64,000 nt of DNA from Picochlorum sp. SENEW3 (taxonomy: Eukaryota), in NCBI GenBank assembly GCA_034226945.1, contig CP120456.1, forward strand, positions 868,001 to 932,000, read 5' to 3'. This document shows, one piece after another, positions 1-64,000 of this stretch. Under the pieces are notes generated by a model that saw only the letters and a list, made by a program, of their open reading frames with translations, was not told the origin of the DNA and made no database searches. Numbering within the stretch: the stretch's first letter is position 1; every line of letters begins with the position of its first letter. Both the position numbers and the translations under genes were made by a program.

Positions 1-15
1 GAAGTTGAAGAAAAC

Positions 16-1311
16 ATGTCACATGGCATGCCCGAGACCAATGTCGATGGATCGACACAACCAGAGGAAAAACCTCACCAGGGCTCTGAGGATGACGCAA
101 ATAAGGATGAGAAAAATCTGAAAAAGAAGAGAAAGGTGGCCATATTTTTATCCTATGTGGGTCATGGGTATCAAGGAATGCAGCGTAATCCTGGCTGTAA
201 GACGATTGAGGACGATTTGTTCGAAGCATTGCATAAATCTGGAGCAATATCAGATGCCAACGCGGACGATTCAGGGTTTCAGAAGATACATTGGGCTAGA
301 GCGGCAAGGACTGATAAGGGAGTGTCAGCCATGTGTCAGGTGGTTTCTTTGATGATGATCCCGTATCCTGATGATCTCATTGAGAGAATAAACAGCAACT
401 TGCCTGATGTGATACATGTATTAGGGTATCAGAGGGTGGTGAGGGGTTTTGATGCGAGAAAAACATGTGATCAACGGCGCTATGAGTATATTTTCCCTGC
501 ATGGGTGTTTGATCCATCTGTGCAATCTGTGAGCCAAGGTGGTGAGCCATCTGTAGCTGATGAGAAGGATGAATCTCTCACAAATAGTAAACGACGTCGT
601 GTTTTGACGGAGAGGGATCCTAATTTTGTGTTTGATGAGGCGTGTGCTGCAAAGATGACATCCATTTTACAGCAATTTGAAGGGACGCATAATTTTCACA
701 ACTATACGGTGAAAATGGATCCCAATTCACCGCAAGCAAAGCGATTCATGCTGAAGTTTGAATGCAACGGTACATTTGAGATTGATGGAGAGCCTTGGGT
801 GAGAATGACTGTGTTGGGTCAGTCGTTTATACTCCATCAGATTAGGAAAATGGTCGGGATGGCGATCGCAGAGTATAAAGGAATAGCTCCAGAGGGAAGT
901 TTGAAATACGCATTGAAAGCCAGGCAGCGCATAGTTGTTCCAATGGCCCCAGACCTTGGTTTGTTCTTGGATGAGTGCATATTCAAAGCATACAATGACA
1001 GGTGGAAAGATCTGCATGGGCCGCTCTCATTCGATGTGTATCGGGATGAAGTTGAAAAGTTCAAAATGGCAAAGTTGTACCCTAGTCTAGCACGCCGTGA
1101 TAGAGAAGAGAACGTGAATGCATCGTGGTTGCAAGGAATACATGAGGATGCATTTAAATTTAGCACATGGAAATCTGGCAAACCCACGGGCGCATTAGTT
1201 GGATCGAAAAAGAGAAAAAATGAACAAAAACAAACTGAGAAGGCTTTGAATAAAAAGATGCAAGCTCCCCCGAGCCTTATGGCGCATTTGTCGGCAGAAT
1301 ATTCTGATTGA
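16..1311 (+). CDS. PUS1: tRNA pseudouridine synthase, TruA/Pus1 family
   Basis: Intronless 431-aa ORF with LSYVGHGYQGMQRNP, catalytic AARTDKGVSA, GTHNFHNYT and GQSFILHQIRKMVG motifs. Confidence 0.93.
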   Translation: MSHGMPETNVDGSTQPEEKPHQGSEDDANKDEKNLKKKRKVAIFLSYVGHGYQGMQRNPGCKTIEDDLFEALHKSGAISDANADDSGFQKIHWARAARTDKGVSAMCQVVSLMMIPYPDDLIERINSNLPDVIHVLGYQRVVRGFDARKTCDQRRYEYIFPAWVFDPSVQSVSQGGEPSVADEKDESLTNSKRRRVLTERDPNFVFDEACAAKMTSILQQFEGTHNFHNYTVKMDPNSPQAKRFMLKFECNGTFEIDGEPWVRMTVLGQSFILHQIRKMVGMAIAEYKGIAPEGSLKYALKARQRIVVPMAPDLGLFLDECIFKAYNDRWKDLHGPLSFDVYRDEVEKFKMAKLYPSLARRDREENVNASWLQGIHEDAFKFSTWKSGKPTGALVGSKKRKNEQKQTEKALNKKMQAPPSLMAHLSAEYSD

Positions 1312-1404
1312 ACACTTGAATCTTCTTCTTCTTTTTGTTGTTCTTGTTGACAAATCTATTCATGTATCACATCCTCATGTACATTTGTCAGATTTCTTTT
1401 ATTT

Positions 1405-2625
1405 CTAACATTCTATAGAATACCACAAGCGGTGCAATAGTATCGATTCTGCTGTTCTAGAGTCATCTAGAGATGGAATGTGACAAAAACGTATTGCATC
1501 AGTAGCGTGTGCATGTTCACTCAAATCCTCGATGCAAAGATGGGGTTCCACTTTGACAGCATTCAAGAATTTTTCTAGGGTTGTGTCTGATCGCCGTCTA
1601 GTGGACAAGTACACATATGATGGATTTGTACTCTCATCACCATGACGAAGCTGATACATGTACTCCAATATTTCGGCAATCAACGGAACAATGGTGGGTA
1701 TTATTTCTGGATCGTACAAAATATCTGCCCCAAGCACACACAATGGTGCACTCGTGTTGGTATGATTGTTCAATGCTTCCTGCAGCATCTCATCTTGTAC
1801 CAACGAATGCCAACCATGTTCCCATTGAAAGCACTTCATCATAACAGGACGACACGTATGCTCCTGCTGCTCATATCCATGACAAGACCCAATGTTGATA
1901 CCATTCCTCTTCATATTGGATGCACAGTTTTGCAATGTCTCTTCATTCCCATCTGTTGCCAGGACTGGACTATTCCCACACAGTCTGGACAATACGATCG
2001 TTACCATCCCACACCCACATCCAATCTCCATACACACCCTATTTTGAAAGATTTCTGGATGACTCATAACATATTCAGCCATAAAATACCCAGCATCCCA
2101 TTCAAAACAGCCCGTGCTCCCTTCAAACATGTTCACATGTGACCAAATTTCAATATCATCACAACATTCTTTCCCACAATCATTCATTCCTGTATATGTG
2201 TATCGTTTTCGTAACCAACTACTGCATTCCATTCCGCCCATATCCTCTCTCCTTTGCTCCATGTTCAGATCAACCAATGCATTCCCAACAACATCAGCAA
2301 CCACAGCAGAGCCATCCCGTTCAATCTCCTTCATCAGCGCATGAAGCAACCTCTTCCAATAGACTATATCACCTTGACCCAACGTCTCCTCACTCCATTC
2401 TTCATCCCTCAGACACGTCTTAATGAACCATTCCTGAACGTCCTCAGTCAACCCCAACTGGGTCACCAGGTCCCGAACCACAAGGGTTGTAGGCTGTTTC
2501 GATCGACACAGACACTGAATTTTACACTTGATATCATCAATAGTGTGGTCATTCGTAGCTTTGGGGGGCGTTGGGATACCATTGGAATCGTCCAAACTCC
2601 CAGAGTTGTTCTCACTGGTCGTCAT
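1405..2625 (-). CDS. Protein-lysine N-methyltransferase, EEF2KMT/FAM86-like (Methyltransf_16)
   Basis: GSTGCFEWDAGYFMAEY, EIGCGCG SAM-binding motif and GADILYDP. The start is placed at the first plausible ATG (MTTSENN). Confidence 0.8.
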   Translation of the reverse strand: MTTSENNSGSLDDSNGIPTPPKATNDHTIDDIKCKIQCLCRSKQPTTLVVRDLVTQLGLTEDVQEWFIKTCLRDEEWSEETLGQGDIVYWKRLLHALMKEIERDGSAVVADVVGNALVDLNMEQRREDMGGMECSSWLRKRYTYTGMNDCGKECCDDIEIWSHVNMFEGSTGCFEWDAGYFMAEYVMSHPEIFQNRVCMEIGCGCGMVTIVLSRLCGNSPVLATDGNEETLQNCASNMKRNGINIGSCHGYEQQEHTCRPVMMKCFQWEHGWHSLVQDEMLQEALNNHTNTSAPLCVLGADILYDPEIIPTIVPLIAEILEYMYQLRHGDESTNPSYVYLSTRRRSDTTLEKFLNAVKVEPHLCIEDLSEHAHATDAIRFCHIPSLDDSRTAESILLHRLWYSIEC

Positions 2626-2918
2626 GGTCAAAGCAACGACCACACCCAAACTAATAACATTCTGGAAGAGTATCAATTGAAAATTAATGCCATATCGCTG
2701 TGTCGTAGGCCAAGCAGAAGGAATTCGAAGAGTATGAGATGCACGCATAATACCCTACACATCGATCATTAGGGTTTTTATATCTAAGTACGGTTGCAGA
2801 AGACCTGAAGCGCTCCCATGTAGAAGAAAACTGCATCAAACCACTCATTGTCCACAGATCTGCTAGATCTACCATAGTAAATACATAATTGATCAATTAT
2901 ATATGGTACATTGTTAAT

Positions 2919-4844
2919 ATGGCGTGCCACGGAGTGAGGTGTGAGTGTCGACTCAAAACGGAAGCGTTCACGTCGACGTCTCTGAGAACCTCAAGACCGA
3001 TGCAACATCTATTGTTGTCACATAGAGATGCATTACATGGTAGATTAGATACATCTATAAATGTATTATCAGCGATGCGAGGTTCTTTGAACTCTCGCTC
3101 GGGAATGCTCTCTCACGGCCACGGAATTACCCGTCAGGGAGTATCTCGAGCTGTCGATTGCGGTGCATTTGGGAAGAAGAAGAATGAAGGATCGTTGGAT
3201 GATCGTATTGCATCTGGAGAATTCGATGACTCTGGTTCTACGAAGGAGAAGATGACAAGACCTCTTCGAAAGGCCCTGGCCAAGGATCCCCTGGGGGTCG
3301 GGCGTGCATTGTCCTTTTGGTTAGCCAAATTAGGAATCCAGTGGAGGAGGATTGCTGCTGAAAGGATGCCTACTGCAACTGGCGATATTCGAGAGATTGT
3401 GGGTCAGCCTGTATTCATACCATTGTATTCATTGTTCAGGATTTACGGCAAAGTGTTTCGATTGAGTTTCGGGCCAAAATCTTTTGTTATTGTATCAGAT
3501 TCTGAAGTTGCAAAGCATGTGTTGTTGACGAATGCAAATAATTATTCAAAGGGATTGTTGTCTGAGATTTTAGACTTTGTCATGGGGACTGGATTGATTC
3601 CTGCTGATGGGGAGATTTGGAAGGTTCGCAGGAGAGCTATCTTGCCTGCGTTGCACAAAAAGTACATTGATGCGATGATTACAATGTTTGGTGAGAGTGC
3701 TCTGCACGGGTCCGAGGTGATGAAGAAGTATGCAGAGAAGGGGGAGGCTGTGGAGATGGAAAATTTCTTTTCGCGTTTAGCGTTGGATATAATCGGAAAG
3801 GCAGTGTTTAATTACGAGTTTGATTCGTTGACAAATGATGATCCTGTGATTAAAGCAGTGTACACAGTTTTGAGAGAGGCAGAATACAGGTCTACATACC
3901 CCATCCCATATTGGAATGTTCCTCCTTTGAAAGCAATTGTGCCACGGCAGCGGGAGTGCGATGAGGCGTTGAACATAGTGACCAATACATTGAATGATTT
4001 GATTGCAAAGTGCAAAAAGATGGTGGAGGAGAATGATGAGGAATTTGTTGAAGAGTTCCTGAGCAAAGCTGATCCATCCATTTTGCACTTTTTAATTGCA
4101 TCTGGAGATCAGATAACATCAAAGCAGTTGAGGGATGATCTGATGACTTTGCTTATTGCGGGGCACGAGACGACTGCCGCAGTGCTCACCTGGACAATGC
4201 ATTGCATTGTGGGTGATCCTGATGTGACTAGAAGGCTTCAAGAGGAAGCGGATGAGGTGTTGGGCGATAGGCTTCCAACGTTGGAGGATTTGAAGAATTT
4301 GAAGTTCACTACGCGAGTGATCAATGAAGCAATGAGACTCTATCCTCAGCCACCTGTACTGATCAGGCGTGCCCTTGATGACGATGTACTTGGTGGGTAC
4401 AAGGTTGAGAAGGGAAGCGACTTGTTTATTTCAGTTTGGAATCTGCATAGAAACCCAGGATACTGGACAAATCCAGATAAATTCGACCCTGATAGATTCC
4501 CAATCGATGGGCCAATGCCGAATGAAGTGACTGAAGACTATCGATATCTTCCTTTCGGTGGAGGTAAGAGAAAATGCATTGGAGACCAGTTTGCTCTGTT
4601 TGAATCTGCCGCATCCTTGGCAGTATTGATGAGAAGATTTGATTTCTCCCGACCAGAGGATGCTCCAGAGGTAGGAATGACCACTGGTGCGACCATTCAT
4701 ACAACGAATGGTTTATATTTAAAACCAACGCCACGAACTATTGGGGCGTCGTCAGAGGATGTGTCTTCACCTCCCAATTCTGTTCCGATGGCCATGGCAT
4801 TCACAGAGGAGAATGAATCATCACGTAGGGTTGACAGGCTGTAA
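2919..4844 (+). CDS. CYP97A: Cytochrome P450 CYP97A, carotenoid beta-ring hydroxylase (LUT5-like), with plastid transit peptide
   Basis: YSKGLLSEILDFVMGTGLIPADGEIW, AGHETTAA, EAMRLYPQPP and heme motif FGGGKRKCIGDQFA. The N-terminus is S/R-rich. Confidence 0.93.
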   Translation: MACHGVRCECRLKTEAFTSTSLRTSRPMQHLLLSHRDALHGRLDTSINVLSAMRGSLNSRSGMLSHGHGITRQGVSRAVDCGAFGKKKNEGSLDDRIASGEFDDSGSTKEKMTRPLRKALAKDPLGVGRALSFWLAKLGIQWRRIAAERMPTATGDIREIVGQPVFIPLYSLFRIYGKVFRLSFGPKSFVIVSDSEVAKHVLLTNANNYSKGLLSEILDFVMGTGLIPADGEIWKVRRRAILPALHKKYIDAMITMFGESALHGSEVMKKYAEKGEAVEMENFFSRLALDIIGKAVFNYEFDSLTNDDPVIKAVYTVLREAEYRSTYPIPYWNVPPLKAIVPRQRECDEALNIVTNTLNDLIAKCKKMVEENDEEFVEEFLSKADPSILHFLIASGDQITSKQLRDDLMTLLIAGHETTAAVLTWTMHCIVGDPDVTRRLQEEADEVLGDRLPTLEDLKNLKFTTRVINEAMRLYPQPPVLIRRALDDDVLGGYKVEKGSDLFISVWNLHRNPGYWTNPDKFDPDRFPIDGPMPNEVTEDYRYLPFGGGKRKCIGDQFALFESAASLAVLMRRFDFSRPEDAPEVGMTTGATIHTTNGLYLKPTPRTIGASSEDVSSPPNSVPMAMAFTEENESSRRVDRL

Positions 4845-4904
4845 ATGTCTTGCATGTTGTGATTTCATACAATTTTCATAGTAATATCATATCGTATATA
4901 GATA

Positions 4905-6731
4905 TCAGCGCCTTTTCTCCTTTTCTTGCTTCAGAGAATCATCAATCATAACCTCTGCCATGACTGCCATGGCAAGCAGAGCATTTGGTGTCAATTTTCC
5001 TGCAATCAGAGGGCTCTTTAAATCGGATATAGCAGCATTTCCTATGTGTTGAATTGATAGCATTAGATTCAACATTTCTGGCGATACATCGTCGACCCAC
5101 CCAACCCGAGTAAACTCTGGTGTCCATACCCATGCAGGAAGTGAGCCCTTGGTGCAAAAGCTGCACCCAGAGTCCTTACACTTGTTGCACATAGGCCTCT
5201 CTGCCATCATTATGGCAGCTGTAGCTTGCATAAATGGACATAATTTCAGATTTGGCGCATGCCATCCTCTACAATACGGGCACTGTTGGCTCTTGAATGT
5301 TGATGGACGCATCCAAATTGGCGAACGCTCTTGGGCAAACAAAATGTCAGAGCCTTCTCTCCTTGCAGTATCTATCGATTTCAGCATGTTGTAATATCCT
5401 CCATCATCCCTCTGTCGTTCTCGAATAGGATACTCGTACTTTACAAACGAATCATCCTCAAGAATTTCATCACGCACAGCCTTGGCCTCTTTAGCCATGA
5501 CACTTCTGAGTCTCAGATTCATTTGTCTGTGCCCTGCTTCTGTCCTCTTCTTTATAAAGTCCCTCTTTTTTATCGTGGGGAACGGAATCATCCATTGAAA
5601 ATCACCTGGATTTCTATCGTATGTTGTCTCCTCTTTGACCTCGTCATGATCAGGAGTGTCCTCCTGAACAGCGCTAGGAACCACCTTGTCTTTGGAACGA
5701 GGCTCCAGTTCTGGCACAGGGTATTTCCCTTCCAACTCCTTCATTATCGCAGTAGCAATATCTTTCTCGTTTTTAGACTTTGCGTAACGATACGCTTTCC
5801 TATACGCCATAGATTCGAGCCCCTCTATCGACATCTGCGCATGTTCTCTGGTCCGATACCCCAATTCTCTGCCTGTCAGAGACCTGACGCAGGCCATTCC
5901 CGACCAAGGCTGCTTACACGCAGGGCACACCCCACAAGGTATCGTGTGAAATTTGTACAATGGATTCTTATCATACATCCTTTTGCGCTCCTCAGCAAAC
6001 TGCTTCTGTTGCGCAATTCTCCGGAAATGCAAGCTGCTGACTTCTGTATGACGACTATGTTTAGATTTTGCTACAGTTTGCACCATCTGCTTCCCTTGCT
6101 GAACAAGAGATACTAAATAGTGACTCAAATCCACTCCATAGCGCTGGAAATATCCATTTGGGTCGTAGTTTGAAAGCGGAAAATTCAAATGCTCCTCTGC
6201 ATCACCCCTCCCCAAGATGGAAATAAGAGCCTTGTCAGCTGCTCGTGCCGCACTCTCCGCTGTCGGATATTTTGCCCCAAATTTGACAAAAGCCTTTTTA
6301 TTTTTCATCCGATGAACAGAATATTTAGGAATGAGCACCTCCCATCTATCCCACTGTGGGTGCTTCTGTATTCGATCATAGTGCTCCTCATGATTGTCAA
6401 CAGGCCTTCCTGTGCCCTTATCAGCATCAAGTTCCATACCACGTCCATTAGAATTTGAACTTGCGTCTATAGTACGTTGACTCGCTCCATCCGATGTACT
6501 CGCCAGCATGTGCGACACTTCCCTGGCATCCAGTTCTTCTTGTTCTTCTTCATTGTGATCATCATGCCTCTTTTGTCTCTTTCGCTGCCCCTCCGTCTTC
6601 CCAGGCTCCTCATCAATAGTTTCCTTCTCAAGAGTAGCATCATCACCAGCGCTGCTATTCAATTCGGATATATCGAGCGGCTGCTCTTGTGAAGTTTCAT
6701 GCCTGCTCCTGCTCCTCGTCCGTGGGGGCAT
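4905..6731 (-). CDS. Putative nuclear protein with a degenerate AP2-like domain and Cys-rich zinc-binding motifs
   Basis: 608-aa ORF. AP2-like segment RWEVLI...FGAKYPTAESAARAADKALISILG...LNFPLSNY; CGVCPAC..C; CPYCRGWH....C; CNKC...CSFC. Confidence 0.6.
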   Translation of the reverse strand: MPPRTRSRSRHETSQEQPLDISELNSSAGDDATLEKETIDEEPGKTEGQRKRQKRHDDHNEEEQEELDAREVSHMLASTSDGASQRTIDASSNSNGRGMELDADKGTGRPVDNHEEHYDRIQKHPQWDRWEVLIPKYSVHRMKNKKAFVKFGAKYPTAESAARAADKALISILGRGDAEEHLNFPLSNYDPNGYFQRYGVDLSHYLVSLVQQGKQMVQTVAKSKHSRHTEVSSLHFRRIAQQKQFAEERKRMYDKNPLYKFHTIPCGVCPACKQPWSGMACVRSLTGRELGYRTREHAQMSIEGLESMAYRKAYRYAKSKNEKDIATAIMKELEGKYPVPELEPRSKDKVVPSAVQEDTPDHDEVKEETTYDRNPGDFQWMIPFPTIKKRDFIKKRTEAGHRQMNLRLRSVMAKEAKAVRDEILEDDSFVKYEYPIRERQRDDGGYYNMLKSIDTARREGSDILFAQERSPIWMRPSTFKSQQCPYCRGWHAPNLKLCPFMQATAAIMMAERPMCNKCKDSGCSFCTKGSLPAWVWTPEFTRVGWVDDVSPEMLNLMLSIQHIGNAAISDLKSPLIAGKLTPNALLAMAVMAEVMIDDSLKQEKEKRR

Positions 6732-7091
6732 TCTCTATTCCCTACTCTTTCAGAGACTCATAGTAGGCATTTTTTCCTTCAAGTGTACAATATAGTGCAT
6801 GAAGAAATGCATGCATGGGTCTGTGTGTCTGTTCATATGTTTCTGATTTTGAAAAGAATGGCGATACTAGAGAAGAGATCTCTTGAGATCTCGACGTTAA
6901 CGTTTTGTTCAAATTCGATTCAAGGAATTCTATTTGAACGAAGAGAACTTTTTGTCATCTGCGATACAAACAAGGTTAAATCCGCCATTACCTCATTAAG
7001 AAATGCTATTATGATACGAAAATGTAAATAGTAGGTATGAAGAGAGGCTATATAAACGTGGTATGATGATTGCGGTCAGAAAGGATTTCTC

Positions 7092-8236
7092 ATGAACGAC
7101 CAGTTGCGGACAGGGGCGGTCGATGTCGACATTGTTCTGCATTGCTTGCCTCCTAGCATTCGAGATAAACTCAAGGATGCAGGATTTCGTTCAGATTCCG
7201 ATTTGGTGGGTATTCAGCCACTGGAACTTGCATCGGGTGCGTTGGATCCTACATGGTGGTGTTTGAAACAGGGCATTTCTGACGAGTAATGATGGTGCGT
7301 ACAGAGGCAAATATGACACATGAAGACGCTCTTTTAGTATTGAAATCACTCTCGACGAGCGATTCAGATGCTTTGCGGACTGCACAATCCGCGAGAGATA
7401 TTTATGAACGGGAACAGAGGAGCAAGTGTATTGTCACCTTTAGTATGGATCTGGACAGAGTGCTTGGAGGTGGGATACGTACAGGGCAGATGACGGAGTT
7501 TTGTGGCGCTCCAGGGATTGGTAAAACTCAGATAGGGATGCAGTTGGCTGTGAATGTGCAAGTGCCGCTGTCTTTTAATGGACTGGAGGGCGAGGCTGTG
7601 TACATTGATACAGAAGGTAGCTTTGCTCCACAGCGATGCTTGGCCATGGCCACTGCCTTTTGTAAGCATTTAGAGAAGGTAGCTGTTGCTAGAAATGATG
7701 CAGTGCGGATATCGGATGCGCAGAAATTGGATCCTCACGATATCTTGGAGAGGATTCATTACTTTCGTGTCAGGGATTCAACAGAGCAATTGGCTGTGGT
7801 GGAGACACTGCAATCATTCATTGCGAGCCACCCAAAGGTCAAGGTCATCATTATAGACTCAATAGCGTTTCATTTTAGGCAGGATTTTGATGATATGAGT
7901 CTTCGAACTCGCCGGCTATCTCAGATGGCGCAAACACTGATGAGCATTGCGCATACTCATGATATTGCCATTGTCTTGATGAATCACGTAACAACCAAGA
8001 TTTTAGGAGAGGGTAAAAGCAGGATTGTGCCTGCTCTAGGGGACTCGTGGGCTCATGCGGCTACTAATAGATTAATTTGTTACTGGAAGGATAGGAAACG
8101 GTACGCATTTTTATTCAAATCTCCTCATCTGCCTGCAGCAGCAGCAGAATTTCGGATCAGTAAAGATGGGGTGAGGACAGCAAAGACATCCCAGCCAGGT
8201 ACAAAGCGCCCATATGAAGAGTCAAAACCATCCTAA
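7092..8236 (+). CDS. RAD51C: DNA repair protein RAD51 paralog C (2 exons; intron 7237-7304)
   Basis: Walker A GAPGIGKTQ, YIDTEGSF, IIDSIAFHFR and PALGDSWAHA. The GT..AG intron joins the 7092 and 7289 ORFs in frame. Confidence 0.9.
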
Positions 8237-8239
8237 GAT

Positions 8240-9835
8240 TTATGCATTGTGCCACCAGGGATGACCAGCTTGAAATGCGACGGGCTCTGACGAGCCAAAG
8301 ATGCTCCCGTCGTGGGCATACAACTGATAGGCTTGCAGTGCTATAGCACCTTCTGGTTCCTCTGCGAGCCGACGTCCATGTTCATCTCTCACATATTGAC
8401 ATTCATCGTCAATTTTAGATTCTCCATCGTTATCTCGCTGTCGTGCATATGATAACAAACCCTGGCGGACAGATTCAGATGTCAGAGGAGCATAGAGAGA
8501 ATCACGAATGATTGGAAATCCAGCAGCTGACAATTGCGCTCTAATCTGATGCGTTCTACCAGTAAGTAATTCAATATCAAGCTCATATATAACATGGGTA
8601 TCTGGACAAAGATACCCACGAATGCCGTCCAACTCGTTCGCTCCATGAACAATCATTCGACACTCGACAGATTGTAGCACCTTTCCAGTATTCCGCATTG
8701 GCACAGGCCCCATCACTCCATCGTCAACAATCAATGTCAAGTACGGCAAATCTTTCAACTTGAAATTCATAATGGCTCGATGCGTCATGTCACCCAAAAT
8801 ATCACGAATACGAGCATCATGGTTGTCCTTGGGGACCAAGACAGCAGCCCTATACCATTTTTGAATCCTTCCATTCATCGACGCATTGAACCGTCCTACA
8901 AATTTTGAGTTTTTTCCTATAATCACTAATCCTTCAGTAGGGTGATCAATTCTAGTTGTTACGAAAAGCGACTCCATGGCGACCCGTGCTGCTTCTACAT
9001 GCGATGCCCCCAAGGCTCCACACGCTGTTCCACTGAGAACATTTTCTACGGCATTATCCACCGTCGGCGGCACAGGCAGCCCCCCTGGCTTATCCATCAC
9101 AATATAATCATCTCCTTGTGCAACAACCCTCGATGCCCAATCAACCTCATAAAACAGATTGAATCTCTTTGGCACCAAGTGGACCCTCACATAGGAAAAC
9201 AGTGGCACAACTGTATCTTCATCCATCACACGCCTCACTTTTGACAACGTCTGCCGCTCTCGATGATCCATTCTATCAAATTCCCCACTCTCCTTGATAT
9301 ACGCAAGCGCCTCCTCCCTGTACCCCGATATACAATCTCTCACCTTTGGATCAATGGATGGAGGTGTTGCTGGAGCTATTCGAGACATATGAACTGCACC
9401 AAAATATAACAACCTCTCAACCACATCCTCCGGAAGAGACAAGAAATCCCTGATAATCTCCGACAGTCGCATCGTCTCGTGACGATTATGGACAATGAGG
9501 TGTTCCACCCAGGCAGGAGCTAGACCCAGTCGCTTCCTCCTCATCCTCCACGATGACTCATTCTCTAAAGTACCATCATGCTCCGACAAAATACATCTCA
9601 AATCTTCAACACGAGGACCATTCGCATCCTCAGAGAATGGCATCCCATCGACTGAAAAATCGTTCTTCTTCGCCATGCGCATGTCCCCACCCCAAAACTG
9701 CTTGAGCGAATCCCCACCGGCCTCCGCCTGAGACACCGATAGCCTTACAACCCTTTCTGAATATTTACAAACCCTTTGCCGAACACAATCGAGAGAAACG
9801 ATAGACAATGCTGTATGCGTCTGTCTACCCAACAT
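8240..9835 (-). CDS. RluA-family RNA pseudouridine synthase, probably organellar
   Basis: MDKPGGLPV, catalytic TRIDHPTEG and LLTGRTHQIRAQL motifs, with a transit-peptide-like N-terminus. Confidence 0.85.
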   Translation of the reverse strand: MLGRQTHTALSIVSLDCVRQRVCKYSERVVRLSVSQAEAGGDSLKQFWGGDMRMAKKNDFSVDGMPFSEDANGPRVEDLRCILSEHDGTLENESSWRMRRKRLGLAPAWVEHLIVHNRHETMRLSEIIRDFLSLPEDVVERLLYFGAVHMSRIAPATPPSIDPKVRDCISGYREEALAYIKESGEFDRMDHRERQTLSKVRRVMDEDTVVPLFSYVRVHLVPKRFNLFYEVDWASRVVAQGDDYIVMDKPGGLPVPPTVDNAVENVLSGTACGALGASHVEAARVAMESLFVTTRIDHPTEGLVIIGKNSKFVGRFNASMNGRIQKWYRAAVLVPKDNHDARIRDILGDMTHRAIMNFKLKDLPYLTLIVDDGVMGPVPMRNTGKVLQSVECRMIVHGANELDGIRGYLCPDTHVIYELDIELLTGRTHQIRAQLSAAGFPIIRDSLYAPLTSESVRQGLLSYARQRDNDGESKIDDECQYVRDEHGRRLAEEPEGAIALQAYQLYAHDGSIFGSSEPVAFQAGHPWWHNA

Positions 9836-9979
9836 GCTCCCTCCACAACGTGCCTACTTCAACACGCTGTTACATTGCATGACGTATACAATACGTGATA
9901 CTACCAATATCAAAAGTATTATTACTACTACCAAACTATTGAAACAGTCTACTTATAAATACGAGAGCAAGGATCACAT

Positions 9980-10479
9980 CTACTGCCAAGCCCCAACAGG
10001 CTGTGCTGGGGGCATCCATCGAGTTTTATACATTCCTTCCTCTCCTGAATCTCCCAACACCGCAGCCTGCTTCTTCTGCAACACTTGGTACTCTTTTAAC
10101 CATCTTCTATCCTCTTCTGCCTGTAAGAATGGAATCAATGCCTTTCTTGCTCTGACAATTTCATCCTTCTCCTCCCGTCGGGCATGATTACCCTGACCGA
10201 CTCTATAGAACCCATACGCCATGACAACAGCTCCAACAGCAAACAATGTCACTCCTGTTGGCCCTGTACTGGGAATTCGTCGAGCGTATCGGATGGATGG
10301 AAAACCTCCTGGGGGTGGGCCATCTTGAGAGACTGGCAAGTCCTTAATGGACTGCAATCATACCATGTGGATTTATACGTGTTAGTAAGTACATTACTGG
10401 AGGTGTTTCGATCCATCAGTGTGAAAATAACCGTGCGTACCTTCATCCCTGGAGCTCCCCGTCGGACAAACTCGGACAT
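9980..10479 (-). CDS. NDUFA13: NADH:ubiquinone oxidoreductase subunit B16.6/GRIM-19 (2 exons; intron 10352-10440)
   Basis: MSEFVRRGAPGMK|SIKDLPVSQDGPPPGGF...IPFLQAEEDRR, with canonical splice sites. Confidence 0.92.
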
Positions 10480-10923
10480 ATTTGGGTGGGTTTCAATTCA
10501 GTTCAATGGTATCTTCTACTATTGCTACTGAATGAACCAACAACAGTTTTGATTCGCAAAAAGATGATGAGTTTTTTGGAATGACAAGGAACATCTAGAG
10601 AAAGAAGAACTGTTTGTACCATAGAGGGACTGCGTTGATGGGAGAATGGGCGTGGGATAGACAGTCTGTTCACGTGCATCTATGATACCAATCACTGGAG
10701 TGCAATGAACTCGGTTCTGTTGCACACTTCCAAATTAAAAAATACTATAGAAGGACATCGTGAGAAATAGGAACCGATTGTCATCGTTTTTCAGAAGTGA
10801 ACCATGCATTTCATGCACGGATTCGAGCGTAAATAAGCATTGGGGGGTTTTTCTTGCTGTAGTATCCTTTAATTGCGTATAAAAGTGTCATAGGAAAAAG
10901 GATCTGTCGTATAGGAACGCATT

Positions 10924-12450
10924 ATGGCCAACAACTTGGAGAAGGAGTTTGTTTTAGAGGTATGTCTAAAGAGTTCTTATTCATGAGTGTGGTAGCATCA
11001 TCATTGCTAGTATGGGTACTAGTAGTGATATGGATCTATGAATCTGTCTTGTAGGGGTTGAAACTGAGGCATAGGACTGATGGAAGGGGTCTGTTTGCAT
11101 GTCGACCGTTGGAGTTTGAGGTATGTGTGCATTGATGGTGAATCATGCCAATCGTCCTTGATGATGAATGAAATAGAGATGAGAATTTCTAAAAGGGATG
11201 CCTGGCTTTTTGTATGGCGGAGAAGAAACACAACAAAGATACCCTAAAGGTTTTTTTCTTTCAATACTGTATGTGTGAGTCTATATATATATATGCATGT
11301 GTAGTTTGGGACGAAAGATGCATACTGTATTGCACGACTCGGAGGGAGTGTAGCATATGCCTCTGTGATTGCCGAGTTGGATCAACCCATGGGAGGACGG
11401 CCGAGTGAGGGGACCATCAAGTTTAATGTTGATATCGCGAGGGCACAGTATAGTACATTATTTAAGAATAAAGATCCTGTTCGAGTGAACCATTATATGA
11501 TTGAGCTAGGGAGGTTTATTGAGAGGAGTTTTCGAGAGTCAAAGGCTATAGACCTTGAATCGCTGTGTGTACAGGCTGGGAGGCGTGTGTGGCATCTCCA
11601 AGTGGATTTAAAAATATTGAATGATGATGGAAACATACCTGATGTGTTAGGATATGCTGCTCTGGGCGTGCTGAGGGTGTATAGACGGCCTGATGTGTCG
11701 ATAGATTCGAGTGTGCCTGGGGGCCTGGTGGTGCACTCGTTGGACGACAGGGAAGGTGTTCCGTTGACGTTGCATCATTTTCCAGTGTGTTTAACGTTTG
11801 CATCTTTTGATGAGGGGGACGTGATTGTGGTGGACCCGTCATCCTTGGAGGAATCTACCTGTGATGGTCGATTGACAATCTCTGTGACGCCACAAGGGGA
11901 GCTGTGTGCTCTACAAAAGGCACAGGGGTATGGTATGTCACAGACAGATGTAATGCAATGTATTCAAGCGGGTATTGAACTCGCAGAGAGCAGTTGTCGG
12001 GTATTGGAAAAGGCTTTGAAATCTCATGCTGTTGCACGAGTTGCGTCAAGGGTTCGGCGCACTGCAGGCCAGGACTCTCCCAAGAGGGTTGGGTTCTCGT
12101 CTGGAAGTGGACCTGCTCCTATGAATATAGAATCATTAGATCCAAGTGTGAGAGATGCCATGCATGCAGCAGACGAGCCTATTGAGGATGAGGATGATGA
12201 TGATGATGACAACGAACAAGATGATGCTGGAGGAGAGAGGATAACCGTGGACACTGCTGAGGCAGTTTGTCCTGGTGATGATAGTCATGCAGATGAATCA
12301 AAAGAGCAAGCTGTAGATGAGCCTAGACAGAGGAAATACACCTCCATAACGAATTCCTCCGGAAAGAATGTAGATATTTACAAAGAAACATCTGACATGG
12401 TGCCAGAGCAGGATGATGCCATGCAACTGAAAGATGCATTCTTACGATGA
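10924..12450 (+). CDS. RRP45: Exosome complex component RRP45 (exons 10924-10959, 11055-11120, 11305-12450)
   Basis: RNase PH-like RTDGRG, AIDLESLCVQAGRRVW and LNDDGN..D, plus an acidic C-terminal tail. The splice sites keep the frame. Confidence 0.88.
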
Positions 12451-12732
12451 TGGTGTAACCAACTCTTTTCAATGGAATCTCATTCAATAATAAGAATTAA
12501 AACTAGAGATATTGGCTGCAGCGTCGACCAGAATGACGGTATGATGGTGTGCCACGTGGACAGATCTGACATGTATACGCCCGATTACGCTACGCGTAGA
12601 GGCATTACACATGGCAGACTGATCGATTTAAGATTGCGCCATACGCGTTTACAATCCACAAAACTAATACATTTGCCAGAATAATTGAAAAAAGATACAG
12701 CCTTTTCTTCTGTTTTCTTAATTGCCAGTTGT

Positions 12733-13583
12733 ATGTCATCGATGTCTGCGACACGTGCCACAACAGCAGCTCTGGTTCTGCTCTTTGCTGTGTCTACATG
12801 CCATGGAGGTTTTACTGCACCATGCTCTCAGGGGTGGGTAAAAACCGAAAGGAAATTGGATCCAAACGAACCATCGGATCTGAGTGAATGTCAGGCGCTG
12901 TTGCTGGGGGATCTCCCAACAAATAACATTTTGCTCGGAGGGAAAGGTGTGACACACTGTACCACATTGACCTGCGTCTCAAATCCCCTGCACTTTGATA
13001 TAACACATGATCCTTTATCTACGCAGGCGATTCATCCTTATTCAATGACATTGAACTTGGCGATGGTCAGGATGGTTGCACAGATTCAACAGAATGCATG
13101 GAGACCTGCCAGGCCCTGTGCTGCCTGATTCCCAACTGCAACTATGCCCTGATTAATCGCGATCAGGACAAAAAGTGTGAGATAGACTGTTCAGTCTACA
13201 AGGAAACTGTCACCGAATGGAAGTGCAGAATGTACTTTTCTGGGACAGACAAAAAGTCTGATGATAACTCCTTCTGCGACCCTGCTGGGCAAAAAGAGGC
13301 AACATGTGAGAAGCTTGCCGCGTCTGGGCTTGGTCTGACCCAACAAGAGTTCAAGGACATGCAATCAGCATACTATGCGCCGCTATCAGAATGCGGGGCC
13401 AGGCGTAAGCTGCTTGCAACGTCAGGGTCCATCACAAATCCTGACGATGTGAAGAAGAGTTTGAAAAAGTTCAGGAGATCTACAAGGTCGATCCGGGATG
13501 GTTTCAGAAAAGCTCGCAAAGAAGCGGGAGGTAAAAAGAACCTGATGAAAAACATGTGCGACACCATGTCATGTTCAGCATAG
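12733..13583 (+). CDS. Secreted cysteine-rich protein (2 exons; intron 12947-13026) with RRKLL motif and basic C-terminal peptide
   Basis: Signal-peptide-like TAALVLLFAVSTCHG. The intron joins ORFs 12685 and 13098 in frame. PAN/apple-like CQALCCLIPNC. Confidence 0.7.
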
Positions 13584-13959
13584 GTGTTTGCTGTTTCACC
13601 CAGGCACCTTTCCTCCAATTGAGAAGATACACATTGGTTGATGCGGTGTTTGAATATATGCTTGAATATATGTTCTTCGTTTTAAACAGGCCCAGGCCAA
13701 ACAGTTGTATGTATGTGCTGTACAGCCCACATGTGTACACATCTTTATCAGAATAACGTCATACATTTGCATGTCGATGGATGTGGCGCCTTGCGTATTC
13801 GTGCCACACAATTGATGTGTCTCGAAACACATTCAATTGAATAAAAGATCATCTCTTTCATGATGAAACAGCACCATACTGCATAAACCCTTGACGAATC
13901 GTCTGTGTCGAGCGTTTCGAGTATCAAATACACGGCAGCATCGTGTTCGCTATAGTGCC

Positions 13960-14757
13960 ATGTACTCGGGACGCTGCATCCATTATATTCTGATTTCAAT
14001 ATGTATTGCACATCTTGCGCATCGTGCCTTGGCCACTGACTGTTATGATGGCGGAGATCGTTCCGTAGAGTTCTGCTGCTATGACTTCAATGGAATATGC
14101 CTGACAAGATGTGAGATTGGATATGGCCTTTTACAAAACGATACAAAATGTGGAAAGTGCAAGGATCCAAAATGCGGTGAATGCAACGGCAATGTCAACA
14201 AGTGCAACCGATACTACATAAATATTGAAAACTGTGCTATAAAGGATCATCCTGATACATGCTTTGATTGCGAGCTTGGATACAGACTCAGTAATGATAG
14301 AAAGCGGTGCATAAAGTGCCCTGTCCGTAACTGCGATGTATGCAATAGCACCTCTTGCCAGGAGTGCAGTGTTGGGTATGGGCTTGTACAAGAAAAGTGT
14401 CAGAAATGCTCTCAGGACACCTGCGCTAGATGTGATGGTAATATCTCCAAATGTCCACGGCATAAATGTCAAAGTACCAAGTACGATAAGCTTGGAAACT
14501 ACCGTTTCTATGGCTCCAAAGATGGAATATGTACCATGTGTCCTGTGGGGGTATTCTCTTGTTTCGACGATGGCTTTTCCTGCCAGTCAGGATACAAACT
14601 CGTCGGCAGTGATACATGCAAGAAACTAACGTCCTCATCATCAGCTTTTGCAGCAGATGCGTTGAACTCAACGATAGGGCCATCACCTCCATCATCATCA
14701 TCATCATTAATAATAACCATGAGTTGGCTTGCCATACTTCTATCCCACATGACATGA
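13960..14757 (+). CDS. Secreted or GPI-anchored CxxC-repeat (furin-like/VSP-like) surface protein
   Basis: Hydrophobic N-terminus, many CxxC..GY repeats, a Ser/Pro stalk and a hydrophobic C-terminal tail. Confidence 0.75.
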   Translation: MYSGRCIHYILISICIAHLAHRALATDCYDGGDRSVEFCCYDFNGICLTRCEIGYGLLQNDTKCGKCKDPKCGECNGNVNKCNRYYINIENCAIKDHPDTCFDCELGYRLSNDRKRCIKCPVRNCDVCNSTSCQECSVGYGLVQEKCQKCSQDTCARCDGNISKCPRHKCQSTKYDKLGNYRFYGSKDGICTMCPVGVFSCFDDGFSCQSGYKLVGSDTCKKLTSSSSAFAADALNSTIGPSPPSSSSSLIITMSWLAILLSHMT

Positions 14758-15008
14758 TGATGTCATCATCATGTCGAACAAAATAATAATTATTATTGTT
14801 ACAGTAATGTAAAAAAAATAGAAAAAAATAATCACAACGTATCAGACTGATCAACATCTCATCGTATCATCCCAGTAAAGCATCAGCAGCGAGTCTTGAA
14901 ACTCCAGAAAAAATTCTACAATACAGGTAAAAAAATGGGCGCGACGCATGCCACATCGCAAATCAATCGTATCATTGTACTTGAATAACACACGGGTATC
15001 ATCAATAT

Positions 15009-15981
15009 CTACAACAACGTCTCATCCTCCGCCAGGGCAGCAGCCACCCCAGCCAGGGCATCCAATGCAGATCTGCCTCCCCCAGTTGCATCATCCTTGC
15101 ACTCACTCTCCTCCACATCGTGTTCACACACAATCGCATCCCTTTTCATACGCGTTGGTCGATGATATCGGCCCGTCTTCCGCACCTGCTCACACGTTTC
15201 TGAACTCTTTGTCTGCTTCTGAGAGGGTGATGGAGATGATGGTTTAAACACAGTGCAGGAAGCTTTAATCCTCCCTGGAAGCACCTTTAACATCGGAATC
15301 GCTTTCCTTTCATCATACGACTTTAATTCAGGAATCTCAGGCAGAGGAATCCCCAACGCCATACCATTTGAATCTATCGGAGGTATTGCCACACGAGGCC
15401 TCAACACCTGGTACTGCTGGGGCGAGTCTTCGATTTTGACCCGCTTCGACAGACCACCATCGCCATGCATGTATTCAGAAACATCCTTTTTCGTATCAGA
15501 CACAGAGCCGGACCCACCACACCGTTCCCCCTCTCCCTGACACTCTCCTGACCCAGACGCGCCGTTGAACAAGGATATCCCCGACGCAATTGCATTCTGT
15601 TCCACCACCGTAAACTTGGACCGTCTCTTTGTATTCCCAGACAACCGTAAAAAGTGCTTCTGCGCATGACTGGCCACTTGAGTCGGCGTTCTCGTAGGAA
15701 CATAATACCTACTGATTTGCTTCCATTGACCCTACAAACAAGACACACACACCCGCGTCATTAACCCACAACCCTAATGCCAATATCATCAACATATACT
15801 TTATAATCATAGTACGCATCCCCGGTATCAGTATAAGCAGGTTTCGGATCCGGCGAAAGGATGCAACCAAGCCAGTCAACAATCGCACCTTTCCAAACAC
15901 TTGAAGACCCTTTAAGAAAGCCAAATGCTCTGACTCATCCCATGAAACTCCTACATTCGATTGAGAAGTATTCATCGTCAT
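15009..15981 (-). CDS. SHAQKYF-class MYB-like transcription factor (2 exons; intron 15732-15888)
   Basis: Spliced product reads WDESEHLAFLKGLQVFGK|GQWKQISRYYVPTRTPTQVASHAQKHF, with a C-terminal LDALAGVAAA EAR-like motif. Confidence 0.88.
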
Positions 15982-17117
15982 GGAATCGCTGTTCCGCAAT
16001 GCACAGAGCTGAACCCGAGTAGAATTCGCAATTCACCACAACCCCATTGAATAATACGACAATTCAATGAATTCATTCATTCAACCATGATGGTATTCTG
16101 TTATCCGAAATTATTTTTATGTATAGTACTACTGCTAGTACTGGTTCTCTAGAATATGCTTAGCAGCATATAACCATGCATGCATGCATTGTAATCTCAC
16201 CCCATTCATGGGATACCAATATTGGTATCAAAATACCCTAGCTTCATTCGTGACAGAATGATGGCGAACCAACGAATAGAAACCCCACCCTCCCCTACAG
16301 CCTATAACAAGTACATACCTTTCTTTATGTTGGGTACTCTCATGATGCTTCCAGATGCGAGGACTGATGCAAGAACTCTGGTCGTCTTTTCTTGACTCTT
16401 CTTGTTTTCTTCCATCTGGGCCCGTTTCCCACATTCCATACACTCTGGGGTACAGATAGAGTGCTTTGGCATGGTAGTATATGTATTCACGCGTTCATGT
16501 ACATAACGCGAGGACTTTTGCCACATGATTGATGGTATGCCCTCTTCATAGGGGGGGCTGCTGTTGAGACACCCTGTTACAATGCTGGCGAGTTTCACTG
16601 ATGTATAGATCTAGTATATCAAATACTAGCAGGCATATGGATGCACAAAAAAAGCCTGTGGATGGAATGTACCTGTGCCCAAGACTACCAGTTTCTTACC
16701 ACCAGGTTCTTGTTACTGGCTCGCTCAAAACCCACTCAATCAAATACCGACAACACGTCTATAGCGCTGACTCTATATAATAATAAAAATATACATGTAG
16801 ATGTGAAAAAATGTACCATGGAAAGGGCATTGTTCGATCTCTACTATGGATGGTGTGTGGCGATGGTGTGTCTGCAGGAATGAGAGGCCAGTAATGCCCT
16901 CGCGAATCTGGTTTGAACCAGATCTGCTTCATCGATGAGGGCGCCACAGATCTGGGAAGAGGATTCATCATTCCATGACGACGTGGTATGATGGCAACGT
17001 AAGAATAGTGCCTAGTAGTCATATTTTTCGACTGTGTAATAATCCCCTATTAAAAAAAGTAGTAATAGAAGGATGACGCGAAAAATATATTCTGATGGAT
17101 TGGAGAGGTTGTGGTAG

Positions 17118-17483
17118 ATGCTTGGTGGACTCGTTGGTTTGAGGGGCACTGCACTCGTACGCGAGGGCAGATCTGCCTCTAGAAGCGAACATTATGTATG
17201 TCTACCCACATCACATGGATGTGTCAAGAGGGTACAGTCATCATCATCAGCAGCAGCGGTGATGTGTCGCTCTGCTGCTCGGCAGGGGTCCTTAGAGGAA
17301 GAACAGAAACCTCTTGCACAGTCTTCTTCTTCTTCTTCTTCAAGGCTGATGTGGGCATTGCTGAAGAATCCTGTCGCATTCTTTGGTGGTTGTTTTGTAG
17401 GTATTATGGAGTTGGATGTGACGCAAGATCCGTTGAAAGGATGGATTCAAGAGAGGGTTGAAGACATGCGAGAGGGGAGATGA
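17118..17483 (+). CDS. UPF0426-like small plastid protein (cyanobacterial-type family)
   Basis: Transit-peptide-like N-terminus followed by NPVAFFGGCFVGIMELDVTQDPLKGWI. Confidence 0.7.
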   Translation: MLGGLVGLRGTALVREGRSASRSEHYVCLPTSHGCVKRVQSSSSAAAVMCRSAARQGSLEEEQKPLAQSSSSSSSRLMWALLKNPVAFFGGCFVGIMELDVTQDPLKGWIQERVEDMREGR

Positions 17484-17513
17484 GGAGTTTTTTTTACTGT
17501 GAATTGAACATTA

Positions 17514-18443
17514 CTATTTGGGTGTAAAAGGTTTGCACGTTGTCCAGTAAATCATGGGTGATGCTTTTGTCGATCTAAATAGACTAGCAACGTCGACTGC
17601 ATCTTTCGGTGAATCATCAGCTTTTGGTGCTGGATGGTTTGCAATGGTGAACACCACCTCCTTGTTCTCTTCCGTGTTCTTCTCTTCCTCAGGAGCAGCA
17701 GCAGGCTCGTCCTCTGGATCTTCCTCTGTTCTTTCGATGGCAAAGTCTGGATTTCCTCCTCCTTTCCGAATTGATTGTTCCGCGTCGCATACCGACACGA
17801 AGGAGGCTTCTAATGTTTTTGTACTGTTTGCTGGCCATGTAATGCCCCAGAGATTCTGACGGGCCTTTTCAGCCTCAGCCTTGGTGCCATAGACAACATA
17901 CGCTCTGTCTTTAATCATTGGCATCCACATAGCCATAACTTTGCCGGACTCTTCCAACAATGCTCGAGCAGCTTGGAGGGTAAAGGGCCTCTGGAAACCA
18001 ATCACAAGCAAGGCTCTGGATCCAGGAGTGGTGCTTTCTGGAACACTACCCGTGGTCGTCTTTGCTTTCTTCACATCCTCCGAATCATCAGGGGTAGATG
18101 ATGATTTTCTCTTCTTGTCGTTCAAATCGCTCATCGCGTGCTTGAATATTTGACCCGCGACCTTTCCTTCGTCTAGCTCCTTCTTGTCCTCTTCTTCTCC
18201 TTTTTTTGTTCCCTCTTCTTCTTGTTGTTGTTGAGGTGGTGGTTCAACAACTGGTTCCTCCGGTGCGACGGTGGTTTCTATTTCCTTCGCATCCTCAGTC
18301 GCTGCCTCATCGCCACCAGTCTTGTTGGCATTCTCGTATTCTTCCAAACGTGCTATGAGTTCTGCCTTTTTCCCAGTCTGAGAAAGACCCCGCGACTTGA
18401 GCTCCTGCTTCAGCTCTGCAACCTTTAACGAACTCCAGTCCAT
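17514..18443 (-). CDS. ACIN1: Acinus-like protein (SAP + RRM + RSB motif), ASAP complex
   Basis: SAP domain LKVAELKQELKSRGLSQTGKKAELIARL, RRM GFQRPFTL and RSB motif SLFRSTKASPMIYW. Confidence 0.85.
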   Translation of the reverse strand: MDWSSLKVAELKQELKSRGLSQTGKKAELIARLEEYENANKTGGDEAATEDAKEIETTVAPEEPVVEPPPQQQQEEEGTKKGEEEDKKELDEGKVAGQIFKHAMSDLNDKKRKSSSTPDDSEDVKKAKTTTGSVPESTTPGSRALLVIGFQRPFTLQAARALLEESGKVMAMWMPMIKDRAYVVYGTKAEAEKARQNLWGITWPANSTKTLEASFVSVCDAEQSIRKGGGNPDFAIERTEEDPEDEPAAAPEEEKNTEENKEVVFTIANHPAPKADDSPKDAVDVASLFRSTKASPMIYWTTCKPFTPK

Positions 18444-18534
18444 GATTATAGTATTATTTTCTTGTACATCAGTGTTGATGCGAGATACTCATAGAGGAGA
18501 GACTCGTCCATGGTCGCGTTTCGAATTGAGACAC

Positions 18535-18561
18535 ACTATTTCGGGAAATTCCCGAAATAGT
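18535..18561. promoter_or_regulatory. Perfect 13-bp inverted repeat in the divergent ACIN1/RPS27A promoter
   Basis: ACTATTTCGGGAA-A-TTCCCGAAATAGT is read directly from the sequence. A regulatory role is inferred only from its position. Confidence 0.4.
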
Positions 18562-18675
18562 ATGGCCTGCCGCCTTCGCTCAGGCTTTTTTGCCTGCCTG
18601 CTGTCACCCTCGATTCCATAAACTATAATCGACGTGAGGAAGGCACACTATTGCTGAGCGCCGTTTACCATAACC

Positions 18676-19384
18676 ATGCAGATTTTCGTAAGAACTGGTG
18701 CGTGTATATCAACAATCAGTGGAGAGTCTCGTGGAGGGAATGCTTTGGCTGCTGGCTGCCGTCTTCAACCCAGTCTCAACCATTGGCAGGATTTGGCTAC
18801 TGCGTGTATTCTTACTATAATACATGTGCTATAATACTTGCTTATCCTCGCTGATAGTGTGAGAAGAGACGAGTAGAGCAAGACTGGCAGAGTGACCCAA
18901 TGCAGTTGAATACAATAGCACGTGATACTCATCTCGTCTTTCCTTTATGTTTGTAGATCGTACCCAGGTCTTGAACCTCGGAGCCGATGCCGTCGTTGCC
19001 GACGTGAAGGCTGCCATCGCCGCCCGCCAGGGAGTTGATGTTGCTGAGCAGTGCGTGCTCTTCGGAGGACGTCAGCTTGAGGATGACGCCAGCCTCGCCG
19101 CTTGCGGTGTCTCTGACGACTCTCAGCTCTATGTCTCTTTGAGACTGTTGGGAGGAGGTAAGAAGCGTAAGAAGAAGACATACACCACCCCAAAGAAGCA
19201 GAAGCACGTGCACAAGAAGGTTGCTCTCCGTGTTCTCAAGCTCTACAAGGTGGATGACTCTGGCAAGGTGCAGCGTCTCCGCAAGGTCTGCCCAAACTGC
19301 GGACCAGGAATTTTCATGGCCACACACTTCAACCGTGTGTACTGTGGAAAGTGCCACTTGACCTATGTCTATGATGAGAAATAA
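18676..19384 (+). CDS. RPS27A: Ubiquitin-like domain fused to 40S ribosomal protein S27a/eS31 (2 exons; intron 18698-18956)
   Basis: Exon 1 MQIFVRT splices in frame to ...[20 protein letters not shown]...[22 protein letters not shown]. Confidence 0.93.
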
Positions 19385-19518
19385 GCAGCTTGCATTTCTC
19401 CTCTGCTACCACAGTGTTATTATTATTATTATTATTGACGTTATTCAGACGGATAATGTAATGAATAATTAATCGAATTTGTACCAAGACGAGAATATCA
19501 ATCTGCGACAAGAAAGAA

Positions 19519-20444
19519 ATGTCCATCGTTGAAGCATTGAGCCAGGCCGATATCCTTGCCTGTGGAATGATTGTTGCTGCAATCATCACACTTCCTGTGT
19601 TAATTTATGGGCCAACTGCTCCATATGGGAGGTATGTAGTTGTTATCTGGATCGTGAGAGCTTGTTGCAGTAGACTGGACTATTGGTCTTTCGTGTGCCT
19701 GCAGGTATTCCACGACAGGGTGGGGTGTGTTGATCCCAAATAAAATCGCCTGGTTTGTACGTGATCAAATTCATATACACCTTCTATTTTTAATGACACA
19801 CGGTGACCGATGCCATGCAGACACAAGAATTGTGGTCCCTTGCTATACCAGCTCTCTGGCTAGCTTTTTTTTCCACTCCTGACCAATTGAAGAGGCTTCA
19901 AGTTCCAGCAAATGGGCTCTTAATGATCATGTTCATGACACATTACATATACAGAGATGTCATTTATCCTTTCAGGCTGCGTGGTGGTAAACCAACCCCA
20001 TTCATTGTGTGGCTGTCTGCTTTTGTCTTCTGTGTCTATAATGGATACATGCAGACAAAGTATCTACTGGATCAAGCCCCGATGGATGCTGTAATCGGCC
20101 CGAAATGGATCTTTGGCTTTTGCCTTTGGGTGTCGGGATGGCTGATTAATCTACAGTCGGACAACATTCTCATTTCACTGCGACGCAAGAGCGACAAGAA
20201 AGGTGTCTATAGAATACCCAAAGGGGGCATGTTTGAATACGTATCTGCGGCAAATTACTTTGGTGAGATTCTGGAATGGACTGGGTATGCCATCGCGTCT
20301 AGTTCCCTCCCAGGAATCGCATTTGCGGTGTTCACTTTTGCAAATCTTGCTCCACGTGGATGGAAGCATCATGCCTGGTACAATGACTACTTCAAGACAT
20401 ACCACCGTCTCAAGCGAAAGGCTGTGATTCCATTTTTAATTTAA
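19519..20444 (+). CDS. Steroid 5-alpha-reductase (DET2/SRD5A-like; exons 19519-19631, 19705-19756, 19821-20444)
   Basis: APYGRY, AWFTQE and YRIPKGGMFEYVSAANYFGEILEW motifs, with canonical splice sites. Confidence 0.88.
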
Positions 20445-20590
20445 AACAACAATAGTGCTAAGAATATTGAATAATATTTCAGTCCATTGCTAGAGTACAG
20501 AAAAAACACAAAAGCCGCATGCCTGGCATGGACTGCTGATTCGATTCACATCACACGTGTGCGAGATATCTGAGACAGTATTCACTGGAT

Positions 20591-21721
20591 ATGGGTAATA
20601 GTAAAGCAAATCAGGGTCCAAGCACAAAAATAGTGCAGCCCAAGACCAAGGCAGGACGGCGTGCACTGGAAAAGAGAGCACCAAAGTTGGTATGTGTTTC
20701 AGGATGCACTGTTCACGATTATTGCCATGAATGCGCTCATCATTGGTATACATGCAGGTTGAAGAGCCTCGGCAAGCGCTGATACTGTCTGGTCACAAGA
20801 CGAATCAGGTGATTAAGGATTTCTTAATTGATGTTCAAAAACTCAAGGCTGTGCGTTCCTGATGATTATCCTTTGAGACCAAGACTGGTCGGGCGCATGC
20901 TCATACGACTAACGACTATTATTTTACATACATACATGCAGAATGAATGTCTGAAATATACGCAACGGAAGCACGAGATTCTTCCTTTTGAATCAGGAGG
21001 TGAGGTGGAACTTGAAAACTTTTCCTCCAAGTCTGACTGCAGTCTCTTCATCCTAGGAAATCACACCAAAAAGAGACCAAACAATATTATTCTGGGTAGA
21101 ATGTATGATTATAAACTATACGATATGATGGAGTTCGGAGTGACAGGGTACAAGGGTATTCAGGAATTTGATGCCTCCACCATACCCCAGTTGGGGAACA
21201 AGCCCGCCTTCATCTTTGTTGGCCAGGAATTTACGACCCATTCTGTCCTCAAACAAGCCAAATCGCTTCTGTTGGATTTTTTTAGAGGAAGGCAAATCGA
21301 ACAGATCAACTTGAAAGGCCTCGATAGGGTGATATTTGTATCTCACACCCCAATCAGAGCTGGAGACGAGTCAGCCCCAACAATCATCTTTAGACAATAC
21401 GCCGTAAAATACAAAAAGTCTGGAACTCGAGTTCCAAAAACTGTATTAAAGGAAATGGGTCCGCATTTTGATCTGGTCGTCCGCCGCAGGCGTGAGGCTC
21501 CACTTGATGTAGAAAAGGAAGCAATGAAACAGCCTAAGCTGGCACCCAAAAAGATCAAGAATGTTGGTTCAGATTCTTTGGATGGAAAGGTGGGTAAGAT
21601 TTATGTACCACGACAGGATCTTGATTCGATAGCGTTGAACAAGATGAAGGGTGCCAAGAGAGAGAGGCGAGAGGCAGCCGCTGAGAGGAAGAACAAGTCA
21701 TCCAAAATGGCAGACTCATGA
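20591..21721 (+). CDS. RPF2: Ribosome production factor 2, Brix domain (exons 20591-20689, 20758-20850, 20942-21721)
   Basis: RALEKRAPKLVE, HTKKRPNN..LGRMYD, LLLDFFRG, EMGPHFD and GKIYVPRQDL motifs. Confidence 0.9.
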
Positions 21722-21856
21722 TCTCTAGCAAAGCGCCGCTGGCATGTTTGACCATGATTAACCATTCACACCCAATCTATTCACATTATTATTTAAACAA
21801 AATACTTGTCAAGAATTGAACTCGGCCTACACTGAGAGATAGACTGACCGCTTCCG

Positions 21857-24064
21857 ATGGGATCACCAACATACGTCGTAGAAGTTGCTCCCGCCAAGCC
21901 AGCTAGCAATGGGAAGCCAGCTGTTGGACCTGAATACAGGTACGTATATTATTTAGGGATACTTGGCCGTTTCGGAGCATGAATAGTGCTTGGTTGGGGT
22001 CTTTGTGGGAGGGTTTGATCCGAAGAGTCCAAGATCTGATATACAAGGCATGTATCTGCACTGAAAGGATTGATGTGTGATTATATCTGACTGTGTAGGT
22101 CAAAACTGGCGAAAGATGGGCCACCTATGATGGAAGAATGCACATCTTTGTACGACATGTTCCAGCAGTCTGCCAAAAAGTATGGAGATAATCCATGCCT
22201 GGGAGCGAGGACTGGGAAGAATGGAGAGTATGAGTGGTTGACATACAAGGAGGTGGATGAGAAGGTGGCATATTTGGGGAGTGCTATGGCTTCGATTGGC
22301 TTGGGTCCTCATGGCCGGGTTGGTGTGTATGGGGCGAATAGTCCAGAGTGGATGATGGCAATGCAGGCCTGCAATCGCATGAATTTGTACTGTGTTCCTC
22401 TATATGATACATTGGGAGAGAATGCGATTGATTACATTGTTGCTCATTCGGGTATGTGTTGTATTATATTGTATTGATGTGTGAGCTGGCATGTCATGAC
22501 ATGGCGTTTTCTCCCTGCAGAGTCCTCCTTGCTGTTTTCTCAATCCTCGAAATTGGCCATGCTGGCGAAGGCTCTTCCTGCTGTGACTCCTCAGGTTACG
22601 ACTGTTGTATATTGGGGTGGAGAGGATGCACAGGTCACTGAGGAGATTAAAGCAATGGGTGTTGCTGTGTACAGCTTTGATGAGTTCTTGAATCTTGGTA
22701 AGGAAAAGCCAGCAGATGCTAGGCCACCAAAGCCTGAGGATTTGTGTACAATTATGTATACAAGTGGTACAACGGGTGATCCAAAGGGTGTGGAGCTGAC
22801 GCATATTTCAGTCATGTCCACTGTGAAATCAATGGTGACATTCTTGGCTGAATACAGCAGAGGCTTTGATCTTCATGATGAAGTGTATCTGTCCTATTTA
22901 CCTCTCGCTCATATTTTTGATAGAGCTTCAGAAGAGATGATTTTGTACAACGGTGGCTCCATTGGATACTGGAGGGGTGACATCAAAGGTTTGGTGGACG
23001 ATATTTCTGCTCTCAAGCCAACCTTGTTTTGCGGAGTGCCAAGAGTGTTTGATCGTATTTACAGTGGTGCCTTGGAAAAGATCACCTCGTCATTTGTGAA
23101 GAAACTTTTATACAATTGGGGTTATAACAGGAAAATCCATGCACTGGATGCTGGGTATCCATTTGACAAAGCTTCTCCATTCTTTGATGCAATCATGTTT
23201 AAAAAGATTAAAGCAAAGCTTGGTGGCAGGGTCAGACTCATTGTATCAGGTGGTGCACCTCTTTCGCGCCATGTGGAAGACTTTTTGAGGGTAACAATGT
23301 GTTGTGTGGTTGTTCAAGGGTACGGACTGACAGAAACGTGTGCTGCATCATGCATTGCCACACCTCAAGTACCTTCTCAGGTGGGCACTGTTGGTCCACC
23401 TCAACCTTGCATTTCTGTTCGATTGGAGGCCGTGCCAGATATGGAGTGCGATCCAATGGCCAACCCACCACGAGGAGAGTTGTGCATCAAAGGCCCATCT
23501 GTGTTCAGTGGATATTACAAGGATGAGACAAAGACTCGAGAGGTTCTAGAGTCTGATGGCTGGTTCCACACTGGAGATATTGCAGAGATTACACCTGAAG
23601 GTGCAGTCAAAATCGTTGATCGTAAAAAGTCCATCTTCAAACTTGCTCAAGGAGAGTATGTTGCTGTCGAAAAGATTGAAGGTTGCTGCAAGAAGAATCC
23701 ATTTGTGGAACAAATCTGGGTCTATGGAAATTCACTTGAAAGTTGCTTGGTGGCCATTGTTGTTCCAAAGGAAAACCATGTCCACGAGTGGGCCAAGCAC
23801 CATGGGCATAAGAGTGCGTCATTCGAGGACATGTGCAAGTCAGACGACTTGCAGCAGGCAATCCTGAAATCCCTGACGACTACAGCAAAAGAGGAAAAAT
23901 TGAAAGGATTTGAAATCCCGAAAGCAGTCTTCATTGAAAGTGAGCTTTTTTCTGTTGAAAATGATTTGCTCACGCCAACATTCAAATCAAAGAGGCCTCA
24001 GCTTCAGAAAAAGTATCAGAGCATCATTGATGACATGTATGCTAAACTCAAGGTAGCCAAGTAG
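21857..24064 (+). CDS. LACS: Long-chain acyl-CoA synthetase (exons 21857-21939, 22099-22451, 22521-24064)
   Basis: AMP-binding IMYTSGTTGDPKGV, GYGLTE, GWFHTGDI and DRKKSIFKLAQGEY. Confidence 0.93.
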
Positions 24065-24258
24065 ATATTCAGCCTTTTTCCATTCCATTAAATTGAGGAA
24101 GCAAGTAGCTTTTTATGACATATATGTAATTCTGATGTTTACAGAGTTCTTAGAAAATTAAGAAACAAGACAATCAGATGAGGCACCGAGTGAACCGAAC
24201 AATACCGAAAGAAAGCCTGGTTCAAGTGTCGCTGGAGTACGCAAGCAGCAAACTCAAC

Positions 24259-24642
24259 TTACAACAAGAGTGGAACACACTCTCCCTCTGGGTCAGTGGT
24301 GTATCCGCTCTTGCATCTGTTGCAGAATGTCCACAACTGGGAGCACGTGTTGCAGTTCTTGTCTGCGCACTTGGCGCAGTTTCCAAAGTAATCAAGTCCC
24401 TTTCCCCTGCCACACTGATCCTGATTCTGCTGGATGCACTGCTGCTTGTTGCTGGACAGTTTGTATCCATCATCGCACTGGCCACACTTCCACTTGGCAA
24501 CCTTTCCATTCTTGTAAGTCGCCCTTGCCGATGCGCAGCAGGTGATGATGTTCTTGTTGTGTGGGCATGGGACTGCTGCAACAGCGGATAACACAGCCAT
24601 CAGGCAGGCGAGAGCCAAGATAATTCGTCCGGAGAAAGCCAT
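24259..24642 (-). CDS. Small secreted CxxC-repeat (furin-like) protein
   Basis: Clear signal peptide MAFSGRIILALACLMAVLSAVAA, followed by CGQCDDGY, CAKCADKNCNTC and CNRCKSGY. Confidence 0.75.
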   Translation of the reverse strand: MAFSGRIILALACLMAVLSAVAAVPCPHNKNIITCCASARATYKNGKVAKWKCGQCDDGYKLSSNKQQCIQQNQDQCGRGKGLDYFGNCAKCADKNCNTCSQLWTFCNRCKSGYTTDPEGECVPLLL

Positions 24643-25020
24643 GTTCAGAATAGTGCCCAAACGGAACAACTGCATCGTAAAATAATTCAATTAATCGCAT
24701 CGAAACTGTTCGATGTGAAACCGAAAGAGTATGGTTCTGGAAACACTCGACGCGGCGACGGAACGCGGCCACACAAAGTTACCACAAAGGAGCCCCGTAC
24801 CTTCAAGTAAATAAGCGATTTGACGAAAAGTTTGTAACTTTTCAATCAAAAGACCAAATATGTAACCAATCGATTTAAAACTGAGTGCGCCTCCACGGGT
24901 TGTGGGATGTAATGAAATATTCTGGAATATCCTTCAAGGGGGCGCCGGCGCCTCATATGTGCATGTTGTCATCTGTAATGTAATGCCGATACTATGTTGT
25001 ACAATACATTATATATTTAT

Positions 25021-26958
25021 TCATTGGTTTGACAAGGATACCCGGAAATCTCTTAATAAGTTTGCCTCGGGCTTTTCCAACACTAGCATGTGCATCTTCT
25101 GCACTTCATCATTGAATTCTTTCAACAATGGTACTTTTGAATTCCACAATCTGGTTCCCATGGCTTGCTGACGAATATTTGCCACAGCCATTAGCTTTAA
25201 CATACTAGTCGCAAACCATCCAGAGTATGGGGGTGCAGCGATCGAAAGAATGCCAAAAACAAGCTCACGGGAAAGCTCTGAAGCAGCATTCCTTGCCCAT
25301 GGTATTGCCCAGGAGAGCACATCGCCAATATACGTTGTCTTGCAAAGATCCACCATAATTTTCACCAACCCTGTTGCAGTGTCAATGCTCTGAGATGCAT
25401 TGCCAGCAGTCTGCAATGCATTCTTCACAAGGTGAAATACATCCCCTCGCATGCTTGGTTGCTTTTTGTTGATTGCCATCAATAGCACTAAAAACGGGGG
25501 TTCTTTATGAATATGATATGCAGAACTCCAGTAGTCTGGAGAGAGAATCCTTTTCCGCAGCAACATTAAAATTCCGCTGGCGCAGCAAGAGGCATGCTCC
25601 AGAGACATTTCTGTTGCTGATCTCTCCTCTTCTGTCAAGAAAACGTCATCCGTGGCTTTATGCGCCATTTCAATAGATGTAGAGATCGCCATTTTTGTAT
25701 CTACAAATGTTTTCTGCGCATCGAACGATTCGCAATCGTCACGTCCACCCACGGCGACGGCAAGAATATATGCATGTGCTTCTAGTGCTTCACCATGTAA
25801 TCTTTTGGATGGATTAAACAAACTCCTCAGCAGCACCTCAACCATCATTGGGTGATGCAGCAATTTCACACTTGGAATGCAATCGCTCCCTCTCGACTTG
25901 TACTGCCTGTATAATTTGATCACATCTGAAGATGGTGCAACATGACCTCCTGAGGCTGTTGCCAGAATATCTGCAATCAGAGTAGATGCTGCAAAAGATG
26001 CATCATCCGGAGGAGAGAAAAATCGAGACATTTTACAAGCAATACCATCTTTGCTTGCCATCTCCAAATCCTCACGCAATCTTTTGAATCTACATGACCA
26101 TGGCTGTGACACTGCTTCAAGCTGTGTCAAGACCTGTCGAACATGCAGATATCCAGTCACATTAGAGAAAGCTCCATGTTGAATGAGTCTGCTCAACTCC
26201 TTTAATCTCTCTGTATCATTTGTTGAAGCAATTGCTCTCAACCGCACCATCAATATGCGATGAAATACTCCAAAATAACTGGACAAATCAACTCCCTGAC
26301 TTGCAACCTCTTCATCCCTTCCAGGCTGCATGAGGATCTTTTGCACGGCAAATGTCAGCAAAAGACAATTTTGATGTCTAAAAGATAAATCATATATCAG
26401 GCTCCGGCCATCAGCGTCCTCGATCAAAGAATTGAGCCACTTTGGTGCCCCACTTCCACCAGAACTAAAAATCCCAGAAAAAATGGACGGTTTGAACTTT
26501 TCCAAAGCCAGCTGCCTCAAATACGCAGCCTCATCAAACTGATGCTTCACAGGTTTTGCTATTGATGGTTCATCATCCGTATTTGCAGCATACCGAGCCC
26601 CCTCCTCCTCCTCCTGATCCTCCTCCTCAACAAAGCGCAACCAACTGCACAACAACGACCCCATCTGTGCATAGCCGACATACCCATCACTCAAATACTC
26701 GATCGCCTGGGAAGCATTTCCATTCTGCCGAAGATACTCTCCAAGCGTAGACAATACCCCTGGCTCTAGAACGGCATCCGTTTTCCTAAGAGCAACTTCT
26801 AATTCGTTCAGCACGTGTGCAGCCGAGTCATTCCCGGCACCATCTCCACTAGTAGTTGGATTCGTATCTTGACCATTATTCTGTCGATCAGGGACCGAGC
26901 TACGATCACTCTCCTCCGAAAACACTGGCATGTCGCCAGCAGATATGGACCCTGACAT
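25021..26958 (-). CDS. NELFCD: Negative elongation factor C/D (TH1-like) homolog
   Basis: DAVLEPGVLSTLGEYL..GNASQAIEYLSDGYVGYAQMGSLLCSWL, GAPKWLNSLI..RSLIYDL...NCLLL.FAVQKI and IAAPPYS match the TH1 pattern as I recall it. Confidence 0.82.
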   Translation of the reverse strand: MSGSISAGDMPVFSEESDRSSVPDRQNNGQDTNPTTSGDGAGNDSAAHVLNELEVALRKTDAVLEPGVLSTLGEYLRQNGNASQAIEYLSDGYVGYAQMGSLLCSWLRFVEEEDQEEEEGARYAANTDDEPSIAKPVKHQFDEAAYLRQLALEKFKPSIFSGIFSSGGSGAPKWLNSLIEDADGRSLIYDLSFRHQNCLLLTFAVQKILMQPGRDEEVASQGVDLSSYFGVFHRILMVRLRAIASTNDTERLKELSRLIQHGAFSNVTGYLHVRQVLTQLEAVSQPWSCRFKRLREDLEMASKDGIACKMSRFFSPPDDASFAASTLIADILATASGGHVAPSSDVIKLYRQYKSRGSDCIPSVKLLHHPMMVEVLLRSLFNPSKRLHGEALEAHAYILAVAVGGRDDCESFDAQKTFVDTKMAISTSIEMAHKATDDVFLTEEERSATEMSLEHASCCASGILMLLRKRILSPDYWSSAYHIHKEPPFLVLLMAINKKQPSMRGDVFHLVKNALQTAGNASQSIDTATGLVKIMVDLCKTTYIGDVLSWAIPWARNAASELSRELVFGILSIAAPPYSGWFATSMLKLMAVANIRQQAMGTRLWNSKVPLLKEFNDEVQKMHMLVLEKPEANLLRDFRVSLSNQ

Positions 26959-27203
26959 TTCTCCACAATCCCTCCTTCTACTGGGCAGAAATGACAAAAT
27001 ACATGAATACTTTTATTCTTATGCCTGAGATGTGGATGTTCCACGCAGCTAATGCGACCTTGTGTGTTCAAAATCCTTTGAGCCTGGGTGTTCTAATCAA
27101 GGAATACTTGACGACGACTCGATGCTACATGGAATCACTCCCATGCGTATTTTCATCCTGATTTATGTACAATTTTACATTGAAATGCCCACTGAATGCA
27201 GTC

Positions 27204-30189
27204 ATGGGCAGGGAATTGAATGCTGAGCGAGCATATAAGCTTCAACTGCTCGAGAGTTTGGTAGAGCAGCGCAGGCGAGATGGTTCTCGTTCGAGGCAGC
27301 CACGTCGTCAGATTATTGGACTGACGGATAGTGAGGAGGAAGAGGACGACGTGGAACGGGAGACGGTGCTCGGATCGAATGAGGCTGCGCAACTGCCTGT
27401 TAGTTCAGGACAAGGAGAGCGGGCTGGTGCTTCTTCGTGCAGTGATGATCTTGTACACGGGCTCGAAATTCTTAGTCTTACAGAGAAGGAGACACATGCC
27501 CCGTCCATAAGACAGGATACTGCAAGCCGGGGTGACATGTGTCAAGAAGAATGTTTGAAAATGGGGAATGAGTGTGATTTGTTGCCTGATCACATTACTG
27601 GTCGATTTTTTCCTCATCAAAAAGTTGGATTTCAATGGCTTGTTGGTCTGTACAAGGTGTCTTCGGGGGGAATTTTAGCTGATGATATGGGGCTGGGGAA
27701 GACATTCCAAGTGTCAGCATTCATCACTGCTCTGTTGAGGAATCGATTGGCTTCACGTGTGCTTGCCTTGGCACCAAAAACCCTGATTCAGGCGTGGAAG
27801 AAGGAAATTGATATATGCGGTATCTCTGATAGGACAATCGAGTACGAAGGGGATGCAAAAAGGAAAAAGCACAAGATGGAGTTGATGGTGAACAATGGTG
27901 GGGTAATGATTGCAACATACGGGATGGTGCAGCATAATGTTGAGCAGTTGAGGGGTGAGGATTGTAGTTCATATGATGAAGATGATGGTCCATTGTGGGA
28001 CGTTGTTATTATGGATGAGGGTCATAAGTTGAAGAATAGAAAGGCTCAGTTGAGAATGAAGATTGATTCTTTGCCAGCAAAGATGAGACTGGTCATCACT
28101 GGTACGCCGATTCAAAATAACTTGATGGAACTGCATTCTCTTTTTCAATTAGTCTGCCCAGAGTTGCTTGGATCTACGCGAGAATTCAAAGAAATGTTTG
28201 AGAAACCTATTGAAAAGGGTGCTGATAAGCATGCTTCCAGGAGAGAATTAGAGGAAGCTGCAATTGTGTCAGAGTCTCTACGGAAAACGTATGCACCTTA
28301 CATGTTAAGACGAACAAAAGAAGAGGTCTTTGGTAAAGCATCGAGTGAAGCGGGTTCATTGTCAAGGAAGAAGGACATTGTTGTGTGGTTGACACTCACA
28401 GAAAACCAAAGAAAGTTGTACAAGGCATTCCTGGAGTCGGAATCGGTCGCAGCGGTGTTGAATAAGACGTCTTCGGCGTTAGCATCTCTCACAGTTTTGA
28501 AAAAGATTTGCGATCATCCAGCGTTGCTTTCTGAAAATGCTCAGGATGCCATCTTAGAATCTCAAAATCAAGGGTTGAATTTTAGTGATTTAGAGACAAC
28601 AGTGAGCGTTAAAAAGTCCTTTGATGCCATGAGAGAGAGTTTTGAGTGGAAGAGCGTTTTGGAGGATATGCATGCATCAGCCTCTGAGGCATCATGCAAA
28701 AGTATTTTTGTCATGAATCTGCTTCGTCGCTTGGTGGCCCAGAATCATAGAACCTTGATTTTCAGTCAGTCGAAAGTCATGCTTGATATTTTGGAAACAG
28801 CGATTAAAGATCAAAGATGGAGATTTTGTCGAATCGATGGATCTATTGTCTCTGCTGAGGAAAGGCAAATGCGGGTTGATACTTTTCAAAACGAATCCAT
28901 CCCAGTGTTCCTGCTCACTTCTCAGGTTGGGGGGCTGGGCCTGACCTTGACCGCAGCAGATAGAGTCATGTACGATTGTTTGATATTTTGTCACTGAACA
29001 CTGATAAGAGATTCGATTGTTGTTTCTGATCTTGTCCATACATTGTGTTTGTAGAATTGTGGATCCTTCTTGGAATCCCTCTGTTGATTCACAATCAGTT
29101 GATAGAGCCTACAGGATCGGGCAGACCAAAGATGTGCTTGTGTATCGACTGATTAGCTGTGGAACCGTAGAAGACAAGATTTATAGAAAACAGGTTTTCA
29201 AGGGAGCCTTATTTCGAGCTGGAACTGAGTCAGGAGAACAAAGCAGGTATTTCTCCGTCTCAGATTTGAAGGACCTCTTTAGTCTGGATCAACAAGAAGC
29301 AAGACATAGTAGTACACAAAAGCATCTAGAAAAGCTCCATGGTCACCAACGACAGCTATCTGCGGAGATGAAAGAAGAAATAGATAGCCTAAAAGAGATG
29401 GGCCAGTTTGTTGGTGTGTCAGATCATGATTTGTTATACTCTGAGAAGGCATCCGTCCCATCTGAGATTTTATCAAAAGCTGAAGTTTTTCAATCACAGA
29501 CACCTCCTGTCAGGGCTAAGAATGTAAAGACTGGTGGGGCGTCTCGCCCCTCCAAAGCCTGGACTGGAGATGGAGATATTTCCTCCATGTTTGAGAAAGC
29601 GCTCTCTCTGACAAATAATTCATACGATTCTCACCGTATCGCCTTTGAACAGCCTACTGAAAGGTCAAAAATCCTTGCTGATTTAGAAAAACAACAGAAA
29701 CTCTTGGAAAATTCCACTCTTTTGGCTTCCCTGAGTGATCGTGGCGCAAAGATTCAACGCAAAATGGAAGAACTAGAAGAAAAGCTCAAAAGAGTTGATG
29801 ACAGTGCATCCATGATTGGGACACCCGATAATTCATCCCCGCAAGTATATCAATCAAAGGTTGCTTCACAAATTGAGACTCCGCAGATGCTTGGACGTGT
29901 GAAGGAGGAGGTGAAACAGGCAAAGCCATTGGAGCAGCATGAGATTGACCTAGGACCCAGGACATTCCAGACGAGCGTGAGCAAGGAAGGGGAAATACGA
30001 TTGAAGAATGCAGTGAAACGCAACAAAAAGGAACTGTACAATAAAGCCAAGGAACTTGAGAAACTCATCAATGAGGGTGGGCAAGGACGAAGTGAGTTGA
30101 AGAAAGAAGTCGAAGCCTTGCTCCAACGCTTTGTTAGCAGCAAGCAGGAACTCGAGCAAGAACTTCTCCGAGCAAATCATCATCAATGA
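27204..30189 (+). CDS. SNF2-family ATPase, ERCC6L/PICH/CHR24-like (2 exons; intron 28970-29054)
   Basis: [53 protein letters not shown] and DRAYRIGQ. Confidence 0.9.
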
Positions 30190-30367
30190 TATCATCTTAC
30201 ATATACGCCAACTGTATTTATGAAAACACATGAAACAAGAAAAAGAAACATGGAAAAAGTGATACATACTACATATATATGCTGGTCTCCTTGGAAATGA
30301 CCAAAAATGTCGACAAAATTGTACAAGACGACATGCATCTCTATAAAAGGCTCAAAATCATTCTCTG

Positions 30368-31399
30368 TTACGAGTCTACAAGGTCAGAAGAAGGCTCATT
30401 CTTACGCCGAAATGCTCTCAATTCATCCCTCAACCTTGCTGCTTCCTCAAAGCGCTGGTCCTCAAGCGCTGTCTCGATAGCAATCACAAGAGAAAGGGAT
30501 CTGTCTGATGCCAAGAGTTTATCAATGACATCTCGGAGTTTCGTGGCATCTTCAAAGCGCTCCTCTGCAATTGCCAATTGCAGCTGCAACTTGTGCATCA
30601 TAGTTGGGTCATTATACAATAAAATCTCCTCCTTGCACGACCTGATGATCTCATTATGCTGTTTCAGTAACGCTCTATCTGTTTCAGAGCCATGCAAGGT
30701 AAATGGACTACCACCCTGCTTTTCATGGCTCTGTCCAGGGTGAGCCATTTTAGCAGCCACATCCTTGTTCACATAAATCGGCACATGAAATCGTGCGGCC
30801 ATATTAATGGCATCCGAGGGCCGCGAATCAACATCAAATTCTTCTTCTTCAGTGTCACCCTCACCACTCAACAGGTGAATTCTTGCATGATAAATATTCC
30901 CCACGAGCGCCGTAATTCTCACCTTGGTCACTCGATATCCCATGATATCTATCAAATTTTTCAACAAATCATGTGTCCCAGGGCGAGGCAGATTTCTCTT
31001 GTGAATTTCTTTAATCAATGCACCACATTCATACTCCCCAATATACACTGGAAGAATACTGTTCTGTCCATCTTTCAACTTTAGAAAAATCACATTCCCT
31101 TGGCCCTCTGCTGTCCTCACTTCACTGATCTCTGCCTCATGGTACATACTAATATCGAATTGAGAACCATCTCCTCCAGCCTTGACCTTGAAACAATCCT
31201 GTGTACTATGGCGCCGCCCCACATACAGCCGCTTTGCATGTCCATCCCACCACCTCCACGCATCCTGACCCTTCTTGACCATCACAGCAGCCATCACCCT
31301 CCTTGTGTCTTTCAGGCACACCGTAGGACATTTTCCTACCAACGTCATCTTTGTTGTACTGAAAGCAACAGAGCAACAACGCGTCATCATATCTGTCAA
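30368..31399 (-). CDS. Bifunctional nuclease (DUF151/BBD) with two UVR (uvrB/C) domains, probably plastid-targeted
   Basis: LPVYIGEYE, RPGTHDL and DSRPSDAINMA, plus two AIAEERFEDA/ALEDQRFEEAARLRD UVR repeats. Confidence 0.87.
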   Translation of the reverse strand: MTDMMTRCCSVAFSTTKMTLVGKCPTVCLKDTRRVMAAVMVKKGQDAWRWWDGHAKRLYVGRRHSTQDCFKVKAGGDGSQFDISMYHEAEISEVRTAEGQGNVIFLKLKDGQNSILPVYIGEYECGALIKEIHKRNLPRPGTHDLLKNLIDIMGYRVTKVRITALVGNIYHARIHLLSGEGDTEEEEFDVDSRPSDAINMAARFHVPIYVNKDVAAKMAHPGQSHEKQGGSPFTLHGSETDRALLKQHNEIIRSCKEEILLYNDPTMMHKLQLQLAIAEERFEDATKLRDVIDKLLASDRSLSLVIAIETALEDQRFEEAARLRDELRAFRRKNEPSSDLVDS

Positions 31400-31484
31400 A
31401 TCAAGCTACCGCCGTTGGGAGACAAGCAAATAATAATTCTAGCCCTTGCACAAATCTTCCACAAACCCAGAGTTTTGATGTATC

Positions 31485-31795
31485 CTACAGAGAAATATAT
31501 CTACATTAAATTCCACCATGTTGTATCGTGTCCATATGCCCCAGCATGTTCCCAACTCGACAGAGTGTCGGAGGTGTCGGAATTCCAACTACTGACCCTG
31601 TCGACCCTACCATACATGCTTTCTCTGACCCATGACGTATACCCAAGAAGCCATACTCAATATAAGGCTTTAGTAGTTGGTCAGAAATGCGAGATACAGA
31701 AAAGTCGTCAAGGGTATGTTGACAGCCAGTCAGGGACTCTTGGATCCACAAGAAACACGATACTTTGTTGCACTAGAGGTCATGGTGCCACATAC
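31485..31795 (-). other. Putative long, highly structured 5'-UTR intron of the BBD nuclease gene (candidate structured RNA)
   Basis: Minus-strand AG|GTATGT donor and TTTCTCTGTAG acceptor, with five perfect 7-9 bp helices inside. Confidence 0.4.
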
Positions 31796-32156
31796 CTATA
31801 TGATATGAAATCTTTAACTCTTTTCTATGTGAATTAATGGGTCAAATGACTATGAATTAATTTTTTCACGTCAGCATGGAATCGCAAGATTTGTTGTTGT
31901 TAAATTCCTCGGGACGGAATAAAAACATTTCCCAGCAAGAAATGCTTACTGTCTATAAACATACACCACTATTGTTGAAATCAAGATTAGTATTATTTAT
32001 ATTTGATATAAGATCCCAGGTTCTGAATGGTTTGCCGTGAATCTTGGGGGATGCCTGTTTTTTTGGTGGTTGACCTGTGACAACAGTGCATGTTCTTCCT
32101 GCTTTTTCCCATGTAGCCGTGTCGAATTGATTGATGAAACAAGGAATCGATTTTTG

Positions 32157-33680
32157 ATGATGAGATGTTTCAGAATTCCTGTTTGGGTGGTTGTATTACT
32201 CGTGTCGACAATTCTGACGCTGCAAGCCCAAGGTTCCAGCAGCAAAGATGCTCACAATCTTCTTCTAGTTACAGTAGAGGATGATCATCCGGCGTTGAAT
32301 CGGGTATTTGGTGCTCTGGGTTTGAAGATAGCAAGGTCGTTCTCTCCTCGATATGCACGGGTGGCGTGTTATAGTCAACCAGGGCATGTTGTGGAGTCTC
32401 GAGTGTATCTTGGTTCGTCAGAAGAGCAGGTGCTGGATAGATTTGACCGTGGTTCGTACGAATGGTGTGGAATGGGATATATGATGAATAAAACGATGCG
32501 TCATAGTAGGAGAACGGCTCGTCGAGGAAGCACGGATGATGAAGGAAGCAGCATGGCATTATTCTGTGAGGCTACTCTTCCTGTTGTGTGCAGTCAGTGT
32601 GTTGTAGGAGTGGATGTGTTGAATGGTCGTCGAAGCCTTCTGGATGGGTATGGGTTAAAGCGGATGAAATTATTGGATAGAAATCAGGAAGGTGGGGACC
32701 AATGGCAGATTCGTGTTCAACGCCATGGAGGTGATGATGGTTCATCGTTCCAGGAAGAGTATCGCAACACGTGTATTGTGGAGGATGTGAAGCGGTTTTC
32801 TATATATAGATTAGGAATATGGGTTTTTGGTGCAGGTATTGTGTCATTTGCACCCATACTGAGCACATCGACGTCTTTCAGGCTCACTGGAGGATCCCTG
32901 GCATTTGTCATATTGTCTGGTGTATTTCTCTTGTACATTGTGTGGAAGAATGTTCCTCAGAAAAAGGCCATCCTGTCATCATTCGTGCTTTTTGGTAGTG
33001 CTTTGATTGGATGTATCAAGTTCTTTGGGATGAATATATCGTCGATATTGAGTAACCCCCTGTACTCTTTCCTTCTCGCGGCATACTTGGTTGCTAGTGG
33101 TCTCGTGGGTGCAGCAATCACATATTATTTCAATGACGAGTCGAATGAGAAGTTGAGTACGCTGTTGAAGGTAGCATTGCAAATGTTTGGGGTGTTTATC
33201 ATGTATATGAGCACGACTTCTCCTGAGGCTGCTGTGCTGTTGATTTGCTTGTGGATGGTGTACCAGAGTGGTGTGATGCCAAGGATTTGGAAGCATCGGA
33301 TAGGCAGGGGGCTGACACTGCGTGCTTCTCAGGATGTCGTCGATACTCCTGCTGAAGAAAATGGAGAATCTCCTCTTCACCCGTCAGGTATTGCCGCGAG
33401 GACTCCAGAGCCGTGGGATGGAAAATCCCCTGGCCGTTCAGAGACACCAGGTACTCCTACAGTTTTCCGTGTGTCCACAGTCACTCTTCCCCCAACGCCT
33501 GAGGATTTCACAGATACACAAAATTTGCACGAGTTAGTACAGCGAGGTAAAATTCTGAATGTGGAGACGGATAGGGCAATAGCAATCGGAAAGGGAACAT
33601 ATAATACATTGTTCATGAAAGGATATGAGGTTGATTTTGAAAAGGGAACCATTACCCCTCCAGATAAAAAGACAAGATAG
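32157..33680 (+). CDS. Nuclear envelope integral membrane protein (NEMP/TMEM194/DUF2215-like)
   Basis: Signal peptide, several TM helices including FAPILSTSTSFRLTGG...VWKNVPQKK, and an S/T-P-rich tail. Confidence 0.7.
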   Translation: MMRCFRIPVWVVVLLVSTILTLQAQGSSSKDAHNLLLVTVEDDHPALNRVFGALGLKIARSFSPRYARVACYSQPGHVVESRVYLGSSEEQVLDRFDRGSYEWCGMGYMMNKTMRHSRRTARRGSTDDEGSSMALFCEATLPVVCSQCVVGVDVLNGRRSLLDGYGLKRMKLLDRNQEGGDQWQIRVQRHGGDDGSSFQEEYRNTCIVEDVKRFSIYRLGIWVFGAGIVSFAPILSTSTSFRLTGGSLAFVILSGVFLLYIVWKNVPQKKAILSSFVLFGSALIGCIKFFGMNISSILSNPLYSFLLAAYLVASGLVGAAITYYFNDESNEKLSTLLKVALQMFGVFIMYMSTTSPEAAVLLICLWMVYQSGVMPRIWKHRIGRGLTLRASQDVVDTPAEENGESPLHPSGIAARTPEPWDGKSPGRSETPGTPTVFRVSTVTLPPTPEDFTDTQNLHELVQRGKILNVETDRAIAIGKGTYNTLFMKGYEVDFEKGTITPPDKKTR

Positions 33681-33743
33681 AAAGATTACATGAATACTGA
33701 TGAAATATACATTTGTTAGTTTTATTCTACTGGCAATAAAATG

Positions 33744-36700
33744 TCAATCAATAAGAATCTCTGTTGATTTTACTCTCTTGAGTTGGGAGCGGTGTGAGGC
33801 ATTCAAACGGGTCACTTTCTTCTCTAATGCATGCGCTTCAGAAAATTGCTTCTTCATCTTAAGAGTGTTTGCTAGCTCTTGAAGGGATGCTACGTGCTTG
33901 CTATCAATGGCAATAGCTTTCCGCAACAGCCTTTCAGACTCATCCAGATCTCCAAGCAATCTTTCAAGTCTACCCAGTGATGAAAGTGCCCTTCTACTCT
34001 TGGGTTTCAACTCCAATACCTTTCGATACAAACGTCTGGCGTCACTATTAAGTCCATTTTCTTCTTCTAGCTTTGCCCAACCATGCAATGCAGCCCTGCA
34101 CGTTGGATGGGCATCAATGCACTGCTTGAACAGATCCCTGGCTTTGTTGATAAACCCGGCATTTGATTCTGCAACTGCCCATGCTTGAAGAATGTACTGG
34201 TTTGACTCCTCCAGCGAACAGGCAGCACGAAAGAGTTTCCTAGCATACTCCAGGTTATTCAAAGAAGCCTCCATCTTGCCCCAAGCTTGCAATGCTGGCA
34301 AATAACTCTTGTCAGCCCTGACTGCAGCTTTGAACAGTATTCGAGCCTCTTGATATGCGCCTGTCTCTGCCTTCACCTTTCCAGCAAGTGTCAGTATGTA
34401 TGGATTGCTCTGATCTACCTCCAACGCTTCAGAGCACAGTCTTGCAGCGACAACCAGATCATTTATTTTCCATTCCCGGGTTGCCCAAGAGCACAAGAGC
34501 TTTCCCAGGCGCTTATTGCTCTCTTTCACATCAGAGAGCTTCTTCAAAGATCGCACACCCTTCTGGAATAAAATTCTCGCTGGACCATCGTTGCGCATAT
34601 CAAATTCAAGCAGTGCCCAAGATGTAAACACCCGAGCTAGTGATCTCCTTCTCTCATCAGGGTCCTCAACCAGCTCAAATTGCTCTATAGCAGCTCTTAA
34701 AAACACTCTCACTGTCGCAGCATTGCTGTACTGGATCTTTCGACGAGCTCTCTGGCGCTCAATACCAGCAAGCTGAGCCCAGATTGATCCATCGTCTGGA
34801 TTTCGCATTGCCTCGCCAAGAAGCAACATGTATCCAGCTTGATACTCGCCTTGTTGGACAAGGTTCCGGAAGAAAATGCTCACGTCACGACCATGTCTCA
34901 TTTTTGGCGCGAACACCCCTAGTGTAGCAGCTTCTGCTTCCAGAGATTCTGCCAACGAAAGAGCATCCTTTGTGGCAGGACATGCTGTTGGGGGAGAATC
35001 ATTGGCATCGACTTTGAACGCAATACCAGGCTCTGCCAAGCAAATGACATCCCCTGGAAATAAGTGAACCTCTTTGAATGGTTGAATTTTTGACCTGTTG
35101 ACCCAAACTCCATTGGTTGATCCCATATCCATGATGACACACTTTGAAATGCCATTCACCCTATCCCGAATGACTTCAAACCGAGCATGCCTCCCAGAAA
35201 CAGTAGGAATGTCGATGATATAGTCGTTGTCCTTATTATGGACGGCACCAAATATCACTGGACCATGGCGAGGAAGCGTAATCTGATTCTTTGGGACTTT
35301 CTTGCCAGCACAGTTCTCAACAGTTATGGCTGACAGGCCCTCAAGAGACCACGTTGCTTCAATCTTTTCTGTCCCAGCTTTGCCAAATAATCTTCGGAAA
35401 CCATGCATCGCATTATCAAATGATGACGCATAATTCGGTTCAGATGGGGTCGCCCGGACGTTCTCTTCGCGTGTGGATGGGGGATCTGCAGGAACTGCTG
35501 GAGGTGGGCCAATCTCTGGCTGCACTCTTGCGTCAAATGATTCGTGCTCTTGATCAATTGTTATGACCGTTGAACGACCATATCCACTTCCATTCCTCAC
35601 TGTGCTTTGATTTCTCTTCGTACCAGGTTCATCTCCCAAGTCTTCAAAGCTGCTGCCACTGGACAGATGATCCTCACCATCTCTGAACACACGGGTTCTA
35701 TAGCTCCCTCCAGATCTCCCAGATATACTGTCCCTCTCCCAGACATGAAGTGCATTATCCTGTGGTCTATTAGATATAATTGGGCCTTTAGAGTTTTGCT
35801 CAAGGTCAGAAGAGTTCACTTGTGTCAGAGACTGCGCATATGTCTCATCCATTTGGGCAATGACAGAAGAAAGCCCCATTAACTTTTGAAACTCCATGAA
35901 CTCTTCGAGCGAGATCACTCCATCACTATTTGTATCGAATTTTTTCAACAATTCTTCGGCGCCCATGACATTTGTATCTCCCAGCTCTTCCATAACCTCG
36001 TGCAACTCACTCAAAGACACCTCTCCATCACCATTCAGGTCAATTGATCTAAACAACGCTTCTCCAACGTTTGAATACTGTTCTTCATCAGAAGAAGTAG
36101 ATAACCAAGAGGTTATTTGATCCAAGTTCTTCCCCTTAATTTCCTGCAGATTCTGTGCTTGTGCAACAGACAGTCCACCCTTGTATGCACCATGTGCAGC
36201 ATCTCCCTTCTCCGCCATATGGTGCATCTGTTCCGTACGAATTTGCAGCTCTACCATTGTAACTTCATCTTGCACACCATCAGCCATGACAACAGTTCTA
36301 TGCAGGCTGGAGTACCCATTTGGTTTTGGAGATGCAATGTAATCTTTCGATCGCGACTCAATCACAGGCCACATTTCTGCAGCAACTCGTTCTACAATAT
36401 AGCATCCTTCTATAGCAGCATGTTCACCATCTTCAAGATCATCTCGAGGCAAAACAATGGCACGGAGTCCCAACACATCAAACACCTCCTCTCTCTTCCT
36501 TCCACCTTGACTCAAATCACCCAAACGCAACAACTTCTTCAGCGTGCTAATGGCAGACTTTGTCCGTGATTCTACCTGAATACCACCAGCAACCTCGGAA
36601 AACTTGGGGTACGATGCCACTGCAGTCTCGAGATTTTTCCTTGCTGATTCCAATACCGCATCATGTTGAGACACATATGTATTCAACCAATCCAACGTCT

Positions 36701-37679
36701 TTTTATACGAGGAAGGAAACAACAGTTCTAAACTAAGATTCTCTAGCGCCAAACTCTCTCTTTTGATCCCCAAAGCATGCCCTAGTGGAGCATACACTTG
36801 CAACGCTTCCAATGCGAAACAATGATACAATGCCTGCGAAGCCCCAGCACCTCTTCGCTGTATCTCCTCCAACGTCATCAGTCGATTTATGACCTCAATA
36901 CCGGTAGCATTAATATCATAAAACGCCAGACACATGTCTCTAATCGCAGCAGCCGCATCATCATCATATACATCAATCCGCTGTGGCAGCTTGGACACTT
37001 TCACCACATCCTGACTCATCTGAGCCACATTCCTCCCCACTTTGTCACTAATCATCTTGAACGGAAACACATTCGCCGAACCATACACGGTAGAGACAAT
37101 GGCTGCAGCTATAACATCACAGGTAACCAAGGTATCCTTGCCAGAGCATGGCAGCTCTGCCAACCTCACAGCCAACGCGACACCTCGAGACATAAAATGA
37201 GGCGCCGTCTCAGAGCTTCCCAGACATACTCGCATCGCTTGCGCCACAACATTTGGATCTCCTGGCAAACTCTGCAATACAGCTGACAAACTCTCCCACA
37301 GCCCCATCAGATGCAATAACGACGACTGATGTTGCCCTACATCGTGCCCATGCCTAAGAATATCTCTATCAGAATATATATCGATAATCTGCTCATCATC
37401 GCTCGCCGACGAGTCTCTGTACTGCACTCTTCCAACTCTGGGAATATCTCTGCTGCTACTTGGACGCACAGTACGGGACAAATACGGCCCTAATCTCAGA
37501 TGAAAATCACGCACATTACCATATGATGCTATCCGAGTACCCATGTGATTCCTACCATCCCGAACGCCCGCACGTGGGCGTTGCGATATTCTGTGGCAGT
37601 CAGAGCAACTTGGAACCTCCCGTCCCCTCGAACGAGCAGACTCTTTACTCGGAAGACCACAATACCACTGACTCGACAT
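33744..37679 (-). CDS. Plastid Ca2+-activated RelA/SpoT homolog (CRSH-type; synthetase + 2 EF-hands) fused to FHA and HAT/TPR repeats
   Basis: YAPLGHALG, SRTKS, DVLGLR, KDYIASPKPNGYSSLH and ELQIRTEQMH...AAHGAYK. EF loops DLNGDGEVSLSE and DTNSDGVISLEE. FHA VSGRHA..DMGSTNGVWVN. Repeated QAW..E...AR.LF HAT units. Confidence 0.88.
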   Translation of the reverse strand: MSSQWYCGLPSKESARSRGREVPSCSDCHRISQRPRAGVRDGRNHMGTRIASYGNVRDFHLRLGPYLSRTVRPSSSRDIPRVGRVQYRDSSASDDEQIIDIYSDRDILRHGHDVGQHQSSLLHLMGLWESLSAVLQSLPGDPNVVAQAMRVCLGSSETAPHFMSRGVALAVRLAELPCSGKDTLVTCDVIAAAIVSTVYGSANVFPFKMISDKVGRNVAQMSQDVVKVSKLPQRIDVYDDDAAAAIRDMCLAFYDINATGIEVINRLMTLEEIQRRGAGASQALYHCFALEALQVYAPLGHALGIKRESLALENLSLELLFPSSYKKTLDWLNTYVSQHDAVLESARKNLETAVASYPKFSEVAGGIQVESRTKSAISTLKKLLRLGDLSQGGRKREEVFDVLGLRAIVLPRDDLEDGEHAAIEGCYIVERVAAEMWPVIESRSKDYIASPKPNGYSSLHRTVVMADGVQDEVTMVELQIRTEQMHHMAEKGDAAHGAYKGGLSVAQAQNLQEIKGKNLDQITSWLSTSSDEEQYSNVGEALFRSIDLNGDGEVSLSELHEVMEELGDTNVMGAEELLKKFDTNSDGVISLEEFMEFQKLMGLSSVIAQMDETYAQSLTQVNSSDLEQNSKGPIISNRPQDNALHVWERDSISGRSGGSYRTRVFRDGEDHLSSGSSFEDLGDEPGTKRNQSTVRNGSGYGRSTVITIDQEHESFDARVQPEIGPPPAVPADPPSTREENVRATPSEPNYASSFDNAMHGFRRLFGKAGTEKIEATWSLEGLSAITVENCAGKKVPKNQITLPRHGPVIFGAVHNKDNDYIIDIPTVSGRHARFEVIRDRVNGISKCVIMDMGSTNGVWVNRSKIQPFKEVHLFPGDVICLAEPGIAFKVDANDSPPTACPATKDALSLAESLEAEAATLGVFAPKMRHGRDVSIFFRNLVQQGEYQAGYMLLLGEAMRNPDDGSIWAQLAGIERQRARRKIQYSNAATVRVFLRAAIEQFELVEDPDERRRSLARVFTSWALLEFDMRNDGPARILFQKGVRSLKKLSDVKESNKRLGKLLCSWATREWKINDLVVAARLCSEALEVDQSNPYILTLAGKVKAETGAYQEARILFKAAVRADKSYLPALQAWGKMEASLNNLEYARKLFRAACSLEESNQYILQAWAVAESNAGFINKARDLFKQCIDAHPTCRAALHGWAKLEEENGLNSDARRLYRKVLELKPKSRRALSSLGRLERLLGDLDESERLLRKAIAIDSKHVASLQELANTLKMKKQFSEAHALEKKVTRLNASHRSQLKRVKSTEILID

Positions 37680-38037
37680 GTGGGTGTTTTTAAAGACTCT
37701 AGTATGTGTATATGTTTCAACAGGCCTAAGACCCCCAGCAGAAAAAAGCAAACTCAACCACAGCAGTGGTATACCAGACAGTATCACTCAAAAATACAGA
37801 GCATTCTACCCTAGGATGAAATATTTGAATTGTATATGCGTTTACATGGATTTGGATCGGAGAATCGACCAAGAGTCTGCGGCCTCGTCGTGAGGCTGAG
37901 GCCCGGATTCTTCGTTATTTAAACACATTCAAGACGGCCTCAGTCTTCACATGGAATCAGGCTCTCTTTGTCAAAACCTATTCTATTGTACTTTTAGATG
38001 AATAATAAAGCACAGAACCTGGTATAGGACTGATATC

Positions 38038-39359
38038 ATGGGTGTAGAACAGCGCACACGGGATGATCAACAGGAATTGAAGGATGAGGTCGATTTTAAG
38101 ATTGTTTTGGCCCGCCAGGTGGGTAGCTATTTGATTATTTTGTACACATGTGACAGTAGTAGTTGATATGCGAGACAAGCCTGCATTCTATTGGCAGTTG
38201 GATGAAAACTGATCGTGATATTGAGTGTTTGCAGATTTTTGACTATGATTTGCGTCGTCAGGAGTCCACGTTCACAGACGAGGAGGAATCAAAATGTCGT
38301 GCTGATATAGTCGAGAAGCTGAAGGAGCGCGAGATGGGGCCTGTGTATGAGCGTGTGTGTGCTCAGCTTGGTTGGGATGTGGATGATATGGTGCTTTCGA
38401 GTATGAAAGAGGTGAATGAGAAGAAGATTCGGGAGATTGATGATGCTATTACGAATGCCAAAGAGAATGAAGGGGAGATGGAGGTGAGGGATGCAATGGT
38501 GAGCAAGGCTGACTATTATGCTCAGGTGGGAGATCAGAGCAAGGCTGGGGAGGCGTTTGAAGAGGCGGTTGGCAAGACTGCTGGGTCTGGTCCCAAGTTG
38601 GATTTGTCGTTTTCTCTGTTGAGACTTCACTTGTCGTTGAGGGATTGGGTAGCGTATAAAAAGGAGCTGGAAAAGGCGTGGGATTTATGTTCCAAAGGGG
38701 GAGACTGGGAGAGGAAGAATAAGCTCAAGGTGTATGAGGCTCTGTATTTGATGGCAACGAGGCAGTTTGAGGGGGCTGCAGAGTTGTTTTTAAATTCTAT
38801 TGCAACGTTTACAGCGACAGAGCTGATGAGCTATGAATCGTGTGTGTTCTATACCGTAGTGTTAGCTGTTGTGTCTCTGGACAGGCCAGCATTGTTGGCC
38901 AAGGTTGTGGAGAATCCTGAAATCCTGGCAGCCATTGATGCTGTTCCGCATTTGAGAGAGCTACTCATGTCGCTCTATCAATGTCAATATGCACTCTTCT
39001 TCAAATCATTGGTGGAAATATCAGATGTCATTAAAACCGATATGTTGCTGCATCCTCATTATAGATATTACCTCAAAGAGGCCAGGGTTGTTGTGTACTC
39101 GCAATACCTTCAGAGTTACAAATCTGTCAAGATGACGGGTATGGCGTCAGCTTTTGGTGTATCTGTTGATTTCATAGACGATGAGCTATCGAATATGATT
39201 GTCGAAGGACGATTGCCAGCAAAGTTAGACAGGGTGGATGGCGTGATTTACACCACCCGTCCAGATCCAAAGAATGCTGCATACCAGCAGACAATTCGCC
39301 AAGGGGATCACCTCCTGAACAAGCTACAGAAATTATCTAAACTTACAGATGTAGAATGA
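38038..39359 (+). CDS. RPN7: 26S proteasome regulatory subunit RPN7 (2 exons; intron 38119-38234)
   Basis: GGDWERKNKLKVYE, YSQYLQSYKSV..MASAFGVSVDFID and RPDPKNAAYQ. Confidence 0.93.
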
Positions 39360-39365
39360 TGTAAT

Positions 39366-40301
39366 TCAATAAATATCAAAATCGACGCATGCGCCCGACG
39401 GCATGTTGGTACTCTGATGGAGGAATGCCCGTCTCGCTCTGCTACTTCCCTGGTGGTGGGACGTGTCATCCTGATGCATCACCAGCTGCAACCGGACATG
39501 CGGCTGACCCACCCACGTGTCCCCCAGCGCCGCTCTCTTCATATAAAAAGCATCGTCTTCGCTAGAGAGATGACCTGACGGCTGTCCATACTCCCCCCCG
39601 ATGGTGTAATTCGTTACAAGTACTGCCACATGATGCTCTGCAGCAATCCTTTTTAAATGCATGGCCATGCGACTGAGAACATCATGCCCAGCGTCGTAGG
39701 CCACCCCACCAAGCGTGGGTGCTACAAGACTCCCTAAACAATCTATAATAATCATGGATGGCGTCGACGTCTTCAAGGCCTGCTGCATCTCATGCAACAA
39801 ATCATCCATCCGATGCACATTCAACACAGTGACGCAGTCAAGGGCATCTTCAGCCCGCCGGAACGCTGTATTTGACACATTCCCTATTATACTCACCAAT
39901 CTAGAGGCTCTAAAAGAATTACCAGTATCGATATAGATGACGCGTTCCCCTCTACTGGCCGTCACAGCAGCTGCTGTGTGGCACAGTTGAGTCTTGCCAG
40001 TCCCAGCATCCCCAAACACCTCCATCAAATGACCTTCGAGCAACCCACCCTGCAGCATCTCATCAATCTTTGTACACCCAAGGGGAAGACACCTAGAATT
40101 CTCCATGCTACGTATCAAGTCCTTCCCATTCATCCTGAGAGCAGCTCGAGCCTGGACCGAATGCAGTGCCTCCTCCAGGGTCCCCCTCTGAGACTCGTCA
40201 TTCAAAATCCATTCAGGCACATCCTCATCCCCTCGAGCCGTCACTAATAAAGACACTAATTTTCTGTGAGATATATCATGCAACGGTGTATCATCAGGCA
40301 T
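39366..40301 (-). CDS. RAD51D: RAD51 paralog, most like RAD51D
   Basis: Walker A GDAGTGKTQ, YIDTGNSF, IIDCLGSLVAP and ALGDTW...PHVRL. Confidence 0.78.
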   Translation of the reverse strand: MPDDTPLHDISHRKLVSLLVTARGDEDVPEWILNDESQRGTLEEALHSVQARAALRMNGKDLIRSMENSRCLPLGCTKIDEMLQGGLLEGHLMEVFGDAGTGKTQLCHTAAAVTASRGERVIYIDTGNSFRASRLVSIIGNVSNTAFRRAEDALDCVTVLNVHRMDDLLHEMQQALKTSTPSMIIIDCLGSLVAPTLGGVAYDAGHDVLSRMAMHLKRIAAEHHVAVLVTNYTIGGEYGQPSGHLSSEDDAFYMKRAALGDTWVGQPHVRLQLVMHQDDTSHHQGSSRARRAFLHQSTNMPSGACVDFDIY

Positions 40302-40423
40302 CCTGCGATTCCTTCCGTTGTCTACCCAACACAAGACATGACGTTACAAATCGGTCTCTACACTGCTATTCTCGTGGGTTTTACATCAGAAACATTGTCA
40401 CGATACCGAATATGGGCAAATTT

Positions 40424-41476
40424 TTATGCCCTCCAGGCCAACAAGAGCACGGCAAGCAACGCAATCACGTGCAACAGGATGGAGGGACTTGATCCCAAGA
40501 CCATGGAGGGTGGTGCCTCTGGCGACATGCCTGGAGGCATGGCTGGTACACTCTTTGCAAGAGGTGGGCATGATATAGAGGCGAGAAGATCAGAACTTTC
40601 CAAAGGCTGTCCATACTTGTACTGCTGCCAGGCATTACCATTTGCATCCTTGAGAATCATGAGCCAGCAATCATCTCCAATGATGTAGGCATAATGTGTC
40701 TGGGACTTGGTCAGCACCTCTGCGCCAAGCGTCCATCCAGCAGGATATTCTGTAGTCTCCACAAGCTCTTGCCATTCTTCTGCAGAGGTTGCATTCCGAG
40801 TAGCAGACTGCAATGCATACACGTTTCCAAAGGTATCTGTCAGGGTGTACATGGTCACATTACCCTCACCACCTGGTGGACCATACGTGTACTGACTGCA
40901 TTGATTTGTCAAAATCATGGTGATGTTGCCAGGGGTGGGTATGGTCTCCACCTCTCCTGAACTCTCCACTGGATAGGATTGCTTGCAGTACAGGTCCCCG
41001 AAATTGAACCAAGTGGCACCAAACATGTCAAAGTATTCCAGGCAGTTTTCGGTGCAGGTGATTGGAACCGTCAATGATCTATTCCAGCACTTGGTATCGT
41101 ACGCCTGTATAATATATGTAGCGATATGAAAGAAGGCACAGGTATACCATGGAACAAAAACATGTTAAAAAATTCAGCATACCTCTGCCCCGAACACCGT
41201 CCCATCCTGAACCGTCCATGGAAACAGATCCATGTCGTTCGACGGTAAATCACCGATGGAATACCCCGGCGTTGGAAACGCACCCAGTTGGGTGTAATTC
41301 AATGCATTGGTAAGCTCCACAGTGGCACCCCCACTTGATGGGTTCTCTGGATCGGTGTAGTTGTAATTCTGAAACATTTCCGTGAAATTCGTACATGGTT
41401 CCAAATTCACAAGCCCCTGTACCTCTCCTTTGAAAGGATATCCATCCAAATATGTGGAACTGGCAGAATCACCCAT
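40424..41476 (-). CDS. Hypothetical extracellular protein with C-terminal GPI/TM-like tail (intron 41105-41182; 5' end unresolved)
   Basis: Two ORFs are joined in frame by a GT..AG intron. There are many N-x-S/T sites, a Pro-rich stalk and a hydrophobic tail. Confidence 0.65.
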
Positions 41477-42066
41477 GTCTGTCTGGTAAGAGAGTGGCAG
41501 TTGAGTACGAGTAGAGCAACACAAAGCGGCAGCGTGCGAGTATCCAAGCACGTATGATCCAAAAAGACTCGTGTGAACAATAAAGATGTTGTACGTATGA
41601 CGAATACATGAAGATCGGTCGCCTTTGTTGAGATCAGACGGGGCAACAACATGATGAGACCCGGAAGGAGTAGCGTAATGCGATGGAGGCGCCCAAAATA
41701 ATGGCGCCCCCCCGCGGTGGAATCTCGTGAATGGATTCCTTCCTGGGGTCTTGGAGAGAGACAGTGGCCTACACCCGCATTAAAAACACAGATTTGTTTA
41801 TAGTCATAGACTGCGTTATACCTACTAGATAATTTCTTACGAGTCAAACTCTGACGAGAACTGGACCTGAGGATAGACACACACAAGGAATTTCTGCAGA
41901 CAAATCTTTGCAGAAAAGAAGAAGAAGGAACGAATACGTGAGGAGCAACGATTATTAGATCAGAGAAGACATGGAGATTCATCTGACATACTGTGACAAA
42001 GAGATATTCATCTAATATTCCAAGTACCATCCAAACCTGTGTGGTTAGAACACAAAATAGACAAGA

Positions 42067-42669
42067 ATGGGCAACTGTGTGAGTATGGCCCCTCAGGGTA
42101 TTCCAGAATGCCAGCGGTGTGGGAAGCGAGGCGATACGGAATGGCATCTTATGGAATCTCGGGATAAAAAGGTGTTATGGTGCACCGAAAGAATAGAATC
42201 ATACACGCTGCTGTGTGCCTCATGTCGGCATGCATTGAGAGAAGAGGCATCTCGTTTTCAAAAGGAACGTCGCTATTATTCCAAAGCCAAGACTGAATTG
42301 TATCCAAAACAGCAGCATAAGGAACGATTGAAGCGATTAAAATCTGATGAGAAGTGGGAAGGGACGGAAAGTTTCTATGCATCGTACAGGCCCTCGTCTG
42401 CAATTGCTCACCTGGTGAATACCGTTGGGGGTGGGGGTCGTCGGGGGACAGGGTTTCCTTTGGGCGAGTCCCAGTCCAATGGGAATTCGAGCGATGTACC
42501 GAATGGAAATGAAACTTCCTTTGATTCTTTGCATAATGAATTGGAAGTGTCGATCGTGGAGGAAGAGTCCCTAGGGGATATTCATTTGATCGAGGAGGAT
42601 GAGGAAGAGGACAGACTTGGAGTCGTCAACGAAGAAGAAGAAGAAGAGGAGCGGAATGGAGTCACTTGA
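42067..42669 (+). CDS. Hypothetical protein with MGNC acylation-like N-terminus, CxxC...CxxC and acidic tail
   Basis: 200-aa ORF containing CQRC and CASC pairs. No family recognised. Confidence 0.55.
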   Translation: MGNCVSMAPQGIPECQRCGKRGDTEWHLMESRDKKVLWCTERIESYTLLCASCRHALREEASRFQKERRYYSKAKTELYPKQQHKERLKRLKSDEKWEGTESFYASYRPSSAIAHLVNTVGGGGRRGTGFPLGESQSNGNSSDVPNGNETSFDSLHNELEVSIVEEESLGDIHLIEEDEEEDRLGVVNEEEEEEERNGVT

Positions 42670-42706
42670 GACCAATAATAGTCAATATATTTATGTAATA
42701 CGTTTC

Positions 42707-43110
42707 ATGCTGAATTGTAGTGCCAAAACCAAGCTCCTGAGTGGGCGTGGGTTGCATTCGAACCGAGCCCGTGTCACGGGACATGCAAGCAGAAAACCTC
42801 GAGGTATGGTGGTTGCAGATGCTGCATTGTTGATGCAATGCATTACTGTAATTACAATGGATGTGTAGATGTGCAACGGGATGAGCGTGATTCTGCTGGG
42901 CCTCCTGCTTGGAAACAATATGCCAGGAAGGACAAGGCTCTGGGGAAGCAGGCAGAGGCGACGTTAGAGATGATTTGGTCCAAGACAGAGTGGTTGACAG
43001 AGGAGCATATACAGGGGATGTGGGATAATCATCGGGTGAGGAGGGATGTAGTGATTGATTGGTTTATGAAGAAGAGGCGTACCAGTAGGAAGCAGCAGGG
43101 TGGACCTTGA
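42707..43110 (+). CDS. Small homeodomain-like protein (2 exons; intron 42804-42868)
   Basis: LEMIWSKTEWLTEEHIQGMW...RRDVVIDWFMKKR resembles homeodomain helices 1-3. Confidence 0.55.
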
Positions 43111-43188
43111 TACGTGTTGGTGTGTTTTCACGAGCCGATACATATATGAATGAAATGATATACATGTAAAGGATATTTCTTCTATCTT

Positions 43189-46100
43189 TTAACTGGTTGG
43201 TATCCAGATTTTCTTCTTTTCCTGAGATGCTTGTCTCTGTCCAGGATGGAGAGCCTTTGGCTTGGAGGTATTTTCCAATGGCTCCATGTCCTCCTTCTCG
43301 TTGGTGGTCACAGAGGTGATGGTAGCTGTTCCATCGGGTTCTTCATCTTGTGTTTGCAGGTTGATGGCGCGGGCAACTGATGTGATACTGTCGAATGATG
43401 CTGAAGGAGATGCTGGGCTCTTGCTGCTGCGTCTGAGCATTGATTTGATGGTTTGAATCGGCGACTTTTTGCTCTGCGATCGCTTCAGAGGTGTTTTTTC
43501 TCTGGAAATGACGAGAGCCAAGTAGTCTGAGATCATTTCCGCTTTGCTCTTGGACCCAGGTTTCCATACATCACCGGTGACGAGATGAATACCACAAAGG
43601 TGCTGCTCCAAATCTTTTCTTGTCAGCTTGAAGACTGGTGACTCTCCTCTATCTGCACGGGCTTTATTCATATGACCTAGCACTGCTATTTCTCCTGGTA
43701 AGAGTTCTTTTGAGTTGTTCGTACTGGATGAGGAAAGTTCAGACGTCGTAGCACCTTCATTAGCAGATATGATGTTGACAGAGTCCAGTTCGTGCAAGAC
43801 ATGTTTGACCTCCATGTCATCAGATGGTTCAGCTCGTGGAACGGACCCTGGTGTTTGGTGAATTTGATTCTTTTGTAAACTCTCAATCTGCATTAATTGC
43901 TCCAATCTTTCTGCTTCTGCCACCTCTAGTTTCAGCTTGAGCATTTCAACCTCCTCCACAAGATCATTCATTGCTGATTGAGATTCATAGGCCTGTGTTT
44001 TGTACTTGCTTGCTGTCTTGAACAATTCCACCAAGGACGTCTGTGCATCCTCCACAGCCTCAATGGATTCCCAACGTTTTGGATCGGCAGCACCCTCACC
44101 TCTCTCTTCCTCTGCTGTTCTCATCTGCATCAACGACAGCTGCAACTCTTGAATTTGCTGTCCATGCCGCTCAGACTGTTCTAACAACGCGTTTTTCTTT
44201 TCTTCAAGCTGTTTCGCATCCTTGTTTCCACCAGGGGATAATCCCCACCATCTGGGATTTTTCAAAGCTGCTATCTTTCGTTCAACCTGCCGCAGTTCTC
44301 TTGCCACCTCGGAGCGAGATGCCTTCTCTCCTTCCAGAACTTTTTGCAGTTCTATAGAAGAGCAACATGCATCCAATTCACTTTCTATCCATTCGTTCAC
44401 TTCTTCCGGCTGTTTGAATCGCATCTGAGCTGATTCAGGTCTGGAGTCTGCGCTTCTGGTCCGGCTAGATAATTTGCCCTGTCGCCGCCCTGCAAGGTTG
44501 GCCAGTCTCTTTCTAGCTGCTGCAGCTTCTTCAATCTTTCTACGAAGATACGCTTGCTGCCTGCTACTCTGAGCCTCCATTTTCAGAAGTCGTACAGCAG
44601 CCGTTTGATTCTCTTTCTTCAGTTTTTGAACCTCTCTATCACGTTGCTTCTTCCATTGTACATATTCCTTTCCAGCTTTGTCAGCTTGCTTCTGCAACAT
44701 GGCTTTATGGACTTTGATATTTTGAATTTCTCCTTCCAAGTCTTTTACCTTTTGAGCAGCTCTTCTTTGAGTGGCCTCCAGACTTCGTATCTTAATTTCC
44801 TTCTTCTCGGCGGCTTTGACTTTCAAGTCGAGATCTCTCAGTTTACCCTTGTACATTCTCTCAAGCCTGGCCCGTTCTTCTGCTGATGCTGATTTCAGAT
44901 CTTTGATCTTTTGGAGTAATGACTTTCTTTCCTTAGCCAACGAATCTCTTTCCTTTTCGATTTCTTGCAAATGACTTTGGAAGGCCACTTGCATGGAAGC
45001 ATGGCTGGTAACTTTCCGTATGGCAGCTTCTTTTGCCTCCAAATCATACTGAAGTTTTTCCATTTCAGCAGTCATGGAGTCAAGTTTACTTCTACGGTGC
45101 AAGTCTTCGTCTTCGTGTATGAATGGCTCTCCGTCGCCTGGGGAAAATGAGACCTCATCAATATCACTGTGGCCACGAGTGACTGGCGAATTTGGGGAGG
45201 ATGGACTCCCGGCACTCGCGACTCGTAACCTTCTGTTCTCTTCCTCAAGATTTTGCATTTTCTTCAAGAGATTGGATTCAATAGAATTTGCTTCTACGGA
45301 TGCTCCAATTTTCGTAATTGTCTCAGAAGCCTTGTCCTCTCCAAGATGCACTGATAAAGCCTGGGCCATTTTATCCCTTTGCATACTTGCAATCAATGCT
45401 TCTTCCGCTTGTTCTTGCAAATCTTTCTTTAAAGCTTCATTATTCTTTCTTGCAACCCGAAGTTCCATTGTCAACCTCGCCAACTGGGCCCTTGTTGACT
45501 CTAGCTCTGCCTCCAAATCTTCTTTATCATGCTCTTCCAACAGCTTCTCAGACGGAGAAATGCCGAGTCGCTTTCGTAAATCTGCATTTTCTGATCTCGC
45601 TAACGCGAGCTGTTGGCGAAGAGCAGATATCTGGGCTGCCACCGGATCTCTGTTGACCACAGGCTTGTTCTTAATAGCTCTTGCTCTGCTTGCATACCTC
45701 AATGTATTCAAACTCTCCTCCAAATTGACATCTGCTGGCGATACACATGCAATCATAAGGGTTCTACTATTTCCACCCAGCGAGTCTTGAAGCATCCGTG
45801 TAAGTTTGGAGTCCCTGTATGGAACATGCTGCTTGTTCTCAGATAGAGCATTGATAACATTACCCAGAGCCAACAGGCCTTTATTGATCTTAATCCCCTC
45901 TTGAAGCCTTTGACCTTCGCTTTTCGTCCTTTTGACTCTCTCACTCCCAGCCAAATCTACCAAATGCATCTTCGCACACAAGTATGAATCATCCACAGCA
46001 TCATCTTCATCTTCACTCTCTGTGTCCTCCCCAGTCTCCTCCGTGGATTCCTTACTTTCTTCACGGTTGAGCACACTGGTTGCATTATCAATATTTCTCT

Positions 46101-46857
46101 GTTCAACTGTTATTGTGAATATCGCATGGGACCTTGAGGATCTTTGGTTCATCCCTGTTGCTCCAGTCGCTCGAAGACAGGTTCCTCTCTCCAGAACAGC
46201 AATCATCTCCGCCTCGTTCTTCACCTCAATTTCCTGTGCTCCTGCCAGCATGATACCTCCTCCTGGAAGTTCCCGTATATGCACTGCAGATGCATGCGTT
46301 GAACGTACACTGATCAAATCTTTGATTTCTTCCTTGTGAATCTCCACAAACCCAACCTTGACTGTATATTCCTTCGTCTCTTTCGATCTCCTGATGCGAT
46401 CAAATATCGAAGACATTGCTTTTGGAATAACACCCTGCTCTTCTACTCCACACGTCTGCGGAAATGCACTCCCCATGGTGTATGTCTTCCCAGACCCTGT
46501 CTGGCCATATGCAAATACCGTCGCATTATATCCAGCAAAGAGGCCATCTACCAATGGAGATACGCAATCTTCATATAATAAAGATGAATCTTGCCCTACA
46601 TCGCCGCCATACACGTGATCATACGTAAAACTGTGGGGTCCAGTCGTCACCTGCAGACAAGAGACACGGTAAGACGCATGATAGACGCTCATCCATGCCG
46701 CATCAGAAGAACCGCATACCTGTGAACTCCCATGAGAGGTAACATGAATGCATTCTGCGCATCCCTGATCCAATTCTTGCTCAATCAGAGGTCGGATATG
46801 GAGAGCCACTGCTACCGACTCTGAAGAGTTGCTTTCAGTGGAATCCTTACGGACCAT
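43189..46857 (-). CDS. Kinesin-4 (chromokinesin/KIF4/FRA1-like; in-frame intron 46651-46719)
   Basis: AYGQTGSGKT, NQRSSRSHAIF, LVDLAGSER and HVPYRDSKLTR, followed by a long coiled coil. Confidence 0.92.
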   Translation of the reverse strand: MVRKDSTESNSSESVAVALHIRPLIEQELDQGCAECIHVTSHGSSQVCGSSDAAWMSVYHASYRVSCLQVTTGPHSFTYDHVYGGDVGQDSSLLYEDCVSPLVDGLFAGYNATVFAYGQTGSGKTYTMGSAFPQTCGVEEQGVIPKAMSSIFDRIRRSKETKEYTVKVGFVEIHKEEIKDLISVRSTHASAVHIRELPGGGIMLAGAQEIEVKNEAEMIAVLERGTCLRATGATGMNQRSSRSHAIFTITVEQRNIDNATSVLNREESKESTEETGEDTESEDEDDAVDDSYLCAKMHLVDLAGSERVKRTKSEGQRLQEGIKINKGLLALGNVINALSENKQHVPYRDSKLTRMLQDSLGGNSRTLMIACVSPADVNLEESLNTLRYASRARAIKNKPVVNRDPVAAQISALRQQLALARSENADLRKRLGISPSEKLLEEHDKEDLEAELESTRAQLARLTMELRVARKNNEALKKDLQEQAEEALIASMQRDKMAQALSVHLGEDKASETITKIGASVEANSIESNLLKKMQNLEEENRRLRVASAGSPSSPNSPVTRGHSDIDEVSFSPGDGEPFIHEDEDLHRRSKLDSMTAEMEKLQYDLEAKEAAIRKVTSHASMQVAFQSHLQEIEKERDSLAKERKSLLQKIKDLKSASAEERARLERMYKGKLRDLDLKVKAAEKKEIKIRSLEATQRRAAQKVKDLEGEIQNIKVHKAMLQKQADKAGKEYVQWKKQRDREVQKLKKENQTAAVRLLKMEAQSSRQQAYLRRKIEEAAAARKRLANLAGRRQGKLSSRTRSADSRPESAQMRFKQPEEVNEWIESELDACCSSIELQKVLEGEKASRSEVARELRQVERKIAALKNPRWWGLSPGGNKDAKQLEEKKNALLEQSERHGQQIQELQLSLMQMRTAEEERGEGAADPKRWESIEAVEDAQTSLVELFKTASKYKTQAYESQSAMNDLVEEVEMLKLKLEVAEAERLEQLMQIESLQKNQIHQTPGSVPRAEPSDDMEVKHVLHELDSVNIISANEGATTSELSSSSTNNSKELLPGEIAVLGHMNKARADRGESPVFKLTRKDLEQHLCGIHLVTGDVWKPGSKSKAEMISDYLALVISREKTPLKRSQSKKSPIQTIKSMLRRSSKSPASPSASFDSITSVARAINLQTQDEEPDGTATITSVTTNEKEDMEPLENTSKPKALHPGQRQASQEKKKIWIPTS

Positions 46858-47170
46858 GATTCGTACTATACACTCCAAAATACATACAAAACGCTTGAAA
46901 AGTTGTGAATTTTGCAATCTCAGACGGATATATCGAAGGAAAACCTGACCAATCGAATTCTCGGGCAGTAACGACCAGTCTGGCGTTGCGACAAAATATG
47001 GACAAATATCGGGTATTATGGTATGATCAGCCTCGACTTATCAAGAAAATTAGCAATTTTAATATTTCATCGGTGACAGAGAGCGTATTATTCAGCGAAT
47101 GGCCGTGGCCAAATTGTCGAGTGTCCCAGGCAGATGGTTGCACCCTTGAAGGAATCTCAGAGTAGATCTG

Positions 47171-50100
47171 CTACTTTGGGGAGATCTCATCGTGGAGATC
47201 ATTGGGCAGCCCAAGATCAGAGGCACTCTCGTCTGCACGAGTCTATGTGATACAATACAAAAGTCTTTGTTACATCGCAGACACGGTACCACCGTTGGTT
47301 GGCTTTTGGATGGCTTCATCTCCATTGTTGGCAGTATCATCATCATCAATTCTGAGATTGCCTTCGAGTACTTCTTCCTCTTCATCATTCCCAATTGTCA
47401 CATCGTCGTCGTCATCATCTTTACCGCTTTTATTTGTCGTCATGGTGACTGTCGGTGCGATATCCATGGTTGATGCCTCTGCCATTTCGGAGTCTTCCAG
47501 GGCAAGCCGTTTTGAGGCTGGGATTTTGAGGGCAAGTTTGGCAGACTTTCTCTTTCCCAAATCTGTGGGAGCCTGGTCCCTTTCCGTCTTCAGCGGGTGA
47601 TGATGATGAATAACCGTTCCTGTTAATGCTGCGATTTCAGACTGAATATCGACAGCGTGCTTGGCATTGTCCACAGCAGCCTCTCTCAAATCTTTCTCTC
47701 CGTATTTGATCCAACTAGGTAATTCCTCAGCTTGGGTTCTTTCTATCCAGTTCATCTCTGGATCCTTGTCCATCTCTCGGAAAATTTCAAGCTCTTTATC
47801 ACCTCGAGCAAGCATTTTATTTATTTCATCGTCTGTTGGAGCCATGTTTGACGCCTTCTTCGACCTTTCAGGATCCTGGAGCATGGATTCCAGAGTTTGC
47901 CGTCGTTCCTCCATGGATGTCTGCTGGTCAAATCTACCAGCATCGATCACTTCATTTGCCATGGCAATTTTTCTTGTTTGTATCTGGTTTCGTACAATAG
48001 ATTCGATACTGTCGCCATAGACAAGCTTCTCGCCATTTGCATCATGACTGTCTCCACCCATTTGCCGCGTTTCTACATTATCAGTGACTGCTTCCATATG
48101 AAACACCTTGACCTCGCGGGTTTGTCCTATGCGATGGGATCGAGCAATTGCTTGCTCTTCATTCTTCGGATTTGGATCAGGGTCGTAGATAATGACCGTG
48201 TCTGATGTTTGAAGATTCAGTCCTCTTCCCGCAGCTCGGATGGAGAGCAAAAAGATGAATGAGTCAGAATCTGGCTCCTTGAATTTTCTAATGGCAGATT
48301 CGCGGTCTTCTAAATGCGTTGAACCATCTATTCGAAGATACTTCATCGTTCCGCCACCCATCTTTTCAGGCAACTGCCTCCACTGAAGGTAAATTTCCAA
48401 AATGTCCAACAGACGGGTCATGGTTGAGAACAGCAAAACTTTGTGGCCAGTAGCCTTGAGTTTCAGAAGCATCTTGTCTAGGACAACAAGCTTACCGCAC
48501 TGTTTCACTATTTTAGTTCCAACCATCCATGTCGAAGGAGTGTAGGATAACATGGGGTGATTGCAGACCTTTCTGAGTTCCATGCACTTGTTCTGAAGAC
48601 TTGCCCATTGATGCCCAGTCCTTGAGTATTGTGACATTGGGTCCAAACGAAGTGTTCCGGTAGCCTTAATCCAAGAATATACTGTAGACTGGTGCGCTGA
48701 CATTGGCGTATGAATCGTATATGTCGTCTTCTCGGGAAGCTTGCTTTCAACATCCTCAACCTGTCTGCGGAGCATGAACGGTTCAAGGATTTGATGCAAT
48801 CTGTGTACAACAACGACCCTTTTCTCCGTTTCAAGCCAATCATCCCCATTGTTCTTACCATTCTGTCCACCAAACCACTCTGCGAATACTCTCGCATCGT
48901 CGAACACGTCCGGAAGCAGCAAATTCAGTAATGACCAAAGTTCCTGCAAATCATTTTGGAGTGGTGTTCCTGACAACAAGAGTCTCCTCATGGCATGAAA
49001 TTTATCCAAATCTTTTGCCAATTTGCTATCTCTATCCTTCATTCTTTGCGCCTCGTCAATGATGATATACTGCCAATCCACCTTGGAAAGCTTTGATCTA
49101 TCCCTCATAATGTACTCGTATGTGGTGACAAGAATATTAAACTGCAGTGGCTGCACATCTTGGATATATTTTCGATTTCGCTCGTCCTTGCTCCCAACAT
49201 AATACACACATCGAGCATCTGGAAGCCATTGAGTGAGCTCACTCTTCCAATTCACCATGACCGCATTGGGAACAATGATTAAATGAGGACCAAAATTTGA
49301 CTTCTTCTCCATCAGATATGCAATGAGTGCCATGACTTGTACAGTTTTTCCTAGACCCATCTCATCTGCTAAAATCCCGTTCAAATGATTGTTATACAAG
49401 GATATCATCCACTGCAGACCAACGATTTGGTACTCACGCAGCTTTGCACCTGGTGGAGGTTTCAGCAGTTTAGGCTGCTCGGTAATCTCCTCACTACTAG
49501 AATGTGCCAGATTATAGTACCTCGTCTGCGCATCTGCACCACCCAAATTATCAAGAGCTTCTCGCAAAGCATCATTTCCTTCAGTCGCCTCGGCAACAGC
49601 ATTACGCGCAGCCTCCTGTACCTCCTCTTCTGTCAACCCTTGTCCTCGGGCTTCCTCAATAGCCCTTGTGGCTGCTTTCGATGCCTCTGCAGTTATCTTC
49701 ACTGACGCAATACGCCCCGCTAATTTATGCAAATATTCTTCCGTATCCGCCAAAAACTTACAAATAACTTCATATTTCTCTCCCGCTGCCTCCAAACCAC
49801 CCGTCTGCTTTCGAAGCATTTCCTTGTACGCATCAAAGTCATAATCCTTCAGGGCATCCAAACGCATACTCCTATCATCGCCCTTTTGTTTATTTTGCCT
49901 ATTCACTCTTGCTAATCTCTCATGGGCTCTCATAATAACCTTATTCCTTGCAAGTCGAAGGTCCCTCACTGTATTACTGACTGCCAAAATATCACTACGG
50001 AAGGATTTGGCATCACGAGCTCTTGAAGCCCCTGCCTCTGCTCGCTGCGTGATTTCATACTTGGCCTGATTAATCCTATGCCTTCTATTCGAACTCAACA

Positions 50101-50815
50101 TCGAACTATAATGCTTCTCACCAAGATTACAAATATACAACCCAGACTCGTCAACCCGTTTCCTCACCATTCTCTGATCCTTCAACGCCTGCAGGCAATA
50201 AAACTGCATCAAGGCATCCCCATGCCTCAAAGCAGTTGCCCTCGCTATATCACTCGACATCCCCGGACGGGTATTCGGATCCTTTATGACCTTATTCAGC
50301 GCCAATATCCGCTCTTTATACTCTGCTTGCATACTATTCTGATACTCATTCTTCATCACAAAAATCGGATGTTGGCCCATCCCCTTGTCAGTCGTGTACG
50401 GAGTAACCCCCGTCACCTGCACATTCTGAGCCCGCAACAACCCATGAGGCTGAATGATATAAGGCTTTGCGTCCTCTTCAGTATACCCTTTTCCTTTCGA
50501 TTCCTTCTTATGCTTCATATAATCCTTGAGCTTCTCAATCACACGCCCCCTGTAACTAAAAATCTCTGATGTCACATTCTTCACCTCCCCATCCTCCTCA
50601 CCAAGCGGCCGTGGTTTGAGCATTGCCATGATATCATCATGAAGCTTGGCAGGAAACTTCACTTTGGTATTCAACGCTTCAAAAAACTTAAAGGCAGCAA
50701 CTTGATTCCGAAGAACAACCTGCTGTGACTCTGTAAACAAGACCTTGCCTGTCTCTTCCACAATAATGCCGTTATCTTCGCCCGAGGACGCCACACCTTC
50801 TTCTTCTTGATCCAT
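47171..50815 (-). CDS. BRM: SWI/SNF ATPase, BRAHMA-like (possible terminal intron 47233-47289; otherwise the stop is at 47270)
   Basis: QLQ-like N-terminus, HSA-like region, NGILADEMGLGKT, DEAQRMKD, LSIRAAGRGLNLQ and DPNPKNEEQAIARSHRIGQ. Confidence 0.87.
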
Positions 50816-51633
50816 AGTCTCGTAATAATAAATACGCGGGCGTTACCAGCCGATAGGGCTATGAACAGTACAGGTTGGATACCCCGCTCGTTCACTCTCC
50901 CTCTCTACTACTCTTGAGGTTCTCAATCCCTTGATATTTAGTATTAGATATGTCAAATAAATAACCAGAAATGACCCTTGAAACCGTCCAACACACACCA
51001 GCCTTGACTCAAGAAGAACGTCGTCAATTCACCTCGGCAAAACGACCAGACTCATCCACTGTACCTGCACACATGATATTCTCCCATTCAGACTACGCAT
51101 ATATCGCCCATCTAGAACAACAATGCGATACGTATGCCACATTCGTAGACACACATGGCATTGCTCGTAGGACCATCAGACCACGCACTTCAGACATACA
51201 CCGTCTTGTTGGACTGTCTCATGAGGACTCTTCGGAATGAGAGGGTGAAAATTAGCAGGATTAAGTGGAATCTCATTGGAGTGGTCTATCATGCAGATGG
51301 TGTGAGAGTCCCACGTGCATGACCTCTCGATGCACAGAGGGTGCAACGTCCCATCAATGCCTTCATCCGATGGGTCAAGAATATTCAGATACGCATACGA
51401 ATCGCCATGCAGCAGTGCATCTTGTAGCCTCTTGTTCTGCTATTCAGGAGTGTATGAAAAATCACTGACGGATGGCACGTGTATGCACGGAATCCTCTTC
51501 GCTTCGATCGATCCCTCGTTGGGTGACAATTGGAATGGGATTGTCAACGGGCAGTCATGAATTGAAAACTTATCCATGGGGGTTTTAATCATCATTAAAG
51601 TATATATGTATTGTGGAAAACACAGAGACTCTT

Positions 51634-52401
51634 ATGATTACGAGGTCAATGGACCTGTGCCCAAAGGGTGGCAAGGAACGTTTGAAAATTGAGGCCAGAG
51701 ACAAGAGGATTCGTCGAGCTCGTGAGCAGTCTGTGTATCAGCAGGAATGTATGCTGGCGAAAAAGCGTGCTCAGAGGTCTGCAGAGGTCACAGAGGGGCA
51801 TGGTGGGGTGGCGAAGAAGCGGAAGCGGAAGAAGAGCAATGGAGGAGAGGGGACAGAGGAGCAGAATGGTTCCTCCTCAAGGAAGAGATCGGATAATGTT
51901 CAGACGAAAAAGGCAAAGGTTGGTGATTCATGGGTACCTCCTGTTAGCCCATATGGGTTGTTGGAGGAGGAGTTGTATAAAGATCCATGGAAGTTGCTGG
52001 TGTCTTGCATGTTGTTGAACAAGACAACAGCTGTCCAGGTTAGAAGCATTGTATATACGTTGTTCGAGCTATATCCTACGCCAGAGAGATTGTGTGATGC
52101 AAATATTGATGATTTGGAGCGCATGTTGATGCCTCTTGGGTTATTTCGGAAGAGAGCACAGTCCATCCAGAGGTTTTCACAGGAATACTTGACCAAGGAC
52201 TGGAGGGATGATCCTACTCTTCTGTTTGGTATTGGAAAGTATGCAAAGGACGCGTATGACATTTTCTGCCTCGGCAGGTGGCGAGAGGTGACTCCCGATG
52301 ATAAAGATTTACGATTGTATGTCGAGTTTTTGGAGAGGACGGATGGGCTGGGTGTGGGGTTTGATAGGTATGATGATGATCCCATGGACGAGAGTAGTTG
52401 A
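51634..52401 (+). CDS. MBD4L: MBD4-like HhH-GPD DNA glycosylase (glycosylase domain only)
   Basis: WVPPVSPYGLLEEELYKDPWKLLVSCMLLNKT and LFGIGKYAKDAY..FC. A basic NLS-rich N-terminus is present; the start is uncertain. Confidence 0.87.
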   Translation: MITRSMDLCPKGGKERLKIEARDKRIRRAREQSVYQQECMLAKKRAQRSAEVTEGHGGVAKKRKRKKSNGGEGTEEQNGSSSRKRSDNVQTKKAKVGDSWVPPVSPYGLLEEELYKDPWKLLVSCMLLNKTTAVQVRSIVYTLFELYPTPERLCDANIDDLERMLMPLGLFRKRAQSIQRFSQEYLTKDWRDDPTLLFGIGKYAKDAYDIFCLGRWREVTPDDKDLRLYVEFLERTDGLGVGFDRYDDDPMDESS

Positions 52402-52653
52402 TGGGTTGAAGGAACCTGTGCATGCGGGACCCATGATACTCGTGATATCAGCATGCAAACCTGCGTCACGTGGCATGGAGTGGATGAAATTTATTTTTAA
52501 TTTCTATTGTGTGCCAAGGATCGGGGTATACGTGACCAACCCGGGGTGTTGGTTGTGCGACGGTTGACGAGAGATTGCACTCTGTTTCCTTGGAATTGAG
52601 GTGCTAGAGACTACAGATTTCATACAGTTATAGAATTTAACTTAGTAAAAAAC

Positions 52654-54055
52654 ATGAATCTGAACTCGAGGGTTCAAGGTGTCAAGTCTGACTCCATGGT
52701 ACGTGCAAGGCAGTCTGTTGTTTGGTCAATGGGTTTGCCACGACACACGCATTTGTTGTGTATCAACGACTCTCTTTGGTGTTGTGCAGATGTCGTATTG
52801 GAAGTGTGCCCTGAATGATTTCAAGGTGAATCAGCAGGATATTGTCAAGGTGAAGAAGGGTGCCATGGACCTTGCAAAAGAGTTTGAGAAGATGCTCAAA
52901 ATGTACGAGAAGCAAGAGCTTTCGAACATTGAGCTTCGAGAAAAATTGAAACGGGTAAGACAGGAGAAAGAGATGAAGGAGAAGCAAGTCAAGTTGGCTA
53001 ATCGGACGATTGAAAGGCTCAGTGTGAAGCAGGGAGCAACGGAAGCAGAGGATGCTGTCAAGGATGCGCAGATCCGTAGAATGGAGAGACGGCTTGCTGC
53101 TTTGAAATCATCGGCAGATTTGAAGCACATGTGTGACGAACTAGAGGTGAGGGTTCGGAGTTTGGAACAGGATGTTCGAATTCAGGAGCAAAAGGCAGAT
53201 GATGCAGAGAAAAAGGCGCGCGATGCAGAAAGGGAAGTTGCGCTGTTGCAGAGAGGAATACAGGTTGCTGCAGAGCAGATGACCAAATCATCTGGGAGTG
53301 ATGTATCATCTTCCATGTTGCTTGCTGTCGCAAAAGGGCAGGAGGAGGCAGTGTCATTGTCGAAAAAGTTGGCAGATGCACAAGAAAAGTTGGAGGATAT
53401 GTCCAAGGCTTTAGTATCTGCTCGCAAGCATTTGACATCACAGCATGAGGCTTTAATGCGATGGAAAGAGTGGGAGGCGGCAGAGGCAAAGAGTAGATTA
53501 AGTTTGCAGCAAGAGTTGGAAGATGCCCAGGCAAAGTTGAAACAGATGGCTGACGAGTCCTCAAAGTTCAATGCAGCATATGCGGATGTAAAAAGGGAGG
53601 CGAGCGAGACAAAATCGGCATTAGAAATGGAAAAGACACTTAGAATAGATCTCGAGAAGAGGATGCAGGAGGTGTTGGAGAAACAACAACAACATGGTGC
53701 TCGTCAGTTGAACAGAAAGAGTAGCCAGGCATCACCTCCTGTTCCCATGGTGGAGCATCATCAGAGTCCAGGAACACCACCAGATACCATTGAGCATATT
53801 GAGCGTGAAATGAGAAACTGGAATGAGCACCTCGGTCTAGACAAGAAAACCATGGATACCTCTAGTAATGTTCACCACAGCTCTCATCAAGAGTGCCTGG
53901 CCTCGAATGACAAGGGAGACACCCCGGCAGATGTGAAGCCGCCATCACGGGCCATTAGCTTGGAAGCGTATACAAGTGCGCCGCGCACTGATTCCAATCG
54001 TTTAGCAAACCATACATTGTTTGACTTGGCAAATTTGGACATTGACAATTTGTAA
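52654..54055 (+). CDS. Hypothetical coiled-coil protein (2 exons; intron 52699-52789)
   Basis: Long heptad-rich E/K/Q/A ORF with canonical splice sites. Confidence 0.7.
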
Positions 54056-54067
54056 TCACATAGAAAA

Positions 54068-55237
54068 TCATTTGTAGGATGCATGTCTATCAAATCTCTT
54101 GTCAGGATCACCAAAAGATCGTTTACTAGAGGTAGAAAGTGGGTCATATCGCGTCCGTACAGGCCCAGGACGTCGATCATCATACCGAGGGCGTGGGCTC
54201 ATTGGAGGTCCATGGCGAATGGAATGCCTATACGCCCCTCGTCCTCTATCATCATAACGCCTCCGGATTGATATTGACGACCCCGATCGTCCCAATCTAT
54301 CTGAAAAATAATCTCTATCATCTCGTGGACCGAGATCATTTCTAGATCGCGAATCCAAGCTCTTCACATACTCACCTTCAAGTGCACCGCTTCTCTGTGG
54401 CGACTTGGGGCCCTTATAGTACGAATCCTCGCGCCTTGGGCCATCTCGTTGACTCGATTTGGCCATGGACTTGTCGGATTCTTCATCTTGCTTCTCGCTC
54501 GTCGTTGCCTACACACATTGCACATTGGATCTAGTCAAACACCATCTTTCTAGCACAAGCACACACAATTCAAACCGTACCACATGACGCAAGCGTTCCA
54601 AGAGAGCCTCCTTTTCCTTCTCAATAATAGAAAGCGACTCGGCCATTTCTTTACGCTGCACATCGGCACGCTTGATCCTGCCATGCAACGCATCCAGAGA
54701 GTCTTGCTTCTCTCTCAAGGCCTCCTGCCACGCATCCACTTCTTGCTCATACCGCTGCCGCTTCTCTTCCCTCAAGGCCAAACGAGACTCTTTCTTCGCC
54801 GCCATCCGCTCCTGTCGCCGCAATTCCTTCGACTCTAATCGCTTCTGCCTCTGCGCCTCTTTCTCCTTTTGACGTTCCACCCTCCTTTCTGCCTCCAACC
54901 GCTCCTGTTCCATGCGCAGACGGGCCTCCTCCTCCTCCCGTCTAGCATGCGACTCTTTTTCTTGTAATACATATGTACTATCTATTGCTCTCGCTTCTTG
55001 AAAGACAGGAGCTGAGCGGAGCTCGGTGGGCTGGGGAATGGACCTCGCACGCTGAGCTTCTGTGACGCAACATTCCAACTGAAGCAACAAACACTGTCTC
55101 AAAACTTGCACCTGTTTTTTCTTTGATTTAAGAGTGACAGATTCTGACTCAGATACGAGTTCATGGACATGGTCTAATCGAGGCAGTCTGTTCGCAGAAG
55201 CAATTTCCTTCACATCCTCTGCTAAGAACCCATTCAT
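54068..55237 (-). CDS. Hypothetical coiled-coil plus R/D/S-rich low-complexity protein (intron 54509-54580)
   Basis: The intron joins the 54509 and 54068 ORFs in frame. The start is uncertain. Confidence 0.6.
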
Positions 55238-55682
55238 CGCATTTACTTCATTACTATGTGATATATAAAGTATGATGGTTTTATTGAATGGGTCGGAGGA
55301 GTGTGATTTCTGTTTTATGCGAGTAGACTCATCATTGCAAGTTGCTGGGCTGTCCAAACCCATGCATCCTTTCATAATAGTCCAACCAAATACTCCCAGA
55401 GAGAAGTAGCAGTATCGTTTTCTTCCAACACTCTCTCATTCCCTCACCCATCGATACGGGAACTCGTCGCAGGCCCCTGGGAGCCTATAGTCCAATATGG
55501 TGCTCTCTGGAGAAATGGAAAAAGGTCTGCCGCCCAGGATCCCGTTCTATACGGATGCATCCGGCGTCGGTATGTGCATCATCAACTCGTTGGCACGCGT
55601 ATTAATGCAATGGAGACGGTATTTTAATTTCCAAGAAAAATTTTAGTCCCATTGCAAAGAAGAATGGTGTAACGAATGCATT

Positions 55683-56267
55683 ATGGGAAGAATTGCAAAG
55701 GGTATTCCACAGGTGGACAAGTATAAGAAGAAGAAGAAAAAGGGCAAGAAGAATGTGCGTGGAAATCAAGTGGACGCGTTTGGAGAATCTATACCTGCCT
55801 CAAATGGTACGACAGCTTCTTCTTCCGGAAAGGGCAAGGCATCGCCAAATAGTGGGCGGAGAAAGTCACAGAGGAGTGCTGCCGGGTTTCTCATAGCTGC
55901 AGCAGCATGTGTGACATCGTTGACGTGGGCGGTAGTCACCAATATCACGCAGAATAAGCGGAGCAAACAAATACTTCAGTCGATGCGGAAAAAGCCGTTG
56001 GTTTTTACGGAGCATGCATCGTGTAGAATGGAATGTCGATTCATATCAAAAAAGGATGTCCTCACAAGTCTATTCCGGGGTAGAGTCAACATGCGAAAGA
56101 GTGTCCCCAATGAGAAACCATGTCCGAAATATGTAGTAGATGCTGATATTAAAACACCGCAAGGGCGGGAGAAGAGGATCCAAAATGTCTTTTCTGCATG
56201 TCCCACAGAGACTAGGTTGGTGACTGCGATTGATACCTCAACCAATTGGCCATGTGGACCATGTTAG
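55683..56267 (+). CDS. DUF4258-domain protein with basic N-terminus and one TM helix
   Basis: LVFTEHASCRMECRFIS...GRVN..KS....KPCPKY...FSAC..ETRLVTAID....WPC. Confidence 0.72.
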   Translation: MGRIAKGIPQVDKYKKKKKKGKKNVRGNQVDAFGESIPASNGTTASSSGKGKASPNSGRRKSQRSAAGFLIAAAACVTSLTWAVVTNITQNKRSKQILQSMRKKPLVFTEHASCRMECRFISKKDVLTSLFRGRVNMRKSVPNEKPCPKYVVDADIKTPQGREKRIQNVFSACPTETRLVTAIDTSTNWPCGPC

Positions 56268-56305
56268 TGGTAGGCTTGTATTACAGAATGTACATCTATA
56301 TAGAT

Positions 56306-57851
56306 TTATAGATTCCGTATAACAGGACCTGTTGATGACGCATGCAACATTCGTTGATATAGCATGACGGTGTCATCATCCAGAGGCTCTAAAAATTCAC
56401 TCTTCTGCAATACATCCACAGATGGAAGTTCTCTCGTACCTATTGGTTCTACATCCACGCGCTTGCTGTCGATAATTGGATTACATCGGATCTTCGAGTG
56501 TTTGTATTCTCCATTGGGTAATAACAGGGGTGACACACCCCTTTGTAGCCCAGACGAGGCAGTGGCCCTTCGAGGCTGGACACACAGCTCCAACCATGCT
56601 GGCAACAGTGGCGAGGGCTCTCCATCAGCGGCCCTACATCATCGTTCATACTATGTTATATCACACCAGATATATACTAACAATAATGGCAACATACCCT
56701 CCAGCAGCATGGCGTGGCACACACCACAAATCTGCCCACAATGCTGTCCCAGATGCAGGCACCACAACAGCAGAGTTTGACGATTTCTGTGCAAGCGGAA
56801 TCAAATCGTCAGAACTTCCGACAATAACGTCGACATCCCCCGCAGAATACGCTCGTATATGATCTTTATCACTAATAACCTTTGCCTGCGCAATCAAGCG
56901 ACGCACTCTCATGCCAAGGTTTTCCTGCGATACACCACATGCCTGCAGTGCTTCCACATCTGCATTGTACGACAAACCAAGGGTCTTCAGCGCTATCCCT
57001 ATGAGTTCCCTCGGAGAATCCATAAACGCTATTCTATTCTTAAGCTTTGGATTCAGCAAATCATCCCAATCAGATATATGACCGTTGCTCCATCGCGCCA
57101 TTCTGTCCTTGCGAAACACCACCACAGTACACCCCCATCTATATGGCACAGCATACACTCGACCCGACGCACTCACTCTTCCATTCACATCTCTCCTCAC
57201 AAGGCACTTCCATCTACTATTCAATGCATCCCAATACCGGTATTGCTCAGGATCCTCAATAGGCTGAATTCTGCCTTCCATCACAGCCCGTTCCAACCAT
57301 GCATCCCCAACAGTCACAGCATCAACCGTCGTCGGCGCACGCCCACTCATGTCCTTCCATATATCACTCAGAGTAGGCTTGTACGATATGGCTGGTATAC
57401 CGTACCCTTCCAGCGCCGTTTTGAAATCGGCAGTCCACTGCTGTGGAACAGACCCTCTCAAAGCAAGAACACGAAGAACCATCTTCACCTCTCTCATTCG
57501 CAATTCATCATCTCCAGCATAACTCGCACATGGAATACATCCATCTACCACACCACTTGCAACAATGACACACGTAGCTAACAAAACACGACGCCGCTCC
57601 ACCAAATCACTCTCAGACAACCCACATGTCCTCTCATCATCATTCATCCCTTGCACTCTATGATTGATTGCACCATTCTTCTCAGAATTCTTCATGGAAC
57701 GATGCCACCCACCACCTTTGATTAGAAAGACCCGTGATGGCGATACGCTATGGAACACATTGGATCCAGAACCCGCTTTTGCAACTCGTTTCACTGCAAG
57801 CCCTCTCGCTGTGGGTCCTGCCAGACAACCAGCCATTCCTGGACCCTTCAT
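56306..57851 (-). CDS. PotD-like spermidine/putrescine-binding protein (ENF2-like, plastid; intron 56634-56697)
   Basis: YAVPYRWG, DWDDLLNPKLKNRIAFMDSPRE and PASGTALWADLWCVP. The start is approximate. Confidence 0.82.
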
Positions 57852-57935
57852 ACAACTACAATACATCAACTATATATCCCTCTTTATAACTATATAAATA
57901 AGTGGCACTGTCGTATCAATCGTGAATCCGCCGCT

Positions 57936-57965
57936 AGAAGAAGAAGAAGAAGAAGAAGAAGAAGA
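57936..57965. repeat. (AGA)10 microsatellite
   Basis: Read directly from the sequence, upstream of the PotD-like gene. Confidence 0.9.
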
Positions 57966-58412
57966 GAAAAAAAAGGCACTTGGTCTCGTTGGCGAGTCGA
58001 CCAGGCTTCATACGACTCTGCAATTACAGACTGACTTGTATATACGACAGTTGCTACATATATGAATTACATTGAATAATAATTGATGATATATCATAAA
58101 GACTGTCGTCATGCAACGAGATACCAAGAGATCGATTCATGGCGAGTCATGTACATGGATTTCTTGTACCTCTCACCACGCATGCGTATATTGTGATCGC
58201 ACATGGACATCATCATTAGATGTATCCAACGCAAGTATGTATTACATCCACGGTGTCAAATAACAATCATCATTCGTCATCTCCATCAACAACAGCAGCA
58301 ACTCTACTGCCATATCAATCAATGAAATATTCATGCGATGACAATCTGTCAGGTCAGTCAACAATGCAGGCAATGAGACCCAATCAAGGGTGACTACGAC
58401 GCAGCAATATCC

Positions 58413-58916
58413 TTACTGTCCGAATGCTCTCTTAACAGCATCAATCACATTCGAAGCAACAGACACAACCATGTCAATCACATTCTTCTTCCTCTGAGCG
58501 CCTCCTGCCTGTTTCCCTGATGCCTTTCTGCGAGGCGTTGCCTTTTTCTTTGTGGCAACAGTCTTCTTCACCGCAGACGGCGTCTTCTTTTTTGCCACAG
58601 CTTTCTTTGGCCTTTTCGTCGACGCAGCGGCAGCAGGTTTTTTCTTCCTTGTTGCAGCAGCAGCACCAGCACCAGCTGCTGGTGCCTTTTTCGCTGCCGC
58701 CTTCTTCTTGGTGGCAGATGCTGGTGTCTTTGCCACTTGATTCACAGCCTTCGTCTTCTTTTTCGCAGACGACACAGGAACAACCTTCTTCTTGGCTGCT
58801 GCTGCAGAGGCAGGTGCCTTCTTTGGTGTCTGCTTGGATGCCTTGGCAATCTTCTTCGCAGACGTGACCTTTTTCGGAGCAGAGGCCCCTCGTCCACCCT
58901 TCTTCGGTGCTGCCAT
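58413..58916 (-). CDS. Lys/Ala-rich histone H1-tail-like protein without globular domain
   Basis: 167 aa of KKAPA/TPKK-type repeats followed by a C-terminal amphipathic helix. Confidence 0.65.
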   Translation of the reverse strand: MAAPKKGGRGASAPKKVTSAKKIAKASKQTPKKAPASAAAAKKKVVPVSSAKKKTKAVNQVAKTPASATKKKAAAKKAPAAGAGAAAATRKKKPAAAASTKRPKKAVAKKKTPSAVKKTVATKKKATPRRKASGKQAGGAQRKKNVIDMVVSVASNVIDAVKRAFGQ

Positions 58917-59189
58917 TCTGATACGTCAAACGTCTTATTCAGATACTGCAATAATAATAAAAATATGTCCGTAGAAAAGAATGAGTCAGAGGTATCGGTG
59001 CTTGTTTCTCTTGTCAAGGAAATTCGCAACGACCTGATGGACAGAGATCTCCCTCAAACCCGCAATCATTTCCTTATTATAGACCACAAAGATATCATAC
59101 CTGTCTGTAGAAAATTATTAAAACATAATATCCTTCTGCATAACAAACATCTGCTGCGTTCTTGTACACATGTGGCAAGAAGTGCGAGA

Positions 59190-59927
59190 CTACGAGATTG
59201 GTGCCGGAGGATTGGCCATGGCTTCATCCAACAGCCCAAGTGGCAGATGCCCTATTTGCAACGTTCCTAGTTGAACCAATACACCTCTATCATTCCCAGA
59301 ATATGAAGATATGGTACATTGCACAATGCGCTCTCCTTGATCATTCTTGTTCTTCTTCTTGTTGTCCTGGTTTTGTTCTTGTTCTTGTTCTCCATCCACC
59401 AGATGAGAAGGAGGAGGACTTGTCCCTCTGGCTCTTGTTGTCATGCTGCTCTTGTATCGAATATAAACAGATCCTTGTATCTGTGGTAGCGGGATGGTAC
59501 TGTCTGGCGGGACAAACTCCACAGACAAGGCTGCTGTGTAGTCCCTCAGAGACCTCATAGCCAGGCGAACATCTGATGCGAGGATACCCAACAAGACTGG
59601 GGAGGATGCAGGGTTCCATTGTATCTCATCATGACGAGACTGAATGGCCTCGAAAAATGCGTTGCGTATCACCTCTCTGGACGTTTTTGATTGAAGATAT
59701 GTTGTTGATGCTGTTCCTTTGAACTCTGCCTTTGTAAACTCCTGCAGGATGGTCCAACAATCCAATCCCTCGTTGGCACTATTCTGGGCCATACGTTCCA
59801 CTCCATCATCACGAGAGCATTGTACACGTCCAAAGCGTCTTCTTCTCTCTAGCCTCCGTGTGGCATGCGTGGATGGCAAAGATAAAACCTGGCACCTCTC
59901 AGTCACTACTGACTGGCAGACCCGCAT
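59190..59927 (-). CDS. DUF1824-family (cyanobacterial-type) plastid protein
   Basis: Transit peptide, LGILASD...LRDY..AL, IQGSVYIRY and YSGNDRGVLV...GHLPLGL. Confidence 0.72.
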   Translation of the reverse strand: MRVCQSVVTERCQVLSLPSTHATRRLERRRRFGRVQCSRDDGVERMAQNSANEGLDCWTILQEFTKAEFKGTASTTYLQSKTSREVIRNAFFEAIQSRHDEIQWNPASSPVLLGILASDVRLAMRSLRDYTAALSVEFVPPDSTIPLPQIQGSVYIRYKSSMTTRARGTSPPPSHLVDGEQEQEQNQDNKKKNKNDQGERIVQCTISSYSGNDRGVLVQLGTLQIGHLPLGLLDEAMANPPAPIS

Positions 59928-60340
59928 TGTGTTGGACTCTAGTCTATCTCTATCGATCTCTATCGATCTCTATGCTACTAATAATAATCTGATATCCAGT
60001 ATAGAAATATTACATACCAGTATTATTCATTGCATAGCAGAGGTCCATCCATTGGGAGATGTCTCAGATTTGAGTGTTCAAAATGTTGCTATTGAAGAAA
60101 AGGCACCCATGGTTGTTGTGATCTGATGATGGATTTATTATTATTATTAGTTACATGTATGTTGAAGAGTTGTTTTATTCAGAGAATGTATAGAGGATGG
60201 CTGTTGCCAATAGGCGAATGAATTGGCAATGTAACGAATGCATGTTGGCCATTTTCCAAAAATGATGTACTGCCATGAATTATATTTTTAAATTACTGAT
60301 TAGAAGTTAATAATACGGAGAGGAAAAGTAAAAAGAAAAG

Positions 60341-61608
60341 ATGGGTCGAGAGGAAAAGACAGCTCTCGAGTCTGCTCTTGCGTTGCATGGTACGTCACAG
60401 ATGCAAGTGGTGATTCAAAATTCCTCGCAGAACGTTTGGTTTACTTGCATGGGTGATGGTGCCTTCTATTTGAAATATACATGTGATCATGTGTAGGTGA
60501 GGCATTCATGTCCATGTTTGATGATCATGTCATATCAGAGGGGAGAAGAGGAGCAGAACTAGAACAAGAAGCACAAGAAGAAGAAGAATGGGATGGGCAT
60601 CCCATTCATGATGATGACACTACTAATGCAGTAGCAGAAGAAATCAATGATAATGATGTTGATTATATTTTCAAAGGTATTCGGGACAATCATGGAGAAG
60701 TTCTCAACCTTGCTACTAAAAGAAGCAAGCCGACAAAGCTGAAGAAGAAGACAAACAGTACCAGCATGGATGGCGATGACGATGTCGAGGACGAGGTGGT
60801 CAGGCGGCGGATAGAAAAGAAACGATTCATGTCGTCGAAAGCTGACGTCATTTTAGGGGGTGATGTGTCTGTCCGTCACAGTGCTAGCACGGCAAAGAAG
60901 AAGAAGAGCAAGAAGGAGCCTTCTTCTTCAAACAGGGGCAAGGATTTGATGATGGAGGACAAGGAGGAGTTTAAGAAACTTAGCAGAGAAATTCAACATT
61001 TTGGTACGTGCGCTTATGACTTCTACTATTATGTATCGTAGAAAGGGATTATATGTACACGTGGAGCAAGGCATGACTTGGGACAGGGATGTTGTTTGTG
61101 CCTTGCCAATCATATCTGCAGAGTTCTTTTGCAGACTTCCCGCCACGTCTTGCTCCATAGATCGACACCTTGACGGCTCATAGTACAGCACGAGTGCCAT
61201 TACATGGTGATGATGATACCACGCTCGAGCTGCCTCCAATGCCTCATACACTACCAATACCTTGATCATGCTGACCTGTAACCTGATCTGCATGCAGGTG
61301 CCTCTGGACTGGATAAAAAGTCTCGAGCGAAATTCGAGGAAAACGCATTGATACAGTTGGGAGCCAAGAAGAAAAAGGGTGCTCGAATCCCAGCATCGAT
61401 AGGAATAGGCATGGCCAAAAAGGCAGCACAGCGGGAGAAGAGGGCCTTGGAGCAGGCCATTGCTGCCGGCATGGTGTCTCGGAAAGCAGCGAGTAAAAAG
61501 AGAGAGCAAGGCAAGGGTGGCATTGATAGAGGGTTGAATGAAGATATGGGTGCATTCAAAGGAGGTGTATTGCGCATCAACAAAGGTTCCAAGAGAAGAA
61601 AGGCATGA
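60341..61608 (+). CDS. Faf1/DUF4602-like SSU processome factor (exons 60341-60389, 60497-61003, 61298-61608)
   Basis: Spliced product EIQHFG|ASGLDKKSRAKFE...LGAK...RIPASIGIGM...GAFKGGVLRI. Confidence 0.75.
61062..61253 (+). ncRNA. Candidate intronic box H/ACA snoRNA (3' hairpin fits LSU rRNA helix 69)
   Basis: Two hairpins lie in the 294-nt intron. The 3' hairpin has a bipartite pocket TCATAGT/CTCC, with ACA 14 nt after the start of the 3' guide. No canonical ANANNA H box was found. Confidence 0.5.
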
Positions 61609-61860
61609 TAACAAATTTGTTTTTGTCCTTTAAAGGACGCGGTGATGCTCTCATCTCGAGATGGCCAGAGAGGAGATATTTTTCCGTGATGCCATCACGC
61701 AGTGCGTGACGATATGTGGACAGGTAGACCGCGTTTGTCAAACTATCTATTTCTGATTCAAAATTCTCATATTTTATGAATTATATTCGGTAGTTCCTTG
61801 AATAATCTGGCACGACGACGCCATTGCAGAGATAATAAGAACACCCGACAGAGCAAAGAC

Positions 61861-62342
61861 ATGCCAACGAAAACGTGTTCTGAAGAGTACGTTCAGTCTA
61901 GGTCACTAGGGTGCCTTGAATGATTAATATATCCATACTAGTTTGATTTAAAATCAGATGAATGGTATCTATCGACGAATGTAGCCAACTACTCGGTATC
62001 CATGTGTCGTGCAGGGAAAAAAGTGATCCGTCACATGTGCAGTCACCTTCGAGCCCAGCTGTCGTGGAACGGTTGCGTGTAGTCATGTGTGATGATATTA
62101 GTGAGAGTCCTTTTGTGTCGGATTGTAGAATGGGTGCAATGTCGCGGCATGTGCGTGCATGCAGTCATGATTTTGAAGAGGGTGTGTATGGTGAAGTGAC
62201 CTTGTCGCCTTGGATGTCGGCATCTCCTCGGCCAGTGGACACGGCAGACTCTAGTGCGGCTAAAATAAATCATAGTACTGGGACAAGGCCATCGAGGGAG
62301 TCTCTGAGCTTTTACGACATGAATCCAATGGTTGGGTTTTAA
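61861..62342 (+). CDS. Hypothetical small protein (2 exons; intron 61887-62014)
   Basis: An ATG exon splices in frame (GA|GTACGT ... TGCAG|G) into the 61962 ORF. No family recognised. Confidence 0.5.
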
Positions 62343-62511
62343 GGCATCCTCTTTTTTTTACTGTACACACATACAAGCGCTTTGTGTCCTTAGATAGATA
62401 AGCAAGAAGAAGAAAGAAAAGTGAAAAAAGAATAGATAAAAAACAATACCGCACAGCAACAAGCTATGAATAGATAACGCCAAGAAGAATAATAATTATG
62501 TATTTGCTTTT

Positions 62512-63513
62512 CTAACGCTGAAGAAGAATCATTCTACTTCTGTACATGCCTACAGTCACAGCAGCAACCCCTGCCACCATCCCAGTATAGAACAAGACCC
62601 GTCGATACGACCGTTTTGATCTCGAAGGCAGCGTACACAGCTCTCGTATCCTATCAATATCGATATCCGTGTCCCATGACGCCCGTATACCAGGAAGGTG
62701 TCCTGCCCCAAGCACAGCAACAATACGAGTGTACCCACGGTGTTCCAAATCCTTCAGCATAAAAGCCATGTATTCATCTCTCTCGTTCAGCAAAGGTCTC
62801 ATGATACCTGGATAGGCTCGAGAGAGTTCTTTCACCGCCTCCGTGAAGACATCCGTCTCCCTCATTTCTTCAATTTTTGATTCCAAATTGTCCGTGTCAA
62901 TCGATAGCCCCGTCCACACGAGATGCAATGTGATTTTAATCTTCTCCACGAGACTCAGCGAATCCCATACTCGAGCCAATGTTATACTGAGCAAGCGATC
63001 CCCGAGAATAAGATCCACATGCGTTGTCATCTGCTGTGTCTCATGAGCAGCCACCCGGAATTCAGAACCAGGCTCCACCTCCAAATCATCAGCAACCTTC
63101 CCCAACAACCACCCATATAACCCCTGAAATATCGTCATCTTTCCTCGCCGAACTTGCGAGACGACATTACCCAGGGGAGCCGCCCCATTCGTTGCCGTAC
63201 TGTTCTCCAGTAGAGATGTGGGTGGCCTGCTATTCAAAAGGTGGGCTCTCTCTGGACAGAGCTCCAGAAAGCATGCATCAGGCTGCACCCGCCGTATCAC
63301 CCTAGATACATCCAAACAAGATTGTTTACTTACATGAGCAGTACCGACGATGTAAAATATCGCCCTCCCTCGAGTGAGAATATCAATGCCTGCTTCTTGG
63401 TCGATAATGTCGGCAGAAACCCAACTCTCCTGGGCAGTTATAGGATCATCCATGGCACTAGCATAGTACTTTCCGAGAGTCGATATACTATTTATAGACC
63501 AAGATCGCGTCAT
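62512..63513 (-). CDS. TraB/PrgY-domain protein (TRABD-like) with C-terminal TM anchor
   Basis: YIVGTAHVS, LELCPER, PGSEFR, LGDR, LNERDEYM and VAVLGAGHLPGI. Confidence 0.88.
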   Translation of the reverse strand: MTRSWSINSISTLGKYYASAMDDPITAQESWVSADIIDQEAGIDILTRGRAIFYIVGTAHVSKQSCLDVSRVIRRVQPDACFLELCPERAHLLNSRPPTSLLENSTATNGAAPLGNVVSQVRRGKMTIFQGLYGWLLGKVADDLEVEPGSEFRVAAHETQQMTTHVDLILGDRLLSITLARVWDSLSLVEKIKITLHLVWTGLSIDTDNLESKIEEMRETDVFTEAVKELSRAYPGIMRPLLNERDEYMAFMLKDLEHRGYTRIVAVLGAGHLPGIRASWDTDIDIDRIRELCTLPSRSKRSYRRVLFYTGMVAGVAAVTVGMYRSRMILLQR

Positions 63514-63721
63514 CGAATTGGTACACAGAGCCAATGCTCTGGTATGAACTTCCTTCTCCTTGGTATAGTTGCCGTTCAAATCGACTATTTGACCGTATAT
63601 AGATATACATGGTCTCTGCAGGTTTTGAATTCATCTCAACGTGAGTCACGTCCCTTGAATGCGTACCATTTTTTCAATAATAACGTCAATTAATATAAAT
63701 AATTACATATAGAGTGATGCA

Positions 63722-64000
63722 ATGAGTGATTATTCTCCCTCTGCGGATGAGGACGAGGAATTTGAATACCTTGACGGTGTTTCTGAAGAAGAGGACATGG
63801 AAGTCGCTGGAGGCGAGGAAGGAGAAGAAGGAGAAGATGAGGATGAGGATGGATTTGATATACTGAATTTTCTAGATGACCAGGATGATATTCCTACGGC
63901 TATTGCTGCGTTGGGTGGAATGGCCAACGACAGTGTACTGGAGAATATGAGACGACGTGGATTGCAACACAATACCCGGGAGCAGGATGGTCCCAGGACA
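63722..64000 (+). CDS. 5' part of a gene with an acidic N-terminus (runs off the window)
   Basis: MSDYSPSADEDEEFEYLDGVSEEEDME... stays open to the end of the window. Confidence 0.6.
   Translation, partial: MSDYSPSADEDEEFEYLDGVSEEEDMEVAGGEEGEEGEDEDEDGFDILNFLDDQDDIPTAIAALGGMANDSVLENMRRRGLQHNTREQDGPRT

Follow-up and report, generated by a model that had tools for sequence, protein, structure and literature searches.

This study asked what is encoded by a long reading frame on the reverse strand of a 64,000-nucleotide stretch (the window) of contig CP120456.1 of Picochlorum sp. SENEW3, in which a (p)ppGpp synthetase with EF-hands is followed by an FHA domain and a helical-repeat array, and what this large tail might do for the enzyme. 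In chloroplasts, ppGpp is a brake on gene expression and photosynthesis. The locus is probably a nuclear, intron-less gene for a long algal form of the RSH4/CRSH-type synthetase, in which a hydrolase-dead catalytic half would be tethered to a rigid docking module. Its parts, all on the reverse strand, are as follows.

33744..37679 (-), whole gene: a single-exon coding sequence of 1311 aa plus stop (ORF list and translation)
37305..37679 (-), N-terminal region of 125 aa: unconserved, basic, a possible transit peptide (identity, composition)
36690..37304 (-), residues 126-330: pseudo-hydrolase, a degenerate HD domain (Pfam, alignment, model)
36120..36689 (-), residues 331-520: predicted (p)ppGpp synthetase domain (Pfam, motif conservation)
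35880..36074 (-), residues 536-600: two canonical EF-hands (Pfam, loop sequences, PDB matches)
35355..35879 (-), residues 601-775: disordered, poorly conserved linker (pLDDT, identity)
34995..35354 (-), residues 776-895: non-canonical FHA domain, Gly-Ala replacing Gly-Arg (Pfam, fold match)
34893..34994 (-), residues 896-929: bridge helix and conserved 'FAP' segment joining the FHA domain to the repeats (AF2)
33759..34892 (-), residues 930-1307: ten helical-hairpin HAT/TPR repeats and a long capping helix (AF2, signatures)

The frame is stop-free from 33744 to 37787 (-), or 1347 codons counted from a GTG, with the stop codon at 33744-33746 (-). Its first ATG, at 37679, gives the 1311-aa protein, a length shared by the NCBI models of Picochlorum sp. 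BPE23, which fall in the same 90% cluster and are 95% identical. The stretch above this ATG is non-coding, because relatives carry 4-nt indels at 37709/37711, directly upstream of it. No joints were seen within the gene in contigs from four sequencing runs, only one of which is certainly RNA, and DNA may be present in that one too. Contigs of the oligo-dT metatranscriptome run X10, spanning 33665 to 36396, lie on either side of the linker, and no RNA contig across the entire gene was found in the four runs. The original prediction, made from the letters alone, had placed a degenerate HD region, two canonical EF-hands, a linker, an FHA domain and a HAT/TPR array in one stop-free frame; each of these was borne out by the analyses described below, the frame is open throughout, and the predicted domain coordinates fell within a few tens of bases of the Pfam matches.

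The tail poses the harder part of the question. Its FHA domain is recognizable by sequence (Pfam, residues 816-881, E 1e-12; 35037-35234) and by structure, since the AF2 model is all-strand with pLDDT around 90 and the folds matched in VIA-align include EmbR (Z 15.3) and the Mek1 FHA (Z 16.2, with an rmsd of 2.0 over 102 aa); Pfam, model and fold matches all indicate the eleven-strand beta-sandwich of this family. Canonical FHA domains bind phosphothreonine through Gly-Arg, Ser-x-x-His and Asn-Gly, and the arginine of the first pair contacts the phosphate. In the Picochlorum domain that arginine is missing, so that the canonical set is incomplete: the alignment to the DDL FHA places 'ifGA' on 'LFGRE', with Ala812 at the arginine position, and none of 41 family rows has Arg there (A 35, G 5, S 1). 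The other signature residues are kept, namely Ser828 (38/40), His831 (40/41) and Asn856 (41/44). The complete absence of the arginine makes the classical phosphothreonine reading doubtful.

The repeats following the FHA domain form ten hairpins, matched by several TPR families of Pfam over residues 1134-1300 (E 1e-9 to 7e-13) and, just above its cutoff of 27, by the HAT_Syf1_CNRKL1_C family (27.5 bits). They show the aromatic pattern of HAT repeats, with W/Y in helix A and A-R..(F/Y) in helix B; the full W..E / AR..(F/Y/C) signature is present in repeats 3, 4, 6, 7 and 8 of the ten, repeat 2 has its W..E half only, and W967, W1021, E1025, R1147 and F1150 are invariant. Sequence matches to Clf1/CRNKL1 were found at E values of about 1e-8 to 4e-7, and an exhaustive HMMER search with the array returned Mbb1-annotated proteins among its best non-family matches (Porphyridium, E 7.5e-50; Ceratopteris, E 7e-29). 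The array has a net charge of +15. Pfam and fold matches alike describe a TPR superhelix, a right-handed solenoid of stacked hairpins, and the fold search was headed by generic protein-binding superhelices (OGT, TTC7B, APC/C, Tom70), with OGT at Z 23.6 in VIA-align (E 2e-12 in Foldseek) and TTC7B at Z 23.0 (rmsd 3.3 over 345 aa); no HAT RNA-binder ranked above these in that search. The suggestion that the array resembles the plastid HAT proteins Mbb1 and HCF107 thus held for repeat signature and HMMER matches, and not for fold, which is that of a generic TPR superhelix. Because most of the fold matches are of this protein-binding kind, RNA binding would be an analogy only.

The FHA domain and the repeats were modelled by AF2 as one rigid unit (pLDDT 94.6, pTM 0.89), joined by the bridge helix, which is of high pLDDT at 901-919; the wider block 896-960 has a median identity of 43%. 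Median identities across the family are 48% for the FHA domain, 45% for the repeats, 49% for the synthetase, 48% for the EF-hands and 15% for the linker. A tail that is conserved as much as the enzyme must therefore matter. Its function, including any partner, we infer, and the most likely partner by analogy would be RNA or a ribonucleoprotein, because of the Mbb1/HCF107-type signature and the basic charge of the array.

The strongest competitor to such a partner is a phosphorylation-dependent protein adaptor, in which the FHA domain would read a phosphothreonine on a plastid protein, the TPR groove would hold the same or a second protein, and kinase signalling would gate ppGpp synthesis. The confirmed FHA fold fits this idea, the match to the Mek1 FHA being to a structure with a pThr peptide and that to the DgcB FHA reaching Z 15.8, as do the retained Ser828, His831 and Asn856 and the protein-binding TPRs that head the structural matches of the repeats. 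The adaptor is nevertheless unlikely, given that the Gly-Arg arginine is missing in every family member examined and that the DDL alignment sets Ala on it; we also know of no phospho-partner of this FHA domain.

A second alternative is that the tail acts within the molecule, docking on the synthetase or the EF-hands and keeping the enzyme inactive until it is released by Ca2+ or a ligand, as the C-terminal region of bacterial Rel does. Control of the catalytic half by the C-terminus is the rule in long RSHs according to a review (Boniecka 2017), and another review suggests that algal RSH4 has repurposed such control (Mehrez 2022). Against this stands a 1200-aa model of pTM 0.52, made up of two bodies on a linker of pLDDT below 50, in which the halves are joined only through that linker and make no confident contact, which is not evidence of absence. 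We regard intramolecular regulation as quite unlikely. The linker itself, about 140-175 aa long, is disordered in the predicted model (pLDDT < 50 across residues 622-759), and its frame is open in every full-length relative.

In the catalytic half, the N-terminal 125 aa have a median identity of 6% (31 homologues), a net charge of +6 and 17% Ser/Thr; this composition, together with family membership, suggests that the protein is located in the plastid. The hydrolase-like region that follows was matched in part by Pfam HD_4 (residues 187-305, E 5.7e-10; 36765-37121) and is helical in the predicted model, with 10-residue block means of pLDDT of about 71-92. It has lost the catalytic HD and DxxHN residues when compared with Thermus thermophilus Rel: 'LLHD' of the latter aligns to 'IVST', placing ST on HD, and 'NRLMT' takes the place of 'DRLHN'. 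Degeneracy of this region is seen across the family. The two EF-hands were detected by the Pfam families EF-hand_5, EF-hand_7 and EF-hand_1 (residues 541-598, E 1e-11 to 4e-13; 35886-36059) and by PDB sequence matches that include calmodulin and polcalcin (E 1e-8 to 1e-10), and both of their 12-residue loops, DLNGDGEVSLSE and DTNSDGVISLEE, are canonical. Neither a TGS nor an ACT domain was present among the 25 Pfam families listed of 27 matched.

The synthetase domain (Pfam RelA_SpoT, residues 371-501, E 2e-23; 36177-36569) was originally described as intact. This is upheld for its RxKD motif, here 'RSKDYI', and for the other conserved or invariant motifs (RTKS..STLKKLL, D..GLR, RSKDYI..PK.NGY.SLH and ELQIRT..MH), where R372, K374, D401, R406, R443, K445, D446, E477, Q479 and R481 do not vary among 32 sequences. 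One residue qualifies it: a glycine usually taken as essential for synthetase activity is Ser371 in this protein. Ser371 precedes the invariant Arg372, and T. thermophilus Rel has Gly there in the alignment. Loss of this glycine (the equivalent of RelSeq G240 or SAS1 G45) is a widely used sign of a dead synthetase, and the protein could accordingly be viewed as a scaffold or pseudo-enzyme. We consider that very unlikely, since all other catalytic motifs are invariant in the 32 sequences, and since the position is Gly in just 16 of 34 family members (S 8, A 4, others 6), although no domain of the protein is better conserved. Moreover, activity was found in diatom RSH4 enzymes whose glycine position is occupied by Ala or Ser, among them PtRSH4b, an active synthetase with Ser there (Avilan 2019). 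The Picochlorum synthetase is presumed competent despite Ser371, as judged from sequence.

The least credible alternative is that the long frame yields two products, for example through a promoter or start site within the linker. It draws on the annotation of P. renovo, which splits the orthologue into NNA_008622 (141 aa) and NNA_008624 (358 aa), and on an Auxenochlorella model with FHA and TPR only. It is highly improbable considering that the frame stays open through a 175-aa, 15%-conserved linker here and in many diverged full-length relatives, that the four runs showed neither a joint nor a common end point of contigs within the linker, and that the shorter protein P0018 is a fragment beginning inside the synthetase motif MH..AE.G.AAH.AYKGGL.

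The fusion of all these domains in one frame is real and conserved across green algae, RelA_SpoT, FHA and TPR occurring together in 32 of 55 homologues according to precomputed Pfam lists. Its carriers belong to the Trebouxiophyceae, the Pedinophyceae and Tetraselmis; those named by source are Nannochloris, Chlorella vulgaris (as 'CRSH1'), Micractinium, Parachlorella, Coccomyxa, Myrmecia, Pedinophyceae sp. YPF-701 and Tetraselmis striata. In Mesostigma the form is HD_4, synthetase, EF-hands and TPR/HAT without the FHA domain. The Auxenochlorella gene model 'CGL92' consists of FHA and TPR alone, and the tail may therefore also work by itself. Proteins of 817-919 aa with EF, FHA and TPR proved to be ORF fragments.

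Whether this architecture was new had been left open earlier; it is already in print: the main text and Table S2 of Avilan et al. (2019) list Chlorella variabilis RSH4 with "FHA, TPR", and credit the TPR tails of green-algal RSH4 to Ito et al. (2017). A sequence in the supplement of that survey corresponds almost residue for residue to the Chlorella and Micractinium rows of our alignment. This Chlorella relative within RSH4 (Avilan 2019), along with source names such as 'CRSH1', is the basis on which the Picochlorum protein is provisionally assigned to RSH4/CRSH. The accessible part of the survey mentions neither the loss of the FHA arginine nor the HAT-type signature, and it does not describe the FHA domain and repeats as a rigid unit.

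Taken together, the N-terminal half would be a Rel-like catalytic unit that has lost its hydrolase function and kept its synthetase competence, with two EF-hands behind it, and by homology with land-plant CRSH it would make plastid ppGpp upon a rise in stromal Ca2+. Activation of the Picochlorum synthetase by Ca2+ is proposed on the same ground. The disordered linker of about 140-175 residues would tether this half to a rigid module, the non-canonical FHA packed onto ten HAT/TPR hairpins, which may serve as a docking platform, standing in for the ribosome-binding TGS-ACT tail that bacterial long RSHs carry, and would bring the synthetase to a partner in plastid gene expression, or let that partner gate it. 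The earlier reading of the protein as a stringent-response hub keeps its foundation, a real and conserved fusion, and is weakened by an FHA domain without its arginine, a generic TPR fold and a serine for the glycine. More tentatively, the FHA-HAT module could sense RNA or a ribonucleoprotein, having displaced the ribosome-sensing tail of bacterial RSHs early in the green lineage. Its range would run from Mesostigma through the core chlorophytes, land plants having lost it, and the arginine-less FHA would be a phospho-independent clamp on the repeats; this scenario as a whole is unlikely. If it were true, algal plastids would couple two inputs in making ppGpp: stromal Ca2+, and the state of particular plastid mRNAs or of translation.

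In many green algae, then, the Ca2+-type synthetase bears a large tail that is missing in the plant models where CRSH was studied. Picochlorum species grow fast, serve as production strains and can be transformed, which would open the role of the tail to direct genetic test. What had been a catalogue entry becomes a set of testable hypotheses through three details: the FHA domain without its arginine, the Mbb1-type repeats, and the rigid module held on a flexible tether.

The relationship of the protein to known systems can be stated more precisely. Chlorella variabilis RSH4 (XP_005851775.1) is of the same family and layout, its degenerate HD and synthetase being followed by FHA and TPR; it is from another genus, and its survey entry consists of domain names only. 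Land-plant CRSH, for which a review gives Ca2+ activation and a dark-induced role (Mehrez 2022), is alike in its dead hydrolase, its pair of C-terminal EF-hands, its want of TGS/ACT and a synthetase domain with largely conserved motifs. CRSH ends after the EF-hands, according to that review, whereas here the linker, FHA and ten repeats add about 710 residues, and the Picochlorum protein also differs in having Ser at the classic Gly position. Mbb1 and HCF107, plastid HAT proteins that stabilise mRNA 5' ends, share the 34-residue hairpins of the array, with (L)QAWA.(L/M)E ... AR.LF, and MBB1 has ten repeats (Table 2 of a review of Chlamydomonas helical-repeat proteins). Unlike the Picochlorum protein, they lack both an FHA and a catalytic domain. 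BLASTP aligned the array to them at about 27% identity in several registers. Bacterial nSTAND-NTPase-TPR proteins score similarly to Mbb1/HCF107. Orthology with these stand-alone proteins of about 650 aa was ruled out by that low identity, the shifting registers and the fusion to FHA and RSH; judged by sequence, the array is a relative of the Mbb1/HCF107 repeat type and not an orthologue. Bdellovibrio DgcB, an FHA-GGDEF diguanylate cyclase (6hbz/6hc0), likewise combines a second-messenger synthase with an FHA domain, and the two FHA domains superpose well (Z 15.8, rmsd 1.9 over 101 aa); its catalytic domain is unrelated and its FHA is N-terminal, making this an analogy only. The catalytic half is that of a long RSH, an HD-like domain and then RelA_SpoT, and aligns over about 300 residues to the N-terminal domains of T. 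thermophilus Rel (6s2t, E 3.6e-26), the best of the PDB sequence matches. Where the bacterial enzymes carry a ribosome-sensing TGS-ACT tail, the Picochlorum protein has EF-hands, a linker and an FHA-HAT/TPR module, and its hydrolase residues have been lost.

The fusion proposed from the sequence alone, in which a Ca2+-activated (p)ppGpp synthetase of CRSH type continues into an FHA domain and HAT/TPR repeats, is real and was correctly described, and adds one more case to an architecture that is already catalogued; how the protein works beyond its CRSH part, as a supposed plastid stringent-response hub, we can only infer. The window, with a GC content of about 45-47% and densely packed ORFs, comes from the nuclear genome of a Picochlorum species (Trebouxiophyceae). 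The ORF and the domain layout originally described agree with the Pfam matches once these are placed in window coordinates.

Reading frame of the window protein and its Pfam matches
33744..37787, minus strand: the single ORF, 1347 codons counted from GTG
33744..37679, minus strand: the same ORF from its first ATG (37679), 1311 aa
residues 187-305: HD_4
residues 371-501: RelA_SpoT
residues 541-598: EF-hand pair
residues 816-881: FHA
residues 1134-1300: TPR families
HAT_Syf1_CNRKL1_C: score just at threshold

Counted from the ATG, the protein is 1311 aa long, as are two Picochlorum sp. BPE23 models at NCBI (KAI8106857.1 and KAI8110226.1), which share a 90% cluster with the best match (95% identity to the window protein). 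Contigs of two related strains (sequencing runs X1 and X3) each lack four bases at 37709-37711, just 5' of this ATG; the gaps are consistent with a non-coding leader and count against a GTG start at 37787. Neighbouring loci are unrelated housekeeping genes for a NEMP-family protein, for RPN7 of the proteasome and for a Rad51 paralogue. Two pairs converge tail to tail: the CRSH gene and the NEMP-family ORF at 33680-33744, with 63 bp between their stop codons, and the RPN7 and Rad51-paralogue ORFs, 6 bp apart (39359-39366). Since there is almost no spacer between them, the 3' UTRs of these neighbours must overlap. Two antisense ORFs of 150-162 codons inside the gene, at 36117-36569 (+) and 36798-37286 (+), show no sign of being genes.

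The tail, comprising the FHA domain and the repeats, was modeled with AlphaFold2 (residues 771-1311, 44-sequence alignment) at a pLDDT of 94.6 and a pTM of 0.89, as an FHA beta-sandwich, a bridge helix, ten helical hairpins, and a long capping helix. Median identity to 31 homologues was 49% in the synthetase, 48% in both the EF-hands and the FHA domain, 45% in the repeats, 36% in the pseudo-HD region, 15% in the linker, and 6% at the N-terminus; with such values for FHA and repeats, the tail is as constrained as the synthetase itself.

By VIA-align, the FHA fold matched the FHA domains of Mek1 (Z 16.2, rmsd 2.0 over 102 aa) and DgcB (Z 15.8), as well as EmbR (Z 15.3). In canonical FHA domains the phosphate contact is made by the Arg of a Gly-Arg pair. 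This pair is Gly-Ala in the window protein, a phmmer alignment to the FHA of Arabidopsis DDL placing 'ifGA' opposite 'LFGRE', and Arg was found in none of the 41 family rows that are not gapped at the site (A 35, G 5, S 1). The other signature residues are retained (Ser in 38/40 rows, His in 40/41, Asn in 41/44). The domain is thus non-canonical; a tail acting as a phospho-adaptor is a rival reading. In the Trebouxia spp. (P0042, P0043) the signature has decayed, with Ser replaced by Pro and STNG by PYGT, and in Mesostigma (P0137/P0249) no FHA domain was detectable; both still have the repeat array, so that within the tail the repeats seem to outlast the FHA domain.

The full W..E / AR..(F/Y/C) signature was seen in repeats 3, 4, 6, 7 and 8, and its W..E half alone in repeat 2, with W967, W1021, E1025, R1147 and F1150 invariant in the family alignment. 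In a sequence search of solved structures the middle repeats matched the HAT proteins Clf1/CRNKL1 (E 2e-8 to 4e-7), and the last three matched consensus TPR and OGT. HMMER, run exhaustively against 1.84 billion representatives, gave 16,958 matches at E ≤ 0.001, and the first matches outside the family include proteins annotated as the PsbB mRNA maturation factor Mbb1 (Porphyridium, E 7.5e-50; Ceratopteris, E 7e-29). The 'HAT' label is therefore fair, and VIA-align confirms a TPR superhelix (OGT, Z 23.6; TTC7B, Z 23.0, rmsd 3.3 over 345 aa), with Foldseek in agreement. Bacterial-type nSTAND-NTPase-TPR proteins score on par with the Mbb1 matches; in P0090, P0096, P0097, P0099 and P0101, among the best non-family matches, long TPR/HAT arrays come after a 'Novel STAND NTPase 5' domain. 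For the FHA-repeat module, relatives in bacteria or cyanobacteria were also sought: a scan of genome contigs with alignment A1 found a pattern at 26 stretches, none confirmed by tblastn, and a cyanobacterial FHA+TPR cluster in the ESM Atlas scored 0.89, under the 0.9 mark, and is a lead only. The net charge of the array is +15. We favor a role in which a rigid FHA-HAT/TPR module would dock on a plastid RNA or ribonucleoprotein partner.

A tail acting instead as an autoinhibitor is a further rival. A 1200-residue model (112-1311) had a pTM of 0.52 and a pLDDT below 50 at residues 622-759, so that the protein looks like two folded bodies, predicted to be joined by a flexible tether; a complex prediction of residues 130-610 against 795-1305 scored 0.00, which favors neither docking of the two halves nor its absence.

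The long ORF might also yield two products. The public Picochlorum renovo annotation splits the orthologue into NNA_008622 (141 aa) and NNA_008624 (358 aa) (P0060, P0242), probably an annotation or assembly artefact, and Auxenochlorella has FHA+TPR-only models of 673 and 683 aa, named 'CGL92', whose two haplotype versions differ at their N-termini. That term was not found in a literature search, and the Auxenochlorella protein, as query of a word-index search, recovered only Auxenochlorella and two unrelated bacterial TPR proteins, so the name is an unverified annotation. Against two products, RelA_SpoT, FHA and TPR occur in a single protein in 32 of the 55 homologues, and in many diverged relatives no stop interrupts the frame across the linker, unconserved though it is. 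Contigs of four runs over the gene showed no joint, none bridging the whole gene. Pieces from X10, an oligo-dT metatranscriptome and the only certain RNA run of the four, lie on both sides of the linker (33665-36396), none bridging all of it; they cover 19/30 bins, and the bare stretches (36480-37900 and three 3'-side bins) prove nothing in oligo-dT contigs. Six proteins of 817-919 aa with EF, FHA and TPR alone were rejected as separate FHA-TPR genes: they are ORF fragments starting inside the synthetase or before the EF-hands, and since P0018 starts inside a synthetase motif they are pieces cut by an intron or a gene caller.

Among solved structures, the catalytic half is closest to the N-terminal half of T. 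thermophilus (Thermus thermophilus) Rel (6s2t, E 3.6e-26). Hydrolase 'LLHD' and 'DRLHN' of that protein lie opposite 'IVST' and 'NRLMT'; the HD region is thus degenerate, as first noticed, and the hydrolase dead. The synthetase, called intact and of RxKD type, has its motifs (RTKS..STLKKLL, D..GLR, RSKDYI..PK.NGY.SLH, ELQIRT..MH..AE.G.AAH.AYKGGL), with key residues invariant in 32 aligned sequences; 'intact' needs qualifying at Ser371, which precedes invariant Arg372 and is Gly in T. thermophilus Rel (G 16, S 8, A 4, other 6 in the family, n=34). A dead synthetase could be argued from this Ser, as loss of the Gly adjoining the ATP-binding Arg (RelSeq G240, SAS1 G45) is widely used to infer inactivity, but Avilan et al. 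(2019) show activity for the diatom enzymes PtRSH4a and PtRSH4b, which have Ala and Ser there. Both EF-hand loops are canonical, as claimed. The second (columns of residues 575-586), canonical in Picochlorum, is degenerate in the Chlorella-type P0030 (Micractinium) and P0031 (Chlorella vulgaris), and members of the family may differ in their Ca2+ control.

The full layout was found in Trebouxiophyceae, Pedinophyceae sp. YPF-701 and Tetraselmis striata, while Mesostigma viride has HD_4, synthetase, EF-hands and TPR/HAT without FHA. The fusion is not new: Avilan et al. (2019) mention a forkhead domain in Chlorella variabilis RSH4, and their Table S2 lists this protein as 'FHA, TPR' and those of Klebsormidium nitens and Ostreococcus tauri as 'TPR'. 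They cite Ito et al. (2017), which may state more than is credited here, for C-terminal TPR domains in RSH4 of some green algae, and a review (Mehrez 2022) describes novel domains as frequent in algal RSH4. A literature search for functional studies of the tail returned only Avilan 2019 and its preprint. Orthology of the repeat array to Mbb1/HCF107 is unsupported, BLASTP against both Mbb1 proteins giving about 27% identity in several registers; the likeness to these factors is one of repeat type, and RNA binding by the window array is putative.
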